A stretch of DNA of 64,000 nt from NCBI GenBank assembly GCA_964527555.1, contig CAZGOG010000005.1, forward strand, positions 5,863 to 69,862, given 5' to 3'. This DNA is from an uncultured Planctomycetia bacterium (GTDB lineage: Bacteria; Omnitrophota; Gorgyraeia; Tantalellales; Tantalellaceae). The translations under genes and the position numbers were made by a program. Of this stretch, positions 1 through 64,000 are shown in pieces (the first letter of the stretch is position 1; each line of letters starts with the position of its first letter). The notes under the pieces are model-generated. The model did not search any database. It had not been told where the DNA came from and saw only the letters and a program-made list of their open reading frames with translations.

Positions 1-551
1 AATATTACGACGGGGTGAAAAGCATTCTTAAAAAGATGGGGATTACCTTCCGCGAAAAGGGTGATCTTGTAAGAGGGCTGGATTATTATACTGGCACTAT
101 ATTCGAGGTGATCCACCCGCAGCTTGGCGCGCAGGACGCGATAGCCGCCGGCGGAAGGTACGATGAACTTACCAAAGATATGGGCGGACCCAGCGTAGGA
201 GCTACGGGCTACGCTATAGGGATAGAGCGGCTTCTTCTGGCCGTGGATAAAAAAGATATACCGCGGGAGGGACCGCTTACTTTAGTAATACCTGTCGGTG
301 CCGGAGCGCGCGCGGAATCGTTTAAGGCGGCGGATACGTTGCGGCGTCTGGGAGTGCCGTGCGAGATGGATTATTCCGGTCGCTCGCTTAAAGGCGGGAT
401 GCGAAAAGCCCATAAGGAGGGAAGAAAGTTTATCGTTATTCTGGGAGAAGACGAGATAAAAAGCGGCAAGCTCTCAGTGAAAGACATGGAAACCGGAGAA
501 GAGAAAGCGCTTTCCCCGGAAGAAGCGGCTTCTTATATCAAAGGGACTTAA
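1..551 (+). CDS. hisS: Histidyl-tRNA synthetase, C-terminal part (5' end lies outside the window)
   Basis: Class II aaRS motif 3 'AAGGRYDEL' followed by an anticodon-binding domain. The ORF is open to the window start. Confidence 0.8.
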   Translation, partial: YYDGVKSILKKMGITFREKGDLVRGLDYYTGTIFEVIHPQLGAQDAIAAGGRYDELTKDMGGPSVGATGYAIGIERLLLAVDKKDIPREGPLTLVIPVGAGARAESFKAADTLRRLGVPCEMDYSGRSLKGGMRKAHKEGRKFIVILGEDEIKSGKLSVKDMETGEEKALSPEEAASYIKGT

Positions 552-552
552 G

Positions 553-2331
553 ATGACAAGGACTCATAATTGCGGGGAACTGACGGCGAAAGACAACTCA
601 AAGGAAGTCTGTCTTTCCGGATGGATCGCTTCAAGAAGAGACCATGGAGAGATAATTTTCATGGACTTAAGGGATAAGCACGGTATAACGCAGATAGTAT
701 TTGACCCCGAGAAGAATAAAGACGCTCATGAAGGGGCGCACCTTCTAAGAAGCGAGTATTGCGTGCAGGTCACGGGAAAAGTATCTATGCGCCCGGAAGG
801 CACCATCAACAAGAAGATCCCTACGGGCGAGATCGAAGTGGAAGTTAAGGGGATTGAGGTGCTCTCTGAGTCCGAAACGCCTCCTTTTGAGATCAAGGAT
901 GGTGTGGTCGTAGCGGAAGACCTGCGTCTTAAGTACCGTTATCTTGACTTGAGGCGGCCGGAGATGCAGGAGAAGATCCGCATAAAACACAAAGTATACA
1001 AGTTCATAACGGATTTCATGGATGAGGAAGCCTTCCTGTTTGTGGAAACGCCCGTTCTTACAAAGTCGACCCCGGAAGGGGCGCGTGATTACCTTGTGCC
1101 ATCCAGGGTCCAGCAGGGCAGTTTCTACGCGCTGCCGCAATCGCCTCAGATATTCAAGCAGCTTCTTATGGTGGCGGGAATAGAGAAGTATTACCAGATC
1201 GTCCGCTGCTTTCGTGATGAGGACCTGCGTGCCGACAGGCAGCCGGAGTTCACGCAGCTGGATATGGAGATGTCATTCGTCGATCAGGATGACGTCTTAA
1301 GCGTGTGCGAAAGGCTTTTTAAAGGCATGTTCAAAGAGGTCATGGGGCTTGAACTAGAGATCCCGTTTGCAAGAATGGATTACGAAGAAGCCATGATGCG
1401 GTACGGAAGTGATAAACCGGATACAAGGTTTGACCTCTTTTTGCATGACCTGACGCATCTGGCCGATAAATGCGACTTTAAGATATTGAAGGAAGTCGCC
1501 AAATCGGGCGGTAAGGTCATGGCCCTGGCCGCGCCAGGATATGGAGACATAAGCCGCAAGGAGATAGATACTCTTACGTTTTTCGCAGGTGAGTACGGGG
1601 CAAAGGGGCTTGCATATTTCAAAGTCGGAGAGAAGGAGCTTACCTCGCCGATAGCAAAATTTTTCTCAGACGAAGTGCTCCAAAGTATCCGCGAGGAAGT
1701 GTCGGCAAAAACGGGCGACATGATCTTTATGGTCGCCGACACCAAAGAAGTCGCTCAGGAAGCACTGGGGGCTATTCGCTTGCGGATCGCCCAGGAGAAG
1801 AACCTCATAGACAAGAACAAATTTAATTTTTCATGGATAGTGAATTTCCCGCTGTTTAGATTTAACAAGGATGAGAAGAGGTGGGTTTCCGAGCATCATC
1901 CGTTTACATCTTTCAGGGAAGAAGATATGGAGTTTCTGGATAAAAAAGAGCTATCCAAGGTAAGGTCCAGGTCCTATGATCTGGTTCTAAACGGAAGCGA
2001 AATAGGTTCCGGGAGTATAAGGATACATAAAAAGGACATCCAGCAGAGGATATTCGATGTTCTGGGACTCAGCAAGGAGGACTGCCAGCGGAAATTCGGA
2101 TTTTTGCTGGAAGCATTTTGCTACGGGCCTCCCCCTCACGGGGGGATAGCTTTCGGGCTGGATAGACTCCTCACGCTTTTTACAAAAGACTCGTCTATAC
2201 GCGAAGTCATACCGTTTCCGAAAACCCAGAAAGGCGTTTGTCCGCTAACGGGCGCGCCTTCTTTTGTCGATGAAAAACAGCTCAGAGAACTCGGGCTAAA
2301 ACTCACTAACGTTAAAAGGGAGGAAAAATGA
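553..2331 (+). CDS. aspS: Aspartyl-tRNA synthetase
   Basis: 592 aa with an N-terminal OB fold, class II core and GAD insertion. The start codon overlaps the hisS stop (ATGA). Confidence 0.9.
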   Translation: MTRTHNCGELTAKDNSKEVCLSGWIASRRDHGEIIFMDLRDKHGITQIVFDPEKNKDAHEGAHLLRSEYCVQVTGKVSMRPEGTINKKIPTGEIEVEVKGIEVLSESETPPFEIKDGVVVAEDLRLKYRYLDLRRPEMQEKIRIKHKVYKFITDFMDEEAFLFVETPVLTKSTPEGARDYLVPSRVQQGSFYALPQSPQIFKQLLMVAGIEKYYQIVRCFRDEDLRADRQPEFTQLDMEMSFVDQDDVLSVCERLFKGMFKEVMGLELEIPFARMDYEEAMMRYGSDKPDTRFDLFLHDLTHLADKCDFKILKEVAKSGGKVMALAAPGYGDISRKEIDTLTFFAGEYGAKGLAYFKVGEKELTSPIAKFFSDEVLQSIREEVSAKTGDMIFMVADTKEVAQEALGAIRLRIAQEKNLIDKNKFNFSWIVNFPLFRFNKDEKRWVSEHHPFTSFREEDMEFLDKKELSKVRSRSYDLVLNGSEIGSGSIRIHKKDIQQRIFDVLGLSKEDCQRKFGFLLEAFCYGPPPHGGIAFGLDRLLTLFTKDSSIREVIPFPKTQKGVCPLTGAPSFVDEKQLRELGLKLTNVKREEK

Positions 2332-2642
2332 ATAAGATATTGGTTTTAGTGCTTATCGCGACTTTTATGCTGACCGGATGCGCCGGAGTGGAGGTTTATA
2401 CTTTCAAGAAAGACCGCGTTGATCAGAGCGAGACGGGTAACCAGGGCTACCTGATGGGGGATGCTCCTCAGGCGCAAGCCAAGGAAGCGCCTAGCAAGAG
2501 GACGCTTATTGGCGTGGATATCGAAATAGCGCAAAGTCCGTCAAAAAGTTCCGGCACGCAAGCTTCTTCTGATACACCCCCGGCAAAGACTTCCGGCTGT
2601 GCGGTCGAACCTAAAGCAAAAGAAAGCGTATATATAAAATAG
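2328..2642 (+). CDS. Small lipoprotein, function unknown
   Basis: Signal peptide with lipobox 'LTGCAG'. The C-terminal half is low-complexity and Ser/Pro/Ala-rich. Confidence 0.45.
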   Translation: MNKILVLVLIATFMLTGCAGVEVYTFKKDRVDQSETGNQGYLMGDAPQAQAKEAPSKRTLIGVDIEIAQSPSKSSGTQASSDTPPAKTSGCAVEPKAKESVYIK

Positions 2643-2679
2643 ACAAAGCGCCAGAAAACAAACTATTAAAGCGTGAGAG

Positions 2680-3639
2680 ATGGAAGAGATAATAATCAGA
2701 ATAAGCGATGATTCCGAAGCCAGGGCTTTATTCGGCAAGCACGACAGTAACTTGAGAAAAATCGAAAAAGTTTTTGGGATCACGACAGCGTACCGGGGCG
2801 GCGACCTTAAGGTGATGGCGGAAGGAAAAGATCAGCTGGAAAAAGCAAAAAGAATTCTGGACGAGTTTCTTATTATCATCAGGAAGGGCGGGCATGTTTC
2901 ACCCAGGGACATAGATTATGCACTGAAGAACACCGATATCTTGACGCATCTTAATGATATTTTTCTGGATAAGATAGAGGTAAGCTCTAAACGCGTCTTT
3001 GTTACCCCCCGAAGTGAAGGGCAGAAGGAGTATATTGATGCCATACGCAAGTATGATATTGTTTTTGGAATAGGTCCTGCCGGAACGGGTAAGACTTACC
3101 TGGCGATGGCCATGGCGGTCAATGCCCTCAGGAAGAATCTCGTCTCAAGGATAATACTTACCAGGCCCGCTGTCGAGGCAGGTGAAAGCCTGGGGTATCT
3201 TCCGGGAGACATGTATGAGAAGGTCAACCCGTACCTGCGTCCCTTGTACGACGCTCTTTATGATATGGTTGAGCCGCACCGCATCAAGGAATATCTTGAT
3301 GAGGGGATAATAGAAGTGGCTCCTCTTGCTTTCATGAGGGGAAGGACGCTTAATGATTCCTTTATAATCATGGATGAGGCGCAGAACTCTACCGCCGAAC
3401 AGATGAAGATGTTTCTGACGCGTTTGGGTTTCGATTCTAAAACTGTTATAACGGGAGACATCACGCAGAGTGATCTTCCAAAGGGAAGACCTTCAGGGCT
3501 TATACACGCCAAAGAGCTTCTCTCAGGAGTTGAGGGCATTAAATTCGTTGTTCTTAAAGGTGAAGACGTTGTCAGACACGAACTTGTCCAGGAAATAATC
3601 AAAGTCTACAAGGAAGAAGCCGAGTCAAAAGATGAATAA
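2680..3639 (+). CDS. ybeZ: PhoH-like ATPase (YbeZ family)
   Basis: Walker A 'GPAGTGKTYLAMA'. Sits in the conserved phoH-pgpH-ybeY-dgkA gene order. Confidence 0.85.
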   Translation: MEEIIIRISDDSEARALFGKHDSNLRKIEKVFGITTAYRGGDLKVMAEGKDQLEKAKRILDEFLIIIRKGGHVSPRDIDYALKNTDILTHLNDIFLDKIEVSSKRVFVTPRSEGQKEYIDAIRKYDIVFGIGPAGTGKTYLAMAMAVNALRKNLVSRIILTRPAVEAGESLGYLPGDMYEKVNPYLRPLYDALYDMVEPHRIKEYLDEGIIEVAPLAFMRGRTLNDSFIIMDEAQNSTAEQMKMFLTRLGFDSKTVITGDITQSDLPKGRPSGLIHAKELLSGVEGIKFVVLKGEDVVRHELVQEIIKVYKEEAESKDE

Positions 3640-5887
3640 AAACCAGAAGCTTAAACAGTTTAAAGAGTGGATTATTCTTAAAGAGACCATTTCCATACTT
3701 ATAATCGTCGCATTTTTGATAGCGGCTCTTGCCAGTATATTTATAGGGCCGAGTCTCTATCTGGGCAAGACCCAGGAAGGGGATATAGCGCTTAAGAACA
3801 TATACGCGCCGTATGATTTTACTTATTTCTGGGAAATAGATGGGGAGAAGACAAGCGAGGCCAAAGACGCGGCAAAAGAAAAAGTCCCTTATGTGCTCAA
3901 ACGCGATTCTGCCGCTGAAAAGAAAGCTATAGAAAAAGTCAGTTCCTTTTTTGATGCATTCGGCAAAGAGAGTGCACCTGAAGCATCCCTGGCCGAAAAA
4001 GCCTCGGACATAAAAAGAAGAACTCGGGCAGACCTTTCAGAAAGAAATATCGAGTATCTTCTGGAATATCCAGATATATCGCTGCTTAAGAAAAAGGCTC
4101 TGGACGTTCTTGGAAAAGTCTTCCTTGCCGGTTATATAGACGATGGGACGCTGAAGCAGCTTAAAGAAAAAGGCGTAAGTAAAGTAGTCATTTTCAATAG
4201 TGAGACAAATGCCGAGACGGAAAGAACCATCGATAGTATTGTGACAGCGAAAAAGATCCAGGAAACCGCGATAGAGTATGCTTCGGCCGAATTTAAAGAC
4301 GACCGCAAGGTGCGCCAGCCGGCAGCTAGCCTGATCTCTGAATATGTCAGCCCCAACCTCATAGCGGATGAAAAAGAGACGGAAGCCAAAAGGGGAGCTG
4401 CTATAGAGAAAGTTAAACCCATCTACCACAGCTGGACGGTCGAGAAGAACGAACTTATCATTGAAAAAGGTACAAGGGTAACCGACCGTAATGTCGCCCA
4501 GATATCGCAAATCAGAAGAGTTTTCCGTCCGGGTGTGACGCCTACTTTGTTCTTAGGGGTCCTGCTTCTCTTCCTTCTTCTGGGACTGGTCGCCGTTATT
4601 TATATTTCGTTTATACAGGGGGTGAATTTCCTGCAAGACACCAAAGGTGTGGCTATAGTTTTGATAAACATGCTTTTTATGATTATCGCGGCTGATTTTA
4701 TCGTGCACCTTCCGCAGCCCAGTTATTTTATACCCGTTTCAGGGATGGCGATGCTTATCGCGCTTCTTGTAGGATCTAATATCGCCTTTATAGCCGCGGT
4801 ACTGATGAGTTTATGTATATCTTTACTCATAGGCGGAGGCATAGAAGTCGCGCTTGTCTTAATAGTAGGCAGCATCGTGGGGATATTCGTCGTCAGAGAC
4901 GCAAGACGGCGCACGAGGATACTCTGGGCGGGTTTTCTGGTGGGACTTACAAAGTTCCTGACTATTGCCTGTATAGGTCTAATCAATGAGATGGACGTGA
5001 ATTTTTATATAACTGACGGTGCCTGGGGTATAGCAGGCGGCATTCTTTCCGGATTCATAGTGATGGGGCTTTTGCCGGTTTTTGAGCATCTGTTTAAGAT
5101 CCCGACGAATATCAGCCTGCTGGAACTTTCGGATCTTAACCACCCGCTTTTGAAAAAACTTGCCATGGAAGCGCCCGGTACTTACCATCACAGCATAATG
5201 GTAGGCAATCTCGCGGAAGCGGCGTGCGATGCAATAGGCGCCAACAGCCTCTTGGCAAGAGTCGGGGCGTATTATCATGATATCGGCAAGATTCCCAAGG
5301 CTGAATATTTCAGCGAGAACGAGATGGGTTCCGGGTCCAAACACGCAAAGCTTGCCCCTTCCATGAGCGCTCTTATTATAGCCAAGCATGTTAAAGAAGG
5401 CGAGCAGATCGCCAGAAAGTACAAGCTTAATAGCGCAATAACCGATTTTATCAGACAGCACCATGGCGACAGCATGATATCTTATTTCTATCAGAAGGCG
5501 ATGGAAAAGGCGGAGGAAGGCACGATGCCGAAAGAGGAGAACTTCCGTTATCCCGGCCCCCGGCCCCAGACCAAGGAGAGCGCGATTATTCTCCTGGCCG
5601 ATGCGGTCGAGGCATCAAGCCGCGCGCTTGATGAGCCTACAGCCTCCAGCATAAGGCACCTTGTTAAAAAGATCATAAACAACAAGTTTATCGATGGCCA
5701 GCTCGATGAATGCGCTCTGACGTTAAAAGACATGCACATCATTGCGGAAAGTTTTCTCAGGGTGCTTATGGGTGTTTTTCATACAAGATTGAATTATCCG
5801 GAAGAAAGCAAAAAACAATCAGAAGAGAAGCCTGCTAATGGCAATAAAAATAAACAGCGAAAATTTAAACAAAAAAAGAAAGATTGA
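3632..5887 (+). CDS. pgpH: 7TM-receptor HD-domain phosphohydrolase (PgpH/YqfF family, c-di-AMP phosphodiesterase-like)
   Basis: 751 aa with an N-terminal extracytoplasmic region, about 7 TM helices and an HD motif 'YYHDIGK'. Overlaps the phoH stop by 8 nt. Confidence 0.8.
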   Translation: MNKNQKLKQFKEWIILKETISILIIVAFLIAALASIFIGPSLYLGKTQEGDIALKNIYAPYDFTYFWEIDGEKTSEAKDAAKEKVPYVLKRDSAAEKKAIEKVSSFFDAFGKESAPEASLAEKASDIKRRTRADLSERNIEYLLEYPDISLLKKKALDVLGKVFLAGYIDDGTLKQLKEKGVSKVVIFNSETNAETERTIDSIVTAKKIQETAIEYASAEFKDDRKVRQPAASLISEYVSPNLIADEKETEAKRGAAIEKVKPIYHSWTVEKNELIIEKGTRVTDRNVAQISQIRRVFRPGVTPTLFLGVLLLFLLLGLVAVIYISFIQGVNFLQDTKGVAIVLINMLFMIIAADFIVHLPQPSYFIPVSGMAMLIALLVGSNIAFIAAVLMSLCISLLIGGGIEVALVLIVGSIVGIFVVRDARRRTRILWAGFLVGLTKFLTIACIGLINEMDVNFYITDGAWGIAGGILSGFIVMGLLPVFEHLFKIPTNISLLELSDLNHPLLKKLAMEAPGTYHHSIMVGNLAEAACDAIGANSLLARVGAYYHDIGKIPKAEYFSENEMGSGSKHAKLAPSMSALIIAKHVKEGEQIARKYKLNSAITDFIRQHHGDSMISYFYQKAMEKAEEGTMPKEENFRYPGPRPQTKESAIILLADAVEASSRALDEPTASSIRHLVKKIINNKFIDGQLDECALTLKDMHIIAESFLRVLMGVFHTRLNYPEESKKQSEEKPANGNKNKQRKFKQKKKD

Positions 5888-6308
5888 TCTTTCAAAAGTC
5901 GAGCGGGTGGCAAAGACAGTTTTAAAGGCTCTTAAGAAGAAACACGCCGAGATCAACATAGTGTTTTTAAGCAGCCAGAAAATACGGGTGATTAACCGGC
6001 TCTATTTGAAGAGGGACAGGGCAACAGACGTGATAGCCTTCCCGGGGAGCGGCCGCCATATACCGTCGTTCGGAGAAGAACATCACTCCGGGAATTTTAT
6101 GGGAGACATTGCGATATGCTCGGATAAGGCGCATGCCAACGCTAAGGTTTATGGGATGACATTCGCCGAGGAGATAGCGCTTTACACCATACACGGGATA
6201 CTTCACTTGCTCGGATATGAGGATGTAACGAAAAAAGGCCGTGATAGATTGCGGAGGAAAGAAGATGAACTCTTCAGACAAATCAAAACAAAAAAAATCT
6301 CGAGGTAA
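5838..6308 (+). CDS. ybeY: rRNA maturation endoribonuclease YbeY
   Basis: 156 aa with the conserved 'HGILHLLGYED' metal-binding H-x3-H-x5-H motif. Overlaps the pgpH 3' end; an alternative GTG start exists at 5907. Confidence 0.8.
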   Translation: MAIKINSENLNKKRKIDLSKVERVAKTVLKALKKKHAEINIVFLSSQKIRVINRLYLKRDRATDVIAFPGSGRHIPSFGEEHHSGNFMGDIAICSDKAHANAKVYGMTFAEEIALYTIHGILHLLGYEDVTKKGRDRLRRKEDELFRQIKTKKISR

Positions 6309-6996
6309 AGGCTTTACCCGCAGCGTAAATACTGCCCTAGAGGGTATTATACACACGCTTAAATCGGAAAGGAACATGCGCCTGCATTTCTTCGTGGGGT
6401 TCCTTGTTCTTATCGCGGGTCTTTATTTCGATCTCAGCGCTGTCGAGTTCATGATACTGTGTTTTGCGGTCACCTTTGTTTTGATGGCGGAGATGATCAA
6501 TACAGCTGTCGAATACTCCATTGACCTTATAAGCGATGAGTACCATCCTCTCGCGAAAGTGATCAAGGATATTTGCGCGGGCGCTGTGTTTGTAAGCGCA
6601 GTCAATGCAGCTGTCGTGGGATACTTTCTGATTGTCCGGCGCATAGGAGCGTTTATGGGCGGTGCGTTTATCAAAGTAAAAGAATCCCCCTGGCATATGA
6701 CCCTTATAGCGCTTTTAGTCGTTATTGGTATTGTACTGCTTATAAAAGTACTCCGCGGCGAAAAATCTCTTTTACGCGGCGGTATGCCCAGCGGGCACTC
6801 CGCCGTAGCGTTTGCGGTATGGGTCCTCGTCTCGCTTATCACGGAAAACGCTCTTGTAAGTTTTCTTGTGTTCATCTTGGCGTTTCTTGTCGCGAAAAGC
6901 CGCAGGTCCGACGGGGTGCATACGCTCGGGCAGGTGGTAGCCGGAAGCGTCTTGGGAGCGCTTGTGGCTTTACTCGTATTTCAATTTATGTCGTAG
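6265..6996 (+). CDS. dgkA: Diacylglycerol/undecaprenol kinase (DgkA) fused to a PAP2 phosphatase domain
   Basis: N-terminal DgkA homology ('GFTRS...EMINTAVE'). The C-terminal half has PAP2 motifs 'PSGH' and 'SR..GVH...DV'. Confidence 0.7.
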   Translation: MNSSDKSKQKKSRGKGFTRSVNTALEGIIHTLKSERNMRLHFFVGFLVLIAGLYFDLSAVEFMILCFAVTFVLMAEMINTAVEYSIDLISDEYHPLAKVIKDICAGAVFVSAVNAAVVGYFLIVRRIGAFMGGAFIKVKESPWHMTLIALLVVIGIVLLIKVLRGEKSLLRGGMPSGHSAVAFAVWVLVSLITENALVSFLVFILAFLVAKSRRSDGVHTLGQVVAGSVLGALVALLVFQFMS

Positions 6997-7038
6997 AGGA
7001 CTTTTTGTCGCAGGTTTTGAAAGGGAGAAGAAACAGTC

Positions 7039-7683
7039 ATGAGAAGATTATGGAACAGGTTCTTCGTTAATTTTTTTAACGGTATAGTTATACTTCTGCC
7101 GATAGCTGTTACTATAGCTCTTATAAGGTTTCTTGTGGTATGGGTAAATAATATCGTGCTCAATCCCCTCATGAAATTTTTTGCACCTATTGCCAAGGGC
7201 CCGGAACATGTCTACCTGGCCAAGACGATAATTTTTCTTGTAGTCATATTCGCGGTGGCCTTGATAGGATGGGGGGCGAAGATACTGGTCATTAACCGTG
7301 TTTTTTCTCTGGGTGAACAGCTGCTTTTAAAAGTCCCTATCATGGGGCGGATATATAATGCGGCTAAACAGATATTTTCGTCGGTGTTAGGACAGGGAAA
7401 AACTATCTTTAAGCAGGTGGTTCTTGTGGAATATCCCCGGAAGGGACTTTATTCCGTAGGCTTTACCACGGGCACCACAAAAGGCGAGCTTAAGGATTCC
7501 ATAGGCACCAGCGGAGTTAACGTCTTTATCCCGACAACACCGAACCCGACAAGCGGTATATTCCTGATTATCCCCAAAGAAAGCATATTTTTTCTGAAGA
7601 TGAGCGTGGAAGAAGGCATGAAGCTTGTTGTCTCGGGAGGCGCGGTGTCTCCGACACCTGACAGACTAGAGGGAAGCGTATAG
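7039..7683 (+). CDS. DUF502 family membrane protein
   Basis: Two N-terminal TM helices and the DUF502 signature 'TPNPTSG'. Confidence 0.6.
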   Translation: MRRLWNRFFVNFFNGIVILLPIAVTIALIRFLVVWVNNIVLNPLMKFFAPIAKGPEHVYLAKTIIFLVVIFAVALIGWGAKILVINRVFSLGEQLLLKVPIMGRIYNAAKQIFSSVLGQGKTIFKQVVLVEYPRKGLYSVGFTTGTTKGELKDSIGTSGVNVFIPTTPNPTSGIFLIIPKESIFFLKMSVEEGMKLVVSGGAVSPTPDRLEGSV

Positions 7684-7687
7684 TTAA

Positions 7688-8449
7688 ATGGCAGCAGAGA
7701 ACGCAGAGGGAGTGATACTCAGAAAATATTTATTGCGGGAAACCAGCTACATACTTGTTGTTTTCACAAAAGAATTCGGCAAAATAAAAGCAGTTATAAA
7801 AGGCGTGAGAAATCCGTACCCTCAATTCGGCGGGGTTTTCGAGATCTTTAACAAGTGTCAGCTCTTTTTTTACAGAAAGAGGAAAAGTCCTCTGGACCTT
7901 ATTACGCAGTGCGAAGCAGTGGACTCGTTTCTTCCGGTAAGAAAAGACATAGAAAGGTTGACATACGCTAATTATTTTATAGAATTAGTAGACATAGTCA
8001 CCAGTGACTATGACGTGAATGAGGAACTTTACCGCACTCTGGTAGAGGGCCTTCGTATGCTGGCAGTTGAATCCAGCGCCAGACGGGTGAGCAGGATATT
8101 CGAACTCAGGTTATTAGGGGCTTTGGGCCTCAGTCCTCAGCTTAAGGAATGCGTTGAATGCGGCCTTCCGATAGAAGGGGCGGGTTCATTCAGCGTGAAA
8201 GGCGGTGGACTTCTATGCCCGAAGTGCAGGCATAAAGACAGGAGCGCACTTACGGTATCTTGCGGGACGATAAACTTCATGCATAAGATAAAAACATGCG
8301 ATCTGGAAAAGACTTCCCGCATAAAAGTCTCTAAAGAGGTGGGAAGAGAACTGGAAGAAGTCTTAAAAAGATTCATGCAGTATCATATCGCGAGGCCCGT
8401 AAAATCACTTACGTTTCTGAAAGAACTTCAAAAAATCGGCGTGGGATAA
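7688..8449 (+). CDS. recO: DNA repair protein RecO
   Basis: N-terminal OB fold ('GVILRK...') and zinc-finger motif 'CVECG...CPKC'. Confidence 0.75.
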   Translation: MAAENAEGVILRKYLLRETSYILVVFTKEFGKIKAVIKGVRNPYPQFGGVFEIFNKCQLFFYRKRKSPLDLITQCEAVDSFLPVRKDIERLTYANYFIELVDIVTSDYDVNEELYRTLVEGLRMLAVESSARRVSRIFELRLLGALGLSPQLKECVECGLPIEGAGSFSVKGGGLLCPKCRHKDRSALTVSCGTINFMHKIKTCDLEKTSRIKVSKEVGRELEEVLKRFMQYHIARPVKSLTFLKELQKIGVG

Positions 8450-8483
8450 ATGCTGTAATAAAAGGGTAAGGATAAAAACCAGT

Positions 8484-9839
8484 ATGGCTGAAAAGAAAAA
8501 AGAAAAAGCGGCAAAAGATCCTCAGGTAGAGAAGGCTCCGGCGGTGGAGCTGAAAGACATCGCAAACCTCTGCAAAAGGCGCGGGTTTATATTCCAGGAC
8601 AGCGAGATCTATGGCGGGATGGGAAGCGTGTGGGATTATGGGCCGCTGGGGGTGGAGCTCAAAAATAACGTAAAGGACTGCTGGTGGAGGAGCATGGTCT
8701 ATGACCGTGGCGACGTCGAGGGTCTTGACGCAGCTATCCTGATGAACCCGGAGACGTGGAAGGCATCCGGGCATGTCGGCTCCTTCGCGGATATGCTGGT
8801 TGACTGTATGGACTGCAAGAAGCGGTTCCGCATAGATCATCTAAAGGGAAACAAGTGTCCGGAATGCGGCGGAGCCCTTACGGAACCCAAAAGTTTCAAT
8901 CTTATGTTTAAAACGCAGGTCGGTTCGGTGGAAGGCCAGACGCAGGATGCGTACTTAAGACCAGAGACGGCACAGGGCATATTCGTTAATTTTGAAAATA
9001 TACTCAACTCAAGCCGCAAGAAACTTCCCTTCGGTGTGGCGCAGATCGGTAAAGCATTCCGCAACGAGATAACTACGGGGAACTTTACTTTCAGGAGCCG
9101 TGAGTTCGAACAGATGGAGCTGGAATACTTTGTCAAGCCCGGGGAGGACGAGAAGTGGTACGAATACTGGCTCGCCGAACGCATGAGGTGGTACACTTCC
9201 CTTGGCATAAGAGAGGAGAGCCTCCGGCTCCGGCAGCATGAAGAGGAGGAACTCGCCCACTACGCTAAAAAATGCCACGATATAGAATTTTTGTTTCCCA
9301 TGGGATGGTCGGAACTTGAAGGCGTCGCCAACAGGACCGATTTTGACCTCAAACAGCATTCAAAGATAAGCGGAAAGGACTTACAATATTTTGACGATAC
9401 GACAGGCGAGCGTTATTTCCCTTATGTTATAGAACCTTCGGGCGGTGTCGACCGCGCTGTGCTTGCTTTCTTGGTGGATGCTTATAGATCGGAAGTAGTG
9501 AGAGAGAGAAAAAGAGTTTACCTTTCGCTTGATAAACGTCTTGCTCCGATTAAAGTGGCGGTTCTGCCGCTTCTTAAGAATAACGGTGAGATAGTGGAGA
9601 TGGCCGAGAAGATACTGGATGATGTAAGGGGCAATTATCGTGCGGTATACGACGATACTGCTGCTATAGGCCGGCTGTACCGCAGGCAGGATGAGATAGG
9701 CACGCCCTATTGCGTGACCGTGGACGTGGAGTCCCTGACTGACAAGAAAGTCACCGTAAGGGACAGGGACAGCATGCAGCAGGACAGGATCGACCTTTCA
9801 AAGCTTAAGGGATTACTGACAGAGAGACTTGGACTTTAA
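8484..9839 (+). CDS. glyQS: Glycyl-tRNA synthetase (alpha2 dimeric type)
   Basis: 451 aa; conserved GlyRS N-terminus 'FQDSEIYGGMGSVWDYGPLG' and class II motifs. Confidence 0.85.
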   Translation: MAEKKKEKAAKDPQVEKAPAVELKDIANLCKRRGFIFQDSEIYGGMGSVWDYGPLGVELKNNVKDCWWRSMVYDRGDVEGLDAAILMNPETWKASGHVGSFADMLVDCMDCKKRFRIDHLKGNKCPECGGALTEPKSFNLMFKTQVGSVEGQTQDAYLRPETAQGIFVNFENILNSSRKKLPFGVAQIGKAFRNEITTGNFTFRSREFEQMELEYFVKPGEDEKWYEYWLAERMRWYTSLGIREESLRLRQHEEEELAHYAKKCHDIEFLFPMGWSELEGVANRTDFDLKQHSKISGKDLQYFDDTTGERYFPYVIEPSGGVDRAVLAFLVDAYRSEVVRERKRVYLSLDKRLAPIKVAVLPLLKNNGEIVEMAEKILDDVRGNYRAVYDDTAAIGRLYRRQDEIGTPYCVTVDVESLTDKKVTVRDRDSMQQDRIDLSKLKGLLTERLGL

Positions 9840-9895
9840 AAAATAGGGGTTAAAGTAACCCGTATCTTTAACAAAAGAAGGAGTGTGAGGAGAGG

Positions 9896-12661
9896 ATGAC
9901 AACTAAGACTGCAAGAAAAAAAGCTGTTAAGACGAAAAAGGACGTGTATTTTTTTGGCGGCGGTAAAGCCGATGGTGAAACTGAGATGAAAAATCTATTG
10001 GGAGGCAAAGGCGCTAACCTGGCAGAGATGGCGGGACACGCGAAACTCAGGCTTCCGGTTCCTGCCGGTTTTACTATAACGACAGATGTCTGCACTCATT
10101 ATTATAAAAGCAAAGGTAAGTATCCCGCCGGGCTCAAAGAAGAAGTGGCTGGTGCTTTAAAGAAAGTCGAGAAAGTCATGGGCAAGAAGTTCGGAGACCC
10201 CCACAATCCGCTTCTTGTATCCGTCCGTTCCGGGGCGCGCCGTTCCATGCCCGGGATGATGGAGACAGTGCTCAACATAGGCCTTACAACCAAGACGATA
10301 AAAGGGATTATCGCAAAAACGGACAACGAAAGGTTTGTCTACGACGCGTACAGGAGGCTTATAACCATGTATTCTGATGTGGTTATGGAAAAGTCCTGCG
10401 GCATAGAGCCCGGGGAAGGCAAGGGGATACGTGTCCAGCTTGAGAGAATAATGGCGGAGATGAAAAAAGAAAAAAATATCAAGCTTGATACGGAACTTGA
10501 CGCAGCGGATCTAAAACTTCTTTGCGAGAAATACAAGAAAAAAGTGAAACAGGTTCTGGGCAAGGAGTTCCCGGATGATGCCATGGAGCAGCTCTGGGGC
10601 GGCATAGGAGCGGTTTTCGCCTCATGGAACGGTAAGAGAGCTGTTTCGTACAGGCGTATTGAAAATATTCCCGATGAATGGGGCACGGCCGTAAATGTCC
10701 AGGCCATGGTGTTCGGTAATATGGGCAAGACTTCCGCGACCGGTGTTGCTTTCACGCGTAACCCGGGTAACGGTGACAACAAGTTCTACGGTGAGTATCT
10801 TATCAACGCTCAGGGTGAAGACGTTGTAGCCGGGACCAGGACACCCGCGCCGATAAACAAGAACTCGCAGAGCGAGCATAATAAACATGAGCTGATGCTT
10901 ACGGATTTTCTGCCTGGCGTGTATAAGCAGCTCGACTCTATCCAGAACAGGCTCGAGAAGCATTACCATGATATGCAGGATATAGAGTTCACCATTGAAG
11001 ACGGCAAACTCTATATACTTCAGACCCGTATAGGAAAACGTAACGGGCCTGCGGCTATCAAGATGGCTGTAGATATGGTCAAGGAGGGGCTTATCACGGA
11101 CAAAGAAGCTGTTATGCGCGTCAAACCCGAACAGCTTGATGAACTGCTGCATCCCATAATCGATCCTGATGCGGAGAAGAAAACCAAGGCATTGGCAAAA
11201 GGTCTTCCCGCCGGACCCGGTGCGGCAAACGGCATGATAGTCTTTGATTCGGATACTTCCGTTGAATGGGCTAAAAAAGGCAAGAAATCCATACTTGTCC
11301 GAGAAGAGACGAACCCGGAGGATGTCGAAGGTATGAGAGCGGCGCAGGCTATTCTCACTGCACGGGGAGGGATGACTTCACACGCGGCACTGGTCGCACG
11401 CGGCTGGGGTAAATGCTGCATAGTCGGCTGTTCAGACCTTGACATCGATCATGTCAACAAGACTGTAAGTATCGGGGGGACCGTTCTTAAAGAAGGCGAC
11501 TGGATAACCCTGAACGGGACGAAGGGACTTGTGTACAAAGATGTGCTTCCCATGATGGACGCGACAAAGGAAAACAAAGTTCTCAACAGTTTCTTGAAGA
11601 TTTGTGATTCTATACGCAAGCTTAAGATACGAACCAACGCTGATACTCCCGAGGATGCCAGAAAGGCGCGTGATTTCGGAGCTGAAGGGATAGGCCTCTT
11701 CAGAACGGAGCACATGTTTTACGGCGAAGGTTCTGAAGAACCGCTTTTCAAACTGCGCAAGATGATCCTTTCAGATTCAGTCGAGGAAAGGAGAGCGGCG
11801 CTGGATGAGCTGTACCCCTATGTGAAAGCGGATGTAAAGGGTACGCTTGAGGCCATGGCGGGCCTGCCGGTGACCATAAGGCTGCTTGATCCGCCGCTTC
11901 ATGAATTCGTTCCTCATCAGGAAGAAGGGCTTAAGAAACTTGCAAAAAGTCTGAATATCGGCATGGATGAGCTTGAGAAACGCATCTCGCTTCTTAAGGA
12001 GAGTAATCCCATGATGGGGCATCGCGGTGTCCGCCTCGGGGTGACATATCCCGAGATTACCGAGATGCAGGCAAGAGCCGTTTTGGAAGCTACGGCGGAA
12101 CTGATAAAGGCAAATAAGAAGGTAATGCCTGAGATCATGGTGCCTGTTGTAGGTACGGACAAGGAGATAAGCGACCAGGAAGAGATCATTAAACGGGTGC
12201 GGGAGGAAGTGCTCAAGAAGTATAAGCTTAAAAGTATTCCTCTTTTAGTCGGTACGATGATAGAGATACCTCGCGCAGCGCTTACGGCTGATAAGATAGC
12301 CAATGTGGCGGAATTCTTCTCGTTCGGCACCAATGACCTTACACAGATGAGCTACGGGTTTTCGCGCGATGATATGGGGGGATTTCTTATACCGTACCTG
12401 GAGAAACACATACTTCCGCAGGATCCTTTCCAGTCACTTGACACCGAAGGTGTAGGCCAGCTTATTAAAGTCGGTATCGAACGCGGGAGAAAAACGCGGC
12501 CGCATCTGAAGGTCGGTATATGCGGTGAGCATGGAGGGGACCCGGCGTCCATAGAGTTCTGTTACAAGGCAGGCATGGATTATGTGAGCTGCTCTCCGTT
12601 TCGCGTACCGATAGCTAGGCTTGCTGCAGCTCAAGCGGCGATTGCTAGTAGCAAGGCATAA
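9896..12661 (+). CDS. ppdK: Pyruvate, phosphate dikinase
   Basis: 921 aa with an ATP-grasp N-terminus 'LLGGKGANLAEM', a central phospho-His domain and a C-terminal PEP-utilizing TIM barrel. Confidence 0.9.
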   Translation: MTTKTARKKAVKTKKDVYFFGGGKADGETEMKNLLGGKGANLAEMAGHAKLRLPVPAGFTITTDVCTHYYKSKGKYPAGLKEEVAGALKKVEKVMGKKFGDPHNPLLVSVRSGARRSMPGMMETVLNIGLTTKTIKGIIAKTDNERFVYDAYRRLITMYSDVVMEKSCGIEPGEGKGIRVQLERIMAEMKKEKNIKLDTELDAADLKLLCEKYKKKVKQVLGKEFPDDAMEQLWGGIGAVFASWNGKRAVSYRRIENIPDEWGTAVNVQAMVFGNMGKTSATGVAFTRNPGNGDNKFYGEYLINAQGEDVVAGTRTPAPINKNSQSEHNKHELMLTDFLPGVYKQLDSIQNRLEKHYHDMQDIEFTIEDGKLYILQTRIGKRNGPAAIKMAVDMVKEGLITDKEAVMRVKPEQLDELLHPIIDPDAEKKTKALAKGLPAGPGAANGMIVFDSDTSVEWAKKGKKSILVREETNPEDVEGMRAAQAILTARGGMTSHAALVARGWGKCCIVGCSDLDIDHVNKTVSIGGTVLKEGDWITLNGTKGLVYKDVLPMMDATKENKVLNSFLKICDSIRKLKIRTNADTPEDARKARDFGAEGIGLFRTEHMFYGEGSEEPLFKLRKMILSDSVEERRAALDELYPYVKADVKGTLEAMAGLPVTIRLLDPPLHEFVPHQEEGLKKLAKSLNIGMDELEKRISLLKESNPMMGHRGVRLGVTYPEITEMQARAVLEATAELIKANKKVMPEIMVPVVGTDKEISDQEEIIKRVREEVLKKYKLKSIPLLVGTMIEIPRAALTADKIANVAEFFSFGTNDLTQMSYGFSRDDMGGFLIPYLEKHILPQDPFQSLDTEGVGQLIKVGIERGRKTRPHLKVGICGEHGGDPASIEFCYKAGMDYVSCSPFRVPIARLAAAQAAIASSKA

Positions 12662-12768
12662 GCCTTTCGGGTTGTGTTTTTGTTCTTCCGGGTGCGACAA
12701 GTGCCTCCAAAGTAGGGGGCGGCAAGTTGTATCCGGCGGATGAGAAAAATGCAGAAGGAAACTAAATA

Positions 12769-13653
12769 ATGGATGCGATAAAACTTTATCTAAAGGACAT
12801 AAGGGACCTGCCGCTTCTTACGGCTGAGGAAGAGAAGGAGCTGGCACAAAAGGTGAAAAAAGGCGACAAGAAGGCGCGCCAGAAAATGATAAAAAGCAAC
12901 CTGCGCCTTGTGATTAACATCGCAAAAAAATACAGTTACCTTGGCGTTCCCATGCTGGATCTCATAGAGGAAGGTAACTTGGGCCTGATGAAAGCGGTTA
13001 CCAAATACGATCCGGACAAGGGGTACCGTTTCAGCACCTACGCGGCATGGTGGATAAAACAGTTCATCACCAGAGCCGTTGCCAATCAGGGAAAGACCGT
13101 CCGCATACCCGTTTACGTGATGGAAATGCTTATGAGGTTCCGGAAGGTAAAGAAGCATCTTTTGCAGAAGATGAAAAAGACTCCGCAGTTAAGCGATATC
13201 GCCAAGAAGATGAAACTGCCTGTGGGCCGCGTTCGGCAACTTAATCATATGGCTTCAAGCATCGCCAGTTTAAATGCGCCCATAGGTGAGACCGGTGATT
13301 CAGAGTTCATGGATCTGATCGAGGATGAGAATATCGTCAACTCCGTGGATGAACTTTCCAAATTCCTTCTTCATGAAAGGATCGAAGGACTTTTAGAGAA
13401 GATGACGGAGCGGGAAAAAAAGATACTTACGCTGAGGTTTGGTCTCGGTGAAGACGGCGTCTCGCATACGCTCAGAGACACCGCTAAACATTTCGGTATT
13501 ACGCGGGAAAGAGTAAGACAGATCGAAGCGGCATGCATGCAGAAACTGCGCAAGATGATGGAAGAGCAGGAAAAAGAATCCGAAGAGCTCTTTGCTAGAA
13601 GAACGAAGAAAAGAAAAAAAAGCGCTGTTAGAAGCACAAAACACAGAATATAA
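12769..13653 (+). CDS. RNA polymerase sigma factor, sigma-70 family (regions 1.2-4)
   Basis: Region 1.2 'DPxxLYLKDIxxLPLLTAEEE', region 2 'YAAWWIKQ' and region 4 helix-turn-helix. Ends in a basic Lys/Arg-rich tail. Confidence 0.85.
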   Translation: MDAIKLYLKDIRDLPLLTAEEEKELAQKVKKGDKKARQKMIKSNLRLVINIAKKYSYLGVPMLDLIEEGNLGLMKAVTKYDPDKGYRFSTYAAWWIKQFITRAVANQGKTVRIPVYVMEMLMRFRKVKKHLLQKMKKTPQLSDIAKKMKLPVGRVRQLNHMASSIASLNAPIGETGDSEFMDLIEDENIVNSVDELSKFLLHERIEGLLEKMTEREKKILTLRFGLGEDGVSHTLRDTAKHFGITRERVRQIEAACMQKLRKMMEEQEKESEELFARRTKKRKKSAVRSTKHRI

Positions 13654-13703
13654 AAGCGTTTTAATCCTCTGTTTTTGCGCCTCTTATATTTTTGATTATT
13701 CAT

Positions 13704-13780
<77 letters not shown>

Positions 13781-13883
13781 CCTTTTGAAGGTGAACGTAT
13801 TATATGAAAAATGGATGTAATTCGGCAAAGAATAAGAACTAAAGAAGCCCGTGACTTGGCAGAGTATTGAGGGGGTGAGAGGC

Positions 13884-14291
13884 ATGAATCAGGATGCGGG
13901 ATCGGTTTATCCGGGCGGGGAAAGAAGACTTTACAAGAGAATAGCGAAACCGTTCATGACGAAGTTCCGTATTTTAAAAGACGAGCCTAGCCAGGAAGAT
14001 TCGGCCAGCTGGGATATGGTGGTTGTGAAAAATTTAGGGGCCGGAGGCATCCTTTTTAACTATGATAAAAAGATGGATATGGGATCGCTTCTTGATTTAA
14101 AAATAAATTTTCCGGCATCGGAACAGCCCATTAAGTGTACCGGCAAAGTCATACGCATCGAAGACACTCCGCATCCTTCGGTGGTCCGCATCGCTGCGGT
14201 TTTTACGGAAATCAGCGAGGAAGAAAAAGCGATGATAAATAATCTTGCAGAGGGTTTTTATTCTAATAGACCCGGACGGATAGCGCCATAG
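13884..14291 (+). CDS. PilZ domain protein (putative c-di-GMP effector)
   Basis: Motifs 'RRLYKR' and 'NLGAGGILF' match the PilZ RxxxR / DxSxGG signatures. Start placed at the ATG preceded by 'GAGAGG'. Confidence 0.6.
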   Translation: MNQDAGSVYPGGERRLYKRIAKPFMTKFRILKDEPSQEDSASWDMVVVKNLGAGGILFNYDKKMDMGSLLDLKINFPASEQPIKCTGKVIRIEDTPHPSVVRIAAVFTEISEEEKAMINNLAEGFYSNRPGRIAP

Positions 14292-14311
14292 GAAATCCAA
14301 ACGTATTAGCG

Positions 14312-14644
14312 GTGAAGAGCATATTTTTATTTTTTTTGATTAGCGGGTTTTTGGTTTGTCAGAATGTATGTGCGGACGATCTTCCGCTTAAAGACGGCAT
14401 TTACCAGGGCAGTTACTCCTTCATAAAAGTTTCACTTACCGTCAAAGACGGCAGGATTGATGCGATTGTAATGACGGAGCATGGCGGAGGCGGCGAAGAG
14501 TACGCCAGCATGGCAAGAGAGCTTATTCCCGCAATCATAGAGAGGCAGTCAACGGAAGTTGACGCTGTCAGCGGCGCCACGGTAAGCAGTCGCAATCTGA
14601 AAGAAGCCGTTAAAGATGCCCTGCGAAAGGCTTCCGGCGAGTAA
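14312..14644 (+). CDS. Secreted FMN-binding domain protein
   Basis: Signal peptide and a C-terminal 'SGATVSS' FMN_bind-type motif. GTG start. Confidence 0.55.
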   Translation: MKSIFLFFLISGFLVCQNVCADDLPLKDGIYQGSYSFIKVSLTVKDGRIDAIVMTEHGGGGEEYASMARELIPAIIERQSTEVDAVSGATVSSRNLKEAVKDALRKASGE

Positions 14645-14659
14645 AAAGAAAGGAACCAG

Positions 14660-15025
14660 ATGCTTTCCAAAATATTGGGAATAATATGGATTATTTTCGG
14701 CGCACTTTGGTTCTTTAGACCCGAGGGGCTTAAGAACCGTTTAAAAAGAAAGATGAGCCGCAGGATGAGGCGGACCGTTTATGTTTTTATCTTGATATTC
14801 GGGTTTCTTCTGATGGGAAGCGTGTTTAAGGCTCACGGAGTCCTTCCCAAGGTCGTAGGCATAATAGGGATAATCATCACGATAAAAGCCATACTTTTGA
14901 TCACCTCAAAGACCAGCGAAAAGATATTCGGGTGGTGGGCGGAAAGACCCCTCACATTTTTCAGGATATGGGCACTATTTGTCTTTGCAACGGGTCTAAT
15001 GCTGATGTTTGTCACAAAGAGTTAA
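14660..15025 (+). CDS. Small integral membrane protein, function unknown
   Basis: Four predicted TM helices; no recognisable motif. Confidence 0.4.
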   Translation: MLSKILGIIWIIFGALWFFRPEGLKNRLKRKMSRRMRRTVYVFILIFGFLLMGSVFKAHGVLPKVVGIIGIIITIKAILLITSKTSEKIFGWWAERPLTFFRIWALFVFATGLMLMFVTKS

Positions 15026-15049
15026 TCTACAGCTATAAGAAAGGGGGAG

Positions 15050-15547
15050 TTGATGGAATCTATGATTAGGGGAGGCAAACTCGCGCTGGTGCTGGTAATA
15101 ATCCTTCTTCCGCTTATCTTTTTCGGCGGTATAGATCTGGCTGAAGCCGATAATACTGTGGGCGGCGATGATGCCACACAAGAGGAGGCGTGGACTAAGG
15201 ATTTAGATAAAAAGATTGATAAGACAATAGCGATTTTAAATGTGATAAAGGAAGAGATGCAGAAGGCGGAGGAGCCCTTACCTTCGGATAAAAAAGTACA
15301 GGCGAAAACCGGGGAAGAAGAAGCGGAAGAACTGGGAGAAAAAGCAGGACGAGCAGCCGGGACGATGGCCAGGATCTGGAGAAAGATCAGGGACATTATA
15401 GGGGTCAAAGAAGGCGAAGGCACTACTGAAGACAAAGACGAGTGGAGTCAAGATTTGAGTGTGAAACTTGATAAAACCATTGCAGCCATGCAGGGCATGA
15501 AAGAGGAGCTGGATAAGATTAAAGAAGAAGATGCCAGGTCCGAATAG
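15050..15547 (+). CDS. Secreted acidic protein with an internal duplicated coiled-coil segment
   Basis: Signal peptide. The segment 'W(T/S)KDL..K.DKTIA..' is duplicated. Confidence 0.45.
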   Translation: MMESMIRGGKLALVLVIILLPLIFFGGIDLAEADNTVGGDDATQEEAWTKDLDKKIDKTIAILNVIKEEMQKAEEPLPSDKKVQAKTGEEEAEELGEKAGRAAGTMARIWRKIRDIIGVKEGEGTTEDKDEWSQDLSVKLDKTIAAMQGMKEELDKIKEEDARSE

Positions 15548-15607
15548 TTTAAAAAGCACAAAATATTCGTAAGCACTTGTAATATTTTATCTAAAGATGT
15601 AAACTTT

Positions 15608-15738
15608 ACCTGTGAAGCTCCATGGGCTAACGCCCATGGAATCCACAGTTTCAGTCGTTCCGTCAAGCGGAAAGACTGCACCGAAGGGCGTTCATCCATG
15701 CCCTTACGGGCGTGGTTTTCTGGTGCGTGGGTAAAAGC
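15608..15738 (-). repeat. Family-1 structured intergenic repeat, copy A (inverted, degenerate)
   Basis: Reverse complement aligns to copies B-D at about 90%. The outer helix is disrupted by substitutions. Confidence 0.8.
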
Positions 15739-15770
15739 ATAAAACGCATATTTGTAGCATAAGGATCTTT

Positions 15771-16139
15771 ATGGGGCAAAAAAATATTCTTATTGCCGAT
15801 GACGAGCAGGAATTCTGCTCGATGGCAGCCAATTTTTTTGAGGAAAGAGGGTATAAGGCCAGCTGCGTCAATAAGGGGGAAGACGCCATAAAAAAAGTCA
15901 AGGAAGAGAAGTTCGATATTGTTTTACTTGACTTAAGAATGCCATATTTTAGCGGGGGGTTTGGCATCTTTAGGGAGATCAAACAGGTTGACCCGAATAT
16001 CCCCATTATATTAATTACCGGCTGCACGCCGGCAGAAATCCAAAAGCCATTGGAAGACATTAATGCCGATGATGTCTTATATAAACCGTTTAAGATGGAC
16101 AAACTCCTTAAAAGCATAGAGAAAATACTTGTAAAATAG
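15771..16139 (+). CDS. Single-domain response regulator (CheY-like REC domain)
   Basis: 'ILIADDE...LLDLRMP...KP' receiver motifs; no output domain. Confidence 0.75.
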   Translation: MGQKNILIADDEQEFCSMAANFFEERGYKASCVNKGEDAIKKVKEEKFDIVLLDLRMPYFSGGFGIFREIKQVDPNIPIILITGCTPAEIQKPLEDINADDVLYKPFKMDKLLKSIEKILVK

Positions 16140-16273
16140 TAAAAAATAATCGTCCCTTTCTTAAATATAGCAAATTATCCGCTTCTCTTAAATTTACCCG
16201 AAGATTCAGTTAGGCCTTAGGTTTTTTCTTATAATTACAATATAGCAGCTGCTATATCATTAATAAATTAAGT

Positions 16274-17491
16274 ATGAAAAACAATCTTAAACCGGAACTG
16301 GTAGCTCCTGCAGGGGACTGGTCTTCACTTTCCAGTGCCGTATCTTCTGGCGCTGATGCTGTCTATTTCGGCATCAAAGGAATAAACATGCGTCACGGAG
16401 CCAGTAATTTCGATGTCCTTGAACTTAAGAAAGTAATGGCCCTCCTGCATAAAATGGGCAGGAAGGGATACCTGGCTTTAAATGTGCTTGTTTATAATAA
16501 TGAAATCAGTAAGATACGGGGGATACTTGAAGAAGCAAGTAGAAGCGGGGTTGATGCAGTTATCCTCTGGGACATGGCTGTTTTATCTCCGGCAAGAGAG
16601 CTGGGTCTTAAAACACATCTATCCACACAGGCAAGTGTCTCGAATCTCGAGGCGTTAAAATTCTACTCTGACCTGGGAGTGGAAAGAATAGTGTTAGCCA
16701 GGGAATGCAGTCTCGATGATATACGGCAAATAATCTCCGGGATAGAGAGGGAGGGTATCTCTTGCGGCGTGGAGACCTTTATCCATGGCGCCATGTGCCT
16801 GAGTATATCCGGAAGGTGCCTTCTTTCGTATGATTCTTTTTCAAAATCTGCTAACAGGGGAGAATGCATCCAGCCGTGCAGGAGGGAATTTATGGTTACG
16901 GATTCCCAGGAAGAATGCCGGTATATACTCGGAGAGGACTACGTATTAAGCCCGAAAGACCTTTGCACCATTAGTTTTATTGATAAACTTATACTTTCGG
17001 GGGTAAATGCGTTTAAGATAGAGGGACGCATGCGTTCTCCGGAGTACGCCAAGATAACTACTTCTGTGTACAGGGAAGCGATTGATGCTTTTAGCGAGGG
17101 GAAGCTGGATGAAAAACTGAAAGGGGAGCTTTTGAATACACTCAAGAAGTCTTTTAACAGGGGTTTTTCAGACGGCTTTTATTTTAAGAAAGCGAAGGAT
17201 CTCGGGGGAAAACTTCAGAACAATTATGAAAAGGTTTATCTGGGCGAAGTCGTGAAATTTTATAAAAGAATAAGAGTTGCCGAAATTGCGATAACAAACG
17301 AATCTTTAAAAAAAGGGCAAAAGATTCTAGTGACCGGCAAGAACACTCCTGCCGCCTTTTCTATGGTGGAAGAGATGCAGATAGACCATAGAGAGGTCGA
17401 CTTTGTCCCACGGGGCAAAGCAGTAGGCATCAAATTACCTTTTAAAGTAAGGCCAAAGGATAAAGTGTTTCTTTGGCATGAGAAAGCGTAG
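16274..17491 (+). CDS. Peptidase U32 family protein (collagenase-like)
   Basis: Conserved U32 N-terminus 'ELVAPAGDW...AGADAVYFG' and C-terminal beta-barrel domain. Confidence 0.8.
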   Translation: MKNNLKPELVAPAGDWSSLSSAVSSGADAVYFGIKGINMRHGASNFDVLELKKVMALLHKMGRKGYLALNVLVYNNEISKIRGILEEASRSGVDAVILWDMAVLSPARELGLKTHLSTQASVSNLEALKFYSDLGVERIVLARECSLDDIRQIISGIEREGISCGVETFIHGAMCLSISGRCLLSYDSFSKSANRGECIQPCRREFMVTDSQEECRYILGEDYVLSPKDLCTISFIDKLILSGVNAFKIEGRMRSPEYAKITTSVYREAIDAFSEGKLDEKLKGELLNTLKKSFNRGFSDGFYFKKAKDLGGKLQNNYEKVYLGEVVKFYKRIRVAEIAITNESLKKGQKILVTGKNTPAAFSMVEEMQIDHREVDFVPRGKAVGIKLPFKVRPKDKVFLWHEKA

Positions 17492-17500
17492 AGCTAAGAA

Positions 17501-18103
17501 GTGCCTGATATTATCGAGGAAAAATTCAATAAATGGACCGGGGGATGTTCCCCGGAAAAAGCCCGGATAAAGATATTCGAGGAAATACGGGATATTCCTT
17601 TCAGCGTAGTGCCGGAACTTTTCAGTCTTGATAAAGGACCAAGGGGGATGCTTGAGGAAAACAGGGGATTCTGCGTGCCTAAGCATTATCTATTGGGTAT
17701 GATGTATCAGAAGCTGGGGGTGCCTGTCAGATATCATACTTATTCATTCAGATGGAGTGAGATAGATGTAGATTACCCGCAAGATTTAAAAAAACTTGCC
17801 AAGAGAGCGTCTGTAACCTACCACTTGGCGTGTAAAGCTTTTATCGAAAAGAGGTGGGTTTTGATAGATGCCACATGGGACAGCCCCTTAAAGAAAACGG
17901 GATTTTTGGTAAATGAAGATTGGGACGGGAGAAGCCCGATGAAAAATGCCGTTAAACCGCTGGAGGAGTTTATTCACGAGGATGCCCGCCAGAGGGATAT
18001 TGTATTTCAGGAAAAACTGGCTTTATATACATTGGAAGAGAAACTGGAGCTTTCAAGGTTTTCTCTCGGGCTCAATCAGTGGCTTGAAGAGCTGAGGAAG
18101 TGA
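17501..18103 (+). CDS. Transglutaminase-like (papain-fold) domain protein
   Basis: Candidate Cys-His-Asp triad ('GFCVPKHY', 'TYHLAC', 'LIDATWD'). Confidence 0.45.
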   Translation: MPDIIEEKFNKWTGGCSPEKARIKIFEEIRDIPFSVVPELFSLDKGPRGMLEENRGFCVPKHYLLGMMYQKLGVPVRYHTYSFRWSEIDVDYPQDLKKLAKRASVTYHLACKAFIEKRWVLIDATWDSPLKKTGFLVNEDWDGRSPMKNAVKPLEEFIHEDARQRDIVFQEKLALYTLEEKLELSRFSLGLNQWLEELRK

Positions 18104-18161
18104 CGCGTTAACGGAGAAAGCTCTTGGCATTTATTTGTTTTATTCAAGTTTTTGTGATACC

Positions 18162-18290
18162 TTTTACCCATGCACCAGAAGGCCACGCCCGTAAGGGCGT
18201 GGATGAATGGCCTTCGGTGCAGGGTTCCGCTTGACGGAAAGACTGAAACTGTGGATTCCATGGGCGTTAGCCCATGGAGCTTCACAAGGT
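18162..18290 (+). repeat. Family-1 structured intergenic repeat, copy B
   Basis: About 97% identical to copies C and D. Contains three hairpins and ends 40 nt before the ATG at 18331. Confidence 0.85.
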
Positions 18291-18330
18291 GTTGTTTTGT
18301 GGAGAGGTGAGGCAAAAAAAGGAGGGTAAG

Positions 18331-18573
18331 ATGAAGCTGAGTGTAAAGGCGTTTGCTCTGGCAGGTGGAATCTTGTGGGGATTAGCCGTATTTATTCTTA
18401 CGTGGCTAAAAATAATGGGGTACGGGGGAGAACTTACCCTCATCAAGTCGTATTATATCGGATATTCAGTTACCCCGTTAGGAAGCGTGATAGGCGCAGT
18501 TTATGGATTTTTCGATGCCGGCATCGGTTGCGCTATCTTTGTACTGCTGTATAACAAACTTGCAGAGAAATAA
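18331..18573 (+). CDS. Small membrane protein (80 aa)
   Basis: RBS 'AGGAGG' and two TM helices. The upstream part of the tracked ORF (18274) is a read-through of the repeat. Confidence 0.45.
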   Translation: MKLSVKAFALAGGILWGLAVFILTWLKIMGYGGELTLIKSYYIGYSVTPLGSVIGAVYGFFDAGIGCAIFVLLYNKLAEK

Positions 18574-18603
18574 ATAATCCCTTAATATCGGCATTTGCTA
18601 TCA

Positions 18604-18654
18604 ACAAGCATCCGGAACTTAAAATTTCCGGATGCTTGTTTTATAAGTAAAGCT
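18604..18654 (+). terminator. Rho-independent terminator
   Basis: Stem 'ACAAGCATCCGGAA' / 'TTCCGGATGCTTGT' followed by TTTT. Confidence 0.7.
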
Positions 18655-18822
18655 TTTAAAATGATCATAGTATCTTAGCGGCTAAGCTAAGTTTAATAAC
18701 TACAATAATACCCGCTCCAATATTAAAATGAAGTTTAAAGTTGCATTGACGTGCAGCATTGTTTTTTTAGCCGCTTCGTGGTAAACTCTCACTATTATTC
18801 ATCAAAAAAACGGAGGCATGTT

Positions 18823-19470
18823 ATGATAGACCTGCATACTCATACCATATTAAGTGACGGTGATCTTATCGCCAGTGAGCTTGTAAGGCGCGCAGAGGTC
18901 GCCGGATGTAATGTAATAGCAATTACCGACCATGTAGATCATTCAAATATTGATGTAGTCCTGCCCGGGATTGTAAAAGCATCTAAAATACTTAACAAAT
19001 TTTGGGATATTTTTGTTGTTCCGGGAGTTGAAATAACACATGTGCCGCTTGAGGTGTTTAGTGAGCTTACTAAATATGCCCGGGTAAATGGCGCTAAAAT
19101 AGTTGTCGGTCACGGTGAGTCTTCCGTAGAGCCAGTAATACCGGGGACCAACGCCGCCGCTATAAATGCCGGTGTAGATATCCTGGCGCATCCGGGTTTT
19201 ATCAGCGAGAAAGATGCCCGTCTTGCCGAGGAGAAGGGTGTTTATCTTGAGATTACATCCCGCAATGGTCATTCCGAGACAAACAAACACGTTTTTGCCA
19301 TGGCATCTAAGGCCGGGGCCAAACTGGTCTTAAATACAGACACGCATTCTCCGGAAGATATTCTCACTCCGGAAAAAAGAGACGAGATCCTGGGATTTTT
19401 GACTGACTCCGATGAGATTAAGTCTGGCATTATCCGTAACTCGGAAGAGATAGTTGATAAACTTCGGTGA
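18823..19470 (+). CDS. PHP-domain phosphoesterase (histidinol-phosphatase family)
   Basis: 'IDLHTHT' and 'ITDHVDH' metal-binding motifs. RBS 'GGAGG' lies 6 nt upstream of the ATG. Confidence 0.75.
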   Translation: MIDLHTHTILSDGDLIASELVRRAEVAGCNVIAITDHVDHSNIDVVLPGIVKASKILNKFWDIFVVPGVEITHVPLEVFSELTKYARVNGAKIVVGHGESSVEPVIPGTNAAAINAGVDILAHPGFISEKDARLAEEKGVYLEITSRNGHSETNKHVFAMASKAGAKLVLNTDTHSPEDILTPEKRDEILGFLTDSDEIKSGIIRNSEEIVDKLR

Positions 19471-19540
19471 AACGGTTTATTCCAAAGTATTGATCTAAAG
19501 ATTTAGTTCTCTTAACAGCAATTTTTTATTGTTCTTATTC

Positions 19541-19568
19541 TTGACAGGCAGAGATTTCATGATATACT
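19541..19568 (+). promoter_or_regulatory. Sigma-70-type promoter (TTGACA-N16-TATACT)
   Basis: Near-consensus hexamers about 260 nt upstream of the outer-membrane protein gene start. Confidence 0.5.
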
Positions 19569-19825
19569 TTCAATCAAAGTTACGCATATTTTAAAACGTT
19601 TTTCCGGACGTTTTAAAATAATGCTGTTTTGTTCTTTGCAACTTGCATGTACCGCCGAGACGATTTCGATTCTGGCAAAGAAAGGGGGGAGGAAATAAGA
19701 GAATTTTTTCACATGCCGGAAGTTGTCAATTATTTGAGGCGATACTTATATAGACAAATAAGGGCAGAAAAAACTGCTCGTTTAAATAACGATTTACAAG
19801 CAATAGTTACCTTTAAGGAGGTAAA

Positions 19826-21337
19826 ATGAAGTTGTTAAAAGTATTGTGCGTTGTGGCGCTGGTATTCGCAGTTTCTGCGATAGCATACGCCGAAACGCAG
19901 AGCGTGAAGGTAAGCGGTGATATCACAATGCGCGCCTTCGCAAGACAGAACTATGATTTGGTGGATCAGGACGTTGAGTTCGATCCATTGGGAATTGGCG
20001 GACTTGGCGAGCGTTCAACTGACTGGGCGACTTTTCTGCAGAGTACAGCAGAAGTCCAGGTTGACGCAGACCTTACCGACAATGTCTCTGGTGTTATCAG
20101 ACTCGTAAACCAGAGAGTTTGGGGCGATGACCTGTATACGAACGAAGTTACCGGTGAGATACAGCAGATGACCCCGAACGGGATGATGTACTTTGACGGT
20201 GCCGGTCTAACTGGTGGAGTACCCTTTAAGACCACCAACCCGATCACTGAGAACGCTTTCAGTGTTCAGCTTGACCTGGCATATATCGAACTGAAAGAGT
20301 TCCTGTATTCTCCTTTGACACTCAGGATAGGTCGTCAGGACCTTTGGTTTGGTAGAGGATTCATCATCGGCGCCAACATGCAGGATCCGGGTTGGAACCT
20401 GTATGCAATGGAATACACAGCGATCAGATCTTTTGATGCCGTTCGCGCAACATTGGATTATGATCCCTGGACGATCGATGCAGTATTCGCAAAGATCAGT
20501 GAAAACGCGATGGAAGCCGACGATGATATAAACCTCTGGGGTGTTAACGTAGGTTACGTTTTCGATTCTTACAACGGTGAAGTGGAAGCTTACTGGTGGT
20601 TCAAGCAGTCCAGGAACCCGGGCCCGGCAACACTGCTCGGCATACTGGGTACAGATATGACCAGCTTTACGAACTCAAACGTTCTTGACAACAGCGTTCA
20701 TGTACTTGGTGGTCGCGGTAGCTTCGATCCGATCGAAGACGTTACAGTCGCTCTTGAAGGTGCCTATCAGACAGGTGCGTACATGATACCGAACCAGACG
20801 AACAAAAGAACCAGGAATGCATGGGCATTGGATGCTATGATCGAATTTCGTACTTTCCAGGACAGTATGGCTTGGAGGCCTGTTTTAGGTTTTGAGTATA
20901 TTTTCTACTCAGGCGAAAAGGATCTTGGCAATCAGACTGTTGCTTCAACTGGTGATTACGAAGGTTGGGACCCGATGTTCAGAGGCAAGTTTGACACTGC
21001 CATCAGAGAGTTCCAGAACGTATATTACACAACAGCTCAGGCATCTACACCGTCCTTCACTAACCAGCATCAGGTGCTGGTAAGAGGTACTGTAGAGCCG
21101 ACAGACAGCCTTACATTCGATGCAGTATATGCACATTTCTGGCTTGCTGAAGATTTCATCACGACTAACACCAAGAGAAACATTGGTGACGAAGTTGATC
21201 TTCAGCTGACATGGGATTACACGGAAGACGTATCATTTGGTCTTTTGGCCGCATGGTTCATTCCGGGTACTTTCTTCCAGAACCAGCAGGACGATGTCGC
21301 TACCGATATCGTTGCTACTGCAAAACTTAGCTTCTAA
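19826..21337 (+). CDS. Outer-membrane beta-barrel protein (porin/alginate-export-like)
   Basis: Signal peptide 'AIAYA|ET', alternating amphipathic strands and a C-terminal '...KLSF' Phe typical of outer-membrane proteins. Confidence 0.6.
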   Translation: MKLLKVLCVVALVFAVSAIAYAETQSVKVSGDITMRAFARQNYDLVDQDVEFDPLGIGGLGERSTDWATFLQSTAEVQVDADLTDNVSGVIRLVNQRVWGDDLYTNEVTGEIQQMTPNGMMYFDGAGLTGGVPFKTTNPITENAFSVQLDLAYIELKEFLYSPLTLRIGRQDLWFGRGFIIGANMQDPGWNLYAMEYTAIRSFDAVRATLDYDPWTIDAVFAKISENAMEADDDINLWGVNVGYVFDSYNGEVEAYWWFKQSRNPGPATLLGILGTDMTSFTNSNVLDNSVHVLGGRGSFDPIEDVTVALEGAYQTGAYMIPNQTNKRTRNAWALDAMIEFRTFQDSMAWRPVLGFEYIFYSGEKDLGNQTVASTGDYEGWDPMFRGKFDTAIREFQNVYYTTAQASTPSFTNQHQVLVRGTVEPTDSLTFDAVYAHFWLAEDFITTNTKRNIGDEVDLQLTWDYTEDVSFGLLAAWFIPGTFFQNQQDDVATDIVATAKLSF

Positions 21338-21357
21338 GTTTATTTAAACTTGGAAAG

Positions 21358-21398
21358 CAAAAAACCCCGGTTTGCTTTAAAGCGAACCGGGGTTTTTA
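21358..21398 (+). terminator. Rho-independent terminator
   Basis: 'AAAACCCCGGTT...AACCGGGGTTTTT' GC-rich stem with a T tract. Confidence 0.8.
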
Positions 21399-21511
21399 TA
21401 TCCCCCCGAGAATAAAGCCCACAGTAAGTCTTTTGTTGACTTTCAGCGCATAAAGATTAGAATATAATCTAATAATAGTGATATTTATACACTACCACTA
21501 AAAAGGAGGGT

Positions 21512-21871
21512 ATGATGCAGCAGGATGCTCAAAAAAAATCACCCGAGAAAAAGAAGGCGCCCGGCGCCTCAGATTCCGGAGAAATGGTATACGCGGTGCT
21601 TGCATATCTATGGATTCTCTGCCTTGTTCCGATCCTCATGAAAAAAGAGGACGAATTTGTAAAATTCCATACACGTCAGGGGCTTATGCTTTTTATTGTT
21701 GAAGTGGCGTTCGGGATAATAGCCATCGTGCCGATACTCGGAGCGGTTACCTATATACTCGGGATTCTTATCTGCGGGATTCTTTCCCTTATAGGCATTG
21801 TTCAGGTGTTGATGGGCAATAAGTGGAAGATGCCCCTTATCGGTGAATGGGCCGAGAAAATAAAGATATAG
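21512..21871 (+). CDS. Small membrane protein (DUF4870-like)
   Basis: 'FVKFHTRQG' motif and TM helices. Confidence 0.45.
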   Translation: MMQQDAQKKSPEKKKAPGASDSGEMVYAVLAYLWILCLVPILMKKEDEFVKFHTRQGLMLFIVEVAFGIIAIVPILGAVTYILGILICGILSLIGIVQVLMGNKWKMPLIGEWAEKIKI

Positions 21872-21886
21872 TGAAAGGCTGTTTGC

Positions 21887-22897
21887 GTGAGGCGACAGAG
21901 ACAGATAAAAAAAATTACAATTATTTTTCTGGTCGCCGCTATTTGTATAATCAGCTTTAAAGTTTGTGTTTTTTACAAACAGCGGAGAGTGCCGCCGGCC
22001 GTTGAGGGTGGAGGAGCTCTCGAAGTAGTAAAAAGCTTTTCATTTTCTTCCGGTCAAGATTTGAAAGAATGGGATGAAAAGGTGCTTTCACGCAACGGTA
22101 CCGATTATCAAATAGCAGCGCTTGAGGGAGAAAACAAGGTAAGGGCCGTGAGCGAAGATTCAGCCTCGGCACTTTATTATAAACAGAGGCTTTTTTATAA
22201 GAAAAGTCCGTTTCTCAGCTGGGACTGGAAAGCGGAGAAGTTTCCTCTGCGCAGAGAGAAAGAAGTTCTGGATAAAAAAAGCGAATTTGATTTTGTCGCA
22301 CAGGTATATGTGGTGTTTCATTCGCAGTTTATTCTTCATGCTAAAGCTATCCAGTATGTCTGGACAGAAAGTATACCTAAAGGAACTATTGCGGCGAGCC
22401 CCTACACGAAAAACGTGAAGGTCATGGTGCTGGAATCCGGAGAGTCAGCAGAGTGGAGGCATGAACTGAGAAATATAAGGGAAGACTTTCTGCATCTTTT
22501 CGGAGAGGAACTGACAAGGGATATTGATGCCATAGCGTTTATGACGGATTCAGATAGCACCAATTCTAGCGCTATAGCGTACTACGATAATATCGAAATA
22601 GGGTACATAGAAAAACCCCAAGAGTACTTGCCTGAAAAAGTTCCAGAGAAAGAAGGGGAAGAGCCGGCGAAACCCGTAGAAGAGGTCAAAGAAGAACCAG
22701 CGCCGGGGCCTGAACCAGAAAGACCCGTAGAAGCCAAGGAAGCGGCAGCTTCGGCGGAACCAGTAGAAGAAGTGACAGAAGCGGTAGAGCCGGAGAAACC
22801 CGTAGAAGAAGCGATACCAGAGCCGGAGAAACCCGTAGAAGAGAATAAGACTGAAGTTGTAGAGGAAGAAAAGGCCGAGGCTGTGCAAGTCGAATAA
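21887..22897 (+). CDS. Membrane-anchored hypothetical protein with a C-terminal Pro/Glu-rich repeat tail
   Basis: N-terminal TM helix, globular domain, then repeats '(P)EKPVEE(x)'. Confidence 0.5.
   Translation: MRRQRQIKKITIIFLVAAICIISFKVCVFYKQRRVPPAVEGGGALEVVKSFSFSSGQDLKEWDEKVLSRNGTDYQIAALEGENKVRAVSEDSASALYYKQRLFYKKSPFLSWDWKAEKFPLRREKEVLDKKSEFDFVAQVYVVFHSQFILHAKAIQYVWTESIPKGTIAASPYTKNVKVMVLESGESAEWRHELRNIREDFLHLFGEELTRDIDAIAFMTDSDSTNSSAIAYYDNIEIGYIEKPQEYLPEKVPEKEGEEPAKPVEEVKEEPAPGPEPERPVEAKEAAASAEPVEEVTEAVEPEKPVEEAIPEPEKPVEENKTEVVEEEKAEAVQVE
22650..22880 (+). repeat. Imperfect tandem nucleotide repeats encoding a PEKPVEE low-complexity tail
   Basis: Units such as 'GAGCCGGAGAAACCCGTAGAAGA' recur at 22789 and 22821. 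Confidence 0.6.
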
Positions 22898-22997
22898 AGA
22901 CTTAGATTAAAGCTAAAGACTGTAATGAAAGGAGGCCGTCATTAAATATTTAAACAGGTCACTACAATCACGATATCTCGTTATTCTTATTCTTTCG

Positions 22998-23357
22998 ATG
23001 ATAATACCAACGGTGGTTGTCGGAGGTTGTTTATATTATCTTGTTATTACTATTATGGCGGAGCAGATCGCTCTTCCGGATGTCATAGCAAGAGATCTGT
23101 TGCCGGTTATACAGAGGATAAATGTTATCCTTATAATAGCGCTACCGGCTGTATTTATTATTCTTTTGACATGGGCTATTATACTGTCTTACAGGTTTAT
23201 CGGGCCCCTGGAACGGCTGGAAGAAGATATAAAAAGCATCGATGACGGGGATTACAGTGTGAGGCTCCAGATCAATAAAGATCACGACCTTAGCCCGATC
23301 GCGGATGTAATAAATGATCTGGTCGAGAAGCTCGAGAAAGTGGATAAACGGGTATAA
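22998..23357 (+). CDS. Small membrane protein with a HAMP-like domain
   Basis: Two TM helices followed by 'FIGPLERLEEDIKSI...' HAMP-like helices. Confidence 0.4.
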   Translation: MIIPTVVVGGCLYYLVITIMAEQIALPDVIARDLLPVIQRINVILIIALPAVFIILLTWAIILSYRFIGPLERLEEDIKSIDDGDYSVRLQINKDHDLSPIADVINDLVEKLEKVDKRV

Positions 23358-23360
23358 ACA

Positions 23361-24152
23361 ATGATACACAAAACGGCTATAATTGATAAATCTGCCGAAA
23401 TAGACCCCTCTGTCGATATAGGCCCCGGAGTTATTATTGAAAAAGATGTCCGCATCCACTCTAACGTGAGGGTAATGGCCAATGTCTATATTTACAAAGA
23501 TACCGAGATCGGAGAGGGAACCTGTATTCATCCGGGAACTGTCATAGGCGATGCGCCGCAGGATTATGCGTATAAAGGCGAAAAGACTTTTACTAAGATC
23601 GGAAAAAATAATATTGTACGGGAGTACGTTACCATTCATCGCGGCACGAAAGAAGGGTCAGCGACCGTTATAGGGGACAGTAATTTTCTGATGGTCCAGT
23701 CCCATCTGGGGCACAACTGCGTGACTGAAGACAATGTTATTATAGCAAACGGTGCGCTGTTGGCCGGGTATGTGCATGTTGAAAAAGGCGCTTTTATCTC
23801 CGGGAATGTGGTTTTTCACCAGTTTTGTCGCGTGGGACGGCATGCGATGATAGGCGGCTTTACAGGGGTCAATAAAGATGTCCCCCCGTATATGGTGGTA
23901 AGGGGGCCGTCGGTGATCAGAGGGATCAACCTTGTGGGCTTGAGGAGAGCGGGCTTTAGCCGGGACGTGATAAGAGAGGTAAAAGAGGTATATAAGATAA
24001 TGTTTCTGTCGGGTGCAACCAGCAGGGAAGCGCTTGAGAAAATAAAAGGTTCTTTTAAGTCGGAGGAGATCGGTCATTTTGTTTCATTTGTAGAGGGGTC
24101 TAAACGGGGGATATGCAAGATCCGTTTTAATAAAGAAGAGTATTTTGATTGA
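23361..24152 (+). CDS. lpxA: UDP-N-acetylglucosamine acyltransferase
   Basis: 263 aa with left-handed beta-helix hexapeptide repeats and an LpxA C-terminal helical domain. Confidence 0.8.
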   Translation: MIHKTAIIDKSAEIDPSVDIGPGVIIEKDVRIHSNVRVMANVYIYKDTEIGEGTCIHPGTVIGDAPQDYAYKGEKTFTKIGKNNIVREYVTIHRGTKEGSATVIGDSNFLMVQSHLGHNCVTEDNVIIANGALLAGYVHVEKGAFISGNVVFHQFCRVGRHAMIGGFTGVNKDVPPYMVVRGPSVIRGINLVGLRRAGFSRDVIREVKEVYKIMFLSGATSREALEKIKGSFKSEEIGHFVSFVEGSKRGICKIRFNKEEYFD

Positions 24153-24186
24153 TCCGGGGTTTAAAACAGAAAAGGGGGTACGGGTA

Positions 24187-24519
24187 ATGAAGAAGGGTGA
24201 TTTGAACAAGCTGTTTAAAAAATATGAGCCTGTTGTGAAAAAAACCGGCGAACAACTGGCGAAAGCGGTAAAAACCGCCGAAAAAGATATAGCCAAGATG
24301 TACAAGGTGGCGCAGACTCATGTAGAGATACAGATGAAGAATCTGCAGAGGGAAAAGATTTATCACCAGATCGGCAAAGACGTCGCTAAAAAACTTCTCA
24401 AAGGAGAAATTGACCTGCCGGTCTTTGAGAAACATAAAAAACAATTAACGAAAATCGAGATGGAAGAGACTAAGATGAAAAAGCGTCTTTCAAGGGGAAA
24501 GAGATCAAAGAAGAAGTAA
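24187..24519 (+). CDS. Lys-rich hypothetical protein
   Basis: ORF only; predicted charged and helical. Confidence 0.35.
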   Translation: MKKGDLNKLFKKYEPVVKKTGEQLAKAVKTAEKDIAKMYKVAQTHVEIQMKNLQREKIYHQIGKDVAKKLLKGEIDLPVFEKHKKQLTKIEMEETKMKKRLSRGKRSKKK

Positions 24520-24564
24520 CGTTAACGAAACGGAATGTTTAAACGAATACTAAAGGAGGATGAA

Positions 24565-25572
24565 ATGTTGAAGAAAACAGTCTTATTATTGCTTGCGGTT
24601 ATATTGTTTATTGCCAGCCAGGCGGCATATGCGGAGAACACCAAGGCAAAAAGCCTGGTTTCGGATCTTTATGACCGAAGAAAAATGATGGATGCGCAAA
24701 GAAGGCTTTCAAATTACGGCCCGGAAGTCGCGGAATACTTGGCGCCTGTTCTTCAAGACAGCAGCCATGATACGGTACGAGTTGCAGCGTTGCGTATTAT
24801 AGCTGACGTAAACGGTACCTCGGCGGAAAACGAGGTCATTGCGGTTTTAAACGATAAAAACCACAGGGTAAGGCAGGAAGCAGCCAGGACGCTGAGTATA
24901 ATAGGCACTAGCCAGGCCGCCGTGGAACCATTGAAAGGTCTTTTAAACGATTATTATCCGAATGTCAGGTATAATGCGATAAAGGCCCTGGCAAAATTGG
25001 CTCCTAAAGATGAGACGGACCTGTTCATAAAAGCTCTTGGTGACTATGACGCAAGAGTACGTAAATTTGCGGTTATTGGCCTTGGTGAGTTAAAAAATCC
25101 AAAAGCTGTGCCCGCTCTTGCTCAACTTGCCAGAGATCCTGACGGAGGCGTCCGCTATGAACTTGCTAAAACCCTGGCAAGTATCGGTACGCCTGATTGT
25201 GTCGGGCCCATGACAATGCTTCTCGGGGATCCGGAGCAGAAGATCAGGTTACTGGCGGCCCAGGAACTTGGTAAGATCAAAGCAAGCTCTGCCGACGATT
25301 CCTTAGCTATGGCAGCGGACAGCCCGGATGCAAAACTTGCCAGCCAGGCCATTACCGCGCTTGGGGACAGGAAAAGCCCCAAAGCACTTGAGGTTGCCAG
25401 AAATCACCTCTCCAGCGAATACATGGCTGTTAAAATCGCATCTATAGAAGTCATAGGTAAAATGGGGTCCAGTAGCGATAAAGCTCTTTTAGAGCCGCTT
25501 ATGGAAGCAGAGTCTACCAGCGTCAGAATGGAAGCTAGAAAAGCATTGTCGGCATTAGAAAGCAGGTCATGA
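24565..25572 (+). CDS. Secreted HEAT-repeat (PBS-lyase-like) protein
   Basis: Signal peptide and repeated 'VR..A...LG.IG' HEAT-like units. Confidence 0.55.
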   Translation: MLKKTVLLLLAVILFIASQAAYAENTKAKSLVSDLYDRRKMMDAQRRLSNYGPEVAEYLAPVLQDSSHDTVRVAALRIIADVNGTSAENEVIAVLNDKNHRVRQEAARTLSIIGTSQAAVEPLKGLLNDYYPNVRYNAIKALAKLAPKDETDLFIKALGDYDARVRKFAVIGLGELKNPKAVPALAQLARDPDGGVRYELAKTLASIGTPDCVGPMTMLLGDPEQKIRLLAAQELGKIKASSADDSLAMAADSPDAKLASQAITALGDRKSPKALEVARNHLSSEYMAVKIASIEVIGKMGSSSDKALLEPLMEAESTSVRMEARKALSALESRS

Positions 25573-26687
25573 GCTCGGGATACACTCCGGCAAGGGCAAA
25601 AAAGTATTCTGCGATAAAGACGCGAATTTTCATAATAGACATCATTTTGACGGTTCTGGCGATTATGGTGTTTCAGGTGTTTTTCGCGCGGCCTCTTTCG
25701 CATCTTACCGGGAACATTCACGCTAATTTCTATATCGGGTGTTTTCTTTTCGCTTCTTTATTTCTATTTTTCATGTATGCGGTGGCCTTCCCGCTTCACT
25801 TCGCAAGTTCTTTTGTCTTGGAGAGGCGTTTTGCTTTATCGAGGCAGTCACTGGCAGCCTGGCTGGGAGATGAAGCTAAATCTTTGCTGCTGTCGTTTAT
25901 CCTCTCTACGGCAGCCATTCTTCTCTTTTATCTTGTCTTGCGGAATTTTCCCGCCGTATGGTGGGTGATTACAGCGGCAATATGGATATTTTTCTCGATT
26001 GTACTGGCACGCTTTTTACCGGTTCTTATTATCCCCCTCTTTTATAAGTATCTTCCCATAGAAGACGATACCCTTAAAGAACGGATAATGCTTTTGGCTG
26101 AAAAAACAAAAATTCATCTTATGGATGTATGCCAGATTGATTTCAGCCGGAAAACCGCCAAGGCGAATGCCGCACTTGTAGGTCTGGGGAAAACCCGTAA
26201 AGTCATTCTGGCTGATACTCTGGTTAAGGGGTTTAGCCCGGATGAGGTTGAAGCGGTTGTGGCCCATGAATTTGCGCATTTCAAATATAAGCACATGTGG
26301 CAGCTTTTGGCTTTTTCAGCCGCTATAACTTTAACGGGATTTTTCATTCTTTCTTTAGCGGCGGGCAAAATCGTAGATTTAAGCGGGGCAAAGGGCCTTA
26401 CTGATATGTACCTTCTCCCGGCATTGGTGCTGCTTATGGTTTTTTTCGGAATCGCGCTATTGCCTCTGCAAAATTTCTTTTCACGCGTTCTGGAGCGCCA
26501 GGCGGATAGATCCGCCGTAACGCTCACGGCTAAAAAAGAGGCTTTTATCTCCGTGATGCGGAAATTGGCGGAGATGAATCTGGCGGATGTTTCGCCCTCA
26601 CCCCTGAAGAAGATCTTTCTCTATGACCATCCTCCTGTCGAAGAGAGGATAAATATGGCGGAGAACATGAAGCGTGGTACTGGGTGA
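25569..26687 (+). CDS. M48 family zinc metalloprotease (Ste24/HtpX-like)
   Basis: Multi-TM N-terminus and 'HEFAHFKYKH' HExxH motif. Confidence 0.75.
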   Translation: MSSGYTPARAKKYSAIKTRIFIIDIILTVLAIMVFQVFFARPLSHLTGNIHANFYIGCFLFASLFLFFMYAVAFPLHFASSFVLERRFALSRQSLAAWLGDEAKSLLLSFILSTAAILLFYLVLRNFPAVWWVITAAIWIFFSIVLARFLPVLIIPLFYKYLPIEDDTLKERIMLLAEKTKIHLMDVCQIDFSRKTAKANAALVGLGKTRKVILADTLVKGFSPDEVEAVVAHEFAHFKYKHMWQLLAFSAAITLTGFFILSLAAGKIVDLSGAKGLTDMYLLPALVLLMVFFGIALLPLQNFFSRVLERQADRSAVTLTAKKEAFISVMRKLAEMNLADVSPSPLKKIFLYDHPPVEERINMAENMKRGTG

Positions 26688-27343
26688 TGGGAATGACGGA
26701 TAAAAAGAAAAAGATCAAGAAGATATACGTTCTCCTGGAGAAATATTTTGGGGATCTTAAATGGTGGCCGGCAGAGTCAAGTTTCGAAGTGATAGTCGGG
26801 GCCATACTTACGCAAAATACTGCCTGGGGGAATGTTGAGAAGGCGATAGCGAACTTAAGACAGAAAAAAGTTCTAGCCCCCGGCAGGATAGCGACCATGA
26901 AACCGGCGAAACTGTCGCAGCTCATAAGGTCTTCCGGGTATCACCGCGTTAAGGCGCAGAGATTACGAGAGGTAAGTCGGTTTATCTTGAGGGAGTGTAA
27001 AGGAAAACTGTCCAGGTTGAAGAAGCAAGATGCCGCAGGTCTTCGGGGAAAACTTCTTCAAGTCAAGGGAATCGGGCCGGAGACGGCAGATTCTATTCTT
27101 ATTTATGCGCTGGATAAGCCGACATTTGTGGTAGATGCTTATACCAAGCGCATATTCGCCCGTCACACTCTAGTGGGGGAAGATGCGTCTTATGATGAGA
27201 TCCAGTCACTCGTCCACAGCTTTTTTACCATGGACAAAAAGGCATTAAATCAGTATCATGCGCTTTTAGTCGAGGCAGGAAAACATTTCTGCAAAAAACG
27301 CACTCCGCTGTGCGAAGACTGTCCGCTTAAAGTGTTGTTATAA
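26684..27343 (+). CDS. HhH-GPD base-excision DNA glycosylase (endonuclease III-like)
   Basis: 'ILTQNTAW' and HhH 'GIGPETAD' motifs, with a C-terminal Cys cluster. Confidence 0.7.
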   Translation: MMGMTDKKKKIKKIYVLLEKYFGDLKWWPAESSFEVIVGAILTQNTAWGNVEKAIANLRQKKVLAPGRIATMKPAKLSQLIRSSGYHRVKAQRLREVSRFILRECKGKLSRLKKQDAAGLRGKLLQVKGIGPETADSILIYALDKPTFVVDAYTKRIFARHTLVGEDASYDEIQSLVHSFFTMDKKALNQYHALLVEAGKHFCKKRTPLCEDCPLKVLL

Positions 27344-27354
27344 GAGGAGGATAG

Positions 27355-28131
27355 ATGGAAGATTTGGATAAAATAAAGAAAGTCGCCGAGGAAATGGCGA
27401 GGGAAGCCGGAGAGTACGCTATAAAACACATAGATAAAGTAGCTCAAGTTTCCCACAAGGGAGGATACAATAATCTCGTCACGGATGTCGACAAAAAATG
27501 TGAAAGCGTAATCATAAACCGGATAAACAAGGAATTTCCAAGTCACTCGATACTCGCCGAAGAGAGCGGAGATCATGCCTCTAAAAGCAGCGTTAAGTGG
27601 TTTGTCGATCCGCTTGACGGGACGACAAACTATGCGCACGCCTTTCCGGTTTTTTGTACTTCAATAGGCGTGGCTTTTGATTCCATCGTTAAAGTGGGAA
27701 TTGTATATGATCCATCCCGAGACGAACTTTTTGCCGCCGAAGATGGGAAAGGGGCTTTTTTAAACGGCAAGAGAATTAGTGTTTCCGGTATAAAGACGGT
27801 TAATGACTCACTTATGGCAACGGGATTTGCTTATGATCTTAAGGGGAAAGTCGCAAATATTGATGCTTTTAAAGTAATGCTCGAAAATGCCCAGGCTGTC
27901 AGGCGGGCGGGCTCGGCTGCAATTGACCTTTGTTATGTGGCATGTGGCCGTTTTGACGGATTCTGGGAATTAGGGCTTAATCCCTGGGACACCGCCGCAG
28001 GTCAACTGATAGTGAAGGAATCAGGAGGGGTTGTAACCACAATCGAGAACGGGCCTTTTGATGTGTATAAAAAAGACATTCTGGCCACAAATGGCAAGAT
28101 ACATGAACAAATATTGCGCCTGATGAAATAG
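27355..28131 (+). CDS. suhB: Inositol monophosphatase family protein
   Basis: 'WFVDPLDGTTNY' metal-binding motif. Confidence 0.8.
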   Translation: MEDLDKIKKVAEEMAREAGEYAIKHIDKVAQVSHKGGYNNLVTDVDKKCESVIINRINKEFPSHSILAEESGDHASKSSVKWFVDPLDGTTNYAHAFPVFCTSIGVAFDSIVKVGIVYDPSRDELFAAEDGKGAFLNGKRISVSGIKTVNDSLMATGFAYDLKGKVANIDAFKVMLENAQAVRRAGSAAIDLCYVACGRFDGFWELGLNPWDTAAGQLIVKESGGVVTTIENGPFDVYKKDILATNGKIHEQILRLMK

Positions 28132-28270
28132 CATTTATCCGCGTTAACTCCGCAGCTTGCAAAAAATCTCACTTATTTTCAAAATAAAACCCATATTTTC
28201 TGAATTTTGTTAAAAAATTAAAATCTAGAAATCATACTGTGAATTAAATGTTAGTATATAAAAAAGCTAG

Positions 28271-28299
28271 TTGACATATGTAAGATAATGCGGTATACT
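28271..28299 (+). promoter_or_regulatory. Consensus sigma-70 promoter (TTGACA-N17-TATACT)
   Basis: Read directly from the sequence; about 50 nt upstream of the ATG at 28351. Confidence 0.6.
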
Positions 28300-28350
28300 C
28301 TATATTGTAAAATAATAAAAAGCAAGATATTTAATTTTAGGAGGGGAGAA

Positions 28351-28722
28351 ATGAAATATAGAACAATAATAGAACTCATATGCGAAGCATCGAGTAAAGA
28401 CGATGCGATAAACATCGCTGGCGACTATCTCAGCGGCGACGTTGAATTTGGTGTCCAGATGAAATGCCGCTCGGTGTCTCTCTGGGCGCACAAGATGAAA
28501 AAATACGCCGCATCCTGTGCCATTCTGTTTTTAGTTGTTTCCACGCTTTTTTTGAAAATTTCATCAATGGACGACACTGGCAAGATTTGCGTTTTGGCAA
28601 GCGGTAATTCTCATGGTGCCTATACGGTCGTACCTGCTTTAAAGACAAAGCATGAAGTTGATTTCAAAAAAGAGTGGGATGAGAAGACAGACGAAGTGGT
28701 GATGGATTTCCTTAAAGATTGA
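28351..28722 (+). CDS. Small single-TM protein, paralog 1 of a tandem pair
   Basis: RBS 'AGGAGGGG'. About 65% identical to the ORF at 28914. Confidence 0.55.
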   Translation: MKYRTIIELICEASSKDDAINIAGDYLSGDVEFGVQMKCRSVSLWAHKMKKYAASCAILFLVVSTLFLKISSMDDTGKICVLASGNSHGAYTVVPALKTKHEVDFKKEWDEKTDEVVMDFLKD

Positions 28723-28830
28723 CCGCGAACCGTGCGTTAAAACAGTCCTTTTGTTTTATGTACAGCCATCTGATATTCCCAAAACTTTCAACTGCAATCC
28801 AATATCAATGTTAGGGTTTCAAAAAGTTTG

Positions 28831-28859
28831 TTGACAGAATAAAAAGTTTAATGTAGAAT
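28831..28859 (+). promoter_or_regulatory. Sigma-70 promoter (TTGACA-N17-TAGAAT)
   Basis: Read directly from the sequence, upstream of paralog 2. Confidence 0.55.
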
Positions 28860-28913
28860 CAGACTTAATCGTAAAATATTTAAAAGGAAGAATGTATATC
28901 AGACGGAGGAAAT

Positions 28914-29285
28914 ATGAAATACCGAACAGTGATAGAACTAATATGTGAAGCATCGGACAGAGAAGAAGCGACTAACATCTCCGGTGAGTATCTAAGGGGA
29001 AACATTGACTTTGGTGTCGAGATGAGATGCCAGGCTGTGACTCTCCGGGCTCACAGGATGAAAAAGTATACGGCTTCCTGTGCCATTTTGCTCTTGGCTT
29101 TTTCCGCGCTTTTTCTGAAGATCCAGTCTGCTACTAGCGATGCGAAGATCCCTGCTTTGGCATCTGGCGATTATCAGGGTACATATACGGTGGTGCCCGC
29201 GCTAAAGACAAAGCACAAAGCGGACTTCAAAGAAGAGTGGGACGAGAAGAAAGACGAGACGGTGCTGAAATTTCTGAAAGATTAA
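28914..29285 (+). CDS. Small single-TM protein, paralog 2
   Basis: RBS 'GGAGG'. 'MKYRT(I/V)IELICEAS...' is conserved with paralog 1. Confidence 0.55.
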   Translation: MKYRTVIELICEASDREEATNISGEYLRGNIDFGVEMRCQAVTLRAHRMKKYTASCAILLLAFSALFLKIQSATSDAKIPALASGDYQGTYTVVPALKTKHKADFKEEWDEKKDETVLKFLKD

Positions 29286-29311
29286 AATCACAAAGATAAG
29301 AAGAATATGAA

Positions 29312-29345
29312 CGGGAGGAGAGAAGATCTCCTTCCGTTTTTTATT
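29312..29345 (+). terminator. Rho-independent terminator
   Basis: Stem 'GGAGGAGAGAAGATCTCCTTCC' followed by 'GTTTTTT'. Confidence 0.65.
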
Positions 29346-29391
29346 TCCGCCTTAAAGATTCGCAATTTTCAATGCAATAATACAAGGTTTT

Positions 29392-29420
29392 ATTTGGAAT
29401 TTCTTATTTAGTTATGTATA
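29392..29420 (+). promoter_or_regulatory. Putative promoter (TTGGAA-N17-TATACT)
   Basis: Hexamers read directly from the sequence, upstream of the REC-domain gene. Confidence 0.4.
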
Positions 29421-29474
29421 CTCGTATTAAATATAATTTAATAAGGAAAACTATAACGAATGGAGAGACGTGAT

Positions 29475-29900
29475 ATGAAGGCGGAGAAAAATATCACCTC
29501 GCATAAGATTCTTGTCGTCGACGATCAGGTAGGCATCGTATCTTTTCTTTATGATTTTTTTACACATAAGGGGTATGATGTCATACAGGCTACTAACGGC
29601 AAAGAAGCGATAAACCTTGTTAAAGAAGAGTCTCCCGAGATCGTTCTTCTGGATATAAAGCTGGGATGGGGAAAAGACGGGATCGAAGTCCTTAAGGAGA
29701 TTAAGCAAGACGCCCCTAAAGTAAGAGTTTTGATGATGACGAGCGTCGATGAAGAAGACGTTATCAACGAGGCATTTGAGCTCGGGGCGGATGATTATAT
29801 AATAAAACCCTTTAGTCTAAGCTATCTTGAGAAGGTCGTGATGCTCAAGATATTGAATCTGGAAATAAAACGTCTAGGGGAAAAGGACGATGAAAACTAG
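29475..29900 (+). CDS. Single-domain response regulator (REC)
   Basis: 'ILVVDD...LLDIKL...KP' receiver motifs. Confidence 0.7.
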   Translation: MKAEKNITSHKILVVDDQVGIVSFLYDFFTHKGYDVIQATNGKEAINLVKEESPEIVLLDIKLGWGKDGIEVLKEIKQDAPKVRVLMMTSVDEEDVINEAFELGADDYIIKPFSLSYLEKVVMLKILNLEIKRLGEKDDEN

Positions 29901-30399
29901 ACGCAAGAGTGTATTTAAAGGGCGTCTTTTCAATATCTTTAAAGGCGAAAAAATCCTGCCAGGCGGCAGGAAAGCATATTTCGAAGAAGTCGATCATCCG
30001 GGAGCGGCTCTCGTAATCCCTTTTATAAAAGGTAAGGTTGTTTTCATACGCCAGTACAGGGGCGTTATAGGCAAATACATCTGGGAGTTACCCGCCGGCA
30101 CGCTCGAGGCGGGGGAGACGTCCTATGCCTGCGCGAAGAGGGAAGTTTTGGAAGAGACCGGATACAGTGTAGCGAATCTCAAAAGAATAGGGCTTATATA
30201 TACGACGCCCGGTTTTTGTAACGAGAGGATACATATCTTCAAGGCTGAATGCAAAGAAAGACAAATCCCTAAAAAAGAGCATGATGAGATGATAAGGGTT
30301 GAGAGATTCACCCGGAACCGGATTCTTAAGCTTTTTAGAGCTGGCAAGATTATAGATTCAAAAACTATTGCCGCTCTTGCTTTTAGCGGTATTTTATGA
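29890..30399 (+). CDS. NUDIX hydrolase (ADP-ribose pyrophosphatase-like)
   Basis: Nudix box 'GETSYACAKREVLEETGY'. Confidence 0.75.
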   Translation: MKTRRKSVFKGRLFNIFKGEKILPGGRKAYFEEVDHPGAALVIPFIKGKVVFIRQYRGVIGKYIWELPAGTLEAGETSYACAKREVLEETGYSVANLKRIGLIYTTPGFCNERIHIFKAECKERQIPKKEHDEMIRVERFTRNRILKLFRAGKIIDSKTIAALAFSGIL

Positions 30400-30433
30400 T
30401 AAATTTAATTTGTTTTTAGTAGGGTTTCAATGC

Positions 30434-30462
30434 TTGACAATTTGCTTTATATGGGATATACT
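30434..30462 (+). promoter_or_regulatory. Consensus sigma-70 promoter (TTGACA-N17-TATACT)
   Basis: Read directly from the sequence, upstream of the ORF at 30492. Confidence 0.55.
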
Positions 30463-30491
30463 TCTGGCTAACAAAGTCAAAAGGGGGGTGA

Positions 30492-30820
30492 AGATGAAAA
30501 AGCTTTTAACACTTTTGGTTGTATTTGCAATTATTTTTAATGTAAGTGCATTTGCATCCACAAACAAACCATTAAAAAATCTTGGCGGTGGTTTAGACGA
30601 TATGGCGTACGGGGATCTTGAGATTCCTGATAACGCGAATGAGACCCAGACCAAGGGCACGCCGGCTTACCCGGATTGCACTACAAAGACAAACGATGGT
30701 ACGGGCAGGGGTATCGCTCGATTTGTCGGTGGTCTTTGGAAAGTGGCTACCTTCTGGTACCCGGAAAGCACCAGCACTACTAGCTCCACTGCTAGCAAAA
30801 CGACTAAAAAGAGCAGATAA
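30492..30820 (+). CDS. Small secreted protein
   Basis: RBS 'GGGGGG' and a signal peptide; Thr/Ser-rich C-terminus. Confidence 0.4.
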
Positions 30821-30842
30821 AACATAAATTTATATCAATAAC

Positions 30843-30878
30843 AAAAAGCCCGTCTTATCCGGTAAGGCGGGCTTTTTT
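30843..30878. terminator. Bidirectional rho-independent terminator between convergent genes
   Basis: 'AAAAAGCCCGTCTTATCCGGTAAGGCGGGCTTTTTT'. The stem is flanked by an A tract and a T tract. Confidence 0.75.
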
Positions 30879-30902
30879 CATCTAGGTCTTGCAAAAACTT
30901 CC

Positions 30903-31448
30903 TCAATATTTATTAAACGACACAGTTTCTTTTTTGTCCTTTAATGCTTTTTCATGAAGTTGCGCATCTTTCGGGTAACCGAGGGCTATAACCAGTTCAA
31001 TCTTTTTTAAGGGATGGACGGAAAGTATTTTTTTAAATTTTTTTTCATTAAACCAGCCGAGTACGCATGTTCCGATGCCGAGCTCCTGTGCCTGCAAGAC
31101 GATATGCGCACATGCTATTCCTATGTCTATATGCCTAAAATCCGTGCTTCTGAATTTTCCGGCCAACCAGGCGGGAAATTTTGTTCTTTCAGAAACCACT
31201 GCCACAAAAGCAGCGGCTTCCTTAGCGAATGAATTCATGTTATAAAAGCCGGAAAATACATGTTTTGACATTGCTGTCTTTGTATTTGCGTCATCCACGG
31301 CTATGAATTTCCAGGGCTGTGCGTTACAGGTCGATGGCGCGTAGCGCGCAGCCTCAACACATAGTTCCAGGTCTTCTCGCGCAATAGGACGCGCCTCATA
31401 TGCACGGATGCTTCTTCTTTGTTTTATCAGATCGAGAAAGGTCTGCAT
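30903..31448 (-). CDS. Nitroreductase family protein
   Basis: N-terminal 'RRSIRAY' FMN-binding motif; 181 aa. Confidence 0.8.
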   Translation of the reverse strand: MQTFLDLIKQRRSIRAYEARPIAREDLELCVEAARYAPSTCNAQPWKFIAVDDANTKTAMSKHVFSGFYNMNSFAKEAAAFVAVVSERTKFPAWLAGKFRSTDFRHIDIGIACAHIVLQAQELGIGTCVLGWFNEKKFKKILSVHPLKKIELVIALGYPKDAQLHEKALKDKKETVSFNKY

Positions 31449-31521
31449 TTTTCCTCCTTTGTCTTGGAGACAGCGTTAATAGCTGTGGCAGTTTTTCCTG
31501 CTTTTGATTATAATATAAAAT

Positions 31522-32355
31522 ATGAAAAAGTTACAGGTTATTATAATAGGCATCTTTCTTGCGTGTAATCTCCTGGGATGCGCCGGTACTGCCCACATCA
31601 AGAAGATCGAAACCGTCAAAGGTGTGTCAATAGAAAAGGTTGAAGAGTCTCTCAAGGAGAGGCCGCGTTTCCAGTCGGGCAAACGATTTATATATTTAAT
31701 AGCATGGAACAGGATTCCGGTGGGAAGGATAATTGCCGAGGCGAGTGATATAAGAACTTACCGGGACCGCGAAGCGTATGTCGTAAAGGTCGTTACCGAG
31801 TCAAATAGATTTCTTTCGAAGATATACAGGGTGGAGGACACGTACACCTCTTATATAGATGCGGAGACAATGACCAGTCTCCATTATGAAGCCGACCGCA
31901 AGGAGGGTAATTATCGCAAGCATCTCGTTGTAGAATATGATTTTGAAAAGATGGAAGCGATATACACAAATCTTACGGACGGCTCTGTAAAAAAATGCGC
32001 AATCGAGAAAAATGTCCAGGATCCGGTTAGCGGGCTGTGTAACTTTATGACGCTGCCGGCAAAACCCGGTGAAGAAGTTACGATGACGGTGAACCTCAAT
32101 ATGAATAATTACGTTCTATCCGGAAAGATTGAGGAGATAGAGGTGATCGCGCTTCCGGAGCTTGGGGCTTTTCCGGCGTTTAAAATAAGACCTTATGTTA
32201 AGCTCAAAGGAGAGAAAGTTGACAAGGGAAAAGCATGGATGTATTTCACTGCGGATGAAAAACGTTTCCCTCTCTACGGGGTGGTTATAATTCCCTTCGG
32301 CAGGGTGACGGCCACATTAAGATCAGTCGAAGAGATAGATTATGAAATCCATTAA
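31522..32355 (+). CDS. Lipoprotein, function unknown (DUF3108-like)
   Basis: Lipobox 'LLGCAG'; predicted beta-rich. Confidence 0.4.
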   Translation: MKKLQVIIIGIFLACNLLGCAGTAHIKKIETVKGVSIEKVEESLKERPRFQSGKRFIYLIAWNRIPVGRIIAEASDIRTYRDREAYVVKVVTESNRFLSKIYRVEDTYTSYIDAETMTSLHYEADRKEGNYRKHLVVEYDFEKMEAIYTNLTDGSVKKCAIEKNVQDPVSGLCNFMTLPAKPGEEVTMTVNLNMNNYVLSGKIEEIEVIALPELGAFPAFKIRPYVKLKGEKVDKGKAWMYFTADEKRFPLYGVVIIPFGRVTATLRSVEEIDYEIH

Positions 32356-33118
32356 CAAGACGGAATATTTTATCGCAAAAAAGGTTGGGCGGGCCATCAA
32401 TCAGTACAATATGATTGAACGCGGCGATAAAGTGCTTGTAGCCGTCTCGGGAGGCAAGGACAGCTTGACGCTTCTCAGGGTTCTCCAGACGCGCAAGAAG
32501 TGGCTGCCGATAGATTATACGGTCAAAGCAGTGCATGTTATTACCGATTATGACCAGAAGCCCGCGGTGAACAAAGAAAAGCTTGCAGGGTATTTTGAAA
32601 GTCTTGGTTGTGATTATGTTTTTAAAGAAATAGCGATCGCCGAAAAAAACAAACTCACCCGTCAAGACTGTTTCTGGTGTTCATGGAACAGGCGTAAAGC
32701 GATATTTGAAACAGCAGAAAGTGAAGCATGCAATAAAGTCGCGTTCGGACATCATAAGGACGATATAGTAGAGACGATACTTATGAACATGATCTTCAAC
32801 GGGGAGCTATCCAGTATCAATCCTGTTCAACCCCTTTTTAAGGGAAAGATAGTTATAATAAGGCCACTGGTCTTTCTGGAAGAAAAGGAGATTGACGGGT
32901 ACGTAAAGGATTTATCCATACCATTGGTAAAATCGGCTTGCCCCAGAGAGGCCGGTTCTAAACGAGCGCTTATAAAAGACATCGTCAGGCGCCTGGCAAA
33001 GGAAGGGCAGGACATAAAGAGCAACATTATAAGGGCGCCTCACAGGGTGAAAGAAGAGTATCTGACGGAAACATTGGATGCGAGCGGCGATGATTCTCTG
33101 GAAGTAACGATTTTCTAA
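32342..33118 (+). CDS. ttcA: tRNA 2-thiocytidine biosynthesis protein TtcA-like PP-loop ATPase
   Basis: 'SGGKDS' PP-loop and Cys motifs 'CFWCSW' and 'ACNK'. Confidence 0.7.
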   Translation: MKSINKTEYFIAKKVGRAINQYNMIERGDKVLVAVSGGKDSLTLLRVLQTRKKWLPIDYTVKAVHVITDYDQKPAVNKEKLAGYFESLGCDYVFKEIAIAEKNKLTRQDCFWCSWNRRKAIFETAESEACNKVAFGHHKDDIVETILMNMIFNGELSSINPVQPLFKGKIVIIRPLVFLEEKEIDGYVKDLSIPLVKSACPREAGSKRALIKDIVRRLAKEGQDIKSNIIRAPHRVKEEYLTETLDASGDDSLEVTIF

Positions 33119-33135
33119 CAAGATCATACGGGAAA

Positions 33136-33942
33136 ATGAGAGAGAAGAGATTATTTTTGTTTATCATGATGCTGATCTTTTTGCCTTTTCTTACGGCTAG
33201 CGTTATGACAGTCAACCCTGCCACCGATGAGCAGGAACTCATCTTTATACCGGCTGCTAAAGAAAGGAGCATGGGAAAAAAAATAAACGAAAAGGTCTGC
33301 GAACATTTTGACCTTCCGGTAGACCCCCTTATGCAGAAACGCATAGAAGAAATAGGCCAGAGGCTCGCCCGCGGAGCGGACAGGACTGAGGTGGTCTACC
33401 GTTTTAAAGTGCTCGATTATGAAAAAGATGATTTTTACAACGCGTTTGCCGCACCCGGAGGGTATATTTATATCTTTACGGATCTTGTGGATGCTTTAAA
33501 GCGAGACGATGAAATTGCCGCGGTTCTTGCGCATGAAATGGCTCATGTGGAGGCCAAACATTCCATTAAAAGGCTTCAGGGTGATATCGGGGCGACTATA
33601 CTTATGATACTCGGTTCACAGATGGGAGGCGATCGGCGTTCGCATGCCGAGGCCAACATGGCGATTAATCAGCTCATGGCCGCGTATTCGCGCCACGATG
33701 AGACTCAGGCTGATGAGCTTTCTGTAAAGTATTTAAAACGGGCTGACTTTGACCCGGAAGGCGCCGTCAATGCTCTTAAGACTTTAAAAAAACTGCGCAA
33801 GAAAGGGCCCAGGATGAAATATTCGTTTTACAAGAGTCACCCGTATCTCTCTGAACGCATTGCTGATCTTAAGAATTTCATTAAAGGGCATGCGGATTTC
33901 GATTCATATATAAATTTGGTCACAGATAATGATGAATTGTGA
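33136..33942 (+). CDS. Secreted M48 family metalloprotease (BepA/YfgC-like)
   Basis: Signal peptide and 'HEMAHVEAKH' motif. Confidence 0.7.
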   Translation: MREKRLFLFIMMLIFLPFLTASVMTVNPATDEQELIFIPAAKERSMGKKINEKVCEHFDLPVDPLMQKRIEEIGQRLARGADRTEVVYRFKVLDYEKDDFYNAFAAPGGYIYIFTDLVDALKRDDEIAAVLAHEMAHVEAKHSIKRLQGDIGATILMILGSQMGGDRRSHAEANMAINQLMAAYSRHDETQADELSVKYLKRADFDPEGAVNALKTLKKLRKKGPRMKYSFYKSHPYLSERIADLKNFIKGHADFDSYINLVTDNDEL

Positions 33943-33987
33943 TATCATAATAGAAATATAAATATGTGAAAAGGGGAGGCTGCGGCG

Positions 33988-34476
33988 ATGAAAAAAATAG
34001 CGGTAATCTATTATTCAAGGTCGGGTAATACCGAAGCTATGGCTCATCTCGTTGCAGAAGGCGCGCGGGAGGAATCCGGCGTCCAGGTCGACGTGAAACG
34101 CGTCGAGGATTTCCCGGCTGAAAAGGCTTTGGAATATGACGGCCTGATTATAGGCTCTCCCACTTACTACGGCTCAATGGCGTACCAGGTAAAGAAATTT
34201 TTCGATGATTCTGTGACTTTTCATGGGAAACTTTCAGGGAGGGTCGGCGGTGCTTTTTCTTCGGCCGCTAATATCGGCGGCGGGAACGAAACGACCATAA
34301 CCGGTATTTTAAATGCGATGATGATCCACGGCATGATAGTCCAGGGTATTGAAACAGGAGACCATTTCGGGCCCGTTTCAATCGGCAGCCCCGACAAGAG
34401 GGTTACAAAACAGTGTCATGCTTACGGCAAGAGGATAGCCGCTTTAGTGAAAAAAGCGGCTATAAGCCGCTTATAA
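33988..34476 (+). CDS. Flavodoxin-like / NADPH-dependent FMN reductase family protein
   Basis: 'IAVIYYSRSGNTE' flavodoxin-fold N-terminus. Confidence 0.7.
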   Translation: MKKIAVIYYSRSGNTEAMAHLVAEGAREESGVQVDVKRVEDFPAEKALEYDGLIIGSPTYYGSMAYQVKKFFDDSVTFHGKLSGRVGGAFSSAANIGGGNETTITGILNAMMIHGMIVQGIETGDHFGPVSIGSPDKRVTKQCHAYGKRIAALVKKAAISRL

Positions 34477-34488
34477 GGTTTTTTTACA

Positions 34489-34666
34489 GGTTATGGTTCG
34501 ACTCACTTCGTTCGCTCACCATGAATCTGCGAGGAAAGATATTTTGAACTTAGAACGAAGGAACACCAGGGTGTGAAGGCGTGGACGCGGAAGTTGTGAC
34601 GCCAACAGGCGAAAAAGATGAAAGGGCGGACGTAAGTCCGTGGAGATTCATGAAAGGAGCACGGTC
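34489..34666 (+). ncRNA. Family-2 conserved leader element, copy 1 (candidate cis-regulatory RNA)
   Basis: About 94% identical over 80 nt to 48574-48653, with patchy similarity through to the RBS. Directly upstream of PIN-PhoH. Confidence 0.55.
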
Positions 34667-35989
34667 TTGAAAAAAATATTTGTACTGGACACTAACGTTA
34701 TATTGCACAACCCGAATTCACTTGTTTCGTTTGCTGATAATATTGTAGTTTTGCCCATAGAGGTGCTGGAGGAGCTGGATAATTTCAAAAAAAATCACGA
34801 TGAAAAAGGGCGCAACGCGAGAATAGCTATACGTCTTTTGGATAAGTTACGTAAGAAGGGGGAGCCCGGCAAGGGCTTTCCACTTGATAACGGCGGTCTT
34901 TTGAGGATTATAACAGGTATAGATTATGACAAGACCGTCGAGGTGAGGCTTTCCAGGGGGATAGTTGACAACAGGATATTACTTACCGCCTATATGCTCA
35001 AAAAAGAGGGGGAACGCGTGATATTCGTATCTAAGGATATTAACGCGAGGATCAAGGCTGACGCCATCGGGATTCCCAGTGTTGATTTTGAAAAACAGAA
35101 AGTCGATTTTGAGAGACTGTACACAGGGTGGCACCCCCTTAATGTGAAAAGAAGCGAAATAGACTCTTTTTACAAGAAAAAAGAGTATAAAGTCCCCGCA
35201 GGCGAATTCTTCCCGAACGAATTCGGGCTGCTGACAGATGCGGAAGACCCGAAACACACGGCGATAGGCAGGTACAAGGAAGATTTCGGGATACTTATGC
35301 CGCTCATCTTCAACAAGATGTTTGTGATGTCGCTGAGGCCCCGGAACAAAGAGCAGGTCATGGCGCTGGAACTCTTGCTCAATGATGATATAAATCTGGT
35401 AACCCTTGTCGGCCCGGCAGGTACAGGTAAGACGCTTTTGGCCATGGCGGCGGGACTTCAGAAAGTTATAAAAGATAAATCGTATGAAGGGCTTCTCATC
35501 GCGCGCCCCGTTATGCCGCTAGGCAACGATATCGGGTTTCTTCCGGGAACGAAGGAGGAAAAACTGGAGAGCTGGATGGGGCCTATATTTGACAATCTTG
35601 AGTATATTTTGAATGCGGAGAGGAAAGACAAAAACGTTAAGGTTAAGCCGAAAATTCAGATTGAAAAATATATTAAAGAAGAGATAATAGAACTTGAGGC
35701 TATGACATTTATGAGGGGCAGGAGCATCCCTGATCGTTTTATCATTATAGACGAGGCTCAGAACATGACCCCTCATGAAGTAAAGACCGTAATCAGCCGT
35801 GCGGGTAATCACACAAAAATGGTTCTTACGGGAGACCCGTACCAGATAGATAACCCTTATCTCGACGCCTCCAGTAACGGCCTGGCGTATTGTGTGGAAA
35901 GGATGAAAGGGCAACAGATGTTCGGCCACATGATACTAACGAAAAGCGAAAGAAGTTCTTTGGCTTCGCTTGCGGCGGAACGGTTATAA
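34640..35989 (+). CDS. PIN-domain + PhoH-like ATPase (PhoH2/YlaK family)
   Basis: N-terminal PIN ('VLDTNVILH') and C-terminal Walker A 'GPAGTGKT'. The true start may be the TTG at 34667, preceded by 'AAAGGAG'. Confidence 0.8.
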   Translation: MEIHERSTVLKKIFVLDTNVILHNPNSLVSFADNIVVLPIEVLEELDNFKKNHDEKGRNARIAIRLLDKLRKKGEPGKGFPLDNGGLLRIITGIDYDKTVEVRLSRGIVDNRILLTAYMLKKEGERVIFVSKDINARIKADAIGIPSVDFEKQKVDFERLYTGWHPLNVKRSEIDSFYKKKEYKVPAGEFFPNEFGLLTDAEDPKHTAIGRYKEDFGILMPLIFNKMFVMSLRPRNKEQVMALELLLNDDINLVTLVGPAGTGKTLLAMAAGLQKVIKDKSYEGLLIARPVMPLGNDIGFLPGTKEEKLESWMGPIFDNLEYILNAERKDKNVKVKPKIQIEKYIKEEIIELEAMTFMRGRSIPDRFIIIDEAQNMTPHEVKTVISRAGNHTKMVLTGDPYQIDNPYLDASSNGLAYCVERMKGQQMFGHMILTKSERSSLASLAAERL

Positions 35990-36030
35990 TAATAAGATCG
36001 GAAAAGACGGATTAAACAAAGGAGAAAAGG

Positions 36031-36732
36031 ATGAAAAGACTCACTTGGAGGAAATGGAGAGCGATAGTTCCCGTGTTTTTGTGTATTGCTTTAGTAAGCG
36101 GGAACTGTTTTGCAAAAAGCGATATTGAAAAATTAGACACAAGGATAAGAGAAGCGAGGCTGGTCATCGGGGAGATGCACGAGATGCCGGACACGTCAAT
36201 CCCGAAAGACCTCTTAAAGCAATGCTCGGGAGTCGCCATATTTCCCTCAACAATAAAAGGAGGTTTTGTTTTCGGGGGACAGTACGGGCAGGGAGTACTT
36301 TTAAACAGGGATAAAAAGACAGGCAAGTGGAGTGCGCCGGTTTTTATATCTATTGGCGGCGCAAGTTTTGGTTTCCAGATAGGCGGGCAGGCCACGGATA
36401 TGATACTTGTTATAATGAATGAAAGAGGGATGGACAGCCTCTCCCACGGCAATGTCGCTCTGGGCGGAGATGTATCGGCAGCGGCGGGACCCATTGGCAG
36501 AGACGCGGCACTTGAGACGGACGCTCTTTTGAAGGCGAGCATCTTTACTTATTCCAGAAGCAAGGGTCTTTTTGCGGGTGTTTCACTTAAAGGATCGATC
36601 GTGGGCCCGATGAAGAACCTTAACGAGGAATATTACGGAGAGGGCGTGACCGCCAGCGATATACTTTTTTCAGATAAGATCCAGCCGACCGCAGAGGGCG
36701 AGAAGCTTATCGAAGTTCTGGAACAATATTGA
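36031..36732 (+). CDS. SYLF (Ysc84/DUF500) lipid-binding domain protein, secreted
   Basis: Signal peptide and Gly-rich 'GGFVFGGQYG...GGASFGFQIGG' motifs. Confidence 0.65.
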   Translation: MKRLTWRKWRAIVPVFLCIALVSGNCFAKSDIEKLDTRIREARLVIGEMHEMPDTSIPKDLLKQCSGVAIFPSTIKGGFVFGGQYGQGVLLNRDKKTGKWSAPVFISIGGASFGFQIGGQATDMILVIMNERGMDSLSHGNVALGGDVSAAAGPIGRDAALETDALLKASIFTYSRSKGLFAGVSLKGSIVGPMKNLNEEYYGEGVTASDILFSDKIQPTAEGEKLIEVLEQY

Positions 36733-36794
36733 TTGCATATAAAAAATAAAGAGTTAAAATGATAAAGACTGGCAGTTTGTGATTTAAGGAGACT

Positions 36795-36959
36795 ATGAGG
36801 ATAAATATCCGTTATATAAAGAAAAACGATATTTTTGAGATCCAGGCTGTTGAGAAGAAAGTGCGAGCGCATTTTCTTCTTTCAAGAGCAGAGCTTAATA
36901 ACTTAAGGACGATACTGGAAAAAGTTCTTCTAGAAAGCAAAAGCAAACAAAAAGAGTAG
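36795..36959 (+). CDS. Possible small protein (54 aa, Lys-rich)
   Basis: 'AAGGAG' precedes the ATG. Not in the ORF track because it is under 60 aa. Confidence 0.2.
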   Translation: MRINIRYIKKNDIFEIQAVEKKVRAHFLLSRAELNNLRTILEKVLLESKSKQKE

Positions 36960-36999
36960 GGTTCTGGCAAAAGCGCCCTAACTGGTATTAAGAGGGTCT

Positions 37000-37461
37000 A
37001 TGCGGTGTTTACACGGGAAAAATAAAGCGGCTGTTTTTATCGCGGGGTTGTTTTTTGCAGGCTGCATTTTAGGCGGAGCCTCCGGCCTGAAAGCAGACGA
37101 GGTCGAGTACGAAAAATTCAAGGGCGGTCTTGGATCGCTTATAGCGTTTGGTAGAACGAGGGCCGAGATGGTCCGTCAGTACAACGCGGAAACTAAAAGT
37201 TACAACAGCATTAAAAAAGCGGTTGACAGCGGACAGCTGAGGGAAGGCGATGCGGCGTCGACGGTTAAAAGAAGGTATGGAGACCCCGTAATTACGCTGA
37301 CCGATGACAGAGATTCTACGACGAAATGGATTTATAAACCTGCTGAAGCTTCATTTTCATCTAACCAGAAGATATATCTTACATTCGATGAGAATGATAA
37401 ACTGGTGGAATGGATTTCATTGCAGCCGGTGGAAGAAAACCTCCCCGCTTCGGGAAATTAA
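37000..37461 (+). CDS. Lipoprotein, function unknown
   Basis: Lipobox 'FFAGC'. Confidence 0.4.
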   Translation: MRCLHGKNKAAVFIAGLFFAGCILGGASGLKADEVEYEKFKGGLGSLIAFGRTRAEMVRQYNAETKSYNSIKKAVDSGQLREGDAASTVKRRYGDPVITLTDDRDSTTKWIYKPAEASFSSNQKIYLTFDENDKLVEWISLQPVEENLPASGN

Positions 37462-37485
37462 CAGTATTTTTTCTCCCTTCTTTTT

Positions 37486-38577
37486 TTATTTAGCCATCGC
37501 GTAAGTTGAGCACTTTTTGTATCCCTTGTAATTTGCTTGTATGACCTCTTGAGCCGGTTTATTTTGCGGCGTAAACTGTCTGTTGTACTCTCCCCCGGCA
37601 TTTATGTTTGTATCCCATTTCCACCAGTATACCCCCGCAAGCCAAGGTTCGTTCCATATGGTCTGGAAAAACGCTTCGTAGCACCTGGCCTGTATTTCCG
37701 GGTCGGCATTTCCGCATGTGCCCCCTTTCCAGGGAGTGTAAGGAGCATGCGGAGTGCTTGCATAACCTATTTCAGTGAAGATGATGGGTTTATTGACCTG
37801 GACTTGCCAGGTTTCGATTTCGTATTTCCACTTTTCCCATCCCTTCTTAAGGTCTTCGATCGTCGGGGCAGATTCATATGTAAGCGGAAAGTAAGCATCT
37901 ATACCCACGTAATCCAGTATATCCCAGAACTTAATGTTCTTGAAATTGTCCCAGTTAGCGGCATAGACGAGTTCTCCCGAGTAGATCTTTTTTACCTCTT
38001 CGATTATTGTACGCCACTCGGAATCTTTCTGTGTGGTAAAGGAGAGCTCCGTTCCCACGCAGAAGAGTTCCACTTTTTCCTTTTCAGCCATCTTCGCATA
38101 GTGAGTTATGTTTTTCTTATATTCCAGGAACCACTTCTTCCAATCATCTTCAGTGTTGAATCCGATATCAGCACGCCAGTAAGTGCCGTCATATTTATCG
38201 AGAAGATCAATGTGGGGTTTGAGCATGACTTTAAGTCCCAGCGTATGGGCGCGTTTGATTGTATGGACTATGCTTCTATCGCTGGGAGTTTGGTCTGTAG
38301 GTTTTATTTCCGTGGAATTATATTGTTCCTGGTATAGCGTCACGCATATTGAGAGGTATTCTACTCCCAGGGACGCGAGTTTCTCCAGGGATTCGTCAGA
38401 GTATTGGGAAGCAAATCTTTCTTTTTCCCAGGTCACGTAACACATACCTTTTTGTGGCAGGAATAGTGTCGTTTCGGAAAATACCGGAAGCACGGGAGAG
38501 AATTGGTATATCGCAAAAACCATTGCGACGAGAACATATAGCGCATTTGTTTTCTTTTTAAGTCGTTGGATCTTCAT
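37486..38577 (-). CDS. Secreted clan GH-A glycoside hydrolase (GH113/GH26/GH5-like TIM barrel)
   Basis: Signal peptide and candidate catalytic motifs 'GTEL' and 'FTEIGY'. Confidence 0.55.
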   Translation of the reverse strand: MKIQRLKKKTNALYVLVAMVFAIYQFSPVLPVFSETTLFLPQKGMCYVTWEKERFASQYSDESLEKLASLGVEYLSICVTLYQEQYNSTEIKPTDQTPSDRSIVHTIKRAHTLGLKVMLKPHIDLLDKYDGTYWRADIGFNTEDDWKKWFLEYKKNITHYAKMAEKEKVELFCVGTELSFTTQKDSEWRTIIEEVKKIYSGELVYAANWDNFKNIKFWDILDYVGIDAYFPLTYESAPTIEDLKKGWEKWKYEIETWQVQVNKPIIFTEIGYASTPHAPYTPWKGGTCGNADPEIQARCYEAFFQTIWNEPWLAGVYWWKWDTNINAGGEYNRQFTPQNKPAQEVIQANYKGYKKCSTYAMAK

Positions 38578-39014
38578 TTTCTTGCCTTCCTTTCCGCAAA
38601 ACCCGTTTTGACAAAGGCAAGACCCTGTGGATAGGCTTACAAAAAGTTAGCAGAAAATGATGATCCAAGAGTTTCAGTTTCGGCAGTCTGACGACCATGT
38701 CCCCAAAAGGGGAGTTAGGCTCATGACTTTGCGTCCTATCCTTTAGGATAGTTTGCCTTTATCGTCTATAAACAAGTTTTTTAAAGAGCTTTTGCGATCT
38801 CAATTATAAGCTTAATGATAAAAAAACAAAAAGCAAGATGGAAAAACAAACTTTTTAATATTTAACTTTGATCGAGATTTTAGTATAATTTAAACGCAAA
38901 ATCAAAGAGATTTCCATAGTTGTAAAATTTCATTTGTCTTTCAGGTACTATTTTTATATAATCTATTGCACCAAAAGTGCAAAAGGTCTTGTATAAAATA
39001 CGCAAGGAGAAAAA

Positions 39015-39494
39015 ATGCATACGAAAAAGCGCGTGACATTAACGCGGGAAGGCCGTGAGAAGATATGTAAGGAACTGGAGTTTCTTAAAGGTGAGAGGCG
39101 CCGTGAAATAGCAAAAGCTCTTGCCGAAGCCAGAGCACACGGGGATTTGAGCGAAAATGCCGAATATGATGCCGCAAAGGAAGCCCAGGCCATGAACGAA
39201 AAGAAGATCGCGCAGCTGGAACATACTTTGATGAATGCGCAGCTCATTGATAATGATGCTATGCCCAAAGACATAGCGCTTTTAGGGGCAACAGTAAAAG
39301 TGGGGGACAAAGACACCCTGGAAGAATTTGATTATATGCTTGTCTCTGAAGAGGAATCGGATCTTGATAGAAACAAAATATCCGTTTCCTCACCGGTCGG
39401 TAAAGCCCTCCTGGGGCACAGGGTAGGGGACATCGTTGAAATAGAAGTTCCGGCTGGGGCCATCAAATATGAAATTTTAAAAATCAGCCGGTAA
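39015..39494 (+). CDS. greA: Transcription elongation factor GreA
   Basis: 159 aa with an N-terminal coiled coil carrying 'DLSENAEY' and a C-terminal FKBP-like domain. Confidence 0.85.
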   Translation: MHTKKRVTLTREGREKICKELEFLKGERRREIAKALAEARAHGDLSENAEYDAAKEAQAMNEKKIAQLEHTLMNAQLIDNDAMPKDIALLGATVKVGDKDTLEEFDYMLVSEEESDLDRNKISVSSPVGKALLGHRVGDIVEIEVPAGAIKYEILKISR

Positions 39495-39620
39495 TTTACC
39501 CATGCACCAGAAGGCCACGCCCGTAAGGGCGTGGATGAATGGCCTTCGGTGCAGTCTTTCCGCTTGACGGAAAGACTGAAACTGTGGACGCCATGGGCGT
39601 TAGCCCATGGAGCTTCACAA
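39494..39620 (+). repeat. Family-1 structured intergenic repeat, copy C
   Basis: Starts at the greA stop codon and ends 25 nt before the phosphoesterase ATG. Confidence 0.85.
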
Positions 39621-39645
39621 AAAAACGGAAAGAAGGACCGTAGCA

Positions 39646-40658
39646 TGAATCTCAAGAATATAAGATGGAAGAAGCTTACTGCAATCATCCTTATCGGTAT
39701 GGTTGTCTATTCCTTTCTGCCGCTTGTTTACCTGTGGCTGATGAAAGGATCCGGTCCGGATGAGAATAATTCAAGCGCCGTAAAGAAACTCGAAAACAAT
39801 GAAGGCAGTTATTTTTCCTTTATCGTTTTTGGCGATAATCATTCCGGGCTTATCTTTAATGATGCCGCCTGTATCAAAGAGGTATGGCACATGAACAGGG
39901 AAGATCGCTTCCGGAAAGTCCCGATAGACTTTGTCCTCAGCGCGGGAGACGTCACTCTCGACGGCAAGCGTTCGCATTTTTTGACTTATAAGAAAATACA
40001 GCGCCTTATAAAATATCCGGTTATTGCGGCTATCGGCAACCATGATGACCGCGAACTTTTTGAGGAATTTTGCGGCAAGAGTGAATTCACCTTTAAAAAT
40101 CGGAATTCGTATTTTATAATTTTGGATAATGAGGCAGGCGCGCTCAGCCAAGGTCAGTTTGATTGGCTGGAGGCTGAGCTCGAAGAAGGCACAAAGTACG
40201 ATCATATTTTTATCGTTATGCACAAACCGCCTTTTGATCCTTATCAGCAGGATTGGTATAACGAGGATAATAGTCCCTGGGCGTACAGGTTCCGTAAGCT
40301 TTGCGGAAAGTACGGTGTGGATATGGTTTTTGCCGGACACAAGCATATGTTTAAACGCGAGGATTTTGACGGCGTAGATTATATCGTTACCGGTGGCGGC
40401 GGCATGCTCATTGAAATCCCTGAAGCAGATGGCGGGTACTTACATTATGTAAGGGTCATGGTAAATAATGATTACGTGACATATGAAGTAAGAAAAGTCT
40501 CGCCGCCGGTATGGGAGTATGTGACGTATTATTTCTGGAAAGAGCTCATGTACTGGATCAGGAATTTTTACGGATCCGGCTATATATTAGGAAAAAACAC
40601 GAAGATAGAACCCCTTCGAGTGCCCGGACTCAACGAACGCAAGTACTGGATAGAATAA
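39646..40658 (+). CDS. Calcineurin-like metallophosphoesterase
   Basis: 'GDNH', 'GDV', 'GNHD' and 'GHKH' motifs. The N-terminal extension in the ORF track (39531) is repeat read-through. Confidence 0.75.
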
Positions 40659-40719
40659 CTGTCTTTTTTACAAAAGACTTCTTTTCTCGGAATCAATATT
40701 GCCAATCATAAATTTTTTG

Positions 40720-40748
40720 TTGACAAAAACAACCTGTCATGATATTCT
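40720..40748 (+). promoter_or_regulatory. Sigma-70 promoter (TTGACA-N17-TATTCT)
   Basis: Read directly from the sequence, upstream of the Rrf2 regulator gene. Confidence 0.5.
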
Positions 40749-40779
40749 ACCAATTGTCTATCGAGAAATAGGAGAATAT

Positions 40780-41214
40780 ATGCTTATCGGGAAGAAAGGC
40801 TATTATTATTTGAAGGTTATACTCTTTTTTGCGTTTAGCAGGAAAGAGTCTTTTCCGATCAAGGAATTGGCGAGGAGGCTTGCGATTTCAGGAAAGGTTC
40901 TTGAACAGGTGCTGCTTTCATTGAAAAACAAGGGGCTTCTTGCGAGTAAGAGAGGGCCGCAGGGCGGATACAGGCTTTCGCGAGATATCTCGCATCTTAC
41001 CGTTATGGATATAGTGGAGATGACCGACAGAAAATTGGATATTCTTCCGATAGAGCCTTCCGGCAAGAAGAATGTCCTGGAGGATGTTCTTATGGCCCTG
41101 GAGGAAGATGTGAAGGTGCAGTTAGTGTTAAAATTCAAGGACCTTAAGATCAAAGATCTGGTAACGAGCATGAAGGAGAAAATAGCGGAAGCCGAATTAA
41201 GCTACATGATTTAA
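40780..41214 (+). CDS. Rrf2 family transcriptional regulator (CymR/IscR-like)
   Basis: Winged helix 'ELARRLAISGKVLEQVL...GPQGGYRL'. Precedes the Cys/Met biosynthesis genes. Confidence 0.7.
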   Translation: MLIGKKGYYYLKVILFFAFSRKESFPIKELARRLAISGKVLEQVLLSLKNKGLLASKRGPQGGYRLSRDISHLTVMDIVEMTDRKLDILPIEPSGKKNVLEDVLMALEEDVKVQLVLKFKDLKIKDLVTSMKEKIAEAELSYMI

Positions 41215-41238
41215 CCTTAATTGCGCTTCTAACCTTAG

Positions 41239-42570
<1,332 letters not shown>

Positions 42571-42632
42571 GATTGCCGATTTTTTCTCAAGCGGGAAGAA
42601 TCATTCCCTTCGCATGAAAAAGGAGCTTTAAG

Positions 42633-43565
42633 ATGAAGATATATGATGATATTACGCAGACCGCTGGCAATACGCCTCTAGTCAGGCTGCGCAAGATTGG
42701 TAAAGATCTGCCGGGTAGGATACTCGCCAAATTGGAGTTCTTTAATCCTTTGGCCAGTGTTAAGGATCGTATAGGAGTGGCTATGATCGAGGCAGCCGAA
42801 AGGGAAGGCAAGCTGAAAAAAAACTCAGTGATCATCGAGCCGACAAGCGGCAATACCGGGATAGCGCTTGCTTTCGTGAGTGCCGCAAAGGGATATAAGC
42901 TTGTGCTTACGATGCCTGATACGATGAGCGTTGAAAGGCGCGCTCTTTTGAAGATACTGGGAGCAGAGCTTGTTCTTACTCCGGGTGAAAAAGGCATGAA
43001 GGGCGCAGTTGAAAAAGCGGAAGAGCTGGCCAAAAAGATGCCGGACTCTTTTATGCCCCAACAGTTTGAAAATGAGGCGAATCCCGAAGCACACAGAAGG
43101 ACCACCGCAAAAGAAATATGGGACGACACCGACGGGGAAGTGGATATTTTCGTGGCCGGGATCGGCACGGGGGGAACCATTACCGGTGTGGGGGAGGCAC
43201 TTAAGAAGAACAAGCCTCGAGTGAAGCTTATAGGCGTTGAACCCGAAGCTTCGGCGGTTCTTTCCGGGGGAGAACCCGGTCCGCACAAGATACAGGGTAT
43301 TGGAGCGGGGTTTATTCCTAAGGTCTTGAAAAAAGAGCTGATAGATGAGATAATAACCATTTCCGATGATGATGCGGGAAAATACGCCAGGCTCCTCGCA
43401 AGAGAAGAAGGGCTCCTGGTGGGGATATCCGCCGGAGCGAACGTGGCGGCTGCTGTAAAAGTGGCTTCCAGGGAAGAAAACAAGGATAAAAATATAGTCG
43501 TGATTCTTCCGGATTCCGGCGAAAGGTATTTAAGTACGTGGTTGTTTAAAGATTATTTGGACTAA
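42633..43565 (+). CDS. cysK: Cysteine synthase A
   Basis: 'SVKDR' PLP lysine motif and 'TSGNTG'. Confidence 0.9.
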
Positions 43566-43590
43566 ACAGAGTTTTTTAAAAGGTGGGAAC

Positions 43591-44745
43591 ATGCCCCAAA
43601 GAGCTAAAAAAGAAAAAGAAGGACTAGGGATAGTCCAGACACAATACTACAATGCACCCAAGGATGAGAAGTTCCTCATGGAGAGCGGAGCTTCTTTTTC
43701 GGAGCTAAAAATCGCCTATGAGACTTACGGGAAGTTAAACAGCCGTAAGAACAATGCCGTCCTTATATGTCATGCGCTTTCGGGGGATGCCCATGCGGCG
43801 GGATATCACGCGGGCGAAAAGAAGCCCGGATGGTGGGATGATATGATCGGTCCGGAAAAGGCTTTCGACACAAACAAATATTTTGTCGTCTCCTCCAACA
43901 TAATCGGCGGCTGTAAGGGCTCAAGCGGCCCCAATTCGATTAATCCCTCGACGGGCAAACCTTACGCCTTGAGTTTTCCGATCGTCTCCGTCGTGGACAT
44001 GGTGAATGCACAGAAAAAGTTATTGGATTTTTTGGGGGTCAAGAAATTGCTTTCTGTCTGCGGCGGGTCTATGGGGGGGATGCAGGCCCTGCAATGGGCA
44101 GTATCGTATCCGGAGGAAGTCGTCTCCTGTATCCCGATAGCTACCACGTATAAACATTCTGCCCAGCAGATAGCCTTTGATGAAGTGGGGCGCCAGGCGA
44201 TAATGGCGGATCCTGCATGGAACGGCGGCGATTATTACGAAAAACAATGTCCTTCGGCGGGGCTGGCTGTTGCAAGGATGATAGGACATATTACGTATAT
44301 GAGCAATGAGTCTATGGAGAAAAAATTCGGCAGGGTGCTTAAAAAGAAGGAACTGGGATATGAGTTTTCCACGGAATTTGAAGTGGAGGGTTACCTCCGC
44401 TACAGGGGGGATAACTTTGTAAAAAGGTTCGATGCCAACAGTTACCTTTATATAACTAAAGCTATGGACTATTTTGACCTTCAGAAGGACCAGAAATTAT
44501 ACCATGCTTTTAAAGATATAAAGACGAGGTTTTTAGTCATTGCTTTTAGCTCGGACTGGCTTTATCCGCCGGCGCAGTCGAAAGAAATCGTCAGGGCTCT
44601 TAAGATGAACGGTATAGATGTCACATATTGCGAAATAAGCTCCGATTACGGGCATGACGCGTTTCTTCTTGAGTTTCAAGAAGAAACGAAGTTGATTAAA
44701 CACTTCCTGGATAATACCCACAAGAAACTGGAAAGGAAGAAATGA
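43591..44745 (+). CDS. metX: Homoserine O-acetyltransferase
   Basis: Alpha/beta hydrolase with the MetX-conserved N-terminus; followed by metW. Confidence 0.85.
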
Positions 44746-45344
44746 TAAGTAAGAGCAAGGAAGAGTTGAGACTCGATCATAAGGTTATCGGGGACATGAT
44801 AGAAAATGGTTCCACGGTGCTTGATTTGGGCTGCGGTAGCGGTGAGCTTCTGGAGTATCTTGCGAGTAGTAAAGATGTAAAGGGCAGCGGCGTGGAGATA
44901 AGCGAAGAAGCCATCTACAGATGCGTGGAAAAAGGGCTCAGCGTATCCCACGGCGATATAGATTCGGGACTTAAAGAATATCCTGATCACCTTTTTGATT
45001 ATGTGATTTTTAATCAGACAATGCAGCAGGTACACAGGCCCAAGGAAGCTATAAGAGAAGCCTTGAGGGTAGGCAAGAAGGTCATAATAGGGTTTCCGAA
45101 TTTCTGTTATATAAAAGCGAGGTTGCAGCTCTTTTTCGGGGGGCATGTCCCGGTGACCCCTTCGTTGCCGTACACCTGGTATGATACCCCTAACCTTCAC
45201 TTTTTAAGTATCAAGGATTTTACGAATTTTTGCGCTCAAGAGAAAATAAAAACCGAGAAAAAAGTGTTTCTTGCTGAAAAAAGTATTGTAAAGTTCATGC
45301 CGAATATTTTTGCTCTTAATGCCGTTTTTCAGATCTCCCGATAG
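44742..45344 (+). CDS. metW: Methionine biosynthesis protein MetW
   Basis: Methyltransferase-like 'VLDLGCGSG'. Overlaps the metX stop. Confidence 0.75.
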
Positions 45345-45395
45345 TAGAAGTGAACAAATAGTGTTATTTGGACCCGAAAACCCGTATTCATCTAC

Positions 45396-48300
45396 ATGGA
45401 TGCCTTCCAAAAGTATTACAAGAGTTTAAACAGTCAGCAGAGAAAAGCCGCCGGTACCACCGATGGCGCGGTCCTGGTGCTTGCCGGTCCCGGTACCGGC
45501 AAGACGCAGCTACTTTCTATCCGAACCGCCAACATTATCAGGCAAAATAAAGCTAAGGCGGAGAATATCCTCATCCTTACATTTACAAACGCAGCCGCTA
45601 GAGCCATGCGGCAAAGGCTTGCCTCAGTCATAGGACATGACGGATACAACGTGGAAGTTGAGACATTTCACAGTTTTGCCAACTCTATAGTCCTGGAATC
45701 GGAAGGCGCCATCAAATACGTCAAGGACAGGATAGAGATGAGCGAGGTCGAAAAAGTCAGAGCCATAGAATATATCCTGGATAACGTTAAAGGCGCCGAA
45801 GTCCTAAGGCCTTTCGGCTCGCCCTATATCCACCGCAAGGAGATCGAGAAAAGGATCAGCGAACTTAAGAATGAAGGGATAACACCGGAAGACTTTAACA
45901 GCAGCCTGAAAGATCTAAAAGCGGACGGCATAAATCTGGAAGAGAGGCATATCACGCGCCTCAACGCGCTTAGCATTATTTACGAAAATTATGAGAAGTT
46001 AAAGGACGAAAAGTCTCTCGTTCTTTTTGATGAAAGAGGCCGGATAGATTATGACGACATGATACTTATCGCTTTAGACGCCTTAAAAAAGGATGAGGAG
46101 CTCCGGAAGCTTTTCAGGAAAGAGTACAAGTACGTAATGGTCGATGAATACCAGGACACCAACGGCGCGCAGCTGGAACTGCTTTTTGCTATTTTGGACC
46201 CGGTCTCCTGCAATGTCTGTTGCGTTGGTGACGATGACCAGGCGATTTACCGTTTCCAGGGCGCTACTTTAGCGAATTTCCGCGAACTTAAGAAGAGGCT
46301 TCCCGCTCTTGAGACGATCAAGCTTACGGATAATTATCGGTCGACCGGCCGCTTAATAGAACTGACGGACAAGATAATCCGGCAGCTTCCCGAGAAAGAA
46401 CGCATAGCCGTAAAAAATCTTACGTCTTGCGCGCATTATAATAACGACGGCATCCGTTTTCTGGAATTTTTGACCGAAGAAGAAGAACTTGCCTTCCTGG
46501 TGGAAGAGGTGAAGAAGCAGGCGGACATTATCAAAAAGGACAAATCGCTTTCGGCCGAAGAGAGAGAAAAACCTTTTAATAATATTGCCGTATTGGTACG
46601 CAAAAGAGAACAAATATTACGCGTTATAGATGCGTTTTTGAAAGCCGGAGTGCCTTATGCCACGGATGGAGAGGAAGACATAAGACAGGAGAGGCGCGTA
46701 AGACAGATGCTTGATGTGCTCGAACTTGCCAGAGCGAGTGCCGCAACTAACGAGAGAAAGTCTCTTGTGCTTTATAAGGTTCTTACATCCGATTATATTG
46801 ATGCCTCACAGACGGACATATTAAAATTTATCAGTTTCATCGAGGGCCTCAGGCGTTCTCGGAAGGCAAACGGTATCGATGATTACCGCTCATGTAATTT
46901 TTTCGAGATATTCGTTGAACGTTTCGCCAGGTTTGAAAAAAACGCCGACGGTGGGAATCTTATGCCTTCCGGCAGTGAATCAAGCGCCCTTGGGATTGCC
47001 CGCGAACTGAAACTTGAAAACCCCTGCGCTTTGCATAAGGCAGCATGGGCGATAAACAGGCTTCTCGCCGATAGCGGCAGTCGCCCCGTTCACGATGTGC
47101 TTATGAGGTACATAAGCGACGTGAATCTATACAGATTTATTTTGAAGAGGTACGAAAAAGACCAAGTCATCCGCATAAGGGATTTAAGGGCTTTAGTCTC
47201 TTTTATCAACATGGTCAAAGAGGCGGATATGGCTAACCCGGCTTTGGGACTTGATGAATTTATGGAAGAGCTGAGCTTGAGAGAAATGCACGGTATGCCC
47301 GTTAAAGGGGAGCTTGCCACCCTCAGCCAGGATGGGGTGCGTCTTTATACCGCGCATAAGTCAAAGGGGCTTGAGTTCTATACCGTATTTATGCCGTTCT
47401 GTCTTGAACAGAAAAGCTGGCCGGTCCGCAAAAAAGCGGAGACGGTGCCGCTCCCTCCGGAGATATGCAGGAGCAAAGAGAGGGCGACTGAAAAAGAGAC
47501 GCTGAAGCTTCTTAATAGATATGATGAACTGCGCCTTTTCTATGTAGCGTCTACCAGAGCTAAAGCATATCTTATCTATACGGCCACCCCACGCGAAAAA
47601 GTCGTAATAAGCCAGTTTTTAAGCTACATAGGCATGGAGCCTGTCTCTGGGGCGCCGCCGGAGGAAGAGGAGTTTCTCGGTGAGTACCTGCAAAGAACGA
47701 AGGATAGAGACCCGCTTGAGAATATCTCGGATGCAGTGCAAGATATTGTTACGAATCTTTCATTAAACCCCACCAGCCTTAATAATTACATAACCTGCAG
47801 GAGAAAGTTCCTCTACGATAACGTACTGCGTCTTCCGGGCAGGAAGAACCAGCACCTAGTTTTTGGTAACTGCGCACACAAGGCCCTTGAAGAGGTGTAC
47901 ACATCTTTCATGGATAATGGGAAATTTCCTTCCTTTGTGTTTTTTAAGGATGCATTCAAGAAAGAACTGGAGTACCAGGGCTCAACTAGCGAGATAAAGA
48001 CCTGGTGTCTGGACAGGCTGGAGACCTTGAGCAAGTGGTACGCCGTTTCTGCAAAATCCCCGGTAATGCCCATGGACCTTGAAAATAAACTGGAAATTCA
48101 TATTCCGGAGGGGCCTCTATTCAAGGGTACGTTTGATAAGATAGAGGCGGATGCCGCGGGAGGCATCCGCGTGATAGATTATAAGACCGGCAAGCCCGAT
48201 AAGCATATAAAGGCTATAGCCAATTGCAAGGATCTTTCGAAGTATGCGTGTGACGATTATTACCGGCAGCTCGTAGCGTACAAGATGCTGTATGAAGCTT

Positions 48301-48572
48301 CCCGTTCGGTAAGGGAACAGAAGTCTGTCACCAAAGGCGTAATCCAGTTTTTGGAACCGGTATCAGAGACCGTAAAAAAATACAGCATGGAAAAAGGCAC
48401 ATACAGCGATATCACCGTCGATCTTACGGATGAGATGGTTAAGGAGCTTAAAAATGTTATAATGGATTGCTGGAATAATATACAGGCGCTTAAGTTCGAG
48501 AAGTTGCCGGAAAGAGACGATAAAGACAGGTGCGCCCGGTGTGAATATGACTCTATTTGCTGGCAGAGGTAA
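45396..48572 (+). CDS. UvrD/PcrA-type helicase fused to a C-terminal PD-(D/E)XK Fe-S nuclease (AddA/Cas4-like)
   Basis: Walker A 'AGPGTGKTQ' and UvrD motifs. The C-terminus carries 'C...CARCEYDSIC' (C-x2-C-x5-C). Confidence 0.75.
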   Translation: MDAFQKYYKSLNSQQRKAAGTTDGAVLVLAGPGTGKTQLLSIRTANIIRQNKAKAENILILTFTNAAARAMRQRLASVIGHDGYNVEVETFHSFANSIVLESEGAIKYVKDRIEMSEVEKVRAIEYILDNVKGAEVLRPFGSPYIHRKEIEKRISELKNEGITPEDFNSSLKDLKADGINLEERHITRLNALSIIYENYEKLKDEKSLVLFDERGRIDYDDMILIALDALKKDEELRKLFRKEYKYVMVDEYQDTNGAQLELLFAILDPVSCNVCCVGDDDQAIYRFQGATLANFRELKKRLPALETIKLTDNYRSTGRLIELTDKIIRQLPEKERIAVKNLTSCAHYNNDGIRFLEFLTEEEELAFLVEEVKKQADIIKKDKSLSAEEREKPFNNIAVLVRKREQILRVIDAFLKAGVPYATDGEEDIRQERRVRQMLDVLELARASAATNERKSLVLYKVLTSDYIDASQTDILKFISFIEGLRRSRKANGIDDYRSCNFFEIFVERFARFEKNADGGNLMPSGSESSALGIARELKLENPCALHKAAWAINRLLADSGSRPVHDVLMRYISDVNLYRFILKRYEKDQVIRIRDLRALVSFINMVKEADMANPALGLDEFMEELSLREMHGMPVKGELATLSQDGVRLYTAHKSKGLEFYTVFMPFCLEQKSWPVRKKAETVPLPPEICRSKERATEKETLKLLNRYDELRLFYVASTRAKAYLIYTATPREKVVISQFLSYIGMEPVSGAPPEEEEFLGEYLQRTKDRDPLENISDAVQDIVTNLSLNPTSLNNYITCRRKFLYDNVLRLPGRKNQHLVFGNCAHKALEEVYTSFMDNGKFPSFVFFKDAFKKELEYQGSTSEIKTWCLDRLETLSKWYAVSAKSPVMPMDLENKLEIHIPEGPLFKGTFDKIEADAAGGIRVIDYKTGKPDKHIKAIANCKDLSKYACDDYYRQLVAYKMLYEASRSVREQKSVTKGVIQFLEPVSETVKKYSMEKGTYSDITVDLTDEMVKELKNVIMDCWNNIQALKFEKLPERDDKDRCARCEYDSICWQR

Positions 48573-48573
48573 A

Positions 48574-48751
48574 GCTTATGGTTCGACTCACTTCGTTCGC
48601 TCACCATTAATCTGCGGGGAAAGATATTTTGGACTTAGAACGAAGGAACACCACGGATGTTAATTCGTGGATGCAGAACTATATCGACCGAAGGTCGCAA
48701 AGGGATGAACCACGGACGTGAATCCGTAGAGATTCATAAGGAGAGATGACC
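48574..48751 (+). ncRNA. Family-2 conserved leader element, copy 2 (candidate cis-regulatory RNA)
   Basis: Begins 2 nt after the helicase stop and ends at the yhaM start. Confidence 0.55.
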
Positions 48752-49765
48752 ATGGAAAAGAGATTTATTTCCGATCTAAAAGTTAATGAGAAAATAGACA
48801 CGATTTTTATATTGAGAAAAAAGAACCTCAAGCTTACCAAATACGATAAGCCGTACCTGGAGATGTCTTTCCAGGATAAGACGGGGAAGATCGAGGGGCG
48901 CCTCTGGGATGATGCCGATAAGTTCAACGAGGCGGCTGAAACCGGCGAGGCCGTGAGGGTGAAAGGGGTAGTCGATAAGTACCGTGACGAAAAACAGCTT
49001 AAAGTCGATTCCATAGCCAAGGCCGATGAACGCAGTTTCAAGTATGAGGATATGGTCCGCGTTGCGGAGAATAGAGACGGGATCTACCGGGACATCATCA
49101 AGTATTTAGAGGAAACAAAAAATCCCTGGCTGCGCAAATTGGCGGAGGAGTTTACCGGAGACGGAAGTCTCATGGCTCTCTTTAAAGACGGGTTGGGGGG
49201 CAAGGCATGGCATAATGCTTATATAGGCGGGCTTATGGAGCACACATATGAAGTCATGTATATAGTGAGAGAGATGTGCAAACTTTACCCTATGGCGGAT
49301 AAGGATATTGCCGTTATGGGCGCATTTATACATGATATAGGCAAGGTGTTCGAGTTGGATCCGAAGAAGCTGGAATATACAATCGATGGGGGCTTGCTCG
49401 GCCATATCGCTATAGGGCACAAGATCTTCATGAAGAAAATCGACAGCATACCGGACTTTCCCGGGGATCTCAGCCTGCGGCTTGAACACATTGTTCTTAG
49501 CCATCACGGCGAGTATGAGCAGCAATCCCCGGTTCTTCCCAAGACACTTGAAGCTACTATCGTGTACCAGGTTGATGAACTGGTCTCCCAGGCGAATGCG
49601 ATCAAAGAGATTCAGATATCGCAGAGGGAAGAGGGTAAAATCTGGAGTGATTTCGTCTCGATCAAGAACAGAAAATATTATATTAAAAGCGCTGAGGATG
49701 AAGACTGGATGCGTGAAGTTTCCGGTGATGAGGAGAAGACTAAAAAGGACGATTTATTCGCCTGA
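48752..49765 (+). CDS. yhaM: 3'-5' exoribonuclease YhaM-like (OB fold + HD domain)
   Basis: N-terminal OB fold and HD motifs 'HNAYIGG' and 'HDIGK'. Confidence 0.75.
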   Translation: MEKRFISDLKVNEKIDTIFILRKKNLKLTKYDKPYLEMSFQDKTGKIEGRLWDDADKFNEAAETGEAVRVKGVVDKYRDEKQLKVDSIAKADERSFKYEDMVRVAENRDGIYRDIIKYLEETKNPWLRKLAEEFTGDGSLMALFKDGLGGKAWHNAYIGGLMEHTYEVMYIVREMCKLYPMADKDIAVMGAFIHDIGKVFELDPKKLEYTIDGGLLGHIAIGHKIFMKKIDSIPDFPGDLSLRLEHIVLSHHGEYEQQSPVLPKTLEATIVYQVDELVSQANAIKEIQISQREEGKIWSDFVSIKNRKYYIKSAEDEDWMREVSGDEEKTKKDDLFA

Positions 49766-50133
49766 TGAGACGGGAAGAATTTGAAAAACTTGTTACAGAA
49801 GCTCTCGAAAACCTGCCCCGCCTTTTCAAGGACAGCCTTGAAAACGTGGACGTCGTCATAGAGGATGAACCCTCGCCGGAATACCGGAAGTCTCTTGATG
49901 TAAGTCACAGGCAGCTGGTGCTGGGACTTTACCAGGGTGTGCCCCTGGCCAGAAGAAGCCATTATTACGGCATGGTGCTACCCGACAAGATCTCTATCTT
50001 TCAGAAAAACATTGAAAGGATATGCAGGACGGATGAGGAAATCATCCGCCTTGTTACACATACCATCCAGCATGAACTTGCGCATCATTTTGGGATCTCG
50101 GATAAAAGATTAAGGGATCTGGGGATATACTAA
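49765..50133 (+). CDS. Minimal zincin-like metallopeptidase (DUF1025-like)
   Basis: 'HELAHHFG' motif. Confidence 0.5.
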   Translation: MRREEFEKLVTEALENLPRLFKDSLENVDVVIEDEPSPEYRKSLDVSHRQLVLGLYQGVPLARRSHYYGMVLPDKISIFQKNIERICRTDEEIIRLVTHTIQHELAHHFGISDKRLRDLGIY

Positions 50134-50140
50134 AAGCGTA

Positions 50141-51019
50141 TTAGCTTCGCGTATTCTCGGGGGGATAGACAGTCACATTGTCGATATAGACAGGTCCTGA
50201 GTAGATCATGTTTTTTTCCGCTTCGATCCTTACCGCTATCTTACGCACGTCCGACTTGAATTTTTTATCTACTTTAGTTTTCTTCCAGTCGATACTACCC
50301 TCAGAGATGTTTGCTATTATGGTTGTCCATTCTCCCGGTTTTAGACGGATACTGCGTGACATCTCGACAAACTCCCAGCTATCGCCTGTAGAAAGTATAA
50401 TTTTGCCCCTGAGGCCTTCCGGGCATCCGGGGGGAAGGTAGACGTCTACGGTTATTGCAGCGTATTCATTGAGGTCCAGGTACTGCTGGATCTCGATAAG
50501 TGCCGCTTTCCAGTTTTCTCCCGAAAAATCCGTGTAAAGTTCCAGGCTTCCGCTACCCTTGCTGGCGAAATTACCGCACTTTTGCAGGGAACTGGCCGCA
50601 TAATCTTTTTCGTCAAATTCCCATGCCGGTATCTCCCAGCCCTCGGTGCCATTTTCAAAATCGTAAAGGTTTTTCCCGCTGGAAAGATCGGGCTGCTGCG
50701 GGGTTATATCAAGGTCGTACTTTCCGGTGGCAGCTATTTCCTTAGGAGCGGTTTCTTTGGGGCTTTTGAGCTGGGTTTGAGTACGGCTTTCCTTCCCGCG
50801 GGGTTCTACGTCGACATTTATAGAAAAAGTCACGCGGTTGCGGGTGAAGAAATACACCCCAAGGCAAATCAGGCAGACAAGAACGGCAAGGGATATGAGG
50901 ATAAGCCTGATCCGCGCGGCTTTGAGGCTTGAACTAGGGCGCTTTTTTCTCTTGCCGGAAGCAAAATACGTTTTTGAAAGTTCAAGATCTATCCTGTCGG
51001 GTGTTCTGTTTTTATCCAT
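50141..51019 (-). CDS. Membrane-anchored protein with a putative carbohydrate-binding beta-sandwich domain
   Basis: N-terminal TM helix and a 'DFENGTEGW' CBM-like motif. Confidence 0.4.
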   Translation of the reverse strand: MDKNRTPDRIDLELSKTYFASGKRKKRPSSSLKAARIRLILISLAVLVCLICLGVYFFTRNRVTFSINVDVEPRGKESRTQTQLKSPKETAPKEIAATGKYDLDITPQQPDLSSGKNLYDFENGTEGWEIPAWEFDEKDYAASSLQKCGNFASKGSGSLELYTDFSGENWKAALIEIQQYLDLNEYAAITVDVYLPPGCPEGLRGKIILSTGDSWEFVEMSRSIRLKPGEWTTIIANISEGSIDWKKTKVDKKFKSDVRKIAVRIEAEKNMIYSGPVYIDNVTVYPPENTRS

Positions 51020-51258
51020 AATATGCAGAAATGAAGGTGACCTCGTCTATACATGACCGGATGCAGCTTGATTGGCGAAACGGGATCATTCTATCACAAT
51101 TGCTATTTTATATGCATAAAAAAATGATGATTATGGGAAAAGATATTTTCGCTTTATCTATTTACAGATAATATCCGATATGCTATACTTCTAACCAAAT
51201 AGCACAACATGTATGTATTATTAGTTTTACAACCACAAAATACATGGGGGAGTGAGAG

Positions 51259-52302
51259 ATGAAAATCATTTCGATTTCGAACCAAAAAGGCGGTTGCGGG
51301 AAAACGACACTAGCGGTAAATGTTGCGGCAGCACTTGCAAAAATGGGAGGCCAGACGCTTCTCATCGACATGGATCCTCAGGCGCATGCGACCTTCGCTC
51401 TGGGGTATAATAAAAAGCCCTCCGGTATAAAAACCTCATATGATATTTTTCGCGCTCACTTCGATAATACTAAAATACCTTTTGACGATATACTAATTTC
51501 TGACAGAGAAAAACTTTCTTTTATACCCGCCAATATGATGCTTTCGGCGGCGGAGATAAACCTGGGCGGAGTTAATGGCGCGGCGTCGATACTTTCCCGT
51601 ACTTTATCCGACACTTTTTTTGATAAATTCGAATATGTGATCATTGACTCTCCCCCGAGTTTCGGGTTTCTCACGCTGAATTCCATGTATGCCGCCACTA
51701 TGATTCTTGTGCCTATGGATTTGAGTTATTTTTCGTTTAACGGCATAAACAGCGTATATAGGGTGGCCAGCCTTCTAAACGCGGAGGCGGGCAGAAACCC
51801 CTCGATCTACTTTACCATGAACATATATGATCAGCGGTCGAATTTCGCAAAGCAGCTTAACATCGACGCGAAGACTAAACTGGGCCCGTATCTGCTTCCT
51901 ACTGTGATACGTTCAAGCGTGCGTTTAAGGGAAGCTGCCAAAGTAGGCAAAACCATATTTGAATATGACCCCAAATGTTCAGCCGCTTTGGATTTTTATA
52001 ATCTTACCAGTGAGATTCTTACGGTTGACAGCAAAGAGGTAGACGCATCTATTAAAGAGTTTGTACTTCATGCTCCCGAAGCCGGGTCTGTATACATCCT
52101 TGGGGATTTCAATAACTGGAAGAAATCAGAGGCCAACCGGCTCACTAAACTCGAAAATGGGCACTGGTCAGCGCACTTCACCCTCGATAAGGGAAACTAC
52201 CGTTATAAATTTTTAGTCGATGACGAGTGGATCCCCGATCCGGAAAACCCCGAGACCCAGGTAAACGATTTCGGCACGATCGATTCCATCCTGAAGATAT
52301 AA
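51259..52302 (+). CDS. ParA/MinD-type ATPase fused to a C-terminal CBM48 (AMPK-beta glycogen-binding) domain
   Basis: Deviant Walker A 'NQKGGCGKTT'. The C-terminus 'YILGDFNNW...YKFLVDDEWIPDPENP' matches the CBM48 consensus. Confidence 0.7.
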   Translation: MKIISISNQKGGCGKTTLAVNVAAALAKMGGQTLLIDMDPQAHATFALGYNKKPSGIKTSYDIFRAHFDNTKIPFDDILISDREKLSFIPANMMLSAAEINLGGVNGAASILSRTLSDTFFDKFEYVIIDSPPSFGFLTLNSMYAATMILVPMDLSYFSFNGINSVYRVASLLNAEAGRNPSIYFTMNIYDQRSNFAKQLNIDAKTKLGPYLLPTVIRSSVRLREAAKVGKTIFEYDPKCSAALDFYNLTSEILTVDSKEVDASIKEFVLHAPEAGSVYILGDFNNWKKSEANRLTKLENGHWSAHFTLDKGNYRYKFLVDDEWIPDPENPETQVNDFGTIDSILKI

Positions 52303-52490
52303 TCATGCTTTGGTAGGACTCTTGGCGAGGGGGAAGAAGGGTTTATTTCGTCTTCAGAGAGCCGGCTCTCCTTACGGAACATCCTTTTACAAAAAATTCT
52401 TGAACTAATTATTAAAATATTGTTTAATACCATTTCAGTGTAGATATATATATAACGCAGAAAACAATCAAGCGAAGAAAGGGAAAAGTC

Positions 52491-53438
52491 ATGTCACAGC
52501 CCATCGTTTACCCGAAGAAGAAAGAAAATATCGCGGTGCGTTATCCCAAAAACCCCATCCTTACGAAGGACGATGTACCCGCCGCAGCAAAAGGCGTGTA
52601 TAACTCGGGTTGCATAAAAATTGCTGACGGCCAGTATGTAATGCTCTGCCGCGTCGAGACGCCGTCGATGAAACAGCTGATATGGCCGGCAGACTCGAAA
52701 GACGGCATAAAGTTTGTCCTGCGCCCCGAGCCCATAAGGATGCCGGATGACGATAATTTTAAAGAGTATACGACCGGCATGTACTATGATCCGCGCGTAA
52801 CCGAGATAGAAGGGAAGTATTATACGGTATTCGCCTGCCATAGCGGTCATTCATGCCGTCTGGGGCTCCTGGAGTCGGCGGACATGAAAGAGTTCAAATG
52901 GCGGGGATTTATTTCCGAGACGGATAACCGTAACGGCGTTCTTTTTCCCGAGAAAATAGGGGGTTTCTATTGCCGCCTGGATAGACCCAATACCGGAGAC
53001 GGTAAAGCGTACATGTGGGTTTCTTATTCGCCTGATCTTATCCACTGGGGGCAGGCCAAAGCCGTGGCGCATGCACAGGATGAATGGGGATGGAAAAAGA
53101 ACGGATCCGGGGCGGTCCCCATAAAGACAGATAAAGGGTGGCTGGTTATTTATCATGCCGTTAATGTCCAGTGTGCCGCGCAGTATGTATACCACATAGG
53201 CGTCATGCTTCTTGACCTCAGGGATCCGTCCAGGATAGTCGCAAGGTCAAAGGCCCCGATACTTTCCCCGGTCATGGATTATGAACTTATGGGACTTACG
53301 TATGCTGTTGTTTTTACCTGCGGCGCTGTTTTGGAGGATAACGGCGAAGTGAAGATATATTACGGCGGGGCCGACACCGTCCAGTGCCTGGCGACCGCAA
53401 AACTTGAAGACCTTGTTGATGCGTGTTTTAACCGGTAG
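52491..53438 (+). CDS. Glycoside hydrolase family 130-like glycoside phosphorylase
   Basis: N-terminal 'KNPILTKDD...YNSG' and 5-bladed beta-propeller features. Confidence 0.6.
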   Translation: MSQPIVYPKKKENIAVRYPKNPILTKDDVPAAAKGVYNSGCIKIADGQYVMLCRVETPSMKQLIWPADSKDGIKFVLRPEPIRMPDDDNFKEYTTGMYYDPRVTEIEGKYYTVFACHSGHSCRLGLLESADMKEFKWRGFISETDNRNGVLFPEKIGGFYCRLDRPNTGDGKAYMWVSYSPDLIHWGQAKAVAHAQDEWGWKKNGSGAVPIKTDKGWLVIYHAVNVQCAAQYVYHIGVMLLDLRDPSRIVARSKAPILSPVMDYELMGLTYAVVFTCGAVLEDNGEVKIYYGGADTVQCLATAKLEDLVDACFNR

Positions 53439-53466
53439 AGACGATAAAATTTAATTTTCCGAAAAT

Positions 53467-53886
53467 ATGGCGATTTTTAAGGTAACAGCTCTTAAAGAGA
53501 AAGCGCTTAAGGAGCGAATGCGCCGTTTCGGCGTGAAAGAGAAGGATTTAAAAGAGCGTTTCATAAGGTCGAGCGGCCGGGGCGGGCAGAACGTCAACAA
53601 GGTTTCCACGTGCGTGTATTTAAAACATATCCCCAGCGGGATAGAGGTCAAATGCGCCAGAGAGCGTTCCCAGGCCATGAACCGGTTCCTGGCAAGGCGC
53701 ATACTGGTCGGTAAAATAGAAGAGGCGATACTCGGCCGGGCCTCGGAGGAAAGAAAGCGGATAGAGAAGATCCGCCGCCAGAAACGCAAAAGATCGAAAC
53801 GCGCGAAAGAAAAGATGCTGGCTGATAAGAAGAAGAAATCGGAGAAGAAAAAACTGCGCAAGACGCCTTGGGACGGAAATCATTAA
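53467..53886 (+). CDS. arfB: Peptidyl-tRNA hydrolase ArfB (alternative ribosome rescue factor B)
   Basis: 'SSGRGGQNVNKVST' GGQ motif and a basic C-terminal tail. Confidence 0.75.
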   Translation: MAIFKVTALKEKALKERMRRFGVKEKDLKERFIRSSGRGGQNVNKVSTCVYLKHIPSGIEVKCARERSQAMNRFLARRILVGKIEEAILGRASEERKRIEKIRRQKRKRSKRAKEKMLADKKKKSEKKKLRKTPWDGNH

Positions 53887-53896
53887 TACCTGAAAG

Positions 53897-54142
53897 ATGA
53901 AGAAACTAAAACTGGACCTTCACGATATATATAACAAACACGGCAAGATCGAAAACGCTCTTAGGGATATACTCAGCGAGGCACGCGCCAAACGCGTCAA
54001 GATAGTCGAGATCATTCCTGGCAAGGGTTCCGGAGCGCTTAAAAAAAAGGTGCTAAAATTCCTGGAGAGGAACCGGGACCTGTATGACAGGGTCGATAAG
54101 GATTCAAAAAACTGGGGAAGACTTTTTGTGCGTTTCAAATAG
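53897..54142 (+). CDS. Smr domain protein
   Basis: 'LDLH...IIPGKGSG' Smr motifs; 81 aa. Confidence 0.6.
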   Translation: MKKLKLDLHDIYNKHGKIENALRDILSEARAKRVKIVEIIPGKGSGALKKKVLKFLERNRDLYDRVDKDSKNWGRLFVRFK

Positions 54143-54155
54143 GGCATGGTGATTC

Positions 54156-55718
54156 ATGGCCAGGAAAATAAGAGACACATGGGGTTCGCGTCTTGGTGTT
54201 ATCATGGCGGTTGCGGGTTCAGCTGTAGGACTGGGGAACTTCCTGCGCTTTCCCGTGCAAGCCGCTAAAAACGGCGGCGGCGCGTTCATGATACCGTACT
54301 TTATCGCGCTCCTTTTGGTCGGTGTGCCCCTTATGTGGGTCGAATGGGCCATAGGCCGTTACGGCGGAGGGTTCGAGCATTCTACAGCCCCCGGGGTTTT
54401 TCATAGCTTGTGGGAGAAGAACCGTTTTATAAAATATTTCGGTGTGATAGGCATATTCGGTCCGATGGTCATCATGATCTATTACACCTATATCGAATCG
54501 TGGACGCTGGCCTATAGTTTTTTCGCTTTGGTCCAGAAATATTCCGGTATCCTTGACCAGGCATCGATGCAGGCTTTTTTAAGGGGTTTTCAGGGGCTTG
54601 AAAGAAACGCGTATTTCTCGAGCATGGCCCCGGCGTATATCTTTTTCCTGATAACTTTTATCATCAACATGGTAGTGCTCCATTACGGGATAAGGGGAGG
54701 CATAGAACGATTCTGCCGGATCGCGATACCCACGCTGTTCGTTTTTGCTGTTATCTTGGCCGTCAGGGTGCTTACGCTGGGGGTACCCGATGCCGCAAAG
54801 CCGGATTGGAACGTCTTGAACGGACTCGGCTACCTCTGGAACCCGGACTTTTCGTTTCTTAAAAGCGCAAAAGTATGGCTGGCGGCTACCGGCCAGATAT
54901 TCTTCACCCTAAGTGTAGGCATCGGTGTGATACTGACGTATGCCAGTTACCTTAAGAAAGGTGATGACGTAGCGCTTTCCGGGCTTACCGCGGTAAGCAT
55001 GAACGAACTGGCGGAGGTAGTCCTGGGCGCCAGCATCATAATACCCGCAGCGTTTGTTTTCTTCGGCCCCGTGGCGATAAGCGGCATTGCCAATTCCGGG
55101 GCGTTCAATCTGGGTTTTGTCACAATGCCACTTATTCTCGGACGCATGCCCATGCCTGAGGTCTTCGGATTTCTATGGTTCGCTCTTCTATTCCTTGCCG
55201 GCGTAACATCTTCGGTGTCGCTGGCGCAGCCGGCGATTGCCTTTCTGGAAGACGAGTTTAACATCTCTCGCAAGAAGTCAGTCATGATATTCGGGGCTAT
55301 TACTTTCGTTCTTTGTAATGCGGCGATATTCTTCCTTGGCAAGGGGGTCGTTGACGAACTTGATTTTTGGGGAGGCACGTTTTGTCTCGTGCTTTTCGCG
55401 ACGGTGGAAGTGATCCTTTTCGGCTGGATCTTCGGGATAAATAAAGCCTGGGAAGAAGTGCATCACGGAGCGGATATGCGCCTGCCCGGTGTTTATAAAT
55501 ACATAATAAAATACGTGACACCGATATTTCTTCTCGTAGTGCTTACCGCGTGGTTTTTCCAGGAGTGGCTTCCGATTATACGGATGGATAATGTGACAGA
55601 TGCCAACCGGCCCTATATACTTGCGACAAGAGTAGGGCTCTGGCTTCTTTTTATCGCGTTGGCGGTTCTTGTGAGACTTGCCTGGAGGAAAAGCGAGAGG
55701 GGAGGCGGAGGAAAATGA
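54156..55718 (+). CDS. Neurotransmitter:sodium symporter (NSS/SNF) family transporter
   Basis: N-terminal 'AVAGSAVGLGNFLRFP' motif and about 12 TM helices. Confidence 0.85.
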   Translation: MARKIRDTWGSRLGVIMAVAGSAVGLGNFLRFPVQAAKNGGGAFMIPYFIALLLVGVPLMWVEWAIGRYGGGFEHSTAPGVFHSLWEKNRFIKYFGVIGIFGPMVIMIYYTYIESWTLAYSFFALVQKYSGILDQASMQAFLRGFQGLERNAYFSSMAPAYIFFLITFIINMVVLHYGIRGGIERFCRIAIPTLFVFAVILAVRVLTLGVPDAAKPDWNVLNGLGYLWNPDFSFLKSAKVWLAATGQIFFTLSVGIGVILTYASYLKKGDDVALSGLTAVSMNELAEVVLGASIIIPAAFVFFGPVAISGIANSGAFNLGFVTMPLILGRMPMPEVFGFLWFALLFLAGVTSSVSLAQPAIAFLEDEFNISRKKSVMIFGAITFVLCNAAIFFLGKGVVDELDFWGGTFCLVLFATVEVILFGWIFGINKAWEEVHHGADMRLPGVYKYIIKYVTPIFLLVVLTAWFFQEWLPIIRMDNVTDANRPYILATRVGLWLLFIALAVLVRLAWRKSERGGGGK

Positions 55719-55980
55719 CATTGCTGGGGTGGCTCTTTATTTCCGTTTCCTGGGCGCTTATACTGGGGCTTGTAATTTTCTGTTTTAGAAAAATTTTCGG
55801 GAAAAAAGAACTTGATTAGATTCTGCCCCCTCCAGACGCATCTTTTTATCGCCGCAAAAAACCGGGAAACAGATATATTTTGCATTTTATCCCGATTTGA
55901 TATATATTAGCATAGTATAGTTATAAATATAATACCCTGCACTTTGTAATTGAGTATTCGCGCAAAACAAGGAGGCGCAA

Positions 55981-56214
55981 ATGGAAAAAGACGTAGCTGT
56001 ATTTGCAAAGAACAAGTATCAGGACGTGAAAATACGCTTGTCCGAATACCAGGGGAATGATGTAATTGACATCAGGATCTGGACGCAGCCGCCGCAGGGT
56101 GACGAAAAAGTTCCTACGGGAAAGGGAGTCAATATAAATGTGAGGCTCTTCCCGGAACTTAAGGCGGCGATTGAAAAACTTGAGCGTGAGCTTAAAGAAG
56201 CGAATATGCTCTAG
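55981..56214 (+). CDS. Hypothetical protein (possible PC4/YdbC-like ssDNA-binding fold)
   Basis: Weak motif similarity only. Confidence 0.3.
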   Translation: MEKDVAVFAKNKYQDVKIRLSEYQGNDVIDIRIWTQPPQGDEKVPTGKGVNINVRLFPELKAAIEKLERELKEANML

Positions 56215-56292
56215 TTTTGAGGCAAACGTATTCTTATCAAAGAATACCAGGAAGACATAAATCCTGAGATATATTTTAACCAGAGGGATCAA

Positions 56293-56730
56293 ATGCCGCA
56301 TCACGAAAGACGACGTTATATCCGACATCTCTTAGTTAACCCGCTTGAGTTTCAGATCGCCGATAAAGAAGATTTTGAGAAGACCGAGACGGTTGATGTA
56401 AGTGAAGGGGGCCTCATGTTCATGTCTAAGCGGCGCGTCTCACCCGGGACAGTTATAAGGCTTCAGATGCCGCTATATGACAAGATCTTCAAGATAAAAG
56501 CAGCAGTCGTACATGCCACAAAAGATGCAGCAACGGGTCTATATAAAATAGGCGTTTCATTTTTAAGTTACGCCGATGCCTTCAAGGTAAAGCTTATCGA
56601 ACAGATATATCTAATAGAAGAATACCGCGTTTTACGTTCCCTCCAGCTGGGCAAGGAAATGTCGCTTCAGGAAGCCTCCAAGGAATGGATAAAGAGATAT
56701 TCCGAAAGATTCCACAAACTCTACTGGTAA
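56293..56730 (+). CDS. PilZ domain protein
   Basis: 'RRRYIRH' and 'DVSEGGLMF' motifs. Confidence 0.6.
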   Translation: MPHHERRRYIRHLLVNPLEFQIADKEDFEKTETVDVSEGGLMFMSKRRVSPGTVIRLQMPLYDKIFKIKAAVVHATKDAATGLYKIGVSFLSYADAFKVKLIEQIYLIEEYRVLRSLQLGKEMSLQEASKEWIKRYSERFHKLYW

Positions 56731-56863
56731 ATTGGCCTTTCCAAGCGTTTTTCTGTAAAAATTTAATTTTTTTCAATCCACAACATTATGTGCAGGTGTT
56801 TTTCCGGCAACCTATATAGTGTGTACTTTCTAAAAAGTTTTATAATGTCAAAAAACTCTTTAT

Positions 56864-56892
56864 TTGACAAAATATATATACTTGTGTATACT
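56864..56892 (+). promoter_or_regulatory. Consensus sigma-70 promoter (TTGACA-N17-TATACT) for the dcw cluster
   Basis: Read directly from the sequence, about 40 nt upstream of the mraZ start. Confidence 0.55.
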
Positions 56893-56929
56893 CTCTTGAT
56901 GTGAGTGGTATAAAGTGGAGGAAAGTGGA

Positions 56930-57367
56930 GTGTTTTACGGAGAATACTTACATAGCTTAGATAAGAAGAACCGTTTGATCATACCGTCGCGGTTCCGCGA
57001 TGCCATAAAGGAGATGGCAATAGAAAAACTTTATGTCACACGCGGGCTGGATGAGTGTCTTTTTATATTTGCTGAAGCCGAATGGAAGGCTCAGGAGAAC
57101 AAATTTAAAGCCATGCCTTTCACAAAGAGGGAAGTAAGGAAGTTTAAACGTATGTTCTTTTCCGGTGCCGCTGAAGCTGTTCCCGATAAGCAGTGGAGGA
57201 TACTCATCCCGGATTACCTCAAGGAATACGCCTCTCTTACAAAGAGCGTGATGATAATCGGTGTATCCAACCGTATAGAGGTCTGGGACAGGAAAAAATG
57301 GGAAGAGTTTTATAAGATCTCTAAAGAGAATTACGAAGAGATCGCCGAAGGATTGATGGAAGCCTAA
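56930..57367 (+). CDS. mraZ: Transcriptional regulator MraZ
   Basis: Duplicated 'DxKxRxxIP' motifs. The GTG at 56930 gives the canonical 'MFYGEY' N-terminus. Confidence 0.8.
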   Translation: MFYGEYLHSLDKKNRLIIPSRFRDAIKEMAIEKLYVTRGLDECLFIFAEAEWKAQENKFKAMPFTKREVRKFKRMFFSGAAEAVPDKQWRILIPDYLKEYASLTKSVMIIGVSNRIEVWDRKKWEEFYKISKENYEEIAEGLMEA

Positions 57368-57390
57368 ATAGCTGGACGGAGGGACTTAAG

Positions 57391-57582
57391 ATGTATAGAC
57401 GATATGCCGTTAAATTCCATAAGAAGCAGGCAGAGTTCATTAATTGCGTCAACATGGTTGAGAGGATAAAAAAAGCCAGGGCCTTACCTGCGGGCATCTC
57501 CCATCTTGGGGTTAAACGGTATACCATCTCTTCATTCGGGTTCGGTAAGGCTACTCATATAACGGTCAAAGATTGTGCGTAG
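57391..57582 (+). CDS. Hypothetical small protein (63 aa)
   Basis: ORF only. Confidence 0.3.
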   Translation: MYRRYAVKFHKKQAEFINCVNMVERIKKARALPAGISHLGVKRYTISSFGFGKATHITVKDCA

Positions 57583-57629
57583 TGTTTGTGTGGTTTGCGC
57601 ATTTAGCGTTCTTTCATTCGGCCTTTAAG

Positions 57630-57753
57630 TTTTACCCATGCACCAGAAGGCCACGCCCGTAAGGGCGTGGATGAATGGCCTTCGGTGCAGGGTTCCGCTT
57701 GACGGAAAGACTGAAACTGTGGATGCCATGGGCGTTAGCCCATGGAGCTTCAC
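57630..57753 (+). repeat. Family-1 structured intergenic repeat, copy D
   Basis: About 97% identical to copy B. Lies inside the dcw cluster, 12 nt upstream of the ATG at 57766. Confidence 0.85.
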
Positions 57754-57765
57754 TTAGGGGGACCT

Positions 57766-57951
57766 ATGAAGAAAAAGAAATACCTCCAGGCATGTGAAAT
57801 CGGCGGATCGCTTTACGGGAAGACACAGACGGCTGTCAGAGTCGGTTTTGACAAAAAAGGCGCGGACAAGAAAAGCCTTATGAGGGATTACACCCAGCTT
57901 TATAGACGTCAGATCGCCGTCCTGGATAAAGTCTTCCGCCGGGACAAGTGA
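57766..57951 (+). CDS. Hypothetical small basic protein (61 aa)
   Basis: RBS 'AGGGGGA'. The track ORF start (57742) is repeat read-through. Confidence 0.35.
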   Translation: MKKKKYLQACEIGGSLYGKTQTAVRVGFDKKGADKKSLMRDYTQLYRRQIAVLDKVFRRDK

Positions 57952-57967
57952 GGGAAAGGATCCTTTA

Positions 57968-58852
57968 GTGCATCTTCCGGTGCTTTTGCATGAAGTGATA
58001 GATCATCTTGATCTTGAGGACGGTGATGTCATCCTTGACGCAACCCTGGGCGGAGGCGGGCACGCCGTAGAAATCCTCAAGAAGATCGTTCCCACCGGGA
58101 CTCTTATAGCGGTAGAAAAAGACCCGGAAGCCATCGAGATAAGCAAGAAGCGTCTTAAAGATTTTGCAAAGAACATCATCTATGTAAATGACGATTTTCG
58201 CAATATAGATAAGATACTGAAAAAAGTAAATATAGAGAAACTTGCCGGCGCGGTATTTGATCTCGGAGTCTCTTCTTTTCAGCTGGATGAGGGGAGAAAA
58301 GGTTTTAGTTTCCTGAGGGACGGCCCCCTTGACATGAGGTTTAATGCCGGGAGGGGCCTCTCAGCCAGGGACATAGTAAACAGCTTCAAGAGAGAGGAAC
58401 TTGCTTCTATCATCAAGGAGTATGGCGAGGAAAGATACGCGCGGCGCGTAGCCGAGGCGATCTGTAAGGCTCGGGAAGAAAAGGCGATCACGACGACCGG
58501 AGAGCTTGCCGATATTATTGTTAAAGCAGTCGGGAATAAGTACCGCAGCCAGAAGCTTCATCCTGCGGTAAGGACTTTTCAGGCGATAAGGATCTTTGTC
58601 AATGACGAGCTTACCTCTATCGAAGAGGCCGCCGGTAAGACGATCGACCATTTAATGGCGGGGGCAAGGATCTGTGTAATCTCGTTTCATTCGCTTGAAG
58701 ACAGGATCGTTAAGAATGCTTTCCGCAGGGAAGCGGTATCCGGAAGGGTCAGGCTCCTGAGGAAAAAACCGATTACGCCGTCCCGGGAGGAACTTGAGCA
58801 TAACGCGCGTTCAAGGAGCGCGAAACTTCGCGTTGCAGAAAGGCTGGCATGA
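57968..58852 (+). CDS. rsmH: 16S rRNA (cytosine1402-N4)-methyltransferase
   Basis: 'LDATLGGGGH' SAM-binding motif. Confidence 0.9.
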   Translation: MHLPVLLHEVIDHLDLEDGDVILDATLGGGGHAVEILKKIVPTGTLIAVEKDPEAIEISKKRLKDFAKNIIYVNDDFRNIDKILKKVNIEKLAGAVFDLGVSSFQLDEGRKGFSFLRDGPLDMRFNAGRGLSARDIVNSFKREELASIIKEYGEERYARRVAEAICKAREEKAITTTGELADIIVKAVGNKYRSQKLHPAVRTFQAIRIFVNDELTSIEEAAGKTIDHLMAGARICVISFHSLEDRIVKNAFRREAVSGRVRLLRKKPITPSREELEHNARSRSAKLRVAERLA

Positions 58853-59208
58853 AACTTTATAAGTCTATTATAATAGGATTAGTACTTACGCTGGTCGCGC
58901 TCGGTTATGTGCATCAACGTGTCGAGATCATTAAAACCGGATATATCCTTCAGGAGAGGAGGAAGTATCTTTCCTACCTCGTTGACCAGAATTCGAACTT
59001 AATGTATAATCTATCCAAACTGGAATCCCCCAGATATTTGCTTGCCTCGCTGAATGAAGAAGAGATAGAATTTGCGAATCATAGGACTAAAAATACGGAT
59101 GACTACCAGCTCGCTTATGTTGCTTCAAGTAATAGTGAGACGGGCACCAGTTTAATCAGCAAGTTTCTTGATCTTTTCACTCCGAGTGCCGAAGCAAGAC
59201 CCCGCTAA
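58849..59208 (+). CDS. ftsL: Cell division protein FtsL-like
   Basis: Position between rsmH and ftsI; single TM helix plus coiled coil. Confidence 0.5.
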   Translation: MKLYKSIIIGLVLTLVALGYVHQRVEIIKTGYILQERRKYLSYLVDQNSNLMYNLSKLESPRYLLASLNEEEIEFANHRTKNTDDYQLAYVASSNSETGTSLISKFLDLFTPSAEARPR

Positions 59209-59256
59209 TAATCATGATATAGTCTTATTTCTCTGGCGGCACTAAAGGTAGCCGGA

Positions 59257-60969
59257 GTGGAGGAGGAGGCAATGTTTAGGGCGCGCCAATATTTGGTATT
59301 TTTCTTCTTGGTATCACTTCTTTCGGCCCTGTTTACAAGACTGTTTTACCTGCAGGTCTTGAGCTACGATAGGTTCTCGGAGATGGCCGCTCTTCAGCAT
59401 ACGAGTGTCCTCAAGGTGGAACCCCGTCGCGGCACCATATTTGACAGGTACATGGAACCTCTGGCCATAAACCTGGATGCCCCGAGTATATATTGTGACC
59501 CCCGCAGTATCACGGATAAGGAACACCTCTCTCGTGTGCTTTCGCAAATCCTTGAGGTAGACCAGCCGGCTCTTTCAGCGAAGCTTTCAAGGGACAAAGC
59601 CTTTGTATGGGTCCAGCGCAAGGTCGACAAGCGCCTGGCAAAAACTATAGAGCAAGAGTCTCTGGAAGGCGTGCACTTTATTCCTGAAAGCGAAAGGAAC
59701 TATTCGAATGATAACATGGCTTCGCATGTTTTGGGATTTGCGGGGATGGATAACGAAGGATTAGAAGGGCTTGAGCTTCTCTTTGATGAAAAACTTAAAG
59801 GCGAAGCCGGATGGCGGCACCTTATAAAAGATGCCAGGAGAAAGACGGTTCTATTTAACGAAAGAGAATCAATCCCGCCGAAGAACGGGTATAACCTGGT
59901 GTTAACTATTGACAGCATAATACAATACATAGTCGAAGAGGAACTTGAAGCTATGGCGCAGAAGTTTCATGCTTCCAGCGCATCGGTCGTAGTAATGGAT
60001 CCTTTCTCCGGTGAGATCCTGGCGATGGCTAACTGGCCGAATTACGATCTTAATGCTTTTTCGGAGACCCCGAGGTATCTTATGAAAAATAGCGCCGTAG
60101 CCAGTATATATGAACCGGGAAGCGTCTTTAAAATAGTCACAGCCAGCGCAGCTTTGAACGAGAAGAGGATCAGCCCCACTGATAGGATTTACTGCGAGAA
60201 CGGCGAGTATAAAGTCGGCGGCCGTATCTTGCACGATTTTCATAGATACGGGGATCTTTCTTTTAGCGAGGTGATATCGAAGTCCAGTAATATCGGTACG
60301 GTCAAAGTGGCCGAGAAACTCGGGAAAGATAAAGTATACGAATATATAAAGAAATTCGGGTTTGGCGAAAAGACAGAAATAGATCTTCCCGGAGAGGTCG
60401 CAGGCATAAGCCGTCCGCCGTCGGTGTGGTCCAAGAGCGATATAACTACCATACCCATAGGCCAAGGGATAGCCGTTACGCCCCTGCAGCTGGCATGTGC
60501 GATAAGTACCATAGCTAACGGCGGATATCTCATGAAACCTTATATCGTGGACAGGATAACGACATGGGAGGGGGGAGTATACAAAAAGTTCGAACCGGAG
60601 ACAAAACGGAGGGTCTTAAGTGAAGAAGCTTCCAGGGAGATGCAAGATATCCTGCACGAAGTGGTAACCAGTGGCACCGGCAAACGTGCCGCGTCCAAGC
60701 TTTACGATGTGTGCGGTAAGACGGGCACCGCTCAGATGGTGAACCCCGCCGGGGGTTATTATCCCGACAAATATTATGCGACGTTTATCGGGTTTGCGCC
60801 TAAGGATTTTCCCCGCATAAGTATCGTTGTTACGGCTGGTGATCCGCATCCCAATCACTTCGGCGGAACTGTTGCAGGCCCCGCTTTTAAGAATATAGCG
60901 GAACGCACCCTAAAGTATTTGGATTCTAATAAAACGGTTCTGGTATATAAAACCGAAGAATGCACATGA
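59257..60969 (+). CDS. ftsI: Peptidoglycan D,D-transpeptidase FtsI (PBP3)
   Basis: 'SVFK', 'SSN' and 'KTGT' motifs. Confidence 0.85.
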   Translation: MEEEAMFRARQYLVFFFLVSLLSALFTRLFYLQVLSYDRFSEMAALQHTSVLKVEPRRGTIFDRYMEPLAINLDAPSIYCDPRSITDKEHLSRVLSQILEVDQPALSAKLSRDKAFVWVQRKVDKRLAKTIEQESLEGVHFIPESERNYSNDNMASHVLGFAGMDNEGLEGLELLFDEKLKGEAGWRHLIKDARRKTVLFNERESIPPKNGYNLVLTIDSIIQYIVEEELEAMAQKFHASSASVVVMDPFSGEILAMANWPNYDLNAFSETPRYLMKNSAVASIYEPGSVFKIVTASAALNEKRISPTDRIYCENGEYKVGGRILHDFHRYGDLSFSEVISKSSNIGTVKVAEKLGKDKVYEYIKKFGFGEKTEIDLPGEVAGISRPPSVWSKSDITTIPIGQGIAVTPLQLACAISTIANGGYLMKPYIVDRITTWEGGVYKKFEPETKRRVLSEEASREMQDILHEVVTSGTGKRAASKLYDVCGKTGTAQMVNPAGGYYPDKYYATFIGFAPKDFPRISIVVTAGDPHPNHFGGTVAGPAFKNIAERTLKYLDSNKTVLVYKTEECT

Positions 60970-60982
60970 TCTAAGAGAAGAC

Positions 60983-62437
60983 ATGGATAAAGCCCTTAAA
61001 ACCATACTCGGAGGAATATCTTTAACTAAAGATAATATCAAAGTGGACTCCCGGCGCGTAAAAGCCGGAGATATCTTTTTTGCCATTAAAGGCACCGTTT
61101 ACGATGGCCATGATTATGTCAAAGAGGTTCTTGAAAAGGGGGCTTCCCGCGTATTGTGTGAACGCGCCTGTCCGGATCTGGCTAAAGAAGCCCGCAAGAA
61201 AGTCATAATAGTCAAGGACAGCCGGGAGGCTCTTGCGGATGCGGCACGCCACCTCTTTAATGATCCTGCCAAGAACCTTTCCGTTTACGGTGTTACCGGA
61301 ACAAACGGAAAGACGACCACGGTATTTCTTATTGATAGCATCTTGAATCATGCTTCGAGATCAAGCGGCTTGGTAAGCACGGTCTTTACAAAAAGCTCGG
61401 GGGATGAACTTAAGCGTTCCTCTATGACCACGCCCGATGCGATCAGCCTTAACCGTCTTCTGCGAGAGATGGTCACATGCGGCAAAAAAGCGGCGGTTAT
61501 CGAAATTTCAAGCCACGCACTCAGCCAAAAAAGGGTCTGGTCCATAGCGCTTGACAGCGCCGTATTTACCAATATAACGCCGGAACACCTGGATTATCAT
61601 AAGGATATGGAAGCGTACCTGCGTGATAAATCAAAGATCTTCCGGAATTTAAAAAGCGGCGGCGTAGCTGCGCTTAACGTGGATGATCCTATGGTAATAG
61701 GGCTGGCGCACTCTATGGATTTCTCGCACCTTGTTACTTTCGGGATGGAAAGCAGCGCCGATGTCCGGGCAAAGGACGTAGAACTCTCAGCCGGGGGGAC
61801 AAGTTTTGAGCTTAGCATGAAAGGCCTCGGTTCCGCGCGTGTGGATTCTCCCTTGATCGGTATGCATAACGTCTATAATATGCTGGCTGCATCGGCTGCG
61901 CTTTTAAAGAGCGGACTTGGTTTAGCCGAGATAAAAGAAGGTCTGGAGAAAGCGCCTCTGGTTAAAGGGCGCCTTGAGGCTGTCGGTGAAGACGCGCCTT
62001 TTGGGGTTTTCGTAGATTATGCGCATACGCCGAACGCGCTGGAAAATGTTCTTAAGTGCCTGAAGCCCCTCGCAAAAGGACGGCTTATCTGCGTCTTCGG
62101 ATGCGGCGGGGACCGTGACAAGACAAAGAGGCCCCTTATGGGCAAAATAGCTGCCCAGATCTCTGATAGTGTGATAATAACAAGCGATAATCCCAGGACA
62201 GAGAACTCTATGGATATCCTTAAGGATATCGAAAAGGGGGTGCTTAATAAAAACAACTATAGTATAATAGACAAGCGCCAGGATGCCATCCAGAAGGCTT
62301 TACGGGAGGCCGAGTCCGGTGACATCGTGATTATTGCCGGCAAAGGTCACGAGGATTACCAGATCATAGGCAGAGAAGTCATACATTTCGATGACAAAGA
62401 AGTAGCATCACAGGTTCTTAAAAGTTTAGGGTATTAA
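60983..62437 (+). CDS. murE: UDP-MurNAc-L-Ala-D-Glu:meso-DAP ligase
   Basis: 'GVTGTNGKTTT' motif; position in the dcw cluster. Confidence 0.9.
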   Translation: MDKALKTILGGISLTKDNIKVDSRRVKAGDIFFAIKGTVYDGHDYVKEVLEKGASRVLCERACPDLAKEARKKVIIVKDSREALADAARHLFNDPAKNLSVYGVTGTNGKTTTVFLIDSILNHASRSSGLVSTVFTKSSGDELKRSSMTTPDAISLNRLLREMVTCGKKAAVIEISSHALSQKRVWSIALDSAVFTNITPEHLDYHKDMEAYLRDKSKIFRNLKSGGVAALNVDDPMVIGLAHSMDFSHLVTFGMESSADVRAKDVELSAGGTSFELSMKGLGSARVDSPLIGMHNVYNMLAASAALLKSGLGLAEIKEGLEKAPLVKGRLEAVGEDAPFGVFVDYAHTPNALENVLKCLKPLAKGRLICVFGCGGDRDKTKRPLMGKIAAQISDSVIITSDNPRTENSMDILKDIEKGVLNKNNYSIIDKRQDAIQKALREAESGDIVIIAGKGHEDYQIIGREVIHFDDKEVASQVLKSLGY

Positions 62438-62444
62438 TATTACG

Positions 62445-63818
62445 ATGTTAAAATTCACTCAGGAAGAAATCGCGGAAATCACCGGAGGGAAACTCCTCTC
62501 GGATAAAAACGGAATAGAGATTAGAAATTTTTCGATTGATTCCCGCACGGTTAAAGATAAAGATTTTTTTATTGCTGTTAAAGGCAGTAACTTTGACGGA
62601 CACGATTTTGTGCTGGATGCGATAAAAAAAGGCGCATCGGGCCTCATGGTCGAGCGTTTTACCTGGGAGCATCTGCCGCAGGGAGTAGACTGCGTCATTA
62701 TCGTGGATGACGCGCGGCGTGCCATGGGGCGGATAGCGGGCGAGATAAGAAAACGCTCAAGTGCCAAAATCGTAGCCATTACAGGCACCAACGGCAAGAC
62801 TACGGTCAAGGACATACTGTCGTATATTCTTTCTTTCGGGTACAAGGTCCTTAGAAGCAAAAAATCGTACAATAATATCATAGGTCTCAGCCTTACACTG
62901 TTCGACCTTGAAGAAGAAGACGATATAGCGGTGCTGGAGCTTGGGACTAATCATCCCGGGGAGATTGCAGCTTTGGCGAAGATAGCAAATCCCGACATTG
63001 CGCTGATAACCAATATAGGTTCCGGACACCTGGAACACTTTGGCTCGAGAGAAGGCGTTCTCACTGAAAAGGTGAGTCTTCTTGACTTTTTACCGGAAGG
63101 GGGACTGGCCTTATTGAACAGGGACGATAGTCTCCTTGCCGCTACGGGCGGACGAAGCGGGACGGGTAAGTTCTACGGGACCCATCCGGGCTGCGATTTC
63201 AGGATCAGCAGTATCATGAAAAAAGAGCGGGGATATGAGTTTTTGTTCAACGGGGAGAGATTCTTCCTTCCGTTGGAAGGCATCCATAACGTTTATAACG
63301 CATCTAGTGCCTTGGCGGTGGCCATGTGTCTGGGCATGGAGACGGGCATTATGAGGGAAGCATTACGGGGGGTAACGCTGCCTGAAATGCGTCTTGAGAG
63401 GATAAACATGAACGGCATTACCTTCATCAACGATTCATATAACGCAAACCCCGATTCTTTTGAATGTGCGCTTGAGGTCTTGAAAGAGACGATCAGCCCC
63501 CGAAGGGGTGTAATAGCCGGAGAGATGATGGAGCTGGGGGGCGCGACTGATGAATTACACAGAACAGTCGGAAGAAGCATAGCCGTAAAAGGCATTGATT
63601 TTGTTATCTCTCTGGGAGAGATGTCGAGAGGCATCTTGCGCGGAGCGCTTGAGTACGGAATGGATGAGAGAAACACCTACTTTGCTAAAGATCATGAAGA
63701 TGCCGCCAGGATGCTCCAGCGTTTAGCGGGGGCAAAAGCGGCAGTTTTATTAAAAGGCTCCCGCAAGACAAAAATGGAGGAAGTGCTTAAGTGTTTTACC
63801 ACTTGTTGTACCCATTAA
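62445..63818 (+). CDS. murF: UDP-MurNAc-tripeptide:D-Ala-D-Ala ligase
   Basis: 'ITGTNGKTTVKD' motif; follows murE. Confidence 0.85.
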   Translation: MLKFTQEEIAEITGGKLLSDKNGIEIRNFSIDSRTVKDKDFFIAVKGSNFDGHDFVLDAIKKGASGLMVERFTWEHLPQGVDCVIIVDDARRAMGRIAGEIRKRSSAKIVAITGTNGKTTVKDILSYILSFGYKVLRSKKSYNNIIGLSLTLFDLEEEDDIAVLELGTNHPGEIAALAKIANPDIALITNIGSGHLEHFGSREGVLTEKVSLLDFLPEGGLALLNRDDSLLAATGGRSGTGKFYGTHPGCDFRISSIMKKERGYEFLFNGERFFLPLEGIHNVYNASSALAVAMCLGMETGIMREALRGVTLPEMRLERINMNGITFINDSYNANPDSFECALEVLKETISPRRGVIAGEMMELGGATDELHRTVGRSIAVKGIDFVISLGEMSRGILRGALEYGMDERNTYFAKDHEDAARMLQRLAGAKAAVLLKGSRKTKMEEVLKCFTTCCTH

Positions 63819-64000
63819 AAGAATTCTGGTTCGCCTTCAATGTTTTCCGGTATATAACATTCCGTGCCAGCATGGCTGCGGTCACGTCGTTTCTCGTGTG
63901 TATAGTGTTCGGACCTGCCATCATAAGGTGGCTTAAGGAACTTAACATAGGCCAGTATGTACGCAAGGAACACGTGGAGAGCATATACGATCTCCACAAA
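63803..64000 (+). CDS. mraY: Phospho-MurNAc-pentapeptide transferase, N-terminal part (truncated at the window end)
   Basis: 'LYPLKEFWFAFNVFRYITFRA' is the canonical MraY N-terminus. TTG start overlapping the murF stop. Confidence 0.8.
   Translation, partial: MLYPLKEFWFAFNVFRYITFRASMAAVTSFLVCIVFGPAIIRWLKELNIGQYVRKEHVESIYDLHK

Follow-up and report, generated by a model that had tools for sequence, protein, structure and literature searches.

The window, the 64-kb stretch of DNA which was analysed here as a whole, carries the head of a dcw cluster with the gene order mraZ, orf1, orf2, rsmH, a 119-aa FtsL-like ORF, PBP, murE, murF, mraY, murD, ftsW and murG. The presence of mraZ and rsmH followed by ftsL and PBP identifies it as a dcw head, with orf1 and orf2 as extra members. 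mraZ was recognised by its Pfam match (MraZ, 1.2e-38), and its length of 145 aa was also found in the gene calls on identical contigs. The sole promoter-like site on the + strand of 56700-58100 is situated upstream of mraZ (TTGACA-17-TATACT) and, by its sequence, is likely the promoter of the dcw operon. In well-studied bacteria mraZ abuts rsmH. Here the distance between them was found to be 600 nt (57367 to 57968), as an earlier sequence-only reading had estimated. The gap holds a 63-aa ORF (orf1), a repeat and a 61-aa ORF (orf2), both ORFs lying where that reading had placed them, and the repeat indeed ends (57753) 12 nt short of the ATG of orf2 at 57766.

The small genes of the mraZ-rsmH gap

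Both small ORFs encode basic proteins, and matches to Pfam and NCBIfam were sought for both and not found. orf1 has homologues in 104 clusters, nearly all of 63 aa, and every cluster with a named source is from Omnitrophota. Identity to the window protein ranged from 59 to 84% among 54 aligned homologues, with dN/dS of 0.136 and 0.014. For orf2, 61 representative clusters were obtained at E<=1e-3, 41 of them at E<=1e-10; its homologues showed 44-87% identity, and dN/dS was 0.08 in comparison with the related locus L013. Both ORFs are thus conserved, and the low dN/dS values indicate purifying selection on each. The AF2 model of orf1 has a pLDDT of 72 with a helix in the N-terminal half only, and Foldseek retrieved no PDB entry that matches it (best E 9.4); neither result points to a function.

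Nine related loci were compared. Eight of them (L013, L014, L016-L019, L134 and L139) show the order mraZ-orf1-orf2-rsmH, and the ninth (L135), from which orf2 is missing, shows mraZ-orf1-rsmH; orf1 therefore lies between mraZ and rsmH in every locus, and the repeat is present in none. PC4 and PilZ, the upstream neighbours of mraZ, are likewise conserved in relatives. As the relatives hold orf1 and orf2 at this place without the repeat, the separation of mraZ and rsmH is ancestral and made of genes, and orf1 and orf2 represent an Omnitrophota variation on the dcw head. The spacer between orf1 and orf2 is 183 nt in the window in comparison with 25-68 nt in eight relatives, all of which lack the element there, indicating a recent insertion of 118 nt (57636-57753). 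The Shine-Dalgarno sequence of orf2 (AGGGGGA) sits 3' of the insertion point. Part of the gap therefore exists without the repeat, and only the 118 nt are new in the window species. The sequence-only reading was right that the head of the operon has received an insertion. Its view of the 600 bp as one insert is not supported, as orf1 and orf2 are ancestral genes. The description of these ORFs as orphans has to be given up, as they have Omnitrophota homologues, show signs of purifying selection and occupy the same place in relatives.

Anatomy of the element and pairing of guides with cleavage sites

The repeat in the gap (copy D) matched the profile of the element family with 1.2e-34. Its boundary was set by analogy with IS608, in which the TTAC target is kept outside the element (PMC3201880); accordingly 57630-57635 (TTTTAC) was treated as target and 57636-57753 as the element proper. 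On the IS608 paradigm, TTAC would thus belong to the target and not to the element. In relatives the empty sites have diverged too far for a base-exact boundary, and none of them has TTAC at the site. With this boundary the left end reads CCATGCACC, preceded by TTAC, and the right end reads GCTTCAC. The features are collected in Table 1.

Table 1. Coordinates of genes, element parts and element copies in the window
Feature	Position	Strand	Description
Promoter-like site	56864..56892	+	5' of mraZ; TTGACA-17-TATACT, 11/12 consensus matches
mraZ	56930..57367	+	145 aa from GTG 56930; longest ORF starts 56915
orf1	57391..57582	+	63-aa basic protein; conserved in Omnitrophota dcw clusters
TTAC	57632..57635	+	Putative target and left cleavage site C_L; outside element
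Copy D	57636..57753	+	118 nt, top strand = + strand; probable non-autonomous IS200/IS605-type (PATE-like) element
Left guide G_L	57647..57650	+	AAGG; directly 5' of left hairpin
Left subterminal hairpin IP_L	57651..57670	+	CCACGCCC-GTAA-GGGCGTGG; 15 nt from left cleavage site
Central hairpin	57693..57707	+	TTCCG-CTTGA-CGGAA; length varies among subfamilies
Right guide G_R	57722..57725	+	GATG; directly 5' of right hairpin
Right subterminal hairpin IP_R	57726..57745	+	CCATGGGC-GTTA-GCCCATGG; form resembles IP_L
Right cleavage site C_R	57750..57753	+	TCAC; final 4 nt, element end 8 nt past IP_R foot
orf2	57766..57951	+	61-aa basic protein; conserved
rsmH (mraW)	57968..58852	+	GTG start; Pfam Methyltransf_5 1.5e-106
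Copy A	15612..15730	-	Diverged; preceded by TTTAC at 15731-15735
Copy B	18168..18285	+	Preceded by TTTAC
Copy C	39500..39618	+	TTAC target begins 1 nt past stop of 159-aa ORF 39015-39494

The two subterminal hairpins are direct and on one strand, share the form CC-N6-GTWA-N6-GG and are not accompanied by terminal inverted repeats. The ends are asymmetric, with 15 nt from hairpin to cleavage site at the left and 8 nt at the right. Target duplication is absent, and the right flanks are unrelated among copies. Covariation was analysed in 28 aligned sequences. Each stem consists of 8 pairs, of which 6 in IP_L and 5 in IP_R changed on both sides, with 98.7% and 96% of cells paired, respectively. 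Outside the stems, the unpaired stretches CCAGAA and GGATGAATGG are highly conserved; attempts by eye to read them as a K-turn, loop E, hammerhead or hairpin ribozyme gave no consistent motif. The RNA fold of the copy has -70.7 kcal/mol (z = -5.6). An outer stem, AAGGCC/GGCCTT, sequesters the left guide and covaries across subfamilies, as judged from a list of its pairs and not from a formal count. IS608 offers no explanation for this stem, and it counts against an IS608-like reading.

The tetranucleotides 5' of the hairpins were compared with the cleavage sites under the pairing rule C1:G2, C2:G1, C3.G3 and C4:G4. Part of this rule is published for IS608 (A+16:T-3 and A+17:T-4; PMC5934647) and part was inferred from the sequences of its guides and cleavage sites. 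Under this rule, G_R GATG and C_R TCAC form Watson-Crick pairs throughout, and G_L AAGG meets TTAC as T:A, T:A, A.G and C:G. In the family, G_L has the consensus AA-N-G and many subfamilies possess AAAG, which is the G_L of IS608. The position C_L3.G_L3 is mostly unpaired, as TTAC/AAAG of IS608 implies. At the right end, the C_R/G_R combinations TTAC/AATG, CCAC/GGTG, CCAT/GGTA, TCAC/GATG and TCAT/GATA were observed, and the variant TCAC/GAAG also occurs. Over the 28 sequences, G_R2:C_R1 is AU in 19 and GC in 8, G_R4:C_R4 is GC in 21 and AU in 6, and C_L4:G_L4 is CG in 20 and UA in 6. Guide and cleavage site are paired in 92.6% of cells; shuffling gave 80.8%, with none of 500 shuffles reaching the observed value, and slid controls gave 28-49%. 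The sample consists of related sequences, and part of the signal may trace to few events. Complementarity accompanied by covariation was found at three of the four right-end positions and, for the left end, at position 4. The crosswise guide/cleavage pairs were also proposed independently by RNAalifold, and the register of positions 3 and 4 is impossible for an ordinary helix. Two other pairings were considered. A plain parallel reading, under which the window type has mismatches of the kinds C:A and T:G, gave way to the crosswise IS608 rule (PMC5934647). A pairing between the GTAA loops and TTAC was dropped as the loops stay constant when the target becomes TTAT.

Copies of the element and search for a transposase

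A 49-mer of the repeat occurs exactly three times in the window against none expected from 100 shuffles. Profile search of the 64 kb found four full copies (A-D), spanning 15612-15735 on the - strand (2.8e-26) and 18163-18285, 39495-39618 and 57631-57753 (1e-31 to 1e-34). The 159-aa ORF in front of copy C is presumably greA. A 39-nt partial match at 27604-27642, first counted as a fifth copy, lies inside a coding sequence which we take to be of inositol-monophosphatase type and was judged a chance match. A further copy, antisense, is positioned between murD and ftsW just beyond the window.

The element, 96-170 nt long across the family, was found at more than 111 metagenomic loci with 108 unique insertion sites in unrelated flanks. 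It occurs in Omnitrophota and in one or more MAGs of Uhrbacteria (CPR). TTAC lies directly 5' in exact register at 74 of the 108 unique sites; the off-register sites are mostly register-shifted subfamilies, also with TTTAC or TTTAT. One MAG, Omnitrophica RBG_13_46_9, contributed 24 identical copies. The element is present in every contig of the window species, and a number of assemblies break off inside it. At the 43 sites with co-directional genes, 27 copies are sense and 16 antisense. For IS200/IS605 elements, strand-specific transposition with a bias to the lagging-strand template would be expected. Of 104 sites, 70 have the top strand on the G-rich strand, as do three of the four window copies; this tendency is confounded with coding-strand bias and was counted over sites which are not independent. 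The inspected copies stand between ordinary genes. At four loci (L055, L079, L095 and L131), other small repeats were found inserted within palindromes. Pattern scans of viral contigs gave nothing, or chance matches in phage tail-gene repeats. BLAST against phages and plasmids gave only weak matches, all to Haladaptatus plasmids, in which the same left-end hairpin is found with GGATGAAT after it, TTAT 19 nt upstream and a TnpB gene 1.5 kb away; these are suggestive of a family link. A limited literature search found no description of this family.

No transposase gene was found within the window or around the copies, and no full-length element with the same ends in about 0.95 Mb of fetched DNA. 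The transposase search consisted of a motif scan and tblastn with transposase queries over these 0.95 Mb. It gave one real match to Y1_Tnp (PF01797, 1.3e-16), at locus L049 of Omnitrophica RBG_13_46_9, the copy-richest MAG. This gene, which encodes a protein of 225 aa, is nearer to REP-associated (RAYT) transposases than to IS200, its best model being NF047646 with 57 bits (cut-off 80), and it has no flanking copies. Two further contigs of Omnitrophota contain homologues of it, and no copy lies within 10 kb of either. The other transposase matches were spurious, such as one antisense to a 410-aa GTPase-like ORF in L089. Near copies with a left end only or in pairs (L124, L037, L090, L062, L110 and L071), an autonomous partner was looked for and the ORFs proved to be ordinary genes. 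Among the ORFs inspected in the fetched loci, tnpB was noticed only in Haladaptatus.

Relation to known elements and alternative explanations

The organisation of the element resembles that of IS608 of Helicobacter pylori, the prototype of IS200/IS605. The TTAC target outside the element, the lack of target duplication, the pair of similar subterminal hairpins on a single strand, the 4-nt guides 5' of each foot and the G_L AAAG of many subfamilies are common to both. In IS608, TCAA is situated 10 nt 3' of IP_R, and the ends measure 19 nt at the left and 10 nt at the right (PMC3201880); here the left end is similarly the longer (15/8 nt), and C_R/G_R is TCAC/GAAG or TCAC/GATG instead of TCAA/GAAT. 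Unlike IS608, the 96-170-nt element lacks tnpA and tnpB, has GTAA loops in both hairpins, a central hairpin and a covarying outer stem round IP_L, and occurs in Omnitrophota and Uhrbacteria. PATEs are known from Haloquadratum walsbyi (PMC3119063), and PATE-like elements from Geobacillus stearothermophilus (PMC10055086). With them the element shares near-terminal palindromes, the absence of inverted terminal repeats and target duplication, a length insufficient for a transposase gene, a 5' targeting sequence of 4-5 nt and a 5' terminal segment longer than the 3' one (PMC3119063, PMC10055086), and in both cases small repeats have inserted into palindromes. It differs from them in sequence family and phylum. 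Many haloarchaeal PATEs keep longer terminal segments of parent IS605-type transposons (PMC3119063), whereas such a parent was not found here.

Resemblance to REP/REPIN sequences with their RAYTs lies in the abundance of intergenic hairpin repeats, in the RAYT-like gene of one copy-rich genome and in a Y1 HUH enzyme of the same superfamily, which would be single-copy and act in trans. Each REP consists of one short palindrome with GTAG on its 5' side, and REPs usually occur in inverted pairs. The present element has instead no GTAG, its hairpins are direct, its left and right ends differ, and it possesses guides as well as a TTAC target. Classical MITEs (Correia/NEMIS, ERIC, RUP, BOX) are similarly small, multicopy, intergenic and folded when transcribed. 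Those co-transcribed with operons can change how an mRNA is processed or how stable it is, and the sequence-only reading had envisaged an effect of this kind. Classical MITEs possess terminal inverted repeats and target duplications, both absent here, and move as double-stranded DNA.

Copy D is best explained, with a probability of roughly 0.85, as a transposase-less member of IS200/IS605, a PATE organised like IS608, which is a passenger in the dcw mRNA. Such an element would move as single-stranded DNA ('peel and paste'). Both subterminal hairpins on the top strand would be bound by a tyrosine transposase of the Y1 (HUH) type provided in trans, and the 4 nt 5' of each hairpin would serve as DNA guides pairing with the cleavage sites. 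The element would be excised as a circle and then inserted 3' of TTAC without duplication. In the window species it would have landed in the spacer of about 65 nt between the resident orf1 and orf2, which had already parted mraZ and rsmH in the ancestor, just 5' of the ribosome-binding site of orf2. There it is probably co-transcribed now as a strongly folding passenger. Regarding its effect, the sequence-only reading had proposed attenuation or a new 5' end for the dcw cluster. Promoter-like or terminator-like sites were not found in the element, nor a terminator-like site in 57368-57967; after the hairpins come AGCTTCAC and TTAGGGGG, and a U-tract follows no hairpin. That proposal is therefore left without sequence support. 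Most likely copy D has little or no effect on dcw regulation, a neutrality suggested solely by the absence of signals, and its insertion is an ordinary event.

Retention by the host, with a single-copy RAYT mobilising a REP-like element whose hairpins stabilise or punctuate mRNAs including that of dcw, is rather unlikely. It is favoured by the best score of the only Y1 gene against a RAYT model, in the genome with 24 identical copies, by the position of inspected copies between ordinary genes, by the very stable RNA fold and by the lack of an autonomous IS in the DNA searched. But the score is below the cut-off, the gene has no flanking copies, both orientations to transcription occur and relatives do without the element at the dcw site; the distinct ends, direct orientation, TTAC target and IS608-type guides without a GTAG motif also speak against it. 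A functional structured RNA regulating the downstream gene (attenuator, riboswitch-like leader or small RNA), which stands near the idea of attenuation, is disfavoured and very improbable. The strong conserved secondary structure, the conserved unpaired stretches, the GNRA-type loops and the location of three of the four window copies upstream of same-strand genes would fit it. Independent regulatory leaders, however, are not expected to be near-identical copies; antisense copies are common (16 of 43 sites, copy A and the murD-ftsW copy), the element is missing at the same site in all relatives examined, and the guide/cleavage covariation describes a helix which no RNA could form. In addition to the lack of a U-tract, Rfam gave no match to the repeat, either in the whole window and 20 diverse loci at gathering score or in 57300-58000 at E<=10.

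Equally slight is the chance that right-end transcripts guide a TnpB encoded elsewhere (omega/reRNA-like), as proposed for some PATEs. PATEs have been reported often to encode omega RNAs on which TnpB acts in trans (PMC10055086), and the top strand of copy D is the transcribed sense strand. Against it, the inspected ORFs of the fetched loci showed tnpB in Haladaptatus only, and there was no IS605-orfB or omega-like match in Rfam. The part 3' of the centre is moreover only about 60 nt, short for an omega RNA scaffold. An origin of orf1, repeat and orf2 as one foreign cassette of 600 bp has next to no probability. It could appeal to the adjacency of mraZ and rsmH in well-studied bacteria and to the lack of a Pfam or NCBIfam family for the ORFs, but orf1 is in place across Omnitrophota and orf2 in many of them without the repeat, both appear to be under purifying selection, and PC4 and PilZ upstream are conserved too. 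It is refuted on the time scale of the window species, and an ancient acquisition at the base of the phylum is still conceivable. Concerning the genes themselves, it is doubtful that orf1 and orf2 are unrecognised division or envelope regulators acting with MraZ and RsmH, whose expression the insertion could uncouple. If they were, the tripled spacer and the very stable fold 12 nt before the start of orf2 might bring about such uncoupling.

The mraZ-rsmH gap of the window is thus corrected from a single insert to two real conserved small genes and one recent mobile-element insertion. The genes represent two families of small proteins encoded within the dcw operon of Omnitrophota; very little is known of the cell biology of this phylum. 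The element would represent an abundant IS200/IS605-type PATE family of uncultivated lineages which breaks metagenome assemblies and may be of use in strain definition and in the search for its transposase. It also offers a worked example of why 'structured' repeats that are near-identical and lie upstream of genes should be tested as ends of single-strand transposons before regulatory RNA is considered. The natural variation of this family appears to reproduce the guide/cleavage-site code of IS608.

Resident genes and the insertion between mraZ and rsmH

The 600-nt gap between mraZ and rsmH contains two small ORFs (orf1 and orf2) and one copy of the repeat (copy D), which ends at 57753, 12 nt upstream of the orf2 ATG. 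Downstream of rsmH, the dcw cluster continues with a 119-aa FtsL-like ORF, PBP, murE, murF, mraY, murD, ftsW and murG. All features of this split arrangement described in the sequence-only reading were present in the sequence. The PC4- and PilZ-domain genes upstream of mraZ were also found in related Omnitrophota loci wherever the contig was long enough, so this neighbourhood is conserved together with orf1 and orf2.

Features of the window and of the fetched loci (prefix L); positions without a locus name refer to the window
Feature	Position	Strand	Remark
PC4-domain gene (77 aa) and PilZ-domain gene (145 aa)	55981-56730		directly 5' of mraZ
Promoter-like site, TTGACA-17-TATACT	56864-56892	+	5' of mraZ
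Three AGTGG direct repeats	56904-56928		at 56904, 56914 and 56924; exact 10-nt spacing
mraZ	end 57367	+	Pfam MraZ, 1.2e-38
orf1	57391-57582		63 aa
orf2	57766-57951		61 aa
rsmH	start GTG 57968	+	Pfam Methyltransf_5, 1.5e-106
Repeat copy A	15612-15735	-	profile match; diverged
Repeat copy B	18163-18285	+	profile match
Repeat copy C	39495-39618	+	profile match
Repeat copy D	57631-57753	+	profile match
Junction at copy C	39492-39499		TTAC target near ORF stop
murD-ftsW repeat copy	L001 18530-18653	-	fifth copy
Second repeat family	34487-34652; 48572-48737		two copies, about 165 nt
c-di-GMP-I riboswitch aptamer	38679-38767	-	Rfam RF01051, 77.7 bits, E 1.4e-13
Hairpin element inside a family member	L055 2440-2610
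Haladaptatus plasmid match	L136 2985-3415
Y1 (HUH) transposase, 225 aa	L049 5210-5887	-	PF01797, 1.3e-16

Both small ORFs, earlier called orphans, proved to be conserved genes holding the same position in relatives. For orf1, 104 homologue clusters were found, nearly all of 63 aa; those with a source name all belong to Candidatus Omnitrophota/Omnitrophica, and the 54 aligned homologues show 59-84% identity to the window protein. On this evidence the window belongs to a bacterium of the Omnitrophota. A profile run against 1.84 billion representatives gave 61 orf2 clusters at E<=1e-3, of which 41 at E<=1e-10, with members nearly all of 51-88 aa, matched across most of their length, and identities of 87-44%. 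By the Nei-Gojobori method, dN/dS of orf1 was 0.136 between the window and the related locus L013 and 0.014 between L016 and L017; in the remaining pairs synonymous sites were saturated, with pN of about 0.15. For orf2 the value was 0.08 (window and L013). At the level of sequence, these ratios show that orf1 and orf2 are under purifying selection. The order PC4-PilZ-mraZ-orf1-orf2-rsmH-ftsL-PBP is complete in L013, L014, L016 and L134, and parts of it are present on the shorter contigs of L017, L018, L019 and L139. The more distant genome of L135 has mraZ-orf1-rsmH without orf2. Neither ORF matched any Pfam or NCBIfam family. The AlphaFold model of orf1 (55 sequences) was of moderate confidence (pLDDT 72), with helices in residues 2-37, and had no neighbour in PDB. 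As a side observation, these are two small genes inside the dcw cluster found, to date, in Omnitrophota.

The spacer between orf1 and orf2 is 25-68 nt long and free of the repeat in all eight relatives having both genes, and 183 nt long in the window. After removal of 57636-57753, the window reads CTTTAAGTTTTAC joined to TTAGGGGGACCTATG, and L013 has CTTTAAATCTGTCAGGAGGGTCCATG at the corresponding place, which locates the insertion just upstream of the orf2 Shine-Dalgarno sequence. The insert is present in all contigs of the window species; several assemblies break within it, as expected of a multicopy repeat. Judged by this comparison, the repeat is a recent insertion. The proposal of an insertion at the dcw head therefore held for its place and failed for its size, which is 118 nt and not 600, as the related loci keep the small-gene spacer and lack the repeat.

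Architecture of the repeat and comparison with IS608

The same layout is common to every subfamily. (T)TTAC lies directly 5' of the element. The left hairpin, CC-N6-GTAA-N6-GG, carries CCAGAA-NN on its 5' side and GGATGAATGG on its 3' side. A variable central hairpin follows, and then a right hairpin similar to the left one, with AAGA-N on its 5' side and about 8 nt to an end in TCAC, CCAC, CCAT or TTAC. Terminal inverted repeats and target duplications were absent from every subfamily. In IS608, TTAC serves both as the target and as the left cleavage site and precedes the left hairpin by 19 nt, and TCAA follows the right hairpin at a distance of 10 nt. The 4-nt guides AAAG and GAAT, 5' of each hairpin, pair with the cleavage sites, and DNA is neither gained nor lost on transposition (PMC3201880; PMC5934647). 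The overall layout is alike, with hairpin distances of 15 and 8 nt here and 19 and 10 nt in IS608.

Cleavage sites (C) and guides (G) of the left (L) and right (R) ends were paired by the rule C1:G2, C2:G1, C3.G3, C4:G4. PMC5934647 gives the first two, crosswise pairs in IS608 (A+16:T-3, A+17:T-4), and positions 3 and 4 were inferred from the guide and cleavage sequences of IS608. By this rule the right end of the window repeat, TCAC with GATG, is entirely Watson-Crick. The right site and guide change jointly between subfamilies (TTAC/AATG, CCAC/GGTG, CCAT/GGTA, TCAT/GATA, TCAC/GAAG). In an alignment of 28 sequences, G_R2:C_R1 is AU in 19 and GC in 8, G_R4:C_R4 is GC in 21 and AU in 6, and C_L4:G_L4 is CG in 20 and UA in 6; C_L3.G_L3 is mostly unpaired, as IS608 TTAC/AAAG implies there too. 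Elements with a left guide ending in A adjoin TTAT or TTGT, not TTAC. Changes on both sides were seen in 6 pairs of one hairpin and 5 of the other in this alignment. Overall, 92.6% of cells were paired; shuffles gave 80.8%, none of the 500 being as high, and slid controls gave 28-49%. RNAalifold independently proposed the crosswise guide pairs. Since the position-3 and -4 pairs cross each other and the remaining pairs, the pattern is impossible for an RNA helix.

On its IS608-like layout and guide-cleavage covariation, the repeat is filed as a non-autonomous IS200/IS605 element. The same class is named palindrome-associated transposable element (PATE) in Haloquadratum (PMC3119063) and 'PATE-like' in Geobacillus (PMC10055086). 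The class is already known; new here is an IS608-like PATE family in Omnitrophota and CPR.

Other elements were noticed besides. The second repeat family of the window (core 93% identical) ends in ...CGGACGTAAGTCCGTGGAGATTCAT, as the PATE right end does, gives weak PATE-profile matches (E 0.002 and 0.05) and carries a ATGGTTCGACTCAC...CGCTCACCAT module; it is probably a related IS200/IS605-type element. Some members of the PATE family at metagenome loci (L055, L131, L079/L093, L095, L091) contain other small hairpin elements, inserted in the right-hairpin loop or the body, and the L055 insert is similar to the ATGGTTCGAC...CTCACCAT module of the second family. These inserts are reminiscent of Haloquadratum, where PATE palindromes are targets of small mobile repeats (PMC3119063).

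Distribution, strand preference and candidate mobiliser

A 49-mer of the repeat has three exact occurrences against 0 expected, and a profile search found four full copies in the window. A repeat-finder match at 27604 lies within coding sequence and was judged chance. The fifth copy, about 2.3 kb past the right end of the window, lies antisense between murD and ftsW, as a second copy inside the same dcw operon. Its terminal GTGAAG in place of the target GTAAAC changes the murD stop from TAA to TGA with position kept, and the MurD protein is unaltered. The TTAC target of copy C starts 1 base past the TAA stop of a 159-aa ORF, which we take to be greA, so that copy C begins 5 nt after the coding sequence end. 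A degenerate pattern scan gave more than 111 metagenomic loci as a lower bound. Among the matches listed, there are 108 unique insertion sites, whose flanks are unrelated, and 24 identical copies in Omnitrophica bacterium RBG_13_46_9. A 27-mer search gave one diverged homologue with compensatory stem changes, in a Candidatus Uhrbacteria MAG.

Of 104 sites among the matches listed, 70 have the element top strand on the G-rich strand. Three of the four window copies are on the + strand, and this strand has a uniformly and strongly positive GC skew across 1-64000 (+0.10 to +0.17). The IS200/IS605 family has a reported bias to the lagging-strand template; the G-rich-strand preference fits this bias, but is confounded by coding-strand bias.

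Weak BLAST matches on Haladaptatus plasmids show GAGAATACC-ACGCCC-TTGA-GGGCGT-GGATGAATC with TTAT 19 nt upstream, a second hairpin with the end ...GAGTCAC, and a TnpB gene (OrfB_IS605) 1.5 kb off, whose 3' end is ...GGGGTAGTTCAC. This likeness suggests an element end architecture common to different domains. The plasmids are NZ_CP085338 and NZ_CP085333 (L136 and L137), with TnpB near in one case; their left-end hairpin and the following GGATGAAT are similar to the Omnitrophota family.

The window encodes no transposase, and the fetched DNA, about 0.95 Mb, showed no full-length element with the same ends. The sole Y1_Tnp gene there is that of RBG_13_46_9 (L049); one copy is 840 nt away, and copies do not flank the gene, so we only infer the mobilising enzyme. 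This Y1 transposase is a candidate mobiliser in trans. Of the NCBIfam models, that of the REP-associated tyrosine transposase fits it best, with a score of 57 bits that falls short of the cut-off (80). A RAYT-like, REP-style relationship, as a variant of the same mechanism, is a live alternative. The contigs around two Omnitrophota homologues of the gene carry no repeat copies.

Possible effects on the dcw operon

On the + strand of 56700-58100, a single promoter-like site is present, upstream of mraZ. The AGTGG repeats between its -10 box and the mraZ start resemble an MraZ operator, going by the MraZ-binding repeats of other bacteria. Attenuation or a new 5' end provided by the insert had been proposed, and no sequence signal for either was seen: 57368-57967 has no + strand promoter-like and no terminator-like site, and no U-tract follows the repeat hairpins. 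As RNA the insert has a very stable fold (-70.7 kcal/mol, z = -5.6); processing, or the translational coupling of orf2, might be affected by it. The orf2 ribosome-binding site is intact, and family members lie sense to genes in 27 cases and antisense in 16 among the matches listed. The most economical reading is that the insert is a tolerated passenger of the dcw operon.
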